This document shows, piece after piece, positions 1 through 29,615 of a DNA stretch of 29,615 nucleotides (positions are counted from its first letter, which is position 1; the number at the start of each line of letters is the position of its first letter). The position numbers were made by a program, and so were the translations under genes. This DNA comes from an uncultured Gammaproteobacteria bacterium (lineage in GTDB: Bacteria > Pseudomonadota > Gammaproteobacteria > JACCXJ01), in NCBI GenBank assembly GCA_963764725.1, contig CAVXTM010000008.1, positions 1 through 29,615 on the forward strand, written 5' to 3'. The notes beneath the pieces were generated by a model. It ran no database searches. It had not been told where the DNA came from and saw only the letters and a list, made by a program, of their open reading frames with translations.

Positions 1-7
1 GTTAGGG
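1..7 (-). other. Probable R'' box (CCCTAAC) of an attC site truncated by the window edge
   Basis: Minus strand reads mgtE stop TAG, 8 nt, then CCCTAAC at the window edge. Position and YYYAAC form match an attC start; the rest is not visible. Confidence 0.5.
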
Positions 8-15
8 GGCCACCT

Positions 16-966
16 CTATCGGACCACTGCTGCTGCAAGGGCGAAATAGATGAGGATGGACAGCAGATCCTGGATGACCGTTGCGAGGGGTCCGCTACCG
101 AAGGCCGGGTCGCGCCCCGAGGCACTGAACAACCAAGGGAGCAGCATTGCTGCGAGAGTGGCCGTGGAGCATGCCGCGAACATAGCAAGTCCTACCGCCA
201 GTGCGATGGAGGCATCTCCCCACCGCCACCAGACGAGCGGACCGGCGATCGCAGCCAACGTGAAGCCGATCACGAGGCCTGCAAGCAGCTCGCGACGGAT
301 CATCCGACGCATTGTGACACCGACGGATAGACCCCGCACCACGATCGTCTCCGTCTGAGTGCCAACGGCATCAGCAAGGTACACGATCCCGGGTATGAAG
401 AACGCCAGCATCACCGTCTCTTGCAGATGGCTTTCGAAGCGACCGACGAAGTCCGCAGATAGCAGCGCTCCAGCGAGGCCCACGAGCAGCCACGGAAGGC
501 GGTGACGGAAGCGGCGCTCCACCGTTTCCGTGCTCGTGGACCTGGCCTCCGAGGTGCTCTTCAGGAACCCTCCGAGACGTGTCAGGTCCTCCTCGTGTTC
601 AGCGAGCAGGATCACAAGGAGCCGCTGGGGTGGGATGATGCCGACGAAGCGCCCATCCGCGTCCACCACCGGCAGCGCGGTCTCCTCGTTTCGCACGGCC
701 CGCCACGCGGCAACCTCCTGATCGACACCGGGCGAGACAACAGGAACCTCGCGATCCGCCAGGTCGCCGACTAGAGAGTCATCAGGTGCTGTGAGGAGCG
801 CTTCTATCCTCAGGATTCCGAGGAACTTGCCGTCCTCCTGCACGACGATATGGCTGGCGGTGTCGAACTCCCGGCCCACCAGACCGCGTCGCGCCTCGCC
901 TGCCGTGGTCGCGGGAGATACCAGCGGGACCTTGGTACTCGCGTGTTCGGCGGCGGTCTCACGCAT
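16..966 (-). CDS. mgtE: MgtE-family magnesium transporter (CBS pair + MgtE membrane domain), probable second gene cassette
   Basis: CBS motifs (LPVVDADGRFVGII), RLPWL, GTQTETIVVRGL and DPAFGSGPLATVIQD. The ORF-track start at 990 lies inside the attC, so ATG 966 (or GTG 975) is preferred. Confidence 0.88.
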   Translation of the reverse strand: MRETAAEHASTKVPLVSPATTAGEARRGLVGREFDTASHIVVQEDGKFLGILRIEALLTAPDDSLVGDLADREVPVVSPGVDQEVAAWRAVRNEETALPVVDADGRFVGIIPPQRLLVILLAEHEEDLTRLGGFLKSTSEARSTSTETVERRFRHRLPWLLVGLAGALLSADFVGRFESHLQETVMLAFFIPGIVYLADAVGTQTETIVVRGLSVGVTMRRMIRRELLAGLVIGFTLAAIAGPLVWWRWGDASIALAVGLAMFAACSTATLAAMLLPWLFSASGRDPAFGSGPLATVIQDLLSILIYFALAAAVVR

Positions 967-978
967 CACCGGCACGTC

Positions 979-1068
979 GACCAACGCCACGCTTCAGGCG
1001 CGCCTGGAAGCCGAAGCGACGTTAGGAGCGCAGGCTGTAAGGCGTCGCCCTGCAAGCGATTGTTAGGC
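979..1068 (-). other. attC integron cassette recombination site (90 bp)
   Basis: Minus strand: R'' GCCTAAC, 5-nt spacer AATCG, L'' CTT(G)CAGG, then L' CCTGAAG, spacer CGTGGC and R' GTTGGTC. L'' pairs with L' leaving the canonical extrahelical G, and the stem continues (CG-A-CGCCT/AGGCGCG). The upstream gene's TAA lies within R''. Confidence 0.88.
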
Positions 1069-1599
1069 ACTGCGCTCTGGCGCAAACCAGGCTTCGACAA
1101 GCATACGGTGCTTTTCCGGCACGGCCTCTCCGGCCAGCACGGCCCAGTTGTTTTCAAACCCCAGGGGATCTGAGCTTTTAATGCGAAACCGCCGCATGGC
1201 AGTCTCCGCAACCGCCCTCTGGCGCGTTCGCAGCCAGTAGGCATGCTGCTCACGCACATACGTCGCGACGTAGCCGCTCGGCACGATGAAGAACCTCGAC
1301 AAGTGCTCGACTCCGCGGAGCGCGACAAAGCAATAGAATAAATTCGCATCGACCACGTGCCCGTGTTTCGCACTCATCGGCCAGCCATAGCAAGGCTCGT
1401 TCGAGAACAGCGATTCGTGACGTGGGCCACGGTCGGTCGTCTTGACTTCAATTTTGAACAACTGATTCAACCGTGCGTTCGACACGAGAATATCGACACC
1501 CTTTGTGTTCGCAAGTGTCAACGAGGCTACAAGGCCACGTTGCACGAGCTGCGCAAGAACGTAGAATTCTCCGGCCAAGCCAATCTGTGTGTTGTCCAT
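1063..1599 (-). CDS. PD-(D/E)XK-superfamily nuclease-like protein, first gene cassette (about 985-1618)
   Basis: GLAGE...GVDILV...KIEVKT matches the E...D...ExK catalytic layout. Bounded by G/TTAGGC upstream and its complement GCCTAAC at the stop codon. Confidence 0.75.
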   Translation of the reverse strand: MDNTQIGLAGEFYVLAQLVQRGLVASLTLANTKGVDILVSNARLNQLFKIEVKTTDRGPRHESLFSNEPCYGWPMSAKHGHVVDANLFYCFVALRGVEHLSRFFIVPSGYVATYVREQHAYWLRTRQRAVAETAMRRFRIKSSDPLGFENNWAVLAGEAVPEKHRMLVEAWFAPERSA

Positions 1600-1612
1600 G
1601 GCTTTTTCAAAT

Positions 1613-1619
1613 GCCTAAC
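1613..1619 (-). other. attI-like crossover core G/TTAGGC at the head of the cassette array
   Basis: GTTRRRY core 13 nt before the ATG, exactly complementary to R'' of the following attC. The upstream sequence is AT-rich and not attC-like. Confidence 0.65.
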
Positions 1620-1633
1620 TAGAATTCGATCCC

Positions 1634-1722
1634 GTTTATACATATAGAAGCAGTTTATACTTTTGTAAACTTGTTTATATACATAGTAACCTTCGTGCGA
1701 GCGAGTTTATAGATATATTAAC
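1634..1722. repeat. Four 18-bp quasi-palindromic boxes of the form GTTTATA-N8-A(A/G)C
   Basis: GTTTATACATATAGAAGC (1634), GTTTATACTTTTGTAAAC (1653), GTTTATATACATAGTAAC (1673) and GTTTATAGATATATTAAC (1705), in an AT-rich island within GC-rich DNA. Confidence 0.8.
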
Positions 1723-1728
1723 CCCGCC

Positions 1729-2111
1729 TCACGCCTGGTTGCTCATGACGAACTGTATGATTCTGTTATCGAGGCCGAGTTTAATTACCGTCTCGTAAGG
1801 GAGCTTCCAAAGCCTTTCTTGCGGTTGCCATTGGCCGCCGGCCGCTTTGACCGTCTCTCTGAGCTCGGCTTCGCGATAGTGTATTCGGACCAGCACCGCT
1901 CCGACGGGCGTCGGATCGGGTGCTTTGCGGGGCGGCATGCGTAGGCCGTCGATCCAGGCTTCTTCATCCACAATCAACTCAATGGTTTTGTAACGCTTGC
2001 GCTTGACCTTGTCATAACGATAGCGGACGCAGACGAGGCGGTCGCCGTATTGCGTCGCGAGTCCCGTCTCGTTCCTTTTTGACCGGGTTTGAGTGTCACT
2101 CTGACATCCAT
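1729..2111 (-). CDS. Small basic hypothetical protein (about 127 aa) with one frameshift near 2062; C-terminus resembles DUF5710
   Basis: GGAG RBS 6 nt before ATG 2111. Reads MDVRVTLKPGQKGTRR, frameshift, then LATQYGDRLVCVRYRYDKVKRKRYKTIELIVDEEAW...VRIHYREAELRETVKAAGGQWQPQERLWKL. The ORF track shows only the 3' part (1729-1977). Confidence 0.7.
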
Positions 2112-2177
2112 AGGTTGCTCCGTGTGGGCGATGAGCGGGTCCGCTGTCGGACGGATTAGGCTCCGCCCCGCTCGGCC

Positions 2178-5100
2178 CTAATGAAAATCCCTCGATTGCG
2201 TGCTCAAGCGGCCCAGGAGATCGGTATGATCCTCAAGCTTGCGGGCGAGCACATGCACCACCTCCCCCTCGCGTTGCACCTCGCCGGTGACGCCGAGGAG
2301 GCGAGAGCCCAGCAGCTCTTTGCGTTGCCGATCGACGAGACTGCTCCAGACGATGAGATTGAGGTAGCCCGTCTCGTCTTCTAGCGTGACGAAGACCACC
2401 CCGGTCGCGGTCCCGGGGCGCTGGCGAGTGATGACGAGCCCCGCGGCGCGGACAGGCTCGCCGTGTGGGAGCACGAGGATCCGTTCGGCGGTCAGAAACG
2501 CGAGCCGTGCGAGCTTCGGGCGCAGGAGCGCCAAGGGGTGCCGTCTTAGCGTGAGACCCAGACTTCCGTAGTCGGCCACGATCGCCTCGCCCTCGGTGGG
2601 GCGGCGCAGTAAGGGCGAGGCTTCTTGGACGGTGGTGGCGGCGAGTAACGGCGTCGGTGCTTCGATGCCGAGCACGGCCCAGTACGCCTGAGGCCGCTGG
2701 CCGGCGAGCTGCACCAGCGCATCGGCCGCAGCGAGTGCCTCGAGGTCGCGGCGATTGAGTTCGGCACGCCGTATGAGATCCTGGACATCCATGAAGGCCT
2801 CCGTTGTGCGCGCTTCCACGAGACGCTCGGCACCGCTCTTCGAAAGGCCCTTGACCAAGCGCAGCCCGAGACGAAGCGCGGGTTGAGCATTCGATCCCCG
2901 CTCCAGGGTGCAGTCCCAGGCGCTGGCACCCACATCAACTGGACGCACCTCCACCCCGTGCCTGCGGGCGTCTTGCACGATCTGGGCGGGGGCATAAAAA
3001 CCCATGGGCTGGCTATTCAAAAGGGCGGCCGTGAAGGCCGCTGGGGCGTGACACTTGAGCCAGGCGGAGACATAGACCAAGAGCGCGAAGCTCGCGGCAT
3101 GGCTCTCGGGGAAGCCATACTCACCAAAGCCTTCGATTTGTTTATAGATCTGGCGGGCGAAGCGCTCCGAGTAGCCGCGCGCGCGCATCCCCTCGACGAG
3201 CCGGTGCTCGAAACCCTGGAGGCCGCCGTTGCGTTTCCAGGCGGCCATTGAGCGGCGCAAGCGATCGGCCTCGCCCGGGCTGAAGCCCGCGGCCACCATG
3301 GCAAGTTTAATGACCTGCTCCTGGAAGAGCGGCACCCCCAGGGTACGCCCGAGCACCTCGCGCACCTCTTCGCTCGGATAGCTCACGGGCTCGATCCCAT
3401 GCCGGCGGCGCAGGTAAGGATGCACCATCTCGCCTTGGATGGGCCCCGGCCGGATGATCGCGACCTCGATCACCAAGTCGTAGTAACAGGCGGGCTTGAG
3501 GCGCGGCAGCATGGCGATCTGCGCGCGGGACTCGATCTGGAAGACTCCCATGGTGTCCGCCCTTTGGATCATCGCGTAGGTTGCGGGGTCCTCGGGGGGC
3601 ACGGTGGCCAATGTGAGCTTCTTTCCCTCGAAGCCCTCGATGAGTTCGAAGGCGCGGCGGATCGCGGAGAGCATCCCGAGGCACAGGCAATCGACCTTGA
3701 GGAGCCCGAGCGCATCGAGATCATCCTTGTCCCATTGGATCACGGTGCGCTCGGGCATGGCGGCATTGCGTCCTCGGCGCGCCAAGCAGGGCCGCCTTCG
3801 GCCCCGGCCAGCTTTGGCTGGCGCTCGTACGAGCCCCTGGCCCTGGCTCTCTCGATGGGAACCAGGCGAGCCAGGGGACCGCGGGAGATGATCATCCCGC
3901 CCACATGCTGGGAGAGGTGGCGCGGGAAGCCCACGAGATCTCCAACGAGCTTGGTTAATCGGGCCAGCAGCGGATTATCGGGATCGAACCCCACCTCGCG
4001 CAGACGCTCGCGCGCGAGTCGTTTCCCATCCCACCAGTAGATGTTCTTCGCCAGCCGCTCGACTTGCTCGAGACTCATCCCGAGCGCCTTGCCGACATCC
4101 CGGATCGCGCTCTTAGCACGGTAGGTGATCACGGTCGCGGCGAGAGCGGTGCGCTCGCGCCCGTACTTCTCATAGAGGTACTGGATCACCTCCTCGCGCC
4201 GCTCATGCTCGAAGTCGACGTCGATGTCGGGCGGCTCCTGGCGCTCCTTGGAAACGAAGCGCTCGAAAAGCATCTCCATGCGCGCGGGATCCACCTCGGT
4301 GATGCCGAGGCAGTAACAGACCGCGGAGTTGGCCGCGCTCCCCCGTCCCTGGCAGAGGATACCGCGGCGGCGGGCAAAGGCGACAATATCGTGGACGGTC
4401 AAGAAATAGCTCTCGTAACCGAGCTCGGCGATGAGTTGCAGCTCGTGCCCGATCTGTGCCGTGACTTTCGCGGGTACCCCAGCAGGCCAGCGCCGTTGCA
4501 TGCCCGTCTCGGTCAAATCCCTGAGATACCGGGCCGGCGTCTCGCCCGCGGGCACGAGCTCCTCGGGATATTCGTAGCGGAGCTCGTCCAAGGAGAATTG
4601 ACAACGCTCGGCGATGCGTATCGTCTCGGTGAGTAATTCGGACGGATAAAGCCGCGCCAGGACTTCGCGCCGGCGCAAATGACGCTCGCTGTTCGGATAG
4701 AGCGCATAGCCCGCCGCCTTAACCGTGGTCTTGAGCCGGATCGCCGTCAAGGTATCTTGCAAGGCACGGCGCTCGCGCACGTGCATGTGCACATCCCCCG
4801 CGGCGACGAGCGAAATGCCCGTCTCACGGCTCAGGGCAGTGAGCCTTTCGAGCCTCTCGCCATCGCCGCCCTCGCGCAGTAGCTCGACAGCGATCCAAAG
4901 GCGCTCGGGAAAGCGCCCGGCGAGCCAGCCGGCCTCGGTCTTGAGCCCTTGCAGCTCGTCCAAGCGCCGCCCCGGTAGCAAGAGAGCGAGGCAATGATCG
5001 AGCCCGGCGGCGATGTCCGCGCGTTCCAGCCGGTAGCCCCCCTTGGCCGCTCGCCGCCGCCCTTGGGTGATGAGCGCCGAGAGCCGGCCGTAACCCTCTC

Positions 5101-5356
5101 GATCTTGCGCCAGGAAGACGAGCCGCGGTCCGTCGAGGAACTTCGCCTCAGTGCCAATGATGAGCTTGAGGCCGCGGTCTTTGGCCGCGCTATGGGCCCG
5201 CACCACACCGGCAAGCGAACACTCGTCGGTCAGCGCAATCGCCGTGTAGCCGAGTCGCTGGGCTTCTGCCAGCAACTCCTCGGGGAAGGAGGCGCCTCTC
5301 AAGAAAGTGAAGTTCGAGAGGCAGTGAAGCTCGGCGTAGCAGGGCAAATCCGGCAT
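2178..5356 (-). pseudogene. dnaE2: Error-prone DNA polymerase DnaE2/ImuC, interrupted by an 83-bp insertion at 3768-3850
   Basis: [44 protein letters not shown] and the C-terminal SRDFH. ORFs 3740-5368 and 2178-3785 join as VPIE|NAAM when 3768-3850 is removed. Confidence 0.93.
3768..3850. mobile_element. 83-bp hairpin-rich insertion element inside dnaE2
   Basis: Exact removal restores the frame. Ends are homologous to 7510-7554. Internal palindromes or hairpins GCTCGTACGAGC, CCAGC-TTTG-GCTGG and GGCGCGCC. No clear target duplication. Confidence 0.75.
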
Positions 5357-5389
5357 GGGAGATAACAACCGAGCGCCGCTTGAACCTAG

Positions 5390-6826
5390 TCACAGAATCC
5401 CGTGCACGAACCAGCGCCGCTTCCCCTCGACCTCGCGGAAGACCCAATAGCAAGCGCCGAGGGGATTTCGGGCGACAAAGTAATCGCGCCCCATGGGCTG
5501 TCCATCCCACCAGCCGCTCTCGATGCGCTCCCCGCGCTCTATTAGCTCCAAAGGCCCCCGAAGCCGCGGCCGTCCCTCCCGGACCACGAGCGCTTGGGGC
5601 GGGTCGAGCAACCACAGGGGACGGCTTCGCATGCCCGGTGACGAACTTGCCTCCCCGGGCGAGCAGAAGCACCACGCCGCTTCGGGCCGGTGATCGGGGA
5701 GTAGACGCAGGCCACGGACGGCATCCTCGCCTAAGCGTGCGCGCAGTCGCTCGATGAAGGCGAGGGACTGCGCTTGGCTTTGTTCCTTGCCGCCGGGCAG
5801 GAGCGCGAGCGTGACGCCTGCCAGGGGGCAGAGATCGTCGACGATGAGCCTCAATGCGCGGACAGGCTCGGGGAGCACCAGCCGCTCGAGCCGGCTACGC
5901 AGCAGTTGACCGAGATGCTCCGGATCGCGGCTCGGTGTGAGGAGCGTAAGATTGAACGGAGTCTCGCGCCGCTCGCGATGAATCAGCCGCCAATCGAGTT
6001 GCCGCGCACCCGCCCCTCGCGCCCGCAAGAAGCCCGTCAGCTCCAATAACAGCCGCCGCGCCGCGAACTGTAAAGCTTGGGTGTCCTCGGCCTCATGCGG
6101 GAGATCGAGGAGACGCCCGAAGCGCGCGGGGGGCTCGAAGGGTAGACGCGGGTCCGGCCGCTGGCCCGAGGCGCGGTCGAGCAGACGCACGAGCGCCGGG
6201 CCAAAGCGCCGGGCCAATCCGTCACGGGGCAGGCGCAGGCACTCGCCCACCTCGCGTAGCCCGAGCCCGGTGAGGGCCTCTGCGACGCGCTCATCTACGC
6301 CCAGAACCGCAAGCGGTAAGCGCCTGAGTAGCGCGTGCAGTTGCCGCGGATCGGTGATGCAAACCTCTCGGTGTGCCCTCACGAAAAAGATCGCCGCGAG
6401 CGGCGTGGGCGCGATCGCGAGGAGCGGTTGGTAGCCGAGGTCCAGCACGCCCTCACGCACCTGTTTCACGAGCTTGGCAACGCCCCCGAAGAGCGTGAGG
6501 CTCTGGCCGATCTCGAGCAGGAGAGCATCCGGCGGCGCCAGGCTCACAAACGAGGTGAACTGCCCGCACCAAGCGGCGAGCGCCTCGATGGCGGCCCGCT
6601 CGGCAGATCCACGGGGCGTGTACACTTTGATATCCCCGAGCGCCTGCGCCGCCCCGGCGCGCATCCCCGGCGCGACGCCGAGGGCGTAGGCGGCGCGGTT
6701 GCCTATCCGTATACGCGACTCGCGCCCGGGGGTCGTGAGGACACACGCCTGCGGCGAGTCCCCGAGCCCCAGCGCCTCGAGCGGGAGGGCGGGAAGACCG
6801 AGACAAAGCCAGAGCGAGGTGCGCAT
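5390..6826 (-). CDS. imuB: ImuB, catalytically inactive Y-family polymerase-like protein
   Basis: LLLEIGQSLTLFGG, APTPLAA, DHRPE, RPLWLL and ERIESGWWD...RDYF motifs; lies between imuA and dnaE2. Confidence 0.92.
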   Translation of the reverse strand: MRTSLWLCLGLPALPLEALGLGDSPQACVLTTPGRESRIRIGNRAAYALGVAPGMRAGAAQALGDIKVYTPRGSAERAAIEALAAWCGQFTSFVSLAPPDALLLEIGQSLTLFGGVAKLVKQVREGVLDLGYQPLLAIAPTPLAAIFFVRAHREVCITDPRQLHALLRRLPLAVLGVDERVAEALTGLGLREVGECLRLPRDGLARRFGPALVRLLDRASGQRPDPRLPFEPPARFGRLLDLPHEAEDTQALQFAARRLLLELTGFLRARGAGARQLDWRLIHRERRETPFNLTLLTPSRDPEHLGQLLRSRLERLVLPEPVRALRLIVDDLCPLAGVTLALLPGGKEQSQAQSLAFIERLRARLGEDAVRGLRLLPDHRPEAAWCFCSPGEASSSPGMRSRPLWLLDPPQALVVREGRPRLRGPLELIERGERIESGWWDGQPMGRDYFVARNPLGACYWVFREVEGKRRWFVHGIL

Positions 6827-6848
6827 AACTCAGAGTTGTGAATCAATT

Positions 6849-7466
6849 TTAATCTCGCAAATCCAGATACACGGGCCTCGCACCCGCCCCACCCCGGCGC
6901 TTGAGGATGCTTACTGCCGCGAGCGGCCTGTGCGGCTCCAACATTAAGCGCAAGGCGGCGGGCGAGGCCTCACGGCGGGCCACGAGGGGGCGAAACAGGA
7001 GGCCCAGGCTTCGGCCCGCCTCGGCGGCGAGTTGCAGGCGGCGCAGTCCACGCCCGTCGAGACCACGCGGCCAGGCGAGCACGGCGCTACACGCCCCTGC
7101 GCGCAAGGATTGCTCCAGGGCCCAGAAGCGCTCTCGCGGACTTCCAATCCCCCACACCAGGAGCAGACGTGCGAGCGCGACGCCGTGGGCGGCAAGCGCC
7201 GGGCCATAAGGGAGATGCGGCGGGGAGATCCAGGCCAGCCACTGCTTGGATTGACTCAGGTGCGCGAGGGCCGGCATCACGAGCCGCAGCGCGCCGATGC
7301 CTTCCATGTCGGTCAAGATCTCCGTCAGCGCGCCTCGCGGCCATCCGCCACCGGGGAGGAGCGCATCGATCTCGGCGAAACCGCTCGGGATGGTCTCCGC
7401 CTCGACGGGCAACGCTCGGCCGCAGCGCCAAAGCCGGGGATCGCCCAGCACCGCCTCCAAGCTCAT
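6849..7466 (-). CDS. imuA: ImuA translesion-synthesis-associated RecA/SulA-like protein
   Basis: SGFAEIDALLPGGGWPRGALTEIL, WALEQSLRAG, LRRLQLAAE, SPAALRL and ILKRRGG motifs. Confidence 0.92.
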   Translation of the reverse strand: MSLEAVLGDPRLWRCGRALPVEAETIPSGFAEIDALLPGGGWPRGALTEILTDMEGIGALRLVMPALAHLSQSKQWLAWISPPHLPYGPALAAHGVALARLLLVWGIGSPRERFWALEQSLRAGACSAVLAWPRGLDGRGLRRLQLAAEAGRSLGLLFRPLVARREASPAALRLMLEPHRPLAAVSILKRRGGAGARPVYLDLRD

Positions 7467-7472
7467 ACCTTA

Positions 7473-7639
7473 TTCCGCTTCCATTTCATTCGTATAACTT
7501 TGTCGCCTTGCATCCTCGGCGCGCCAAACAGGCACCGTCCCTGGGCCTGGCTTTCCTCGCTCGCTCCTCGCCTACCACCCACGGTATGTCTCGTCGCTCG
7601 CTCGTCGCTTCGCGTTCTACTTTTGAACTGGAACCGGAA
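7473..7639. mobile_element. MITE-like element with 16-bp terminal inverted repeats and TTA direct repeats, carrying a nested 45-bp element (7510-7554)
   Basis: TTCCGCTTCCATTTCA (7473-7488) matches the reverse complement of 7624-7639 (TTCCGGTTCCAGTTCA) at 14/16. TTA occurs at 7470-7472 and 7640-7642. Confidence 0.65.
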
Positions 7640-8236
7640 TTACCGATAGAGGCGTAGCTTGGCGATCAGCACCCCCTGGATCGTGACGCGCGCGGGGTTG
7701 TACGCCATGGGTTTCAGCGCGGGGTTCTCGGGGATGAGGAGCACCTGAGCGTTTGGGCGCCGGCGAAAGCGCTTAAGGGTCGCCTCCTCGCCGTCGATGA
7801 GGGCCGAGACGATGTCCCCATTCTCCGCCGTCTCCTGGCGCCGGAGGAAGACGAGATCGCCATCGAGGATATCGGCCGCGATCATGGAGTCACCGGCTAC
7901 CTTCAAGACATAGGTCTCCGCCCCGCCGAGGAGAGAAGCCAAATCAATCTCTTCCTGGCCGGGGATGGCCTCGAGCGGCCGGCCGGCCGCGATGCGCCCG
8001 AGCAAGGGGAATACGAGCGGGCGCCGGTGTGGCGGGGCCAAGGCAATACCCCGCCAGCCTCCTTGCCCTTCCTGGAGGTAGCCTTTTCCGATCAGGGATC
8101 GCACATAACGGTGTAGAGTGCCCTTGGATCGGATACCCAGCGCCTGCCCGATCTCCCTGAGCAACGGAGGTTGGCCTTCCCGGTCGGTGTAATCCCGAAA
8201 GATTTCCAGCACGCGCTGTTCGGCAGGAGTCAGCAT
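7640..8236 (-). CDS. lexA: LexA transcriptional repressor
   Basis: N-terminal winged HTH (PPLLREIG), Ala-Gly cleavage site (GRIAAGRP), and Ser/Lys dyad (GDSM, ATLKR). Confidence 0.93.
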   Translation of the reverse strand: MLTPAEQRVLEIFRDYTDREGQPPLLREIGQALGIRSKGTLHRYVRSLIGKGYLQEGQGGWRGIALAPPHRRPLVFPLLGRIAAGRPLEAIPGQEEIDLASLLGGAETYVLKVAGDSMIAADILDGDLVFLRRQETAENGDIVSALIDGEEATLKRFRRRPNAQVLLIPENPALKPMAYNPARVTIQGVLIAKLRLYR

Positions 8237-8237
8237 G

Positions 8238-8288
8238 GAAAGTTCTCAAAAGTTCTATCCAAGGATAGAGAACTTTAAGAAAACTTTC
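8238..8288. promoter_or_regulatory. Putative LexA operator region: imperfect palindrome built from AAAGTTCT repeats
   Basis: GAAAGTTCTCAAAAGTTCTATCC-AA-GGATAGAGAACTTTAAGAAAACTTTC directly upstream of the lexA ATG; includes GAAC-N7-AAAC (8270-8284). Confidence 0.6.
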
Positions 8289-8395
8289 AAGAGGGGCAAA
8301 CCGGCTAGCCGACCGGCCATGGAATGATGGTTATGGGTGGATGACAAATCGGGGCGGATCTCCTATCCTCGATACGAACAATCGTCCTTGGACTT

Positions 8396-8890
8396 ATGCC
8401 TAAGAAAGAAGATTTCACCGCAGAAGAATGGCAATGCATCGTTAGCACCCCTTCAATGGTCGGAATGGCGGTGGCCGTAGCGAGTCCGAGTGGTCCCGTC
8501 GGAGCCGTGAAGGAGATAGTTGCGCTGGGCAAGGCGTTGGAGGAGGTTGCGGAGCAAGGGAATTCCAATGGTTTAATCTCCGCAGTGGTCGCGGATCTAA
8601 AGGGGCGCGTTACGCCGCCCGCGGCGCCGCAGGAGCGTATCGCTTCGGCACAGGCCGCGAAGGAGCATGCCTTGTCGCAGTTACGGAAGGCGTCAGAAAT
8701 CTTGTTTCGCAAAGTTTCCGATGCCCAGGGCGAGCAATACAAGCGCTGGCTGGTGACACTCGCCGAGCGCGTAGCCAAGGCTGCGAAAGAAGGGAGCGTG
8801 CTGGGTTTCGGGGGTGAGCTCGTGTCCGACGAGGAGCGCTCGGCTATAAGGCAGATCGCGTTCGCGCTGGGGCTTCCGGCTACTGGGTGA
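8396..8890 (+). CDS. Hypothetical helical protein (possibly TerB-like fold)
   Basis: Protein-like 164-aa ORF with YKRWLVTLAERVAKAAKEG...LGFGG...VSDEERSAI. Confidence 0.75.
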   Translation: MPKKEDFTAEEWQCIVSTPSMVGMAVAVASPSGPVGAVKEIVALGKALEEVAEQGNSNGLISAVVADLKGRVTPPAAPQERIASAQAAKEHALSQLRKASEILFRKVSDAQGEQYKRWLVTLAERVAKAAKEGSVLGFGGELVSDEERSAIRQIAFALGLPATG

Positions 8891-8938
8891 TTGGGAATTG
8901 CCAAAGCATACCGGCAGAACTGCTCTGAACTAAGGCCG

Positions 8939-9484
8939 CTACGCTTGCCGCTCCCTCCGAAGCATGAGCTTATAAAGCACAGTCACCCACAACACCCCTA
9001 AAACCATCCCGCCAAGCGTATCCGATGGAAAGTGCACCTGCAGGTAGATCCGAGAGGCGGCCACGCAGGCCACCACCACCAGTGCCGCGCAGGCGACCCA
9101 CCATGCCCACTCGGGGGCTTGGCGGCGCACGATAAGAACTAGGCACAGGAAAAACGCAGTCGCATGAGCGGCATGCGCGCTCGGGAACGAATCCGAGACG
9201 GGTAGCTCGATCAAGAGCGGGTAAAGCGCGGGCCGAGGCCGCGCTAGAATCCGCTTAATGCTGTAGGCCATGAGCGCGGCCCCGCTCAGGCCCATCCCCA
9301 GCAACAGGGCCTCGAATCGATTTCGGCGATGGGCCAACAAGCTGACCAACCCGAGGCCAGCCGGGATGAGAACATAGAGTGAGCCGAGCCAGGTCACTCC
9401 ACGAAATAACTGATCGAGGATCTCGGAGCGATGAGCCGCGGCGAATGACAAGAGCGCCGTATCGATGTTAGAGAAACTGGCCAT
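8939..9484 (-). CDS. PAP2-family membrane phosphatase
   Basis: KRILARPRP, SFPSAH and SRIYLQVHFPSD catalytic motifs plus TM helices. Confidence 0.9.
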   Translation of the reverse strand: MASFSNIDTALLSFAAAHRSEILDQLFRGVTWLGSLYVLIPAGLGLVSLLAHRRNRFEALLLGMGLSGAALMAYSIKRILARPRPALYPLLIELPVSDSFPSAHAAHATAFFLCLVLIVRRQAPEWAWWVACAALVVVACVAASRIYLQVHFPSDTLGGMVLGVLWVTVLYKLMLRRERQA

Positions 9485-9540
9485 CGTACATCTGCGCGCT
9501 GATCGACCGCGCCCAGCCGGTGGTCGTGCGTAGGAAATGC

Positions 9541-10311
9541 TCAGGGCTCATCCGGGACGAACGCCAACCGCTCGGGGTCCCAGGAGCAGCAGCTGACGTC
9601 GATGTGCGGGCGCTCGATGCGCAGCACATTGAAGGAATTGCGCTCGCCGCGCACGCGCGTCGAGATCGCCGTGCCCGCGCTGACCGCAAGCGCGCTATAG
9701 CCGCCGATTCTAAAACGCTCGGCGAGGGGCCCGGTATGGCTGCGATGCAGATGGCCGGCGAGCAGGATGTCGAGTCGGCATTGGCCGAGCTTGGCCAGTG
9801 CCTGTGGCGGACAGCGAACCAGATCATTCTCGTCTCCGCCTTCGGGCACGTGAAAAGGATGGTGCGTGACCAGGATCCTGATCCTCTCCCCTCCCCCATC
9901 GCCTAGCCGCTCGCGGAGCATTTCGATCTGCGTTTCGTTGATGCGCCCGCCCTTGATCGTCAGTGACCGCGCGGTGTTAATGCCGAGCACCATGATCTCC
10001 TCGTCACGATAAAACGGCGCGAGGTCCTCCGTGATGTAGCGGCGATACTTGGCGAGCGGGCGAAGAAAGCGCGCGAAGAGATTGCGCATCGGCACGTCGT
10101 GGTTACCCGGCACGACGATCCGCGGCGCCCGGATCGTTTCCAGAAATGCCCGTGCCTGTTGAAACTGCGAGCTGCGCGCGCGCTGGGTCAAATCGCCCGA
10201 GACGGCCACGAGATTCGGCCTGATCCCGTGGATAAAGGCGATTAGCGAGGCGAGGATCGTCTCATCGATCTGCCCGAAATGCAGATCGGAGAGATGGACG
10301 ACGGTGCGCAC
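9541..10311 (-). CDS. Calcineurin-like metallophosphoesterase (CpdA-like); may extend to 9468 if a +1 frameshift at about 9545 is corrected
   Basis: SDLH, SGD, PGNHD, THH and GHLH motifs. Confidence 0.9.
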   Translation of the reverse strand: MRTVVHLSDLHFGQIDETILASLIAFIHGIRPNLVAVSGDLTQRARSSQFQQARAFLETIRAPRIVVPGNHDVPMRNLFARFLRPLAKYRRYITEDLAPFYRDEEIMVLGINTARSLTIKGGRINETQIEMLRERLGDGGGERIRILVTHHPFHVPEGGDENDLVRCPPQALAKLGQCRLDILLAGHLHRSHTGPLAERFRIGGYSALAVSAGTAISTRVRGERNSFNVLRIERPHIDVSCCSWDPERLAFVPDEP

Positions 10312-10363
10312 GGGCGTTACTCTAAGCTGCGATCGGGAGTGACCGCGATCAGTCTAGCAGCTT

Positions 10364-11276
10364 TCACTGCTCTGCCGTTTCCGCCGCCGGCACGAGCACC
10401 CGCAGCGCTCCGGGTCGAACCCGGTAATGGAGTGGGGTAGGCATCACGGTGACCTCACCGTCGATGGCGACGTGCACGCGCGTGCGCTTCGTTTCGATGT
10501 AGACCTCGTCGGTACAGAGCGCATCGAAATCCTTCTCATTTTGCAACTTGCCGGCGAGGGCGCGCAGGGCGAAGCGCAGGAGCCCGAGGCGCCCGGTACG
10601 GCGTGCCATGTAGAGACATAGTCGTCCCGCATCGAGGCGTTGGCGGGTGCCGATCTCGAAACCCGCGATCTCGTATTCGTTGTTGCCGATGAAGATGAAC
10701 GGGGTGCGCCGCACCGATTCGTGATCGCCTGCGTTCACGCGCACAACGAGGAAGGGGTAGCGGCGCAGCACAGAGAGCGCCGCCCATAGGAACGCCGGCC
10801 ACTTGCCGTGCCCCAGGCGATCTTGCAGCTTCTCGCGATGGCGTACGATCATCGGATAGAGTCCGAGACCCGAATTGTTGAGAAAGAACCGGCCGTTGAC
10901 CTCCCCGACATCCACCTGCGCCACCGTACCCCCGAGGATCGTCCGCACAGACTCTCCCAGGGCGAGCGGAATATTGAGATCCTTGGCGAAGTGATTCGAG
11001 TGTCCCGAGAGGCAGCACCCCGAGCGTGCGATCGGTCTCGATAAGGACGGACGCCACGGCGTTCGATCGTCCCATCCCCGCCTCCGGCGACCACGGGGCC
11101 GGCATCCCCGGCGGCCGCACGGCGTGCAAGATCCACAATCTCCTCCCCGCTGCGCGCAATCAAGAAATTCGCTCGGCGCCGAGATTGTGGAACGCTTCCG
11201 CGATGCGCGTCCGCGCCTCCGCGGTCGTGTCCGATCCCGCGGAGTCATTGATGATAATCGCGATGGGCGTGGCCAT
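10364..11276 (-). pseudogene. Diacylglycerol/lipid kinase family protein (YegS/BmrU-like) with at least 3 frameshifts in the 5' third
   Basis: Pieces lie in different frames: MATPIAIIINDSAG / VVAGGGDGTI / NAVASVL...LGVLPLGT / NHFAKDLNIP...VDVGEVNGRFFLNN...IDGE. Confidence 0.85.
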
Positions 11277-11336
11277 AGCAGCTGCGCCGCGCGGGAGGGC
11301 CGTGTCCCGTGCAGCGCGTTTTCGATTGATGAGAGC

Positions 11337-11771
11337 TTAGGCGTTACCCGCGGCGGTACGCACTTCGACGCGGTTCTCCACGTCTATCACCCCGGGTACC
11401 GCGCGGACACACGTGAGCACTATGTCTTGCTCCTCCGCCGACACCTCCCCGCTCAGTATCACCAGCCCGTTATGGGCAATCACCTCAACCGCGGGCGGCT
11501 GGGGGAGGGCCCGTTCCAGCGCCAACCGTACCCGCCTCGCCAGCTCGTCATCGGTCGCTACATCGTTCGCAGCCGCGTATGAGATATCATCGTCGCCCGC
11601 TCCAGCGACACGATCACTACTCGCCTCTGCCCCAGCCAAGGAGGCCTGTTCCTTCTTGGTGGGCCTCGCCCATTTTTCGTGCAGCCACAGCCGGCGGCGT
11701 GCGCCTGAGTCCGGATCGAGGAAATACATCAACCCCGCGCCGATGCCGATCAGTAGTAAGGTCATCAACAT
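11337..11771 (-). CDS. BON-domain protein with N-terminal membrane anchor
   Basis: GAGLMYFLDP..GARRR and DDELARRV...GLVILSGEV...VPGVIDVENRV. Confidence 0.85.
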   Translation of the reverse strand: MLMTLLLIGIGAGLMYFLDPDSGARRRLWLHEKWARPTKKEQASLAGAEASSDRVAGAGDDDISYAAANDVATDDELARRVRLALERALPQPPAVEVIAHNGLVILSGEVSAEEQDIVLTCVRAVPGVIDVENRVEVRTAAGNA

Positions 11772-12127
11772 AATGTTGTCCTATTGCTCTGGTTTGTGTT
11801 CGTGCGTCGATGCTGGACACAAACGTTAGTTCCAGGTGCTTACCGCCGTTCCTCTCAAGGTGAACGACCATTTAAAGCTTAGGTTCAATCGCAGATGCGC
11901 AGGAGGAATGACAAGGATGGGTATCGGGACGTCTAGACGCCACAGGAGGTATCCCTCTCTTCTTGCGAATTTTTAATCCTCCTTTTTTCTCAAAAGTGAA
12001 GGTACTGCTTAACCTGCGGGGTGTCAATCACGCGTGTCCTGGGTCCAGGATTGGGGACTTCCGGGATATTTATGAGGTACCATCAAAGGGTGTGTAAAAA
12101 GGTGAAGGCGATGTACTCTTACCGGCA

Positions 12128-12436
12128 GTGGCAAGCGTCCAAGTGAAAACACTCAAGGGCCGTTTCTCGATGATGCACATGACCTTAAAACTGGCGCGTC
12201 GCGTCGCGATTTGCGTCATTGGAACGACCGTATTGCTTCTGGGAGTTGTGATGCTTGTGCTTCCCGGTCCTGCAGTGCTAGTGATCCCCGCAGGCCTGGC
12301 AATCCTCGCCGTGGAGTTTGCCTGGGCGCGAAAGTGGCTTCGGATAGTGCGAGCTAAAACCCATGAAGCTCTGAGCGGTAGCTATTGGCGAGGAGGCAAC
12401 GGAAAGTCTGTTAGCCCGCGTAAACCGGAACGCTAA
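12128..12436 (+). CDS. PGPGW-type small transmembrane protein (start may be ATG 12170)
   Basis: LVLPGPAVLVIPAGLAILAVEFAWA motif. Confidence 0.8.
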   Translation: MASVQVKTLKGRFSMMHMTLKLARRVAICVIGTTVLLLGVVMLVLPGPAVLVIPAGLAILAVEFAWARKWLRIVRAKTHEALSGSYWRGGNGKSVSPRKPER

Positions 12437-12540
12437 AGGTGGTTCCGCCGAAGTAGCTGTAGCCCAACGGAGAACGGCCTCCAAACGATGAAGGTACTAA
12501 CCTCGGCCCTAAGCCCAGGTTGGAACAATGCGCAGCGATG

Positions 12541-13524
12541 CTACTGCGCCAGGGCCAAGATTGCAGCGTACACACCCTGCACCACCCCGGCCATGCGCTG
12601 GTAGTCCAGCGTCTCGGCTGTGTCTCGGGGTGTGTGATAGTTCGGGTTCCGGTAGAACGCCGTGTCGGTGATCATCACCGCGTCGTAACCCATTTCCCAG
12701 TAGTTGCGGTGATCCGAGAAGTCGATCCCCGGCACCGAGCGTGGGGCATTCATGGAGTACACCGGCAGCAGAGAGGCAGCTTGCATGGCCGCCTTCACGC
12801 GCCGCACGACCATAGGCTGATTCAGCTTGCCGACCACGGCGATGAAATTACCTTGCGTGGGATAGAAGAGGTTCATTAGCGGATGCGGATAACGCTGGCT
12901 ATTGGGCGCGTCAGAAAAAAAGCCCAGCATTTCCAGCGAAAACATCGCGCGCACTGGAACACCTTGCTGTTTGAGCGAACGCGCGTGCACAAAGCTTCCC
13001 ATACGCTGCGTGCGAAAATGCTGCCCCTCTTCCAGGGTGTACGCGACGAGTTCTATCTGCATGGGTGGCGATGTCGCGCCCAGCCAATAGGCGAGCTCGA
13101 TTAGCCCGGCGACACCGCTAGCATTGTCGTCGGCGGCGGGCACCTCTGCAGCCACAGAGTCGTAGTGCGCGCCGACCACGATGCGTTCGGCGGTATTCGG
13201 TCCGAATAGCGCGATGACGTTGCGGTAGGTCTTTCCATCCAAATCGTAGGGCTGATCCGAAACCGTGCCGCCCGCCTGTTCAAATTCGCGGCGAATGTAG
13301 GCAGCAGCGCGATCCAGCATGTGTGGGTGGCTCTCGTCCCGCGGCACCAGCGTCTCGGACAACATCCGTACGTGTACTTCCAGTCTAGCAGGATCGCTAT
13401 TGACGGTTGCGGCTTTCGGCGCGCGCGGCAATAGCGGCTGGGTCACCAGCGCCCAGGCAACGACCAGCACGCCGGTCACAACGAGGAAGCTCAGTAACAA
13501 GCTAGAACCCAATCGCCTGCGCAT
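12541..13524 (-). CDS. M28-family peptidase, membrane anchored
   Basis: GAHYD, ADDNASG, TLEE, SLEMLG, SDH and YH motifs. Confidence 0.9.
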   Translation of the reverse strand: MRRRLGSSLLLSFLVVTGVLVVAWALVTQPLLPRAPKAATVNSDPARLEVHVRMLSETLVPRDESHPHMLDRAAAYIRREFEQAGGTVSDQPYDLDGKTYRNVIALFGPNTAERIVVGAHYDSVAAEVPAADDNASGVAGLIELAYWLGATSPPMQIELVAYTLEEGQHFRTQRMGSFVHARSLKQQGVPVRAMFSLEMLGFFSDAPNSQRYPHPLMNLFYPTQGNFIAVVGKLNQPMVVRRVKAAMQAASLLPVYSMNAPRSVPGIDFSDHRNYWEMGYDAVMITDTAFYRNPNYHTPRDTAETLDYQRMAGVVQGVYAAILALAQ

Positions 13525-13666
13525 AGCATCGCGGCACTCAAAAGTACACCGTGTTTATGCGATCGCTCAAGTTCGCGGTGCGGAGCGTTAAGCCTACGGC
13601 CTCACCGTGCGTCTACGGCTGGCAGAACCGCCGCCGTTCCGGGTGCCGTCCGTCCACCGCGCACGG

Positions 13667-14249
13667 CTAGGGATCATCGGCGAGCAACGCCTCGATCTTC
13701 GCGCGCATTACGCGGAAGTCGTCGGTATCGGGCGCTAGTTTCCCGCCCAGATGCACGTGACGGATCACGCCGCGCCGATCGATGACGAAGCTGACGCTCG
13801 TCCACGACCGCTCGTGGCCATCGAGCCACCAGCGCTTCAAGGTCTGCCAGTCGGGATCCACGGCCACGGGGAAGCGAAACTGGTAGTGCTCGACGTAGCC
13901 GCGCACGGTCTCGAGATCGAGCGGCTCGGGGCCCTTGTGGTGGTACACGCCGATCACAACCAGGCCGCGGCCGCGGTACTCCCCATCGAAACGGTTCAGG
14001 GCCGGCGCGGTGGCGCTGCAGAACGGGCAGCTCGGAGCCATGAGCCAGCGCACCAGCACCACTTTGCCGCGCAGGTCCTCTAGCGCGAGCGGCTCGGAGT
14101 TGAACCAGTGATCGAGCTTCCAGCCGGGCGCGGGCCGGCCGATGAGACCGCTGAGGTCGTCGGTGGCCGGTGGGTCCGCGGTCGGGATGCAGAGGCTCTC
14201 GCGCATGCCGCGAGCAGGACGATGGGGAGGATCCAGCGCGTGGCACCAT
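13667..14249 (-). CDS. TlpA-like thioredoxin/redoxin, probable lipoprotein with a frameshifted 5' end
   Basis: LRGKVVLV..W...CPFC and VIDRRGVIR. A signal peptide with lipobox (WILPIVLLAAC) lies in an adjacent frame just after ATG 14249. Confidence 0.8.
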
Positions 14250-14764
14250 AGTAGCCCACGGCGGACTTGCGCTGAAGTGAGCGGCGAGGACAAGCCATGG
14301 CCAATATCACGCAAGGGCGATCCCTTTCACACCATTGGCGAGATCCCCCGCCATCCTCTACTTTGAGATCCTTCCTGGAGAATCATCTCACCGACTCGTG
14401 GCCAACCCGCGAGATAGTGATCGTAGCCCAAATAGGCATGCATGAATTTTTGGGAATGACAGGGCTTCGGCAAACGTTCCGATGGACGATGATATCACGC
14501 GGTGTTATGCTAGGTCGTTGAAAGTGATTGCCGGCGAGAAAACGGCCGGGCTGCTTGCCGAATCTGGCGCGCTACATCCTACGCTTCCTTCTCCAAGCTT
14601 CTACTCTGTAAAGGTATTCCGTCGGCGTGATTCGCGTTGGCGTGATCCCGCGAGGCGGAGCCCTTTCACGATACCAGTCGACCAACGACTGCGATGGTTG
14701 AACTCCTCCTCTGCCCGAGCCTTTGCCAAATGGAGTTCCCCTAGTAACTATACAGGAGATGACG

Positions 14765-15079
14765 ATGATGAAACTACTTTCCCTCAGTTCGGTATTGATA
14801 CTTACAGCGTTGTTCAGCCTCGATGGTTTCGGCCAGACAGAGAGCGCGACTGGAGCTGAACCTGAGATCTCCGGCCCGTCGACCATGGATTTGTGCACAG
14901 AAGTGATGACACTGAATGCCCAACAGCTCGAATCCGACGAGGCAGAAACGAAATTATTCATGGTAGGCTGCTCAGCGGGCGCCAAGTATGGCTCGGCAGC
15001 GTGGCAGTGCGTGCTCACGGCGATGCAACGCGGGGGGTCGTATCTCAAGGCTACGGATGAATGTTTCCCGAAAGGATAG
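14765..15079 (+). CDS. Small secreted Cys-containing hypothetical protein
   Basis: AGGAG RBS at 14754-14758, signal peptide MMKLLSLSSVLILTALFSLDGFG, four Cys. Confidence 0.65.
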   Translation: MMKLLSLSSVLILTALFSLDGFGQTESATGAEPEISGPSTMDLCTEVMTLNAQQLESDEAETKLFMVGCSAGAKYGSAAWQCVLTAMQRGGSYLKATDECFPKG

Positions 15080-15272
15080 TTGTTTCGCAGACTGAACGCA
15101 GCCCTGTATTAGAAGTTTCGGTTGCAGGCTTCTGGCGGGAATGAAGGTTGCCGCTAGGATGAACGAGCTAGTGTCCTTAGGCTTTGGGTCAGCGCGCCAG
15201 ATCTCGGCGCGGCCAAGTTAATCTAGGCATTGTCCGGCACGGCCCCCTGGGCCACATACTTCACTTTCGACA

Positions 15273-15929
15273 GTGCATCCCGTACATAAATTTGTCCGTA
15301 GACGTCCGAATCTAAGCATTTCGATCGTCGTGGGTGTCTTTGCCGGGCTGCTGCTTCCTTCGGTGTGGAATCCCATTACACGGGCACTGTACGCCTGGAA
15401 TATCGCGGTATGGCTTTATCTGGTATCGATGGCATTTCTGCTGATGGGCGTGAGTCACGCCAGGGTGCGCGAGATAGCAGAGGAGGAGGACGAGAGCGCG
15501 GTGGCGATATTGGCAATCCTGTCTGTCGCCGCGATAGCCAGTCTTGCGGCGATTGCCATTGAACTTTCCGTCTTGAAAGACCTGCCCCTAACCTTTCGTG
15601 TGGCCAAATACGTCTTAACGGGATCCACCATCATTGGCTCGTGGTTTCTGATCGCCGTTCTCTACACCGTCCACTATGCGCATTTGTTCTACAGGTCACC
15701 GCCGGGTAACCGGGCATTGCAGTTTCCGGATAAAGGGCAAACCCCGGACTATTGGGATTTCATGTATTTTTCGTTCACGATCGCCGTTGCCGCGCAGACA
15801 TCGGACATCGTCATCATGTCGCATTCGCTGCGCAAGACCGTGCTGGCGCAATCGATTCTCAGCTTTTTCTTCAACGTCGCCATTCTTGGCCTGTCGATCA
15901 ATATCGCTGCCAGTCTGGTGAATTCCTGA
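15273..15929 (+). CDS. DUF1345-family membrane protein
   Basis: HYAHLFY, PDYWDFMYFSFTIAVAAQTSD and SFFFN motifs. Confidence 0.88.
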   Translation: MHPVHKFVRRRPNLSISIVVGVFAGLLLPSVWNPITRALYAWNIAVWLYLVSMAFLLMGVSHARVREIAEEEDESAVAILAILSVAAIASLAAIAIELSVLKDLPLTFRVAKYVLTGSTIIGSWFLIAVLYTVHYAHLFYRSPPGNRALQFPDKGQTPDYWDFMYFSFTIAVAAQTSDIVIMSHSLRKTVLAQSILSFFFNVAILGLSINIAASLVNS

Positions 15930-16144
15930 AAGCAGAAATCACACCGAAATTCGTCCAATGGACCGTTTGCTCTGGCCTGGGTCTCTCGGATCTGGCCAGG
16001 ATGGCGCGAGGGGTTGCAAGGCGTGAAGCTTGCGGCTTGTGGTTCGATACAGTTCACCCCACTTGACTGGCTGCACCCCAGCTGAAGAACGCAGCCAAGA
16101 TGAGGACCATGGCGATGATAAGGGCGACGACAGAGGACGCCGAG

Positions 16145-17854
16145 ATGCGTTACGATGTGTTCATCTCCTACAGTCACGGAGCCGATAGCCGGACCGCCGC
16201 GCAACTCCAACGCGCCCTGCAAAGTATAGCCAAACCGTGGTATCGCCTACGTGGCATGCGCGTTTTCCGGGACCAAACGGATTTGTCAGTGGCACCAGAG
16301 GGATGGCCGGCCATCCAATCGGCACTCGCAGAATCTCGGTTCTTATTGTTGATGGCATCCAAACAGGCTGCGGGCTCCAAATGGATCGCTAAAGAACTCG
16401 CCTACTGGCGCACGAATCGCTCCACTGAAACACTACTGATCGCGCTGACGGATGGTGACATCGTTTGGGACGACAGCAGAGGCGACTTCGACTGGGAGCG
16501 GACGACGTCATTGCCAAAGCAGTTATCCGGCGCGAGTCGAAGTGAACCGTTTTGGGCCGACCTTCGATGGACGAGTGAGCAGCAAATATTGACGCTTCGG
16601 AATCCGGAGTTCCTGAGTTCCGTTGCCAAGCTGGCGGCGCCGGTACGTAATCTAGATGTCGCGGAACTTGTCAGTGAAGACCACAGGCAGCATCGTCGCA
16701 CGTTGCGTGCGGCATACGCCACGGGGGTGGCATTGATAACAATCCTGGGAATCGCCTTTTGGCAGTTTCAGTCGAGACTTGCGGCGATCGACCGAGAACG
16801 CGATCAACACGTTTTGGCATCCGTGGCGCGCGCGTACCAGGCACTGTCCGTCGATCCACTTAAAGCCGTTGACGAGGCGCGCGAGGCACTGACGGTGAAA
16901 GAGACTTCGGAAGGCAAGCAGGCCCTACGAACTGCCATGGAAGTCGGCCTGCGCCGCCGCGAGAACCGCCAGGACGAAAGGGAAGTACTTGGCTCAGGTG
17001 TCGGTTACCTGATGGAACGATGGCGACGCGGTGATGTTTTCACGAAGCTGCGAAATGACGGGCGTTACGCACTGGTGGCGAGCGAAAGGGGCAAAGATGG
17101 TCCCAATCCGCCGGGCAACGTTTACATGATCGGCATGGACAACCTGCGCACGAAGGAACTGCAGCCAGGCGATGCAGCCAAGGGTCGGCGTGTCGAGTAT
17201 ATGGGATTCAGCTCGTCAGGAAATGAAATATTCGTGGCTCGCCAGTTCTATCTGGACGTCTACGATCTCGAGGGGAATCGGACTAAGAGTGCGCAGCTTG
17301 AATACCACGCAAAACCGACCCATTTGATCGCTGGCATGTTCGGTTCCTTCGTCCTCGTCGGGGACACAGTCGGCCATGTCATGTTGGCGGACACATCATC
17401 CGAGAAGAGACCGCAATTGAAGGGCGGTCTGTACCCGGACGCCGCTTTGTTCATCGAAAGTAACTCGGAGGCCAACCGTGCGATCGTGGTCTTCGAGTCT
17501 GGGCGAGTCCAGTTCGTCGTCATCAATGACCCGTCCTCCCCGGCTGAGTATGAGCTCGGGACGAAGGGCACGATTCACGCTGCCTTCATTCCACGACCCC
17601 ACACGGGTCGTTTTCTCACGGCGAGTCAAACCGGTCAGATTGATGTGTGGCGATTTGCCGACGGCGCCCCCGTGAAGCTCGCATCGTTCAACCATGGAAC
17701 GACGCCGGTTGGGCTCGCAAGCTTCTCCGGCGACGGGGCGCGAATAATCTCCTTAAGCGACGACGACGTCTATAAGGTCTGGGATATCAGCAAACGGGAA
17801 TTGGTCGTTTCATATCCTTGGGGTATCCGTTCGACGAATCCCGTTCTCCATTGA
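16145..17854 (+). CDS. TIR-domain protein with a TM helix and a C-terminal WD40-like beta-propeller
   Basis: YDVFISYSH, VFRD and SKWIAKEL form the TIR domain. Hydrophobic AAYATGVALITILGIAFW follows, then WD-like blades (GQIDVW, VYKVWDI). GAGG RBS before ATG 16145; the ORF is open from 16100. Confidence 0.85.
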   Translation: MRYDVFISYSHGADSRTAAQLQRALQSIAKPWYRLRGMRVFRDQTDLSVAPEGWPAIQSALAESRFLLLMASKQAAGSKWIAKELAYWRTNRSTETLLIALTDGDIVWDDSRGDFDWERTTSLPKQLSGASRSEPFWADLRWTSEQQILTLRNPEFLSSVAKLAAPVRNLDVAELVSEDHRQHRRTLRAAYATGVALITILGIAFWQFQSRLAAIDRERDQHVLASVARAYQALSVDPLKAVDEAREALTVKETSEGKQALRTAMEVGLRRRENRQDEREVLGSGVGYLMERWRRGDVFTKLRNDGRYALVASERGKDGPNPPGNVYMIGMDNLRTKELQPGDAAKGRRVEYMGFSSSGNEIFVARQFYLDVYDLEGNRTKSAQLEYHAKPTHLIAGMFGSFVLVGDTVGHVMLADTSSEKRPQLKGGLYPDAALFIESNSEANRAIVVFESGRVQFVVINDPSSPAEYELGTKGTIHAAFIPRPHTGRFLTASQTGQIDVWRFADGAPVKLASFNHGTTPVGLASFSGDGARIISLSDDDVYKVWDISKRELVVSYPWGIRSTNPVLH

Positions 17855-17978
17855 CTGTAGTGCACAAAAAATATTCGAACAGTTTACCGCAAACGCTACT
17901 ACAGATGCTCCGGTAACCGGTTTGTGATTCGTCACTAAAAACAGTTTCTGTCTATTGATCCCTCTTCTGAGTATCGAT

Positions 17979-18104
17979 GCGCCGCTTGTAGATACCCCGC
18001 ACCGTGAGCAAGCAGAACTCCTCAGGACTGAGTCCATGGTATAAAAACACCGAGAGGATGGCGCGATCCCGCTTCCCCTTGCGCATCTCGGCTGCTGGTG
18101 AAAG
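17979..18104 (-). pseudogene. Tyrosine recombinase box I fragment
   Basis: KGKRDRAILSVFLYHGLSPEEFCLLTVRGI resembles RDRAIL..L...GLR..E; the catalytic Arg is replaced and no other part of the gene is present. Confidence 0.6.
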
Positions 18105-18141
18105 TACCGATCCGGTCATCGGGTGGCCGGCTTTCAGCGCC

Positions 18142-18684
18142 CTACTTGCTGATTGCCTTAGCCAGTTGCCCGGACAGGTATCCGAAAATCGCGCCAAGGA
18201 TCATCGACGCGATCAATAGAATGAGCGGGTTTTCAACGCTCGCCGATAGCAGGTTCTGAAGCGGCCCTGTCCCTGGCGTATCGGGTGTAGCGCCCGGTGC
18301 GGAGGCCTGGTGCAGCGAGTAGGCAACGGTTGAAGCGTAGCCGTAAACGTTGGCGGGAACCGCCGACAATGGCTCGATCGACGCTACGATCACGAGGAAA
18401 AACACGGTCACACCGACGACGCTGGCGATCGCGCCGGTACCCATGTCCGCAGCGCCAGCCTTGAAAAGGATGAGAAGTGCAATCCACGCGATTAGAACGC
18501 CGTACGTGGTGCCGGCGATCGTCTTGATCAGCGCCTTGTTGTCACCGCCCGCATGAAAAAAGCAGCCCCACGCGATGAAACCCGCCCAGACAAGCACTAT
18601 CCCGGAAAGTGGACCAAGAGCCAGGTAGGCCCAGATACCCCCAAGCACTGCGATGCTGAAAGAAAGCGCGACTAGCTGTGGCAT
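18142..18684 (-). CDS. DUF1097-family membrane protein
   Basis: WAGFIAWGCFF, PANVYGYAST and GAIFGYLS motifs; AGGAGG RBS. Confidence 0.82.
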   Translation of the reverse strand: MPQLVALSFSIAVLGGIWAYLALGPLSGIVLVWAGFIAWGCFFHAGGDNKALIKTIAGTTYGVLIAWIALLILFKAGAADMGTGAIASVVGVTVFFLVIVASIEPLSAVPANVYGYASTVAYSLHQASAPGATPDTPGTGPLQNLLSASVENPLILLIASMILGAIFGYLSGQLAKAISK

Positions 18685-18962
18685 GATTCCCTCCTTTAGA
18701 TTGTAGAGTTCTCGTTATTCGCCGAAGGGCCCATCCGGTCGCATCTCGCGACCGACTAGCCACCATCCCCGACCCCAGATGATCAGCCGTGGATGATGTC
18801 CGTTTAACTATAGCACAAACCAGTGCCCCATGCGATGACACGGCACAGCATTGCGGTTGCCAGACATTCCGACGCCATCAAGGCCGACGGTGGCCCGGTG
18901 CTGGAATACGTCAGATCTGGTCACGCTAGTTTCGGTCTTCATATACATCGTAAAATAGGCGG

Positions 18963-19685
18963 GTGTTCCGGCAACTACTGAAACGATTCTCAGCGATCCT
19001 GTTTTTGGTCTTCACGGTAGCGTCTCTATCGATATTATCAGCATTGCCAGCGGGCGGCACCGAGACTACGCTCCGGGCGCAACTGGAAGCCTTGGCGGCT
19101 AGCTCCGGTGTCGTCATTTCTGGACTCGACCATATCTACGCCGCCGCTGCGTACCGATCGGTGAAAGGGACCCTGGAAGAACGGCTCAAGTCGCTGCTGG
19201 AGGACTACAACTATATGGTGGTCGAGCCGTCATCCGGGCAGATCGAGAAGGTCATCATCATCAGCCTCAAACAGCCACCTGACAAGCGTTACATCAGCCC
19301 TTATGTAGCGAGCACGCGTGTGGGTGCTCATCACCAGGTACAGGCCTTCATCATCGGACAGAACAACCAGGGTCGCGATGTGGCTCTATTGGTCGATACG
19401 GGCGCCTCGACCGTTGTGCTACCGGCCTCCATGAGTACGCAACTCGGCTTCCAACCTGGGGATCTCGAAGACGGGGTTGCGCAGACGGCAAGCGACCGGG
19501 TAGCGGCCAAGCTCGGGGTCCTGAAGTCAGTTCGCGTAGGAGAGATTTCCGTGAACGACGTCAAGGTTACTTTCATATCGGACGACCGTCTGGGCAACAC
19601 CATGCTTCTCGGGATGAGCTTTCTCGAGAGGTTCAATGTCACCATCGACGATGCGCACAATGCACTGATCTTATTGCCTAAATAG
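18963..19685 (+). CDS. Exported retropepsin-like (clan AA) aspartic protease with an extra N-terminal domain
   Basis: LVDTGAS and LLGMSFL motifs; signal peptide. Confidence 0.85.
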   Translation: MFRQLLKRFSAILFLVFTVASLSILSALPAGGTETTLRAQLEALAASSGVVISGLDHIYAAAAYRSVKGTLEERLKSLLEDYNYMVVEPSSGQIEKVIIISLKQPPDKRYISPYVASTRVGAHHQVQAFIIGQNNQGRDVALLVDTGASTVVLPASMSTQLGFQPGDLEDGVAQTASDRVAAKLGVLKSVRVGEISVNDVKVTFISDDRLGNTMLLGMSFLERFNVTIDDAHNALILLPK

Positions 19686-19792
19686 GAAGAGACAGCGTAT
19701 GCGCATCGATTCTTTAAATCATAGTCCCGCTCGGCGGAGAAACGACTGCGGCGTGGGAGGGAGCAGCCTGCGCAACCGGGCGTTGGAATAAG

Positions 19793-20989
19793 CTACTCCT
19801 CAAGCGGAGCTACGCTCCTAAAAAGCTTGAACAGGGTCAAGTCATAGACGATCTTCAATCCGCCTGCGGCGATCAGCGGCCAGCCGAAGCTCGACACGCT
19901 CAGTAGGTAGCCCGCGAGCAGCGGCCCTACCGCCGTGGCGAGGCTGCGCGGGACGCTGGTCACGCTCGCCGCAGCTGCGCGCTCGTGTTTGGCGACGACC
20001 GACATCACGAACGCCGAGCGCGTCGGCACGTCCATTTGCGAAAGCAGGCTGCGTGCGAGCAATAATGCGATCGCGATCGGCAAGCTCGGCGCAAACGCGG
20101 TTAATATGAGCAACACATTAGCTGGGAGATGGGTGAAGACCATAGTGTTGACCAAACCGAAGCGTCCGGCGATGCGCACCGCGACGAGATAAGAAACCGC
20201 AGACAGAACCCCGCTCCAAAAAAAAATCGTACCGGCGAGCGCGACCGAAAGCTCAAAGCGCTCGAACAACCAAAGCGCGAGCAGGGATTGCACGACAAAT
20301 CCTCCGGCGAATGCATCAAGGCTGAACAACGCGGCCAGCGTATAGACCCTTTTTTTCGAGCGCGAAAGCGCAGAAGCCGGAGTCTCGCGTGCGGCCACGC
20401 TATGGTTCGAGAGCCCGCGATAAAGTGCGAAGCAGATTAAGCCGAGCCCTGTGTATAGGATGAACATCGCTCGCAGCGCATCCTGGGCATTCGCCGCAAA
20501 CAGCGAAGGCAAGCCAGCCGCGAGGGCGCCTACGGCAGCGATTAGCGTGCCGACGATGGCATAAGCGGCGAAGGCCGCGGTACGACTCTGTCTTTCAATC
20601 GCTTCGGAAAGCTTGGCGTGTTCGAGGGGCAGAAACACGCTGACGTCACCGCTAGAGGGATTTAAAGTGCCGACGACGGCGATCGCCAGCAAGATCCAAA
20701 AGTCGGTGAACGCGGCAAAACCAAGACCCGTCGCAGTCATCAGCACGCAGGCAAGCATCAATAGCTCGCGTTGCGCGATACGGTGCGCGACGTGGCCGAC
20801 GGCCAGCGTCGCCAGCCCAGAGCCGAGCAGAGTGCCGGTCGCAATCGCCCCGATTTCGAACGCGCTGAATCCTAGGGTTTTTAAGTAAAACGGCAGCAGC
20901 AGACTGATGTAGCCGTCGCCGAAAGCGCGCACCGCGCGAGCGCCGAGCAGCAGACGCAGGTCGCGATTACCGGCGACGGATAAACTCAC
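19793..20989 (-). CDS. MFS transporter
   Basis: Multiple TM helices; RAFGDG, NPSSGD, SLDAFAGG and SQMDVPTR motifs. Confidence 0.9.
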   Translation of the reverse strand: MSLSVAGNRDLRLLLGARAVRAFGDGYISLLLPFYLKTLGFSAFEIGAIATGTLLGSGLATLAVGHVAHRIAQRELLMLACVLMTATGLGFAAFTDFWILLAIAVVGTLNPSSGDVSVFLPLEHAKLSEAIERQSRTAAFAAYAIVGTLIAAVGALAAGLPSLFAANAQDALRAMFILYTGLGLICFALYRGLSNHSVAARETPASALSRSKKRVYTLAALFSLDAFAGGFVVQSLLALWLFERFELSVALAGTIFFWSGVLSAVSYLVAVRIAGRFGLVNTMVFTHLPANVLLILTAFAPSLPIAIALLLARSLLSQMDVPTRSAFVMSVVAKHERAAAASVTSVPRSLATAVGPLLAGYLLSVSSFGWPLIAAGGLKIVYDLTLFKLFRSVAPLEE

Positions 20990-21019
20990 GCGAGGTGCGC
21001 CGGCAAACTCCGATGCAGC

Positions 21020-21913
21020 TTAGGCGCCGAGGGCGACGAGGAGCGCAGGCGCGTGAGGTTCGGCGACCGCACGGTTGTGGAAAGCGGCGAGCGGGCCCGC
21101 ACCCAACACAGGGTCACCCGATGCGCTATAACCGATGGCTTTAAAAAACCATCCGCCGTGCAGCCATTTGAGCACGCCGACGTGGCTATCCGCAGCGTCG
21201 AAGACCGCGTGCAGATCGGCGCGCAATTGTAGCAATTGAAGACGCTCTAACCTGGCGGAGACCGCAGCGGCGAAGCGGCGCCTGAACCGCGTATCGCTGC
21301 CGCTGAAAAACAAGGTGGGCGCAAAACTGCGCCTATGCTCGGGCGTAGGCCCAAGGCGCAACAGTGCGAGGTAGTGTTCGTCGGTACCATAGCCGACGTT
21401 TGTCTTCCATCCATATCCAGGATAGGTTTCGGCTAAGCGATGCATTATTCGATCGCGCGTGACCTTGGCGATAACCGAAGCCGCAGCGATCGATAAACAG
21501 CGCGCGTCGCCTTTAATGATTGTTGTCATGTGGCAAGCAAGCCCCGGCTTGCGGTTGCCGTCGATGAGCGCGGTGTCGATAGTAATCCCAAGGTCGGCGA
21601 CCGCGCGGCGCATGGCAAGCATGTTCGCCTGGTAAATATTCAGCGTGTCGATTTCTTCGACCGTAGCGATGCCGACGCCGAAGTGTGCGATTTGGATAAT
21701 TGCGGCGTAGAGGCGTTCGCGCTCGGGTCCAGCAACCTGCTTTGAATCGTTTAAGCCGTGGAGCGCGCGCGGTTTGCGTACCCATTGCGGGAGGACAACC
21801 GCTGCCGCGACTACCGGTCCAGCGAGCGGTGCGCATCCAGCTTCATCGATGCCCGCGACGACGCCGTGCGCTGCGCGTTCAAAGCTTAGATCGGGAAGTT
21901 TGGGTTTTTTCAC
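21020..21913 (-). CDS. rnhB: Ribonuclease HII with C-terminal extension
   Basis: GIDEAG, LNDSK, LIDG, KGD..CLSIAAASVIAKVTRD, GYGT and HRRSF motifs. Confidence 0.88.
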   Translation of the reverse strand: MKKPKLPDLSFERAAHGVVAGIDEAGCAPLAGPVVAAAVVLPQWVRKPRALHGLNDSKQVAGPERERLYAAIIQIAHFGVGIATVEEIDTLNIYQANMLAMRRAVADLGITIDTALIDGNRKPGLACHMTTIIKGDARCLSIAAASVIAKVTRDRIMHRLAETYPGYGWKTNVGYGTDEHYLALLRLGPTPEHRRSFAPTLFFSGSDTRFRRRFAAAVSARLERLQLLQLRADLHAVFDAADSHVGVLKWLHGGWFFKAIGYSASGDPVLGAGPLAAFHNRAVAEPHAPALLVALGA

Positions 21914-22098
21914 GCCGTTTTTTTTAGCCGTTCGCCGGAATTCTACTCCGCGCTGCGGGGTACAACCTCACTGACCCGCTAAACCACCCACAGATTTCTC
22001 AGACGAGCCAAAATTCCTATACACCGCTCGCGCGTCAGTATTTTCCCTCATGATTGGCGACACAGCCTGGCGGTTTGCTACAGGCAGCTTCGCCACCC

Positions 22099-24051
22099 TC
22101 ATTGATACATGCTCAGGAACTGCTGTACGTTCCCGGGGTTGGCGAGCATCCAGGCCGTGTAGCTGGCGAGCAGGTTGACCTCCTGCGCCGTGAGGTCCGT
22201 GTGGAGCGTGCTGTAGTGCGGGAAAGAGCTGAACGTCGTGGGATCGCTGAACGGGTTCAGGAGCGCCTGCACCTCCGGGCCAAGCAGGTTGAACCAGCCC
22301 TGGTCGCGGTTGGGGTAGACAAATAGCACGTTGACCGCCGTCGGTCTTCTCTCGACTCCGAACCAGGGGTTGTCCAGTACGGTGAGAGTCTGCTTATAGA
22401 GGGTGCTGCCGCTGTTCGCGCCGCTGCCGCTCGCCGCCCACAGGCCCTGGATCACGTCGGCCAGCAGGTGCGACTCGAATACCTGGCTGTTGCTGCCCTG
22501 GGGAAAAGTAGGGTTGGGGTGGTCCTTGTAGAGCACATAGCCGGCTTGCGGGTTGTACGGCTGGTAGCCGAACAGCGGCGGGATATCCGGCGTGATGATC
22601 ACTCGCGTGTTCGGCACTTCCTTGCCGTCGGCGCCGATCATGCCGAGGCTGGCCGCGGCGATGGGCGTGGAGGAGTTGAAAAAGGCGATGACGTTGTCGA
22701 TGTCCGAATAGGAGAGCATGGCGTTGATGCCGCTGTTGTCCAGGTTGCCGCCGTCCGCGAAGCCGGTCGGCCTCGTCTGCGGGAACGGCTGGACACCTGC
22801 CACGGGCCAGTACTGGTACTCGGGGATCAGCCCCTGGAGGACCTGGAAGTCCGCCTTCAAGCTGGCCAGGTCCCCGGCCGTCGCCAGCTCGATGCGGCTT
22901 TCTAGGAACTTCTCGGGCCCGGACAGGCCCTTGGCCACGTGCTCGGCTACGTCCTCAGCCAGACGCCCGACCTCGTCGAGATGGGAGAACCGTTTCTTGA
23001 TCCAGTCCCAGAGGTCGTCCGCCAGTTCCTTCAGGGTATCCAGGAACTGCTGCGGGTCCTGCTCCCAGAGGACGAACTGGTTCCTCAGGATGTCGGCGAA
23101 GAAGGCGCTGCTCGCGCCGACGATGTCGGTGAGCGAAAGCTGCCGCTGCTGGTTGACCGTGACGCCGGCGCCCTGGACGGCGGTGGGGTTCGAGCTGAAG
23201 GCGAAGGAAGTGACGCCGCCCCCGCCCGGAGTGCGGCCGTTGGCGTCCGTGCCCGTGGGAAAGCCGACGATGCCGGTCATGAACGCGGTGGCCTGCACCG
23301 GTGCCAGAGGCTGGAACTTGGTGGTCGGCTCGCTCAGGAACATGGCCGCGTTGCAGATCAGGAACGGCCGGCGGGTGCGGCCCTGGCCCCTGGCGATGAG
23401 ATGCGCCGTCTCGCTCCCGAGTTGGGGGTTGGGACCGGTGATCTGGGATTGCAGCGTGGCCTGATTCCAGGAGAAGAGCGAGTCCGGCAAGGCCTGGCGG
23501 CCCGGATTGTAGAGGCCGTACGGCCACAGGATATGAGAACCCGTTAAGGCCTGCCAGATGAAGTCCAGGGGCGTGCCGAGGATCTTGTAGAGGAGGAAGG
23601 CCTCGACGGCCAGGGCCGCCGGGGAGAAGAGGTCCGAGCTCACTGAGTTGCCGATGTTGCCCGGCGGCAGCTCGTCGAGCGTTTCGGCCGGTGAATGGCC
23701 GGGCGTGGCGGTGGGCACCAGCCGGCCCGGGTCCGCGACGTACTCGTTCAGGTAAGCGGCGTCGCTGGTGCTCGATGTGAGGAACTCGAAGGTCACGCCG
23801 ACCCACGATCCTCCGGAGACCGTGGAGAGGGCCTTGGTCTGGCTCAAGAGGCTCTGGCCGTTGAGCTGCAAAGCGGAGAGGGCACGCAGCTCGCCCATGC
23901 CGCCCGAGAGCGCCCGCGATCCGCCGCCGCTCAGGCAGACGCCGACGTTGCCGGGGGTGTTCGGGAGCGAATCGAACTGCCCGACCGTCAGGGATCCCGA
24001 GGTCTCCGTGAGCTGCGCCTTGAAGCTGCCGGGCACGCCTGCCTGAGCCAT
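22099..24051 (-). CDS. Patatin/cPLA2 (lysophospholipase)-like phospholipase
   Basis: Oxyanion motif SGGGSR, nucleophile motif TVSGGSW and catalytic DGG; AGGAGG RBS. Confidence 0.78.
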   Translation of the reverse strand: MAQAGVPGSFKAQLTETSGSLTVGQFDSLPNTPGNVGVCLSGGGSRALSGGMGELRALSALQLNGQSLLSQTKALSTVSGGSWVGVTFEFLTSSTSDAAYLNEYVADPGRLVPTATPGHSPAETLDELPPGNIGNSVSSDLFSPAALAVEAFLLYKILGTPLDFIWQALTGSHILWPYGLYNPGRQALPDSLFSWNQATLQSQITGPNPQLGSETAHLIARGQGRTRRPFLICNAAMFLSEPTTKFQPLAPVQATAFMTGIVGFPTGTDANGRTPGGGGVTSFAFSSNPTAVQGAGVTVNQQRQLSLTDIVGASSAFFADILRNQFVLWEQDPQQFLDTLKELADDLWDWIKKRFSHLDEVGRLAEDVAEHVAKGLSGPEKFLESRIELATAGDLASLKADFQVLQGLIPEYQYWPVAGVQPFPQTRPTGFADGGNLDNSGINAMLSYSDIDNVIAFFNSSTPIAAASLGMIGADGKEVPNTRVIITPDIPPLFGYQPYNPQAGYVLYKDHPNPTFPQGSNSQVFESHLLADVIQGLWAASGSGANSGSTLYKQTLTVLDNPWFGVERRPTAVNVLFVYPNRDQGWFNLLGPEVQALLNPFSDPTTFSSFPHYSTLHTDLTAQEVNLLASYTAWMLANPGNVQQFLSMYQ

Positions 24052-24211
24052 AAATGGACCTCCTTCGCGATCTGGGGTGTGACTTGCGCTTCAGAATACG
24101 GCAACTGCTTGAGGGATACTACCTGTCAGGCAGGCGGATTGCCTTCGATTGACCTCCATGGCCACCGGGCTGGAAGTCCGCGACTACTACCACATAAACG
24201 ACTGATCTCTA

Positions 24212-24288
24212 TGGTGGCTATGGGTGGACTCGAACCACCGACCTCAGCATTATGAGTGCCGCGCTCTAACCGGCTGAGCTACATAGCC
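24212..24288 (-). tRNA. tRNA-Met (CAT), elongator type
   Basis: GGCTATG acceptor stem, TAGCTCAG D arm, CTCATAA anticodon loop, GGTTCGAGTCC T arm and encoded CCA; paired G1-C72 argues against an initiator. Confidence 0.95.
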
Positions 24289-24594
24289 AAAACGCTGCGT
24301 GTATCCCCGCGATGCCGCTGGGCGTGTGTGCTACGGAAAGGCGGGAGATCTTCAGGATTTAGCGTGAGGATGTCAAGGAATGGTCAAGTCCCGTGGTTGC
24401 TGCAATTGTGTGAGCGGGATGCAGGTTTTATTAACAGAGTATTAAGCGCAGCACGTCTGGGCTTTTGAAATGCGTCGTGAGATCGCGGCGAGCGACTGGG
24501 GGTTGCGGAACACCAGAGTCAGTGGCACATTCGCTCTGATAGGCCGACCAGTAATAGCTCTGCGGCCAGTCACTCAAAGAAGACGGGATCTCAG

Positions 24595-25602
24595 CTAGTG
24601 TTCATAGCGCGTCTCGGTCTTCACCTTGCCGCGGAACACCCAGTACGACCAGCCGGTGTACATCAAGATGATCGGCAGCAAGAACAGTGTGCCGATAAGC
24701 AGAAACGCTTGGGACTGCGGCGCGGCGGCTGCGTCCCACAGCGTGATCGTCGGCGGCACGATGTACGGGAAGAAGCTGATCGCAAGCCCGAGATAGCAGG
24801 TCGCGAATAGTCCCATCGCGGCGACGAACGGCACGACGTCGCGCCCGCCCGCAAGGGACCGCCACAGCCACCAGGCGATCGCTGCGGTTGCGATCGGCAC
24901 CGGGGCGAAGTACGCGATGTTGGGCCACGAGAACCAACGCACGGCGATCCGGGTGTCCAGGAACGGCGTCCAGAGACTCACCATGCCGATGAAGGCGAGC
25001 GTACCGAAGAGTCCGACCCGCGCCCTCGTGCGCGCCCAGTCCTGTAGCCCGCCTTCGGTTTTCATCACCAGCCACGTCGCACCGAGCAAGAGATAGCCGA
25101 AGACGAGCCCGACACCCACCGCGAGCACGAAGGGGTGCACCCAGTCCCAGCTCGTCCCGGCGTACTGCCGTCCGCTCACCGCAAAGCCCAGCACGAACTT
25201 TCCAAGCACGCAGCCCTGGGCGAAGGTCGCGATGAGCGAGCCCCAGAAGAACGCGTGGTCCCAGCGCTTGCTGGTCATGCGCGTGCCGGGCCGGAGCTCA
25301 AAGGCGACGCCACGGAAGACGAGGCCCAGCACCATCGCTAGGAGCGGAAAGTAGAGCGCCGGGAAGATGATCGCGAAGGCGAGCGGGAATGCCGCGAACA
25401 GCGCCAACCCCCCGAGCACGAGCCAGGTTTCGTTTCCGTCCCAGATGGGCGCCACCGAAGCCATCATGAGATCGCGCGCGCTATCGCCGGGCGCGAAGGG
25501 GAAGAGGATCCCGACGCCGAGATCGAAACCGTCCAATAGTACATACATGAAAACCCCGAAGGCGAGGATGACAGTCCAGATGGGCACGAGGTCGAGGACC
25601 AT
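24595..25602 (-). CDS. cydB: Cytochrome bd ubiquinol oxidase subunit II (CioB-like)
   Basis: YVLLDGFDLGVG, PIWDGNETWLV and YWVFRGKV motifs. Confidence 0.95.
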   Translation of the reverse strand: MVLDLVPIWTVILAFGVFMYVLLDGFDLGVGILFPFAPGDSARDLMMASVAPIWDGNETWLVLGGLALFAAFPLAFAIIFPALYFPLLAMVLGLVFRGVAFELRPGTRMTSKRWDHAFFWGSLIATFAQGCVLGKFVLGFAVSGRQYAGTSWDWVHPFVLAVGVGLVFGYLLLGATWLVMKTEGGLQDWARTRARVGLFGTLAFIGMVSLWTPFLDTRIAVRWFSWPNIAYFAPVPIATAAIAWWLWRSLAGGRDVVPFVAAMGLFATCYLGLAISFFPYIVPPTITLWDAAAAPQSQAFLLIGTLFLLPIILMYTGWSYWVFRGKVKTETRYEH

Positions 25603-25610
25603 GGTAGGCT

Positions 25611-27002
25611 TCAGTCAGACCCCGGACCGGTGGCCGCCGACAACGGCCGGGCCGGACGTTGTTCGGGCCGCAGCTCCTGGCTCTCGAGCGCTTCCGGGAG
25701 ACCTTGCCGCACGAGCCGCAAGAAATAGTTAAGGCCGGCGCCGAAGATGACGATGTACACCGCGATGTAGGTGAGGAGTGACGCAAGGACGTCGCCGCCC
25801 GTGAGCGTGGGCGTCACCGCGTCCGCGGTGCGCAGGAGTCCGTAGACCACGTAAGGCTGCCGGCCTACCTCCGTCGTAATCCAGCCGGCGGTCACGGCGA
25901 CATAGCCGACCGGGATCGCCCAGGTGGCGGCGCGCAGGAACACCGGGCTGCCGAAGAGCCGATTGCGCCACGCGAGCCACCATGCCCAGGCCGTGAGCGC
26001 GAACATGATTGCCCACATGCCGACCATCACCCGGAAGCCGAAGAACACCGGCACCACCGGCGGGCGGTTCGCACGCGGAAAGTCCTTGAGCCCGCGGACT
26101 ACGCCGTCCCAACTGTGGGTGAGATAGAGGCTCCCGAGCTTGGGGATCGCCAGCTCGGCGCGGTTCCTCTCGGCAGTTTCATCGGGAAGGGCAAACAGCA
26201 CCGCCGGCGCCCCGGCGCGCGTCTCCCACAGGCTCTCCATCGCCGCGAGCTTCTGCGGCTGATGCTCGAGCGTATTCAACCCGTGCAGATCGCCGAGCAA
26301 CGCCTGCGCGGGCACCAGTATCGAGGCGAGGATCACGCCCATCGCGATCATGACCTTCGCCTCGTCGAGATAGCGGCCCTGGCGCAGATACCAGGCCGCG
26401 ACTCCGATCACCGTGAACGCGGTGGTGAGATAGACAGCGGTCACCGTATGCAGCAACCGGTACGGGAACGACGGGTTGAAGATAACCGCCAGCCAGTCGG
26501 TCGGCACGAACCGTCCGTCGATGATCTCGAAGCCCGCGGGCGTCTGCATCCAACTGTTCGCCGCCAGGATCCAGAACGCGCTGAGGAGCGTCCCGATCGC
26601 GACCATCAGCGCGGAGAAGAAGTGCGCCCACTGCGGGACGAGCTTGCGTCCGAAGAGCAGCACGCCGAGGAATCCCGCCTCCAGGAAAAACGCCATCAGG
26701 GCTTCATAGGCCATCAGCGGGGCGACGATGTTCGCGGTGGCGTCCGAGTAGCGGCTCCAGTTGGTGCCGAGCTGGTAGGGCAAGACGATCCCCGATACCA
26801 CACCCATACCGAACGCCACAGCGAAAATCCTGATCCAGAAGGTCGAGATCCGAAGATAGACCTGCTTCTTGGTCGCCAGGAGCAGCCCTTCCAGCACCGC
26901 GATGTAGGACGCTAACCCGATCGTGAACGCCGGCAGCAGGAAGTGAAAGGCGATGACGAAGGCGAATTGGAGACGCGAAAGAATAACGGGATCTAAACTC
27001 AT
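25611..27002 (-). CDS. cydA: Cytochrome bd ubiquinol oxidase subunit I (short Q-loop, CioA-like)
   Basis: SRLQFA...FH, ANSWMQTP, QPQKLAAME and EVGRQP motifs; GAGGGG RBS favours ATG 27002. Confidence 0.95.
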   Translation of the reverse strand: MSLDPVILSRLQFAFVIAFHFLLPAFTIGLASYIAVLEGLLLATKKQVYLRISTFWIRIFAVAFGMGVVSGIVLPYQLGTNWSRYSDATANIVAPLMAYEALMAFFLEAGFLGVLLFGRKLVPQWAHFFSALMVAIGTLLSAFWILAANSWMQTPAGFEIIDGRFVPTDWLAVIFNPSFPYRLLHTVTAVYLTTAFTVIGVAAWYLRQGRYLDEAKVMIAMGVILASILVPAQALLGDLHGLNTLEHQPQKLAAMESLWETRAGAPAVLFALPDETAERNRAELAIPKLGSLYLTHSWDGVVRGLKDFPRANRPPVVPVFFGFRVMVGMWAIMFALTAWAWWLAWRNRLFGSPVFLRAATWAIPVGYVAVTAGWITTEVGRQPYVVYGLLRTADAVTPTLTGGDVLASLLTYIAVYIVIFGAGLNYFLRLVRQGLPEALESQELRPEQRPARPLSAATGPGSD

Positions 27003-27189
27003 CGGCATCCCCCTCTAAGCTCAACGTAGTTCAGGCAAACGTCCCCCCCTCCCGCAAAGGCTATTGTATCACTCTTTCTCGCGACGCCCGGCGACTTGAT
27101 CGGGTGTGACCGCCGCTTCCCTCGCGCCAAACCGGCCGGGGCACATAGGTACACCAGCGCAGCAATGTCCGCGTCGGAACGGCCTTTGC

Positions 27190-27314
27190 CTTTGCCAAAT
27201 CTAACCCAATGCGTACAATCTTCATGGTGGACCTCCTCGCTCGTTGCTTGGAAATAAATACATCTTCCATTCTGGCACATCGATGCCTCAGATTCGGGGA
27301 GGTCCATGTCATTC
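27190..27314 (-). mobile_element. Relic left end of an IS110/IS1111-type element with the first 12 transposase codons
   Basis: GAGGAGG RBS and MKIVRIGLDLAK from 27225. Leader similar to 29487-29578 (ACATC.TCCA.T.TGGCACAT..CGATGCC). Sub-terminal IR GGGGAGGTCCAT at 27296-27307. Confidence 0.8.
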
Positions 27315-27491
27315 AAAGCGCATAGAACTCTGGACTCTGCTCTTTGCCTAGCCCAACTGCGATCTCTTCTCGAGAGCAGTCCTGATTTTTCTGCATATAC
27401 TGCCACGTCTCGAGAACACCAAGAATGGCTAGCGCGGGCGCATGCGCGCGCCACGCCCGTTACCTTTACGTTAGAGCATGTTGTTGGTAAG

Positions 27492-27500
27492 TGCTAATAT
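27492..27500 (+). promoter_or_regulatory. Candidate extended -10 promoter (TG-C-TAATAT) for a leaderless TA transcript
   Basis: Ends 6 nt before ATG 27507; no SD sequence present. Confidence 0.45.
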
Positions 27501-27506
27501 ATAATT

Positions 27507-27731
27507 ATGGACATCGAAACCATTCGTCATGAAGTTTTGTCCCTGCCCGCACAAGAGCGGGCTCAATTGGCGGAGCTGCTGCTGTCCAGCCTCGATACCC
27601 TATCAGAGGATGAGATTGAACAACTGTGGTTTCGGGAAGCAGCACGTAGAGCTGCCGAGATGGATCAGGGGTTGGTGCTACGTATCCCCGCTGAGACCGT
27701 GCGTCAAGAGGCCCAAGCACTTCTTAAGTGA
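27507..27731 (+). CDS. Addiction-module antitoxin (TIGR02574-like)
   Basis: LSLPAQERAQLAELLLSSLD...W..EA.RR; overlaps the toxin start by 4 nt. Confidence 0.85.
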   Translation: MDIETIRHEVLSLPAQERAQLAELLLSSLDTLSEDEIEQLWFREAARRAAEMDQGLVLRIPAETVRQEAQALLK

Positions 27732-28021
27732 GTTACTTCTTCAACGCATTGGCGCGAGTCGAGCACCTTGAACATGTCGCTTACTATGAGTCTCAGCAAG
27801 CCGGTCTTGGTGCGCGTTACCTTGGTGCCTTTGACGCAGCCATGGTCAAGGTTTGCGAAGCGCCGCACCGCTATCGGGTCGAGTTCCCTCCAAATATTCG
27901 GCGCTATCGCGTTCCAGGCTTCCCGTACAACATTCTCTACCGGCAGGTGGGTACTGACGTCGAGGTCTTGGTCATCGCTCCGCACCGTCGTCGCCCGAAT
28001 TACTGGCTCGACAGGCTCTAA
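27728..28021 (+). CDS. RelE/ParE-family type II toxin
   Basis: YYESQQAGLGARY, IRRYRVPGFPYNILYR and IAPHRRRPNYW motifs. Confidence 0.87.
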   Translation: MSYFFNALARVEHLEHVAYYESQQAGLGARYLGAFDAAMVKVCEAPHRYRVEFPPNIRRYRVPGFPYNILYRQVGTDVEVLVIAPHRRRPNYWLDRL

Positions 28022-28054
28022 CAATTCGCTCGTTTTTTCCGTACGGCAGCGAGT

Positions 28055-28137
28055 GTAGCCCGGATGGAATGCAATGGAATCCGGGAAATGGAGATGGTGT
28101 CCGTTCCCCGTGTTCCGCTGCGCTACAGACGGGTGAC
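28055..28137. repeat. Inverted pair of GTAG-type REP-like palindromes
   Basis: GTAG-CCCGGAT...ATCCGGG (28055-28085) and a diverged inverted copy at 28106-28137 with its own CCCGT/ACGGG stem. Confidence 0.65.
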
Positions 28138-28200
28138 GCCGACTGATATGCAAAGACCCGACACCGCCTCTTTCGCACAGCGCATATATGGACTCCTCCC

Positions 28201-28457
28201 GATTTGCAAGCATCTTTTCGCTTTGATTGCAGCGGTCGGTGAGCGCAGTTGCTCCCATATATCCGGCCTGTCAATGAGGCTTGCGATGCCTCTGGCCCCG
28301 ATGGAATATCCGCGTGTCTTCATCTCAATCATCCTACCGGCCTCGAAGGCCCATGCGCTGAGCGGATTGCTGAAAACACCGGTCTGACCGCTTTGCCATC
28401 GCTTCGAAAGATGCTTCGCAACTGGGTGGAAGGTGAAAAACCCTGTGGCCTCGCGTG
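28201..28457 (-). ncRNA. Predicted bridge/seekRNA region of the IS1111-type element (limits approximate)
   Basis: RNA-sense CAGCGCAT (28360-28353) and GTAGGATG (28337-28330) flank a GGCCT/AGGCC hairpin and match the two halves of the empty site CAGCGCATCCTAC. Confidence 0.75.
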
Positions 28458-29486
28458 CTACGCGTTGACCGAAACCCGCGCGCGGTAACCCTCGTCTCGC
28501 CTCAGGAGCGCCCAGATCGCCCGAGCGCTCTTGTTGGCCACCGCCACCGCTGCGATGTTCTTGTTGCGCCGTTTGACGAGGTCGTTGATCCACCGGCTCT
28601 GGGCGTCGGTCTTCTTGGCCGCCGCCTTCACCACGGACCGCGCCCCGTGGATGAGCAGAGTGCGCAGGTAGGTATCGCCCCGCTTGCTGATCCCCAGGAG
28701 CTTGGGCTTGCCCCCGCTCGAATCCTGCCGCGGCACGAGCCCCACCCAGGCCGCGACCTGCCGCCCGGACTCGAACGCTCGACCATCACCGACCGAGGCG
28801 ACGGCCGCCGTCGCCGTGATCGGCCCTACCCCCGGCATCCGGCCAATCCTCTGGCACGCCTCGCTCGCATGGTAGAGCCCTTGGAGCTTGACGCCGTAGG
28901 CCCCCACTTGCCGGTCCAGCTCCAGGACCTGCCGGTGGAGATCGGCAAACAGCTCTCGCGCCAAGCCACTCAGGCCGTTCTCGCCGTCTTCCAAGATCTC
29001 CGGCAGGCGCTTGCGTACCTGCGCCAAGCCCTGACCGATGACGATGCCATACTCGCCTAACAAACCCCGCAGCCGGTTTGCCTGCGCGGTGCGTTCCTTT
29101 ACCAACCCACTGCGTACCCGGTGCAGCGCCAGAATGTCTTGGCTCTCGGTGCTCTTCACCGGCACAAAACGCATGTTCGGGCGCCCCACCGCCTCGCAGA
29201 TTGCCTCCGCGTCGTTCTTGTCATTCTTGTTCCCCTTCACGTAGGGCTTGACGAACTGCGGGCTGATGAGCCTGACCGTATGCCCGAGCTTCCCCAGCTC
29301 CCGCGCCCAGTAGTGTGCGCCGGCGCAGGCTTCGATCCCTACCACGCAAGGGTCGAGGTTGGCGAAGAACGCCAAGACCTGCCCTCGCCTGAGCGACTTG
29401 CGCACCGCGACCTTCCCCTTCCCGTCCACACCGTGTGCCTGAAAGACATTCTTTGCAATGTCTAACCCGATTGTTGTAACGTTCAT
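28458..29486 (-). CDS. IS110-family DEDD transposase/recombinase
   Basis: IGLDIAK, GIEAC and KNDKNDAEAI (DEDD residues); PGVGP, GLVP...SSGG and KRGD.YLR. Confidence 0.96.
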   Translation of the reverse strand: MNVTTIGLDIAKNVFQAHGVDGKGKVAVRKSLRRGQVLAFFANLDPCVVGIEACAGAHYWARELGKLGHTVRLISPQFVKPYVKGNKNDKNDAEAICEAVGRPNMRFVPVKSTESQDILALHRVRSGLVKERTAQANRLRGLLGEYGIVIGQGLAQVRKRLPEILEDGENGLSGLARELFADLHRQVLELDRQVGAYGVKLQGLYHASEACQRIGRMPGVGPITATAAVASVGDGRAFESGRQVAAWVGLVPRQDSSGGKPKLLGISKRGDTYLRTLLIHGARSVVKAAAKKTDAQSRWINDLVKRRNKNIAAVAVANKSARAIWALLRRDEGYRARVSVNA

Positions 29487-29615
29487 AGCGGACTTCTCCT
29501 CTTCTGTTCAAGTGGTTGTTACATCCTCCACTTTGGCACATCACGATGCCGTTAGGGAGGGGAGGAGTCCATACCATTATCCTACTCTCGCTAGCAAATA
29601 CTGCTTGACCCGGGC

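What the first reader, a model, noticed from the sequence alone, without database searches (positions are those of the whole stretch)
1..2111. Integron-type cassette array with an attI-like head but no integrase; a small unknown gene and an operator array sit where intI is expected
Seen: a canonical attC (979-1068), a first cassette with exactly complementary borders (G/TTAGGC at 1619, GCCTAAC at 1068), a second gene ending at another CCCTAAC, and an AT-rich non-attC head region. Established: integrons normally have intI next to attI, usually divergent. Here the neighbour is a co-oriented 127-aa basic protein, and no IntI lies in the 28 kb upstream. Inference: this may be a distinct cassette-capture platform (small gene + repeats + crossover site) served by an IntI in trans, rather than a decayed integron. 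This is my best candidate for an undescribed system.
Basis: partly seen in the sequence, partly recalled or inferred. Interest (0 to 1): 0.85.

Follow-up and report, generated by a model that had tools for sequence, protein, structure and literature searches.

The report
Integrase-less integron head with relic platform gene
This is the front end of a gene-cassette array whose insertion site has no integrase beside it, and the broken small gene next to it belongs to a large unnamed family that sits just before such insertion sites in many bacterial phyla.

Summary
The order is dnaE2, a small gene, a 112-nt AT-rich site ending GAATTCTAG|TT, cassette 1 (178-aa ORF plus a 90-nt attC whose GCCTAAC complements GTTAGGC), cassette 2 (MgtE/CBS), then the next attC cut by the contig end. 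No intI lies on this contig. Four intI loci lie elsewhere in the genome, and one is intact.

The AT-rich site behaves as an attI. It occurs 2-4 times per genome in 6 of 8 congeners, at three conserved chromosomal places. Copies are 80% alike before the GTT and 26% alike after it. Metagenome contigs also diverge exactly there.

The small gene is frameshifted here. It belongs to an unnamed basic-protein family of about 3000 clusters. Its members lie 84-134 nt before an attI-type crossover. An integron integrase is directly upstream in 22 of 74 loci. Downstream attC-like sites are tenfold enriched. All 18 of 18 carrier genomes in a class sample also hold an intI, never adjacent.

Verdict: a real integron platform served in trans, carrying a component I did not find described. 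The protein's role is inferred (DNA binding at the repeats). In this genus the gene is decaying.

The parts
1..7 (-). CCCTAAC, the inverse core (R'') that opens the attC of cassette 2. It is cut off by the contig end.
   Evidence: Sequence. The contig start coincides with window position 1.
16..990 (-). Cassette 2 ORF, a short MgtE-type divalent-cation transporter with CBS domains. The listed GTG start at 990 lies inside the preceding attC. In-frame starts at 975, 969 and 966 are more likely.
   Evidence: Pfam MgtE 1.8e-21 and CBS 2.4e-13. Sequence.
979..1068 (-). attC of cassette 1 (90 nt): R'' GCCTAAC, L''/L' stem with one bulged G, R' GTTGGTC.
   Evidence: Metagenome contigs also cover 994-1087.
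1063..1599 (-). Cassette 1 ORF, 178 aa, with no family assignment. The cassette spans 1618-985.
   Evidence: No Pfam or NCBIfam hit. Only PDDEXK_5 at E 0.24 and PADLOC TmtA at E 0.004.
1613..1619 (-). Core site GTTAGGC. The inferred crossover lies between G1619 and T1618.
   Evidence: Exact complement of R'' at 1068-1062. The junction of conserved and variable sequence falls here in 17 copies. Loose ends of metagenome contigs pile up at 1613-1617.
1617..1728 (-). attI-type site (the 'module'), AT-rich, ending GGATCGAATTCTAGTT. Its last 14 nt fit the R-box consensus of attI sites that lie beside intI.
1634..1711 (-). Four direct TATAAAC repeats (1711-1705, 1679-1673, 1659-1653, 1640-1634) and one inverted GTTTAC (1670-1665). 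They are candidate protein-binding sites.
   Evidence: Three of the four are conserved in both module subtypes.
1729..2111 (-). Small platform gene, broken by a 2-nt insertion near 2062-2063. Intact relatives are 126 aa and basic.
   Evidence: (profile E 4.3e-42).
2178..5368 (-). dnaE2, the chromosomal flank. It is read as two overlapping ORFs in different frames (frameshift between 3740 and 3785). imuB (6826-5390) and a SulA-like imuA (7466-6849) lie upstream.

Best explanation
Window 1-2111, read on the minus strand, is the head of a sedentary integron cassette array. Its insertion site is a true attI-type site, but its integrase is encoded elsewhere in the genome.

Inferred mechanism:
- An IntI made from another locus binds the double-stranded site at 1617-1728. 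The intact intI at C15:164702-165643 is one candidate.
- IntI recombines the site at G1619|T1618 with the folded attC of a free cassette.
- This puts new cassettes in first position, as in any integron.

The same site is kept at three chromosomal places in this genus: after dnaE2 plus the small gene, after an FtsX-type permease, and after ychF. Each copy heads a different set of cassettes.

The small gene just upstream is a decayed member of a large, unnamed family of basic proteins of 110-130 aa. In many phyla this family sits between intI, or the cassette promoter, and attI.

My inference is that the protein binds the lineage-specific AT-rich repeats between its stop codon and the crossover. 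It would then act as an accessory DNA-binding factor of the platform, either architectural for attI x attC recombination or regulatory for cassette transcription.

What is shown: the anatomy, the multi-copy conserved site, the variable junction, and the family-wide linkage to IntI, attI and attC. What is inferred: which IntI acts here, whether the site is still active, and what the protein does.
For: Cassette anatomy:
- G|TTAGGC at 1619 and R'' GCCTAAC at 1068 are exact complements, and the attC is well formed.
- At the second genomic copy (C11:275381-275516), cassette 2 is likewise bounded by GTTAGGG and CCCTAAC.

The module is multi-copy:
- Three full copies end in GAATTCTAGTT in this genome, and that 11-mer occurs only there. 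There are also two partial copies.
- Matches were found in 6 of 8 other genomes of the genus. None were found in 0 of 6 genomes of other genera of the family, nor in 0 of 46 further genomes of the class.

The junction:
- Across 17 copies (136 pairs), mean identity is 0.80 in the 40 nt before the GTT and 0.26 after it.
- In 14 full copies, 104 of 125 alignment columns are conserved in at least 12 of 14.

Orthologous positions:
- All six relatives' copies of one subtype follow a ychF flank that is 88-93% identical to this genome's ychF.
- Four copies follow the FtsX permease.

Population data, from contigs of four metagenome runs:
- Contigs cover 1605-2300.
- They break into unlike sequences at 1613-1617 (X3: 9 contigs; X4: 4; X6: 6). 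In X1, single contigs break at 1611 and 1616.
- Agreement among the loose ends is low (0.47-0.73).

Homology to attI:
- The last 14 nt, GTCGAATTCTAGTT, match attI ends that lie beside intI, such as GTCGAATTTAAGTT and GTCTAATTCATGTT.
- The module is not a hairpin.

IntI in trans:
- One intact and three degenerate intI loci lie on other contigs. The C15 locus has its own attI and cassettes with similar attCs.

The small-gene family:
- 3010 cluster representatives at E<=0.001.
- 353 of 419 candidate genomic stretches were confirmed, and the best 80 were kept.
- The contig ends within 400 nt downstream of the gene in 31 of 80 loci, against 2 of 80 upstream.
- A strict R-box plus GTT pattern lies within 450 nt downstream in 23 of 75 loci. 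That is 0.84 per kb against 0.021 per kb elsewhere in the same loci.
- attC-like hairpins occur at 0.21-0.24 per kb downstream against 0.02-0.03 per kb upstream.
- IntI lies directly upstream in 22 of 74 loci, 15 divergent and 7 co-oriented. All 16 of 16 such neighbours that I scanned match TIGR02249.
- Five of the 13 divergent loci printed show a TTGACN, 15 nt, TATATAAT promoter-like match reading into the small gene.
- In a class sample the gene occurs in 18 of 400 genomes and IntI in 160 of 401. All 18 carriers have IntI.
- Median pI is 10.1.
- 7 of 20 members hit DUF5710. That domain is also fused to Rep_3 replication initiators (PMC11233732, passages).
Against: - No experiment exists, and no RNA evidence was obtained.
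- The attI ends beside this genome's own intI genes (CATTACATGTT and CTACTTCATGTT) differ from the module's end. From recall, integrases tend to prefer their own attI.
- No single IntI type is shared by all module-bearing genomes. The acting integrase is therefore unidentified.
- The small gene is broken here. It is broken at a different place in G001. It is reduced to remnants or was not found in most congeners. It is intact in 1 of 9. Yet the module persists, so either the protein is dispensable or these platforms are no longer active.
- The exact inverse core of the first cassette was found downstream in only 5 of 16 copies, against 7.8% in a mismatched control. Only 1.5 kb was available per copy.
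- The window's attC does not fold better than shuffles (z -0.6).
- The consensus scan found no sigma-70 promoter in 900-2300.
- The window holds only one complete attC.
- My attC scanner is crude and not strand-specific. It gave 501 hits genome-wide.
- Several supporting copies come from unpublished genomes (G001, G005, G007).
Confidence: 0.72

Rival explanations
1. Dead relic. The region is what remains of a once complete integron after intI was lost or moved away. The site and arrays are fossils that no integrase uses any more. Differences between species date from before the decay.
For: - The same gene-plus-site unit lies beside intI in 22 of 74 loci elsewhere, so a complete integron is the likely ancestor.
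- The small gene is decayed in 8 of 9 genomes of the genus.
- Several intI genes in the genus carry stop codons.
- The resident attI ends differ from the module's end.
Against: - The module is conserved (104 of 125 columns in at least 12 of 14 copies), while everything after the GTT differs at orthologous positions in every genome.
- No intI remnant lies beside any copy.
- Three separate chromosomal positions are each kept across species.
- In the class sample, 0 of 16 carriers have the gene beside intI, yet all 16 keep an intI. That points to a stable detached state, not random decay.
Confidence: 0.18
2. The AT-rich module is the end of another kind of mobile element (transposon, IS or miniature element), or a chance secondary (attG-type) hot spot. 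It is not an attI.
For: - It is multi-copy with a sharp boundary.
- Two copies in this genome are interrupted or partly duplicated.
- IntI can insert cassettes at non-att genomic sites (10.1101/2022.09.11.507474, passages).
Against: - Only one boundary is sharp. Upstream, the copies sit in conserved chromosomal flanks.
- No transposase accompanies them.
- The boundary is G|TT followed by a purine in all 18 copies with sequence past it.
- The end matches attI ends beside intI.
- According to the passages read, attG sites lack conserved sequence. This site is conserved over 112 nt.
Confidence: 0.05
3. The small gene is simply a very common first cassette, and the AT-rich stretch is its unusual attC.
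For: The gene is co-oriented with the cassettes and is followed by a GTT crossover. The AT-rich stretch holds short palindromes in many lineages.
Against: - The stretch does not fold end to end.
- Its last 14 nt are conserved in sequence across phyla, which attC ends are not.
- attC-like sites are at background level upstream of the gene (0.02-0.03 per kb).
- In divergent loci, the 137-344 nt between intI and the gene holds promoter-like matches in 5 of the 13 loci printed, and no crossover-site candidate was noted there.
- In 7 loci the gene follows intI by only 29-170 nt in the same direction.
Confidence: 0.03

Closest known systems
Complete integron (intI, attI, Pc, attC cassettes), for example this genome's own C15 locus
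   Same: - Cassettes are bounded by G|TTRRRY and attC.
- A double-stranded, non-hairpin insertion site sits at the head.
- The R-box sequence is of the same type as attI sites beside intI.
   Different: - No intI lies on the contig.
- The site is present in 2-4 copies per genome.
- An extra protein-coding gene and a repeat array sit before the crossover. The five intI-adjacent attI types seen in the genus have neither.
[quoted passage not shown] 2016, PMC4889954; passages read)
   Same: It is a cassette array without a nearby intI, in a genome that encodes IntI elsewhere. The passages say most CALINs have no intI pseudogene nearby and that half lie in IntI-encoding genomes.
   Different: CALINs are defined by attC sites only. 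In the passages read, no head site or associated gene is described. Here the array has a recognisable, conserved, multi-copy attI-type head and a family-specific gene.
attG secondary genomic insertion sites (Loot et al., 10.1101/2022.09.11.507474; passages read)
   Same: IntI inserts cassettes outside a classical integron, at double-stranded sites.
   Different: The passages describe attG sites as very numerous and unlike att sites in sequence and structure. This site is one conserved 112-nt sequence, at fixed chromosomal places, with an attI-type end.
attI1 of class 1 integrons, with direct repeats DR1 and DR2 as extra IntI1-binding sites (recalled, not from a call)
   Same: Direct repeats lie upstream of the crossover box in a double-stranded site.
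   Different: Here the repeats (TATAAAC) do not resemble the crossover box. They number four, and in other lineages they are replaced by other motifs, often palindromes. Which protein binds them is unknown.
DUF5710 (PF18974) domain proteins, including Rep_3-DUF5710 plasmid initiators
   Same: The C-terminal half of 7 of 20 family members matches DUF5710 (best E 1.6e-5). Both settings are DNA-related and involve repeats (PMC11233732, passages).
   Different: - The window's protein and P0002 give no Pfam hit.
- The N-terminal domain with the invariant YGDxLVCVRYRYD motif has no family.
- No structural relative was found.

Membership tests
Complete integron | An integron integrase gene next to the insertion site | tested here: not met
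   No TIGR02249 match on contig C8. Matches lie only on C15, C7, C13, C12 and other contigs.
Complete integron | Cassettes bounded by attC sites, with the first 7 nt complementary to the inverse core | tested here: met
   GTTAGGC at 1619 against GCCTAAC at 1068. The attC at 1068-979 folds end to end.
Complete integron | A promoter (Pc) that reads into the cassettes | tested here: inconclusive
   The consensus scan found none in 900-2300. In 5 of the 13 divergent loci printed, a TTGACN, 15 nt, TATATAAT match precedes the small gene.
attI site | It lies at the head of the array, with conserved sequence up to G|TT and variable cassettes after it | tested here: met
   17 copies, with identity 0.80 before the junction and 0.26 after. 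Metagenome contigs diverge at 1613-1617.
attI site | Sequence likeness to sites that lie beside intI | tested here: met
   GTCGAATTCTAGTT against GTCGAATTTAAGTT (L041) and GTCTAATTCATGTT (L068). The pattern is enriched 40-fold after the small gene.
attI site | Bound and recombined by IntI | not testable with these tools
   This needs a recombination or binding assay.
attC site (considered for the AT-rich module) | An imperfect palindrome that folds into one hairpin pairing R'' with R' | tested here: not met
   MFE -7.6 kcal/mol, z -0.21, with no end-to-end pairing on either strand.
CALIN | At least two attC sites with no intI nearby | tested here: inconclusive
   One complete attC, plus the first 7 nt of a second at the contig end. 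No intI lies within the 29.6-kb contig.
Small platform-gene family (alignment A2) | Match to the family profile over its length in one open frame | tested here: not met
   The profile matches positions 16-117 at E 4.3e-42. Residues 1-15 lie in another frame, so this is a frameshifted member.
DUF5710 (PF18974) | Pfam match above threshold | tested here: not met
   No hit for the window's protein or P0002, even at E<=10. 7 of 20 homologues do hit.

The most novel reading that the evidence does not exclude
The small basic protein is a dedicated attI-binding accessory factor. It defines a second, widespread class of integron platform: a portable unit of gene, repeat array and attI. This unit can work beside intI or far from it. 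It lets one integrase feed several arrays in one genome, and it is the origin of a share of the unexplained integrase-less cassette clusters (CALINs).
Probability: 0.3. Interest if true: 0.85.

Novelty: new variant of a known kind. Interest (0 to 1): 0.75.

Why it matters
Integron platforms are described as three parts: intI, attI and Pc. That is how the introductions of the papers I read state it. A fourth, protein-coding part would change that picture for environmental integrons. The evidence for one is its conservation across many phyla and its fixed place 84-134 nt before the crossover.

It also bears on two open questions:
- Where integrase-less cassette clusters come from. The passages read say 95% have no intI relic nearby.
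- Which host or accessory factors chromosomal integrons need. The abstract of 10.1101/2020.11.24.395434 says the V. cholerae chromosomal integron is not active in other hosts.

Practically, the gene and the R-box give a sequence handle for finding attI sites, which current tools find only for classes 1-3. The intact protein can be tested with a simple binding and recombination assay.

Tried and rejected
Approaches that led nowhere:
- A genome-wide run of my hairpin-based attC scanner gave 501 hits and no clear clusters. It is too unspecific to census arrays.
- A MAFFT alignment of seven attCs was poor (41% mean column identity), so I built no covariance model.
- The promoter scan of 900-2300 found nothing.
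- For the small protein, Pfam and NCBIfam gave no hit and PADLOC gave none.
- Foldseek against the PDB gave no match at E<=0.001 among 74 listed.
- The PDB sequence profile gave only a papillomavirus E2 DNA-binding domain at E 0.21. That is a lead at most.
- The ESM Atlas gave only unnamed clusters.
- Complex prediction of an IntI with its neighbouring small protein (L075, alignments A3 and A4) returned no answer. I draw nothing from it.
- I could not assign the acting integrase. IntI types differ among module-bearing genomes, and the C12 fragment is equally close to two types.
- G177, a one-contig genome, was not a clean example, because an insertion sequence follows its small gene.
- In the look-up of sequencing runs, no run held half of the words. 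I did not lay the runs on record as RNA, and X6, which I did lay, is only guessed to be RNA. There is therefore no evidence on expression.
- In the four runs laid, 1088-1604 had no cover. I draw nothing from that.

Considered and rejected: the module as an attC, the module as a transposon end, and the small gene as a cassette (see the rival explanations).

Literature:
- I found no description of a gene between intI and attI, or of conserved heads of CALINs, in searches of the held library. This does not exclude papers outside it.
The supplementary attI list of PMC4889954 and Figure S8 of 10.1101/2022.09.11.507474 (attG motifs) could bear on the comparison, and I did not see them.
Full report
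**What is in the window**

The window is the whole of contig C8 of a 4.2-Mb, 19-contig genome. Everything in the finding reads on the minus strand. The order is:
- a SulA-like imuA at 7466-6849, imuB at 6826-5390 and dnaE2 at 5368-2178 (Pfam);
- a small gene at 2111-1729;
- an AT-rich stretch at 1728-1617, with GC 0.34 against 0.61 for the window;
- the core GTTAGGC at 1619-1613;
- a 178-aa ORF at 1599-1063 with no family;
- a 90-nt attC at 1068-979;
- an MgtE/CBS ORF at 990-16;
- CCCTAAC at 7-1, where the contig stops.

The attC has R'' GCCTAAC, an L''/L' stem with one bulged G, and R' GTTGGTC. It folds end to end, although not better than shuffled GC-rich sequence (z -0.6).

GTTAGGC and GCCTAAC are exact complements. 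That is what the integron mechanism predicts for the two ends of one cassette.

The '127-aa protein' is two ORFs of 45 and 82 aa in different frames. Intact relatives have 126 aa (P0002, 97% identical). The window has two extra bases near 2062-2063. All four metagenome runs laid on the stretch lack these two bases.

**The AT-rich stretch is a multi-copy site with a sharp right-hand edge**

BLAST of 1-2200 against the genome found further copies of 1612-1845. They lie at C11:275334-275516, C11:274929-275092, C11:9105-9217 and C11:16105-16144.

The 11-mer GAATTCTAGTT occurs three times in the genome. Each occurrence closes a full copy, and each is followed by different sequence: AGGC, GTGC and ATGC.

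DNA matches outside this genome were found in:
- 6 of 8 other genomes of the genus, with 2-4 matches each;
- 0 of 6 genomes from other genera of the family;
- 0 of 46 further genomes of the class.

Of the 19 copies collected, all 18 with sequence past the edge diverge right after the GTT or its variant. Over 17 copies (136 pairs), identity is 0.80 in the 40 nt before the edge and 0.26 after it. In 14 full copies, 104 of 125 alignment columns are conserved in at least 12 of 14.

The copies occupy three orthologous chromosomal positions:
- After dnaE2 plus the small gene. This is seen in this window, in G001, and in the public contig L048. The record title of L048 reads 'MAG: Chromatiales bacterium'.
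- After an FtsX-type permease, with only a remnant of the small gene's 3' end. This is seen in G000, G001, G005 and G006.
- After ychF. Six relatives have it, with flanks 88-93% identical to this genome's ychF.

Several of these genomes are marked unpublished (G001, G005, G007). The public ones alone still show each position in at least two sources.

**Cassettes follow the copies**

At C11:275516 the first cassette is closed by an attC with R'' GCCCAAC. That is 6 of 7 matches to the expected complement. The second cassette is bounded by GTTAGGG and CCCTAAC, which are exact complements.

In relatives, well-formed attCs whose R'' is the exact complement of the first core were seen in L023 and L027, as in the window. 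The exact inverse core was found downstream in 5 of 16 copies, against 7.8% in a mismatched control, with only 1.5 kb available per copy. This support is modest.

**Independent population evidence**

Contigs of four metagenome runs (cave, sediment and soil by their labels) were laid on 900-2300.
- They cover 1605-2300 and part of the attC.
- Their loose ends pile up at 1613-1617: X3, 9 contigs; X4, 4; X6, 6. In X1, single contigs end at 1611 and 1616.
- Agreement among the loose ends is low (0.47-0.73), so many different sequences are joined at the crossover.
- Summed depth over the module is several-fold that over the small gene (X3: 13,871-16,255 against 978-3,510). This fits a multi-copy site.

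**Is it an attI?**

The stretch does not fold as a hairpin on either strand (dG -7.6, z -0.21), so it is not an attC.

The genus carries at least six IntI types. Beside five of them the insertion site can be read, because sequence is conserved up to a GTT and then varies. Their ends are CATTACATGTT, CTACTTCATGTT, CTACTTCAAGTT, CTACTTTAAGTT and GTCGAATTTAAGTT.

The module ends GTCGAATTCTAGTT. That is 12 of 14 identical to the last of these, which comes from G001, an unpublished genome. It is also 11 of 14 identical to GTCTAATTCATGTT, which lies beside an IntI in an Acidobacteria contig (L068).

By position, by the junction and by sequence, the module is an attI-type site. IntI binding cannot be tested with these tools.

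**Where the integrase is**

There is no match on C8. Elsewhere the genome has:
- an intact intI at C15:164702-165643 (496 bits against a cut-off of 265);
- a copy with a TAA stop on C7;
- a truncated copy on C13;
- a fragment on C12.

The C15 gene has its own attI and an array that starts with a HicB/HicA-like pair (named from my reading of the sequence; no family search was run). Its attCs are of the same general type. All 9 genomes of the genus have a match, and 8 of 9 score above the cut-off. No copy of the module lies beside any of them.

**The small gene is a platform gene of integrons at large**

This is the main new result. The family has no Pfam or NCBIfam model that hits this member.

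Family size:
- The word-indexed search gave 143 homologues at E<=0.001 among 148 candidates.
- The profile search gave 3010 cluster representatives at E<=0.001, 1794 at <=1e-10 and 147 at <=1e-30.
- A scan of species-representative genomes confirmed 353 of 419 candidate stretches. The best 80 were kept as loci L048-L127. By their record titles they come from Gammaproteobacteria, Desulfuromonadales, Anaerolineae, Acidobacteriota, Nitrospirota, Methylomirabilota and others.

Findings in those 80 loci:
1. The contig ends within 400 nt downstream of the gene in 31 of 80, against 2 of 80 upstream. Assemblies therefore break just after the gene, as expected at a repeated or strain-variable region.
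2. Downstream lies an AT-rich stretch with lineage-specific direct and inverted repeats, such as TAGATGC/GCATCTA, GTTTCTA/TAGAAAC and TAGACA/TGTCTA. It ends in an R-box and GTTRRRY.
3. A strict pattern for that end is found within 450 nt downstream in 23 of 75 testable loci. That is 0.84 per kb against 0.021 per kb in the rest of the same loci. Most sites lie 84-134 nt from the stop codon, and the window's lies at 109 nt.
4. attC-like hairpins occur at 0.21-0.24 per kb downstream and 0.02-0.03 per kb upstream.
5. Of the 74 loci with at least 1500 nt upstream, 22 have an IntI directly upstream. The matches are 59-68% identical to the C15 IntI. Fifteen are divergent and 7 are co-oriented at 29-170 nt. 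In 51 loci there is no recombinase match, and one has only a distant recombinase downstream. All 16 of 16 neighbours scanned match TIGR02249. The one member whose bit score was shown has 502 bits against a cut-off of 265.
6. Five of the 13 divergent loci printed show a TTGACN, 15 nt, TATATAAT match reading into the small gene.

Taken together, the gene is not a cassette. It sits between intI, or the cassette promoter, and attI.

**Co-occurrence without adjacency**

- In an even sample of the class, the gene was found in 18 of 400 genomes.
- IntI was found in 160 of 401.
- All 18 carriers have IntI. By my arithmetic, ignoring relatedness, the chance of that is about 7e-8.
- In none of the 16 carriers outside the genus is IntI on the same contig within 100 kb. 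In the three cases on one contig, the two are 138 kb, 172 kb and 2.4 Mb apart.
- G294 is a clean example. The order there is a chromosomal gene, an intact small gene, six TAGACA/TGTCTA repeats, then CCGTCTAATACACT|GTTAGGT. A cassette follows whose attC opens with ACCTAAC, then two more attCs. IntI lies on another contig.

**What the protein may do**

- Members are basic, with median pI 10.1 over 20 sequences.
- The AlphaFold model (mean pLDDT 85.6) shows two small alpha/beta domains joined by a poorly predicted linker.
- There is no structural relative in the PDB at E<=0.001.
- The C-terminal half matches DUF5710 in 7 of 20 members. That domain is also fused to Rep_3 plasmid initiators (PMC11233732, passages).
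- The gene keeps its place before attI whether or not intI is near. Its job is therefore tied to the site or the array, not to intI expression.
- The intI-adjacent attI regions of the genus that lack the gene are less AT-rich (mean GC 0.47 for n=9, against 0.35 for n=23). That comparison is confounded by genome composition. The count of repeated 7-mers did not clearly separate the two groups: the most frequent 7-mer occurs 1-2 times in those nine and mostly 2-3 times in the 23.

I therefore infer that the protein binds the repeats. It would act as an architectural or regulatory accessory of the platform. This is an inference only.

**Evidence against, and the state of the gene in this genus**

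- Only 1 of 9 genomes of the genus has an intact copy.
- The window's copy and G001's copy are broken at different places.
- A second copy in this genome, at C18:706499-706774, has a stop codon. It is still followed by an AT-rich stretch ending GTCCATATATGTTAGCC.
- G003, G006 and G008 gave no match.
- The module nevertheless persists in 7 of 9 genomes, counting this one.

So either the protein is dispensable, or these platforms have stopped working. The integrase that would use the module is not identified.

**Comparison with the literature**

- The array would be called a CALIN. The passages I read say that 95% of CALINs have no intI relic nearby, that half lie in genomes with IntI, and that rearrangement or insertion at secondary sites may create them (PMC4889954).
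- Secondary attG sites are described as numerous and unlike att sites (10.1101/2022.09.11.507474, passages).
- A Xanthomonas study states that CALINs can be mobilised in trans and notes their conserved positions (10.1101/2025.06.18.660453, passages).
- I found no report of a conserved gene between intI and attI, or of a conserved attI-type head for CALINs, in six searches of the held library. Papers outside the library and closed supplements are not covered.

**Verdict**

The window shows an integrase-less integron head with a true attI-type site, kept in several copies per genome. It carries a decayed member of a widespread, undescribed platform-gene family.

I rate it a new variant of a known kind. 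The protein's function and the present activity of the site are still open.

Noticed in passing
window 3740-3785 (dnaE2, minus strand): dnaE2 reads as two overlapping ORFs (5368-3740 and 3785-2178) in different frames. In the related public contig L048 the two halves are in one frame. With the small gene, that makes two frameshifts within 2 kb of this contig.
   Followed up: partly
G000 contig C18:706499-706900: A second, degenerate copy of the small gene (39% identical, with an in-frame stop and no N-terminus). It is followed by its own AT-rich stretch ending GTCCATATATGTTAGCC. This is a fourth attI-type head of a different sequence type.
   Followed up: partly
L009 4940-5516 (G000 C11:274939-275515): The permease-linked copy is partly duplicated. 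First come a remnant of the small gene and the first ~60 nt of the module. About 290 nt of unrelated sequence with a hairpin follows. Then comes a second remnant and the full module.
   Followed up: no
L010 5105-12145 (G000 C11:9105-16144): In this genome the ychF-linked copy is split. A partial module directly follows ychF. About 6.9 kb of inserted DNA comes next, including a ParE-type toxin ORF (Pfam 2e-16) with an upstream partner. The full module follows that. In six relatives the module follows ychF directly.
   Followed up: partly
window 6849-2178 upstream of the platform: The platform lies directly downstream of imuA-imuB-dnaE2 and in the same direction, with only 66 nt between dnaE2 and the small gene. 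From recall, this operon is SOS-induced, as are many intI genes. Read-through could link cassette expression to DNA damage.
   Followed up: no
window 16100-17854 (+): A 584-aa protein with an N-terminal TIR domain (TIR_2 1.4e-8, ThsB_TIR 3e-5) and weak C-terminal beta-propeller matches far below the curated cut-offs. It is a defence-like architecture outside the finding.
   Followed up: no
window 28458-29486 (-): An IS110-family transposase sits at the other end of the contig. The contig is thus bounded by repeats on both sides: an attC array at one end and an IS at the other.
   Followed up: no
G000 C7:99992-100918; L037, L044: One IntI type is inactivated repeatedly in the genus. It has an in-frame TAA in G000 and in G003, and two stops in G008 (unpublished). 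Its attI end (CTACTTCATGTT) is still conserved, with different cassettes after it.
   Followed up: partly
alignment A1 (window 979-1068, L009, L031): Seven attCs from three arrays of this genome share a G(C/G)GA(C/T)GC motif in the first arm, about 17-23 nt after R''. This hints at one common cassette pool.
   Followed up: no
L063, L075, L077, L114 (intI / small gene spacer): Near-identical promoter-like sequence, TTGAC(N16)TATATAATGATTTTG, in four contigs whose record titles read Anaerolineae (three) and Chloroflexota (one). It lies between the divergent intI and the small gene.
   Followed up: no

What the first reader, a model, noticed from the sequence alone, without database searches (positions are those of the whole stretch)
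1729..2111. Hidden full-length small protein at the array head (KPGQxGT...YGDRLVCVRYRYD + DUF5710-like tail)
Seen: the ORF track misses the N-terminus because of a single -1/+2 shift near 2062, but the RBS, ATG and a very basic, aromatic segment (VRYRYDKVKRKRYKT) are intact. From memory, not a search, this is a widespread uncharacterised family. Inference: a nucleic-acid-binding accessory factor (directionality factor, ssDNA-hairpin binder or regulator) for the cassette platform.
Basis: partly seen in the sequence, partly recalled or inferred. Interest (0 to 1): 0.72.

Follow-up and report, generated by a model that had tools for sequence, protein, structure and literature searches.

The report
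Broken integron array-head protein gene
This is a frameshifted, probably dead copy of a widespread small basic protein gene that sits just in front of the site where integrons insert gene cassettes, which points to a so far undescribed part of many environmental integrons.

Summary
On the minus strand, ATG 2111 opens a 45-aa frame. A second frame carries the remaining 82+ aa to the stop at 1729. A syntenic orthologue (L001, 126 aa) shows the window has two extra bases in the C-run 2063-2065.

The family is large: 506 loci in 185,579 species genomes and 3,031 clusters at 50% identity. It matches no Pfam, NCBIfam or PDB entry above threshold. Its tail is only a sub-threshold DUF5710 relative.

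The context is new. In relatives the gene is followed at once by:
- an AT-rich stretch of repeated 18-bp boxes;
- a GTCTAAT-N4-5-GTTRRRY attI-type simple site;
- attC-like sites, 63 downstream against 4 upstream.

In 21 of 80 loci an integron integrase lies directly upstream. Elsewhere, as here, intI sits at another place in the genome.

The window has four boxes (1634-1722), GTTAGGC at 1619..1613, one cassette (ORF 1599..1063) and one attC-like site (979-1068).

My best reading is a box-binding accessory protein of the attI platform that is inactivated in this genome. DNA binding is inferred, not shown. I found no paper describing it.

The parts
2118..2121 (-). Ribosome-binding site GGAG, 6 nt before the ATG
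   Evidence: Sequence read directly
2066..2111 (-). 5' piece of the small gene: ATG 2111..2109, MDVRVTLKPGQKGTR(R), in the frame of ORF 2111..1974
   Evidence: ORF list and three-frame translation; identical to residues 1-16 of relatives except Q11
2063..2065 (-). Break: C-run (G-run on the coding strand) with two extra bases relative to the intact orthologue
   Evidence: Alignment with L001; '2 left out' at 2063 in contigs of X2 and X14
1729..2062 (-). 3' piece of the small gene in the other frame: LATQYGDRLVCVRYRYD... to stop TGA 1731..1729; holds the invariant CVRYRYD motif and the DUF5710-like C-terminal domain
   Evidence: Translation; 97% identity to P0001; profile match 1.3e-44
1705..1722 (.). 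18-bp box 1 (+ strand GTTTATAGATATATTAAC)
   Evidence: the repeat finder D1-D3; GTTTATA 5 matches in the window against 0.54 expected, 4 of them here
1673..1690 (.). 18-bp box 2 (GTTTATATACATAGTAAC)
1653..1670 (.). 18-bp box 3 (GTTTATACTTTTGTAAAC, imperfect dyad)
1634..1651 (.). 18-bp box 4 (GTTTATACATATAGAAGC)
1613..1630 (-). attI-type simple site ATCGAATTCTAGTTAGGC; R box GTTAGGC = 1619..1613, 16 nt before the ATG of the next ORF
   Evidence: Sequence; 2-mismatch match to the GTCTAAT-N4-5-GTTRR pattern found in 30 of 73 relatives against 1 of 365 controls; contigs of four other samples diverge from the window, and from each other, just past 1613-1616 (table 7)
1063..1599 (-). First cassette ORF, 178 aa, no Pfam or NCBIfam family; a GxDIL...IEVKT motif suggests a nuclease-like fold (my reading, not tested)
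   Evidence: weak PHROG matches of unknown function
979..1068 (-). attC-like site, 90 nt: R'' GCCTAAC 1068..1062 (contains the cassette's TAA stop), paired arms with three extra bases in the 5' arm, R' GTTGGTC 985..979
   Evidence: The only hit of my attC-like detector in the window, with 0 hits in 5 shuffles at each of 4 thresholds; sequence. Folding energy is not better than shuffles (z -0.46 and -0.24)

Best explanation
Window 2111..1729 (minus strand) is a frameshift-inactivated copy of a widespread, stand-alone, basic protein of about 115-126 aa. The protein has two domains and belongs to the fixed 'head' of integron cassette arrays. In intact relatives the gene is followed within about 80-130 nt by three to five lineage-specific 18-bp boxes, often dyad-symmetric and set in AT-rich DNA. 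An attI-type simple site (GTCTAAT-N4-5-GTTRRRY) comes next, and then cassettes ending in attC sites. An integron integrase gene lies directly upstream in about a quarter of the loci examined, either divergent or co-directional. In the others it lies elsewhere in the genome. The most likely mechanism, which is inferred, is that the protein binds the boxes next to its own gene and shapes the attI region. It would act either as an architectural helper for IntI-mediated attI x attC insertion or as a gate on transcription running into the cassettes. Arrays with this head would be serviced in trans by an IntI encoded elsewhere. In this genome the head sits behind the lexA-imuA-imuB-dnaE2 operon with one cassette. 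The gene carries a 2-base insertion, and the only other copy in the genome is also a pseudogene, so the function is probably lost here.
For: Shown:
- Break and intact orthologue.
- Family size: 506 of 527 candidate stretches in species genomes encode a relative; 3,031 clusters at E<=1e-3.
- IntI-like hit beside the gene in 23 of the 82 loci searched, none in the window. 21 of these are true neighbours (14 divergent, 7 co-directional). The other two are another recombinase (L002) and a 24-aa remnant (L020). All 19 neighbours scanned match TIGR02249; the first scores 449 bits against a cut-off of 265.
- attC-like sites: 63 in 245.9 kb downstream against 4 in 387.1 kb upstream. At least one downstream in 30 of 51 loci with 1 kb or more of flank, against 2 of 79 upstream.
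- Simple site in 30 of 73 loci against 1 of 365 controls. GC drop over 0.1 in 61 of 73 against 11 of 365.
- Repeated 12-mers in the first 130 nt after the stop: median 8 pairs against 0.88 in shuffles. 46 of 74 loci beat all 30 shuffles. Window: 11 pairs against 1.08, reached by 0 of 200 shuffles.
- Boxes go with the small gene, not with intI. The intact intI of this genome (C15) has an attI with GTTGGGC but no small gene, no box pattern and 0 repeat pairs. 54 loci without intI nearby keep the same layout, and 17 of the 30 with 2 kb or more downstream have attC-like sites.
- Genomes with the gene have IntI. In the class sample 11 of 12 have it at E<=1e-70, against 114 of 301 overall. The twelfth has an adjacent IntI fragment. 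5 of 5 further unlinked genomes have IntI elsewhere.
- IntI and small-protein identities correlate over 19 linked loci (Spearman 0.34; 12 of 2,000 permutations reach it).
- Contigs from four other samples diverge just past GTTAGGC.
- Median pI 9.73. Confident two-domain model, pLDDT 84.6.
Inferred: box binding and the role in recombination or expression.
Against: - No DNA-binding fold or family was recognised. Foldseek found no hit at E<=0.001. VIA-align gave a best Z of 4.1 for the whole model and 2.2 for the N-domain. The PDB sequence search gave only E 1.5.
- Box 7-mer similarity does not track protein similarity: Spearman 0.07 with the small protein and 0.10 with IntI, neither significant.
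- My attC and box detectors are home-made and crude. 21 of 51 loci with 1 kb or more downstream show no attC-like site, and 43 of 73 lack the strict simple-site pattern.
- The window's attC-like site does not fold better than shuffles.
- Only one attC-like site lies in the window, and no intI within 29.6 kb.
- No sigma-70-like promoter was found in 900-2400.
- The 80 loci are those most similar to the query, not a random sample of the 506.
- In the class sample most heads are unlinked from intI, so a direct IntI partnership is not required by the data.
Confidence: 0.55

Rival explanations
1. The protein binds the boxes but acts purely as a transcription factor. It would be a repressor, activator or roadblock controlling read-through from its own promoter into the promoter-less cassettes, with no part in recombination.
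For: The boxes lie between the gene and the first cassette, in AT-rich DNA. Cassettes follow in the same orientation. Heads work without a neighbouring intI, and the canonical Pc inside or beside intI is missing in such heads.
Against: No sigma-70-type promoter-like site lies in window 900-2400. The boxes abut the recombination simple site at a rather fixed distance (median 82 nt from stop to L box), as accessory sites do in attI1 (passages of PMC3146285 and PMC8946536). No helix-turn-helix or ribbon-helix-helix fold was recognised.
Confidence: 0.3
2. The gene is a passenger with no platform role: a very successful first cassette that lost its attC, or a hitch-hiker. The boxes would then be accessory binding sites for IntI itself, like DR1 and DR2 of attI1.
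For: attI1 has IntI-bound direct repeats (passages seen). Elsaied et al. 2011 (PMC3146285, passages seen) report first cassettes with complete ORFs but no attC. In L044 the gene lies with attC-like sites on both sides.
Against: Same position and orientation across at least ten phylum labels. attC-like sites are almost never upstream (2 of 79). In 7 loci the gene follows intI co-directionally at 6-111 nt, ahead of the simple site. This genome's own intact IntI has an attI without boxes. The protein sequence is strongly conserved, with 20 invariant columns in 30 sequences.
Confidence: 0.12
3. The two extra bases are an assembly or sequencing error, and the organism has an intact, working gene.
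For: The extra bases lie in a homopolymer run. Relatives in other samples lack them. The source reads could not be examined.
Against: One base read as three is an unusual error. Other long ORFs in the window are intact. The neighbouring dnaE2 is broken by an 83-nt insertion, which is not a base-calling error. The genome's other copy of the family is N-truncated with a TAG stop. Two of its four intI loci are also broken. Decay of integron parts is therefore the pattern in this genome.
Confidence: 0.15
4. The shift is programmed: ribosomal frameshifting makes the full-length protein.
For: The two frames overlap and the RBS and ATG are intact.
Against: Every close and distant relative examined is a single ORF. 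The orthologue differs only by the 2-base indel. A +2 or -1 shift is needed, and no slippery heptamer lies at the site.
Confidence: 0.01

Closest known systems
attI1 of class 1 integrons (simple site L/R plus direct repeats DR1 and DR2 bound by IntI1)
   Same: A GTTRRRY R box where cassettes enter, an inverted L box, and extra repeated sites on the intI-proximal side that favour attI x attC (passages of PMC3146285 and PMC8946536). The window has GTTAGGC, an L-like box and four repeats.
   Different: Here the repeats are 18 bp long, in three to five copies, often dyad-symmetric, AT-rich and lineage-specific. They always come with a dedicated small protein gene, and they occur without a neighbouring intI. 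No such gene is part of the textbook platform of intI, attI and Pc (introduction of preprint 10.64898/2026.03.17.712381, passage seen).
Recombination directionality and architectural factors of tyrosine-recombinase systems (lambda Xis type). Established knowledge, recalled, not taken from a call.
   Same: A small basic protein encoded next to the recombination site, with arrays of its presumed sites flanking the core site.
   Different: No sequence or fold likeness was found. Binding is not shown. Integron integrases act on a folded attC strand, and no encoded helper is known for them.
CALINs (clusters of attC sites lacking a nearby integrase; Cury et al. 2016, PMC4889954, passages seen) and the 'orphan attI-like heads' noted earlier in this scan
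   Same: Cassette arrays without a neighbouring intI, in genomes that hold intI elsewhere.
   Different: These arrays keep a recognisable attI-type head and a conserved protein gene. The window shows only one attC-like site before the contig ends.
DUF5710 (PF18974)
   Same: The C-terminal beta-alpha-beta-beta stretch (...ELRxxVKxAGGxWxPxxKxWxLxY) gives recurrent weak matches: 14 of 30 members at E<=0.1. An Atlas cluster named DUF5710 scores 0.81.
   Different: All matches are below the gathering score. The N-terminal KPGQxGT...CVRYRYD domain matches nothing, and hhalign finds no likeness between the two halves (probability 0.5%).

Membership tests
Uncharacterised KPGQxGT / CVRYRYD family (alignment A1) | Conserved core: G13, Y21-G22, L25, C27-V-R-Y-R-Y-D33, R39, T42, E44, W52, and the C-terminal E..LR..VK.AGG.W...W motif | tested here: met
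   The profile matches the window at 1.3e-44 over profile positions 13-114. The window is 97% identical to P0001. Invariant columns are listed.
Uncharacterised KPGQxGT / CVRYRYD family (alignment A1) | Single uninterrupted ORF of about 111-135 aa | tested here: not met
   Two frames are split by a 2-base insertion at 2063-2065.
Integron (complete) | Integron integrase gene (TIGR02249 / IntI patch) next to the array | tested here: not met
   No integrase-like hit in the window. IntI is present elsewhere in the genome: C15 intact, C7 with a TAA stop, C13 split, C12 partial.
Integron (complete) | attI-type simple site with a GTTRRRY R box at the junction with the first cassette | tested here: met
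   GTTAGGC lies at 1619..1613 with an L-like box. Contigs of four other samples diverge just past it. Recombination activity itself was not tested.
Integron (complete) | Cassettes ending in attC sites (RYYYAAC ... GTTRRRY, paired arms with extra-helical bases) | tested here: met
   One attC-like site lies at 979-1068 after ORF 1599..1063, found with my own detector and not with IntegronFinder's model. The placing of the extra bases on the 5' arm of the coding strand matches what I recall of attC(aadA7). Its fold energy is not above shuffles.
CALIN | At least two attC sites without an integrase nearby (threshold recalled from IntegronFinder) | tested here: inconclusive
   Only one attC-like site was found, and the contig ends 978 nt further on.
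DUF5710 (PF18974) | Score at or above Pfam's gathering cut-off (26.5 bits) | tested here: not met
   Window piece 12.9 bits, E 0.096. P0001 has no hit. Best among 30 members is E 3.2e-4.
Xis/RDF-type or other known DNA-binding folds | Recognisable fold or profile match | tested here: inconclusive
   Foldseek found no hit at E<=0.001. VIA-align best Z was 4.1 and 2.2. PDB sequence search gave E 1.5 only.

The most novel reading that the evidence does not exclude
Many environmental integrons have a fourth, unrecognised platform part. It is a ~120-aa protein encoded immediately 5' of attI that binds arrays of lineage-specific 18-bp boxes and licenses cassette insertion or expression at that site. 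The module of gene, boxes and simple site can stand apart from intI. It would then create satellite docking sites that an IntI encoded elsewhere serves in trans. This would be an encoded counterpart of the unknown accessory protein(s) postulated for attI x attC recombination in sedentary integrons (PMC8946536, passages seen).
Probability: 0.45. Interest if true: 0.85.

Novelty: new variant of a known kind. Interest (0 to 1): 0.74.

Why it matters
The textbook integron platform has three parts: intI, attI and Pc. It is an open question why some chromosomal integrases need unknown helpers to insert cassettes at attI. A conserved protein gene fixed between intI and attI, or heading arrays with no intI nearby, would change that picture. 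It occurs in about 500 species genomes from at least ten phylum labels and always comes with its own array of boxes. It gives a concrete candidate helper or regulator, and a sequence signature for finding array heads and orphan attI sites in metagenomes. At least one cultured carrier exists (Salinisphaera hydrothermalis EPR70, locus L066), so the idea can be tested. For this genome the result is more ordinary: the copy is broken and probably non-functional.

Tried and rejected
- IntI with small protein complex prediction (alignments A4 45-365 and A5). The job was never accepted because the queue was full, so there is no result.
- Source reads. No listed run holds more than 0.29 of the sampled words. 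The four runs laid are contigs of relatives.
- Fold searches. Foldseek against PDB, VIA-align on the whole model and VIA-align on the N-domain gave nothing above background. The PDB sequence search gave only a papillomavirus E2 stretch at E 1.5, which I treat as chance.
- NCBIfam, PHROGs and PADLOC gave nothing for the family.
- No match in 72,556 plasmids.
- Fused or longer forms. None came from the 'longer' search. The 180-281-aa rows that I looked at have low-complexity N-extensions without Pfam domains, probably mis-called starts.
- Internal duplication of the two domains is not supported (hhalign probability 0.5%).
- LexA-box (CTGY-N8-RCAG) upstream of the gene: 2 of 80 loci, about what chance gives, and none in the window.
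- dnaE2 as a recurrent neighbour: seen only in the orthologous locus L001.
- Covariation of box 7-mers with either protein was not significant.
- My first two attC detectors were too strict and missed the window's site.
- A perfect-arm dyad count gave only about two-fold enrichment and was replaced by the repeat statistic.
- Rfam and tRNA scans found nothing near the locus.
- Earlier-findings look-ups by place and by sequence were empty.
- Literature searches found no paper describing this protein or the boxes.

Full report
**1. The observation.**
The gene lies on the minus strand. GGAG (2121..2118) and ATG (2111..2109) open a 45-aa ORF, MDVRVTLKPGQKGTRR.... A second frame is open from above 2139 to the TGA at 1731..1729. 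It reads ...LATQYGDRLVCVRYRYDKVKRKRYKTIELIVDEEAW...IIQFVMSNQA.

A 5.8-kb contig of a Chromatiales MAG (L001) is syntenic with window 7556..1645. Over the gene and its 3' flank it is 96% identical. There the window has CCC (2063-2065, + strand) where L001 has one C. The defect is therefore a 2-base insertion.

P0001 (126 aa, 97% identical) and every full-length homologue read are single ORFs that span the break.

The source reads could not be found: the best run holds 0.29 of the sampled words. Contigs of relatives lack the two bases in X2 and X14 (one contig each). X9 has another variant, and X1 contigs end there.

Several observations make real decay more likely than an assembly error, at about 85:15:
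- dnaE2 next door carries an 83-nt insertion.
- The only other copy of the family in this genome (C18) lacks its N-terminus and has a TAG stop.
- Two of the four intI loci are broken.
- The other long ORFs of the window are intact.

**2. The family.**
- 248 of 254 candidates score E<=1e-3.
- 506 of 527 candidate stretches in one-genome-per-species contigs encode a relative.
- A profile search of 1.84 billion representatives finds 3,031 clusters at E<=1e-3 and 1,775 at E<=1e-10.
- Members are 111-135 aa and basic (median pI 9.73), with 20 invariant columns in 30 sequences.
- Nothing reaches threshold in Pfam, NCBIfam, PHROGs or PADLOC.
- DUF5710 recurs below threshold in 14 of 30 members.
- AlphaFold gives two confident domains (residues 1-47 and 70-120) joined by a poor linker, mean pLDDT 84.6.
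- No solved fold stands out and no PDB sequence relative was found.
- No fused forms were found, and there was no match in 72,556 plasmids.

**3. The context in the window.**
Upstream on the same strand lie lexA (8236..7640), an imuA-like gene (7466..6849), an imuB-like gene (6826..5390) and a broken dnaE2 (5368..2178).

Downstream of the stop the GC content falls to 0.35, against 0.61 for the whole window. Four 18-bp boxes, each starting GTTTATA on the + strand, lie at 1634, 1653, 1673 and 1705. GTTTATA occurs 5 times in the window against 0.54 expected, and no shuffle reaches 5.

The sequence ATCGAATTCTAGTTAGGC follows, with GTTAGGC at 1619..1613, 16 nt before the ATG of a 178-aa ORF (1599..1063). 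That ORF's TAA stop lies inside GCCTAAC, the start of a 90-nt attC-like site (1068..979). The site has paired arms with three extra bases on the 5' arm. It is the only such site my detector finds in 29.6 kb, with none in shuffles. Its folding energy alone is not unusual.

Contigs from four other samples match the boxes (6 to 26 contigs per run at place 1650). They then diverge from the window, and from each other, just past 1613-1616, with consensus agreement of 0.62-0.72. This is what different cassettes at one attI would give.

**4. The context in relatives.**
I examined the 80 loci most similar to the query.
- An IntI-like hit was found in 23 of the 82 loci searched, and none in the window.
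- 21 of these are true neighbours. In 14 the intI is divergent. In 7 it is co-directional, ending 6-111 nt before the small gene.
- The other two are a different recombinase downstream (L002) and a 24-aa remnant (L020).
- All 19 neighbours scanned match the integron-integrase model TIGR02249. L024 and L071 were not scanned.
- attC-like sites number 63 downstream (245.9 kb) against 4 upstream (387.1 kb).
- At least one lies downstream in 30 of 51 loci with 1 kb or more of flank, against 2 of 79 upstream.
- Contigs end within 350 nt downstream in 23 of 80 loci and never within 350 nt upstream. This fits a repeat or variable junction at that point.
- The first 120 nt after the stop are more than 0.1 poorer in GC than the locus in 61 of 73 loci, against 11 of 365 control segments.
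- A GTCTAAT-N3-6-GTTRR site (one mismatch allowed) follows in 30 of 73 loci against 1 of 365 controls, at a median of 82 nt.
- Repeated 12-mers in the first 130 nt have a median of 8 pairs, against 0.88 in dinucleotide shuffles. 46 of 74 loci beat all 30 shuffles.
- The boxes differ between lineages. Examples are GTTTCTATATATAGAAAC types in many Gammaproteobacteria and GCATCTAATAGTAGATGC types in Acidobacteriota and Chloroflexota.

**5. Linkage to intI across genomes.**
In an even sample of the window's class, 12 of 300 genomes hold the gene (one genome was not scored). IntI at E<=1e-70 is in 114 of 301. That tally includes three unpublished genomes, G039, G141 and G296, none of which has the small gene.

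11 of the 12 carriers have IntI. The twelfth, which is 81% complete, has an IntI 3' fragment directly upstream of the small gene. In the other non-own carriers intI is on another contig or 137 kb to 2.4 Mb away. Five further unlinked carriers all have IntI elsewhere (5 of 5).

In a quick, poorly resolved tree, intI-linked rows are scattered, and an 18-row clade of Pseudomonadota and Thermodesulfobacteriota is entirely unlinked. IntI and small-protein identities correlate over the 19 linked pairs (Spearman 0.34; 12 of 2,000 permutations reach it).

The intact intI of this genome (C15) has an ordinary attI (GTTGGGC, then a HicB/HicA cassette). It has no small gene, no box pattern and no repeats.

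**6. The reading.**
The gene is not a cassette. It has no attC of its own, a fixed position and orientation, and it lies on the intI side of the simple site in both intI orientations. The boxes travel with the gene and not with intI.

I therefore read the protein as the binder of the boxes and as part of the attI platform. Two roles remain open:
- a helper for insertion, like the accessory repeats of attI1 or an Xis-type architectural protein;
- a gate on transcription into the cassettes.

Binding itself is inference. No fold, promoter or covariation result supports it directly.

**7. What is known.**
Seven full-text searches found no paper on this protein or the boxes. I read passages, not whole papers, of four works:
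- Elsaied et al. 2011 (PMC3146285) note first 'cassettes' with ORFs but no attC, and say that most environmental attI sites lack direct repeats.
- Cury et al. 2016 (PMC4889954) define CALINs.
- The review PMC8946536 says IntIA seems to need unknown accessory protein(s) for attIA x attC.
- A 2026 preprint lists intI, attI and Pc as the platform.
I could not see the supplements of these papers, and they may already list the family.

Earlier notes of this scan describe orphan attI-like heads without an integrase in other genomes, but not this protein. I did not test them.

**8. Verdict.**
The copy in this window is most likely a pseudogene heading a one-cassette remnant behind an SOS mutagenesis operon. 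The family behind it looks like an undescribed, testable component of many environmental integrons.

Noticed in passing
window 3768-3850 (within dnaE2, 5368..2178, minus strand): The error-prone polymerase gene dnaE2 is split into two ORFs by an 83-nt insertion that is absent from the syntenic orthologue L001. The insert contains short inverted repeats and may be a small mobile or repeat element.
   Followed up: partly
window 8236..2178 (minus strand): A lexA, imuA-like, imuB-like, dnaE2 SOS mutagenesis cassette is transcribed towards the array head. This adjacency is shared only with the orthologous locus L001 among the loci searched.
   Followed up: partly
G000 C18:706493-706771 (L082 1471-1773): A second, N-truncated copy of the family with an in-frame TAG stop. 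It is preceded by a HicB/HicA-like pair. It is followed by remnant boxes, a GTTAGCC site and a 255-aa ORF that I read as DUF4263/Shedu-like (not scanned), so it is another decayed array head.
   Followed up: partly
G000 C15:164702-165643, C7:99992-100918, C13:52921-53691, C12:400958-401382: The genome holds one intact integron integrase (C15, with a canonical attI and a HicAB first cassette), one with a TAA stop, one split and one partial. There are also several near-identical copies of another tyrosine recombinase of about 334 aa.
   Followed up: partly
window 16100-17854 (+): A 584-aa protein with an N-terminal TIR domain and a WD40-type beta-propeller, with weak matches to ThsB/TIR defence models in PADLOC. 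It is a possible defence gene.
   Followed up: no
window 28458-29486 (-): An IS110-family transposase (DEDD_Tnp_IS110 plus Transposase_20 domains).
   Followed up: no
L020 and L021 (same Acidobacteria MAG): Two copies of an identical small gene with identical boxes. One lies beside a full intI and the other beside only a 24-aa intI remnant. The simple sites differ at the R box (GTTCGGC against GTTAGGC) and different cassettes follow.
   Followed up: no
L090 (G164:C1:2741506-2741844): An intact family member whose box region is missing. I read the downstream ORF as a transposase (not scanned), which would mean an insertion sequence replaced or displaced the attI head.
   Followed up: no
L028 1586-1720: In this locus an attC-like hairpin (ATCTAAC ... 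GTTAGCC, 64 nt) follows the gene after only about 36-75 nt, instead of the usual simple site. It may be an empty cassette or an attI x attC hybrid.
   Followed up: no

Follow-up and report, generated by a model that had tools for sequence, protein, structure and literature searches.

The question raised by this locus is what the 83 nucleotides are that part the two halves of a dnaE2 gene, and what they do to it. In the window (the whole stretch of 29,615 nucleotides that was analysed) the gene reads, on the minus strand, ...CTGGTTCCCATCGAG, the 83-nt insert and AATGCCGCCATGCCCGAG..., with LVPIE/insert/NAAMPER at the protein join. Its open reading frames cover 3740..5368 for the N-terminal part and 2178..3785 for the C-terminal part, and the Pfam domains divide at the insert. 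We conclude, with a probability of about 0.75, that the insert is a copy of a family of tiny hairpin elements and that dnaE2 is frameshifted. The features at the insertion are:

3851..5368, minus strand: N-terminal part of dnaE2, with PHP and DNA_pol3_alpha, ending ...LVPIE (open reading frame and Pfam)
3768..3850, plus strand: hairpin insertion element, long form, subtype L-a, 83 bp here and canonically 84 bp
3763..3767, plus strand: target pentanucleotide GCATT, immediately 5' of the insertion point and followed by C at 3851, which fits gCgTT|C
2178..3767, minus strand: C-terminal part of dnaE2, with finger, HHH_6 and OB, starting NAAMPER and out of frame with the N-terminal part (open reading frame and Pfam)

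An exact insertion at 3768-3850 that splits VPIE from NAAM and leaves no stop codon in the incoming or outgoing frame had been proposed in a first-pass annotation, and both points hold. The two frames are open across the insert, and the flanks are joined exactly, with 0 bases gained or lost and no target duplication, in the five relatives with an empty dnaE2 site (G001, G004 and G006 of the same genus, G010 and G013 of the same family). The empty joint (3766>3850) also occurs in contigs from three metagenome runs (X1, X2 and X3); the metagenome contigs compared here are sequences of relatives, the best run containing 0.41 of the words of the window. One T can be assigned to either end of the insert, whose limits are thus 3767-3849 or 3768-3850; the element is antisense to dnaE2 and reads GCGTCC...GGCTCT on the plus strand. 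By alignment to the loop APLY-CDEEGK-HPVTQFDK of E. coli Pol III alpha, the insertion falls in a variable loop of the palm domain, which we take to lie about 20 residues before the catalytic D555 (E. coli numbering).

The gene has the domains of its class (PHP, DNA_pol3_alpha, finger, HHH and OB) and belongs to an imuA-imuB-dnaE2 cassette beside lexA. It is the single dnaE2 of the genome, the other match being dnaE1. Taken at face value, the frameshift would leave the ImuA-ImuB-DnaE2 mutasome without its polymerase. The neighbourhood comprises:

5390..6826, minus strand: imuB (IMS family), intact (Pfam)
6849..7466, minus strand: imuA (SulA-like), intact (Pfam)
7468..7642, strand not assigned: 176-bp repeat spanning the entire lexA-imuA spacer and hosting the short copy below (sequence comparison)
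7510..7554, plus strand: short-form element copy of 45 bp between lexA and imuA, of the same family as the insert at 3768-3850
7640..8236, minus strand: lexA (LexA_DNA_bind and Peptidase_S24), directly upstream of imuA-imuB-dnaE2 (Pfam)

The 176-bp repeat ends in imperfect 14-nt inverted repeats and recurs, at 95% identity, in the cas1-cas2 interval of contig C1 (2570-2742). The insert in dnaE2 had been noted to share its ends with the 45-bp unit at 7510-7554 and to be 38 bp longer; this is correct (83-45 = 38), and the arms common to short and long forms measure 26 nt on the left and 17 nt on the right.

Further copies are far more numerous than chance would give. The source genome contains 29 two-ended copies, and an exact 23-nt seed finds 71 loci in public species genomes, of which 52 are 45 bp long, ten are 84 bp, three are 44 bp and one each is 43, 85 and 86 bp, the remaining three having no recognisable right end. 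A first motif scan at three mismatches returned mostly false positives in the source genome, and a stricter filter was used instead. After de-duplication 100 copies remain, with 13 of 45 bp and three of 83 bp in the source genome, and 49 of 45 bp and 20 of 84 bp outside it; these 20 are found among 23 long copies. Other assemblies also hold length variants of 43, 44, 69, 82, 85 and 86 bp. Sister genomes carry dozens of copies, including MAGs labelled Chromatiales, such as USCg_Taylor, which are the named relatives with the element. It is absent among the matches listed in 26 genomes of other families, and the seed scan of viral contigs gave 0 loci. As far as searched, the element is limited to one family of uncultured Gammaproteobacteria.

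The short form of 45 bp consists of a 16-nt 5' arm and an 11-bp bulged stem-loop, while the 84-bp form has, in place of the 3-nt loop, 42 nt that form two to three small hairpins and occur as two subtypes (L-a and L-b). Two variants of the short-form stem are found (CAGGGCC/GGCCCTG and CAGGCCC/GGGCCTG), and hairpin 2 has compensatory changes, from C-G to U-A in three copies and from A-U to G-C in one. The predicted folds give z-scores of -1.0 to -1.9, which are weak by themselves because the sequence is very GC-rich. Rfam searches, with the gathering cutoff over the whole window and in E-value mode over 3650-3950, returned only a tRNA and chance-level matches. All four filled dnaE2 alleles have the same uncommon arm variants (GCG... 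and ...CTCT) around different interiors (short, L-a and L-b), and the long copy at C10:105443 has private arm substitutions in common with the short copy at the orthologous G003 site. The same arms around different interiors point to exchange of the interior in situ, which simple excision and reinsertion leaves unexplained.

Insertion is invariably between T and C, with the consensus gCgTT|C. Among 36 independent flank contexts, C occurs at -4 in 26, T at -2 in 25, T at -1 in 32 and C at +1 in 33. The minus-strand context GAG(G)|AA(G/T)GC, which the first-pass annotation had seen at the copies in dnaE2 and at 7510-7554, is the reverse complement of this consensus. The right end of the element, GGCTTT, resembles the target. 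Its two termini, GCATCC... and ...GGCTTT, do not form inverted repeats, and no target duplication is present at any empty/filled pair (dnaE2, host repeats, RAYT-like genes and IS gene). A 2-nt duplication or a common core dinucleotide was considered as a rule and rejected after comparison with the flanks, because the dinucleotides of flank and element often disagree.

Orthologous and paralogous sites that are filled in some cases and empty in others are known at dnaE2, at an IS gene and at RAYT-like genes, and four further repeat families show them as well. In the source genome, host repeat context A has five empty and three filled sites, context B 11 empty and two filled, and context C 18 empty and 0 filled; for the RAYT-like genes, one empty paralogue and empty orthologues were found. 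The first-pass proposal, a tiny mobile element whose insertion leaves no target duplication, had been made to depend on further copies and on empty orthologous sites; both exist, together with a defined target, and the proposal is borne out. In the tree of the dnaE2 flanks, the filled clade of G000 and G003 (support 100/99) is sister to the empty clade of G006 and G001 (95/100), and the outgroups are empty. Precise empty sites nested among filled lineages lend indirect support to seamless excision of the element.

The same data bear on whether this is mobile DNA at all. The copies are highly conserved in sequence, have UUCG-like loops and in several cases lie just upstream of genes, as would befit a conserved motif (a structured RNA or a protein-binding site) already present in the ancestor and since then lost or converted in part of the lineages. 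We consider this hardly credible, given that the copies have a defined insertion target and no Rfam match, lie in both orientations and in three of the six frames inside unrelated genes, and are exactly present or absent at many unrelated sites, including the 18 empty copies of one host repeat.

At least five of the 36 contexts lie within genes, and the hosts that carry the element in frame are an IS91 transposase, a 505-aa IS protein, RAYT-like genes and dnaE2. Inside genes it is normally translated as 15 or 28 extra residues. Both orientations with respect to the host gene occur, and in unrelated genes three of its six possible frames are used. Both 45 and 84 bp are whole codons, and all six frames are stop-free, a property that 24%, 13% and 19% of shuffled sequences share by composition and that is weak by itself. 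Size classes of whole codons without stops would enable the element to sit inside genes as a harmless loop. The IS protein with the insert has 520 aa, all 120 homologues among those listed have 500-513 aa, and in the alignment all six sequences place the 15 extra residues of the query in the TT|C codon. The RAYT-like genes that serve as targets are all degenerate in the source genome.

For DnaE2, intact reading frames of 1052, 1100 and 1055 aa in relatives contain inserts of 45, 45 and 54 bp, respectively, and with the public proteins the in-frame versions comprise 15, 18 and 28 residues. Two public DnaE2 proteins of 1064 aa (P0122 and P0123) have a complete 28-residue insert and a third, of 1047 aa (P0124), a 15-residue one. 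Among the 120 DnaE2 matches listed, four have the element, 102 are without it, 13 are unclassified, and one has an unrelated insert of 36 residues in the same loop. The AlphaFold2 model of P0122 (mean pLDDT 79.7) drops below a pLDDT of 50 and lacks secondary structure only at residues 510-539, between folded strands, which places the 28-residue insert in a loop predicted to be disordered.

In the source genome the insert is one base short of this tolerated form. The positions concerned are:

3812..3815, plus strand: differences from the 84-bp consensus GGCCAGCCTTCGGCTGGC, with a C missing at 3811/3812 and T at 3815 where the consensus has C
3812..3817, minus strand: possible and speculative -1 slip site, mRNA CCA-AAG (A-AAG), created by the T3815 variant (sequence)
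3787..3806, minus strand: hairpin 1, 8 bp and GC-rich, mRNA CGGGGCCG AAGG CGGCCCUG (predicted fold and consensus pairs)

Loss of this one C from the 84-bp form, which would lie in the loop of the central hairpin, puts dnaE2 out of frame, and inactivation is most likely the present state of the gene. The dnaE2 lineage of the source genome (G000) has 45 synonymous and 22 non-synonymous changes, of which 35 and 13, respectively, lie downstream of the frameshift; the substitution pattern is like that of six relatives (range 0.28 to 0.95). Since the substitutions downstream still look selected, the break is probably recent.

Such constraint without relaxation (35 synonymous against 13 non-synonymous) would also be expected if the frameshift were an error of assembly or base calling, with a true insert of 84 bp and an intact dnaE2 carrying the 28-residue loop of P0122 and P0123. 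A true length of 84 bp had already been guessed in the first-pass annotation, and the guess agrees with the 20 of 23 long copies elsewhere and with the in-frame public proteins. In a relative, an 84-bp copy (L126) combines the T of 3815 with the C that is missing here; a single C, from a CC pair, is all that separates the window from it. Contigs of four runs have, relative to the window, an extra C behind 3811 together with T3815C, and the X7 contig, compared over 3786-3847, shows a single gap and 0 substitutions. All three long copies of the source genome are one base short, as an assembly artefact at GC-rich hairpins might produce, and six near-identical IS copies show two 1-nt indels in G/C runs. 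However, about 17 kb of essential genes and the other scanned ORFs of the window are free of frameshifts: rpoB, rpoC and three aminoacyl-tRNA synthetases are open over 1367, 1427, 1053, 957 and 822 aa, and 18 of the 24 other window ORFs have ordinary Pfam matches. This indicates a low general rate of indel errors. Moreover, genuine variation in the length of the element is seen outside this assembly too, and the three 83-bp copies have lost different bases and have other substitutions, like old decaying copies. We therefore regard an error as unlikely, though to be reckoned with.

Far less probable is that the frameshift is real and recoded, with a -1 ribosomal slip at CCA-AAG, stimulated by the hairpin, yielding full-length DnaE2 in small amounts, with the 28-residue insert included, and so throttling the SOS mutator at translation. 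A -1 slip on AAG would give back exactly the canonical 28-residue peptide, and hairpin 1 is predicted to start 5 nt downstream of A-AAG. Among the 41 tRNA genes found by ARAGORN in the source genome there is one tRNA-Lys gene, with anticodon UUU; in IS3, as in dnaX of E. coli, A-AAG is shifty when this is the sole tRNA-Lys. Purifying selection on the C-terminal half persists, but a recent mutation or an error explains this signal more simply. GCCAAAG departs from the canonical X-XXY-YYZ heptamer, since tRNA-Pro in the P site is unable to re-pair, and the arrangement is seen in one copy only and is unconserved. The reading that we retain is a recently frameshifted dnaE2.

As to how the element moves, we tentatively favour, at somewhat less than even odds, a single-strand mechanism acting in trans. 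A HUH nuclease (Y1, IS200/RAYT-like) would recognise the hairpin, act on single-stranded DNA and cut after ...YT both at the target and at the right end of the element, and cuts of this kind would produce seamless insertion and seamless excision. The searches of the genome and of its relatives found no mobilising enzyme, and none of the six Y1_Tnp (PF01797) loci of the source genome, scanned with 2.5 kb on either side, is flanked by element ends. Two candidate drivers were rejected: the ends of the IS200-like element on C12 bear no relation to those sought (its right end is of TCAA type), and the RAYT-like genes, themselves targets, are flanked by a different, GTAG-tagged REP with the hairpins GTAGGGCGGAAC...GTTCCGCC. 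Neither the source genome nor the public species genomes scanned with the seed yielded a long element bounded by these two ends, and inspection by eye of the bases 5' of the stem against the target gave no convincing match to guide-tetranucleotide complementarity of the IS608 type.

The seamless character of both insertion and loss would also suit a conservative site-specific recombinase (IS110-type DEDD, serine or tyrosine) that pairs a short common core, the target GCgTT with the joined element ends GCTTT; neither what the insert is nor the frameshift would change. YT closes the left flank, and YT or TC the element, giving similar dinucleotides at the two junctions as a crossover within a core would, and IS110-family genes are present (for example at 28458-29486 of the window). 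Many targets are hairpins of other repeats, and IS110-type elements favour hairpins of repeats as targets. On the other hand, the flank and the last dinucleotide of the element are often unequal (in context B TT against TC, in most copies), the target holds only about 5-6 nt of information, and no recombinase gene adjoins a copy of the element. We judge this route rather unlikely, and the HUH mechanism remains the one that we prefer.

The element is not a classical MITE, which was rejected as it has neither terminal inverted repeats nor a target-site duplication. Similar in description are the small dispersed repeats (SDR) of the cyanobacterium Nostoc punctiforme, which Elhai et al. 2008 are said to have described as tiny hairpin-forming mobile repeats of about 21-27 bp, reportedly inserted without obvious duplication, nested in one another and possibly present in genes.

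The Rickettsia palindromic elements (RPEs; Ogata et al. 2000, in the summary given by PMC10969869) are about 100-150 bp long and are dispersed palindromic repeats inserted in frame in unrelated genes and translated as a peptide compatible with the fold, with no associated transposase known (PMC10969869). The present element likewise forms a family of hairpin repeats that insert in frame, keep the ORF and occupy a fold-tolerant loop. By description alone, it differs from RPEs in its length of 45 or 84 bp, in residing in free-living and very GC-rich Gammaproteobacteria, in its defined gCgTT|C target without duplication, and in having two discrete sizes with an exchangeable interior and invading other repeats.

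With the REP/RAYT system it has in common a short hairpin, a conserved single-stranded 5' part and the lack of inverted terminal repeats, as outlined in PMC8266576. TnpA-REP cuts at CT both 5' and 3' of the REP (PMC8266576), and PMC3116915 reports seamless excision of REPINs; cutting after ...YT on either side of the hairpin would fit the element. In contrast to REPs, the 16 nt 5' of its stem are GCRTCCTCGGCGCGCC, with no GTAG or CGTC abutting the stem (CGTC occurs in the GCG variant only, 11 nt from the stem), and it has about 30 copies rather than hundreds and lies within genes rather than being strictly extragenic. It also flanks no RAYT gene, and the RAYT-like genes here have their own GTAG-REP. 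IS200/IS605 elements, as described in PMC8266576 and PMC6006769, resemble it in inserting 3' of a short specific sequence without duplication or inverted repeats, and, in PMC8266576, in precise excision and hairpin-dependent recognition. Unlike them, it has one hairpin instead of left and right subterminal hairpins with separate guide tetranucleotides, and no full-length partner that encodes TnpA and has its ends was found.

A more far-reaching reading joins several of these traits, and we think it quite improbable that all of them hold together. The element would be a new, gene-dwelling selfish DNA adapted to coding sequences by its whole-codon lengths, stop-free frames and seamless entry and exit at gCgTT|C. 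Its interior would be swapped in place, toggling between 3 and 42 nt with the arms unchanged. The element would be moved by a nuclease of a class new to transposition, for which the widespread 505-aa IS protein might be a candidate. The copy in dnaE2 would then be a reversible switch of SOS mutagenesis, at which the site is empty, holds 15 or 28 aa, or is frameshifted and leaks by -1 slippage.

For the annotation of these MAGs, insertions of the element account for odd Arg/Gly/Pro-rich loops of 15 to 28 residues and for split genes. They show that a working mobile element can be as small as 45 nt, that is, one hairpin and a 16-nt arm, combined with a measurable target, seamless insertion, apparently seamless loss and no recognisable transposase nearby. 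For mobile-DNA biochemists in search of the nuclease it is a defined substrate, from a lineage of uncultured relatives of atmospheric methane oxidisers. Several transposases tolerate the element, as does the SOS mutator polymerase within its catalytic domain, and a slip of one base converts the tolerated passenger into a gene knockout. In dnaE2 the modulation of a mutagenesis pathway by selfish DNA thus becomes concretely testable.

The lexA-imuA-imuB-dnaE2 cluster of the window ends with dnaE2, on the minus strand:

7640-8236, lexA
6849-7466, imuA
5390-6826, imuB
2178-5368, minus strand, dnaE2, interrupted
3740..5368, open reading frame of the N-part of dnaE2 (PHP and DNA_pol3_alpha)
2178..3785, open reading frame of the C-part of dnaE2 (finger, HHH_6 and OB)

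On the coding strand, LVPIE at the break is followed by 83 nt and then by the resumed DnaE2 sequence; the insert is stop-free in both dnaE2 frames, incoming and outgoing, as the first-pass annotation had stated. No second dnaE2 was found in the genome (G000) by tblastn, the sole other match being dnaE1 on contig C15. With a 621-nt query around the insertion site, searched against 40 related genomes, the flanks were found joined exactly in three genomes of the same genus (G001, G004 and G006) and two of the same family (G010 and G013), and the insertion boundary is uncertain by a single T only. These empty orthologous sites bear out the earlier claim of an exact, duplication-free 83-bp insertion at VPIE|NAAM. 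The empty alleles sought were thus present in five related genomes, and also, as the joint 3766>3850, in contigs of three public metagenome runs; the metagenome contigs come from relatives, the best run containing 0.41 of the sampled window words.

The insert (3768-3850) is a long-form copy of a small hairpin element whose short form lies at 7510-7554, between lexA and imuA. The short form, GCRTCCTCGGCGCGCC + AAGCAGGGCCA-YTCCC-TGGCCCTG(G)CTT + T/C, has an arm of 16 nt and, after it, a stem of 11 bp in which one G is bulged, while the long form has 42 nt in place of the 3-nt loop core (AYT). This interior holds a hairpin of 6 bp (GGGCCG CCTT CGGCCC), one of 6-7 bp (GCCAGCC TTC GGCTGGC) and a third short palindrome, and the long form occurs as two subtypes:

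L-a, ...GCCAGCCTTCGGCTGGCGCTCGTACGAGC...
L-b, ...GCCAGCTTCGCTGGCGCTCGGGTACTCGC...

Compensatory changes occur in hairpin 2 (C-G to U-A in three copies, A-U to G-C in one), with one-sided intermediates also present, and the main stem exists in two versions, CAGGGCC/GGCCCTG and CAGGCCC/GGGCCTG. Fold energies lie 1.0-1.9 SD below shuffles, a small margin because the sequence is very GC-rich, and an Rfam search gave no match for the element. None of the six frames of the short, L-a or L-b consensus contains a stop, a property that is not rare for the composition (24%, 13% and 19% of shuffles, respectively) and that occurs in 11% (45 nt) and 2% (84 nt) of genome windows. Taken with the fact that both lengths are multiples of three, it suggests, though it does not prove, either adaptation to coding sequence or survivorship.

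The same dnaE2 position is filled in three genomes of the genus, by 45 bp in G008 and G002 and by 54 bp in G003, in frame and with uninterrupted dnaE2 reading frames of 1052, 1100 and 1055 aa, respectively. The 54-bp version corresponds to L-b minus 24 nt, and 6 nt of dnaE2 are missing as well, both losses being multiples of three. G001, G002, G008 and G010 are unpublished genomes, and every allele class is also backed by public data:

Public support for the allele classes at the dnaE2 site
Empty: genomes G004, G006 and G013
54 bp: genome G003 (protein P0121)
45 bp: protein P0124
84 bp: proteins P0122 and P0123

At the protein level, the whole L-b translation of 28 residues is present in P0122 and P0123 (1064 aa), a 15-residue short form in P0124 (1047 aa; a cluster of nine sequences named error-prone DNA polymerase by NCBI), and 18 inserted residues in P0121. 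These four are among the 120 best database matches to the DnaE2 region; when the matches were classified by pattern, 102 had no insert and 13 were left unclassified. One more of the 120, the public DnaE2 P0225 (1091 aa), has an unrelated 36-residue insert (TAGSRGQEGKGVRPLFSPAFGEAGEKQGFEPFPLDV) four residues past the element site, which may be another small element and is further evidence that this loop is permissive. By alignment, the site corresponds in E. coli Pol III alpha to the loop APLY-CDEEGK-HPVTQFDK, just ahead of KFDFLGL, a motif that we take to hold the catalytic D555. In an AlphaFold2 model of P0122 (52-sequence alignment, mean pLDDT 79.7, pTM 0.77), the insert (residues 510-539) has pLDDT <50 and no secondary structure, and lies between folded strands. 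Judged from these proteins and this model, DnaE2 appears to tolerate the insert.

The window copy is of subtype L-a but lacks one C (GGCCAGC-TTTGGCTGGC at 3806-3822) and has a T at 3815. An 84-bp copy in unpublished G001 (locus L126) has the same T and keeps both Cs, and a contig of the public metagenome run X7 matches 3786-3847 with one extra base as the sole difference, so that a single deletion separates the window copy from a known 84-bp variant. Contigs from relatives in four public metagenome runs have an extra C behind 3811 and a C at 3815. Translation leaves the dnaE2 frame after 39 nt of the insert and then meets a stop at 3740-3742. Lineage-specific changes in G000 dnaE2 comprise 45 synonymous and 22 non-synonymous substitutions (35 and 13 downstream of the break), a ratio inside the range of six relatives (0.28-0.95), which argues against long drift as a pseudogene. 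We favor a recent, real frameshift, with a probability of about 0.75. The open frames of rpoB, rpoC and three synthetase genes are intact (1367, 1427, 1053, 957 and 822 aa), 18 of the 24 other window ORFs scanned have ordinary Pfam matches, and length variants of the element occur in other assemblies too, all of which counts for a real deletion; a sequence error is unlikely. Such an error would agree with the length of all three G000 long copies (C8:3768, C10:105443 and C1:58620), each of which is 83 bp long after losing a different single base from a G/C run, as against 84 bp in 20 of the 23 long copies of other genomes. It would also agree with two indels of 1 nt that fall in G/C runs within a set of six near-identical IS copies. 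That the frameshift is bypassed by recoding is very improbable.

Two other genes of the window were noted, the second of which is a possible defence or signalling gene:

28458-29486, minus strand, IS110-family transposase gene (DEDD_Tnp_IS110, Transposase_20) at the contig end
16100-17854, plus strand, 584-aa protein with N-terminal TIR_2 and a C-terminal WD-like beta-propeller

The genome-wide search for further copies of both units found 29 with both ends in G000, and the target could be defined from flanks. Nine of these copies lie within copies of one 1.69-kb IS and four within copies of an IS5-like element, leaving about 13 independent sites. An exact 23-nt seed identified 71 loci in public species genomes and none in viral contigs; almost all belong to MAGs that have the label Gammaproteobacteria or Chromatiales, USCg_Taylor among them, the others being in one Aestuariivirga, one Acidobacteria and one unclassified MAG. 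Two length classes dominate, 45 bp (52 loci) and 84 bp (10), besides three loci of 44 bp, one each of 43, 85 and 86 bp, and three with no recognisable right end. Adding 20 fetched copies and de-duplicating gave 100 copies, with lengths outside G000 of 45 (49 copies), 84 (20), 44 (3) and 43, 69, 82, 85 and 86 bp (one each), and in G000 of 45 (13), 44 (4), 46 (2), 43 (1) and 83 bp (3). Element-type matches were listed in 14/14 genomes of the window's taxonomic family; for 26 genomes of other families, there was none among the matches listed (a further 67 rows lie beyond the listing). The literature on known analogues, which was the search target rather than the lineage itself, yielded no paper on this element family.

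The flanks of the 100 copies form 36 contexts; counting one representative of each (G at −5 in 18, C at −4 in 26, G at −3 in 19, T at −2 in 25, T at −1 in 32 and C at +1 in 33) gives the target gCgTT|C. The dnaE2 site reads GCATT|C. The right end of the element, GGCT(T/C)(T/C), resembles the target, and its ends are not inverted repeats. The commonest contexts are other repeat families, found empty in G000: contexts A and B, the two arms of a ~150-bp palindromic repeat, are empty at 5 and 11 sites and filled at 3 and 2, respectively, and context C, a 9-bp hairpin repeat (...CCTT|CTCCCggaGGGAGAAGG), is empty at 18 sites and filled at 0, while filled in other genomes. Two more host repeat families likewise occur empty. 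Every empty/filled pair differs by the element alone, with zero duplicated bases, which upholds the earlier proposal of a mobile element that inserts without target duplication.

Some of these host repeats merit description. The context-C type is REP-like (...TCCCCTCATCCTAACCTTCTCCCGGAGGGAGAAGGGAC...), forms a perfect 9-bp hairpin (e.g. C16:113410, C9:88437) and is a favoured target in sister genomes. The palindromic repeat (gtgaaaaaa...GGTCGCGTT|CCGCCGGAGCGCAGGAACCGGAGTGTATATTGAAATACATGAGGATTCCGAGCACCGCCGG|AACGCGAGATCCCGAGCGCAGTAGGttttttcac; C15:165842, C18:509013, C5:63661 etc.) offers two symmetric element sites. The entire lexA-imuA spacer (window 7468-7642) is a 176-bp repeat with imperfect 14-nt inverted ends (TTATTCCGCTTCCA / TGGAACCGGAATTA) and a GTTC-N7-GAAC palindrome; its 95%-identical counterpart is located between cas1 and cas2 on another contig (G000 C1:2570-2742), and in another genome (L058) the unit has a long-form copy. 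The spacer repeat looks like a small MITE with the 45-bp element nested inside.

Copies inside genes are read through, with the element used in three of its reading frames. The protein of the 1.69-kb IS (G000 C18:212320-214069 and eight more copies, e.g. C1:193602 and C15:364367, all with the in-frame 45-bp element) has no Pfam match and very numerous homologues (7918 with E <= 1e-10 among 8000 scored), which measure 500-513 aa in 120/120 listed, some labelled 'MarR family transcriptional regulator' by NCBI. In G000 it has 520 aa counted from Met, and when it is aligned with five homologues (one of them 94% identical), its 15 additional residues (LHPRRAKQGHSLALA) fall exactly between MQVE and F(A/S)TDV, within a TT|C codon. 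This 505-aa-type protein is, in the present data, an element target only. In one IS copy, a ~1155-bp insertion follows the first 5 nt of the nested element, at its left end (C11:178481-178525), giving three nesting levels. An IS91-family transposase (Y2_Tnp, Zn_Tnp_IS91) has RARARDWPCLARRGC between GFM and RVRYYG, and a 44-bp copy is found close to the C-terminus of an IS5-like transposase. In RAYT-like genes the element, short or long, separates KGE from RGIWQRRFWEH; G006 has the long form there in frame, and the site is empty in the C9 paralogue and in the G013 and G011 orthologues. The G004 orthologue (L136, G004:C64) has no element and lacks 8 nt beside the insertion point, which may be the footprint of an imprecise excision. 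All four RAYT-like (IS200-like Y1) paralogues of G000 are frameshifted or deleted (C15:171600-172170, C10:308-952, C1:466257-466831 and C9:112290-112984) and have GTAG-tagged hairpins on their flanks (GTAGGGCGGAAC...GTTCCGCC), whereas G003 has an intact paralogue of ~175 aa (L140).

In a tree of the dnaE2 flanks (2,991 columns), the long-form genomes G000 and G003 form a clade (support 100/99) whose sister is the empty pair G006 and G001 (95/100); G008 and G002 (short) and G004 (empty) are unplaced, and the outgroups are empty. To account for this pattern takes two or more gains, or else a single gain with two or more exact losses. The uncommon arm variants GCG... and ...CTCT are common to all four filled alleles, which argues for a single ancestral insertion, and their interiors differ (short, L-a, L-b). 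Similarly, the long copy at the single-copy locus C10:105443 and the short copy at the orthologous G003 site have in common the private changes CCTAG and CAGGCCC stem, and both sizes are present in each multi-copy context. With the same arms around different interiors at these loci, the interior seems to be swapped with the arms left in place, an exchange that might proceed by short-patch conversion from other copies after hairpin breakage.

As for movement, a single-strand HUH (Y1) nuclease is a tentative candidate. With IS200/IS605 and TnpA-REP, whose transposition logic is described in PMC8266576, the element shares seamless insertion on the 3' side of a short motif, a right end that imitates it, hairpin dependence and the lack of inverted repeats, and its exact empty sites also fit this logic, as do the REPIN excisions described in PMC3116915. 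However, unlike REP/RAYT, the element has no GTAG tag and no flanking RAYT, and unlike IS200/IS605 it lacks the two-hairpin architecture, with no full-length element found. As these defining partners are missing, we hold the HUH mechanism at somewhat under even odds; a core-pairing recombinase is improbable, and the remainder goes to other mechanisms. By their defining features, the element is a member of neither the RPE, REP nor IS200 families. By analogy, with the RPE comparison drawn from a review (PMC10969869), it is in effect an RPE-like in-frame palindromic element with REP- or IS200-like insertion behaviour.
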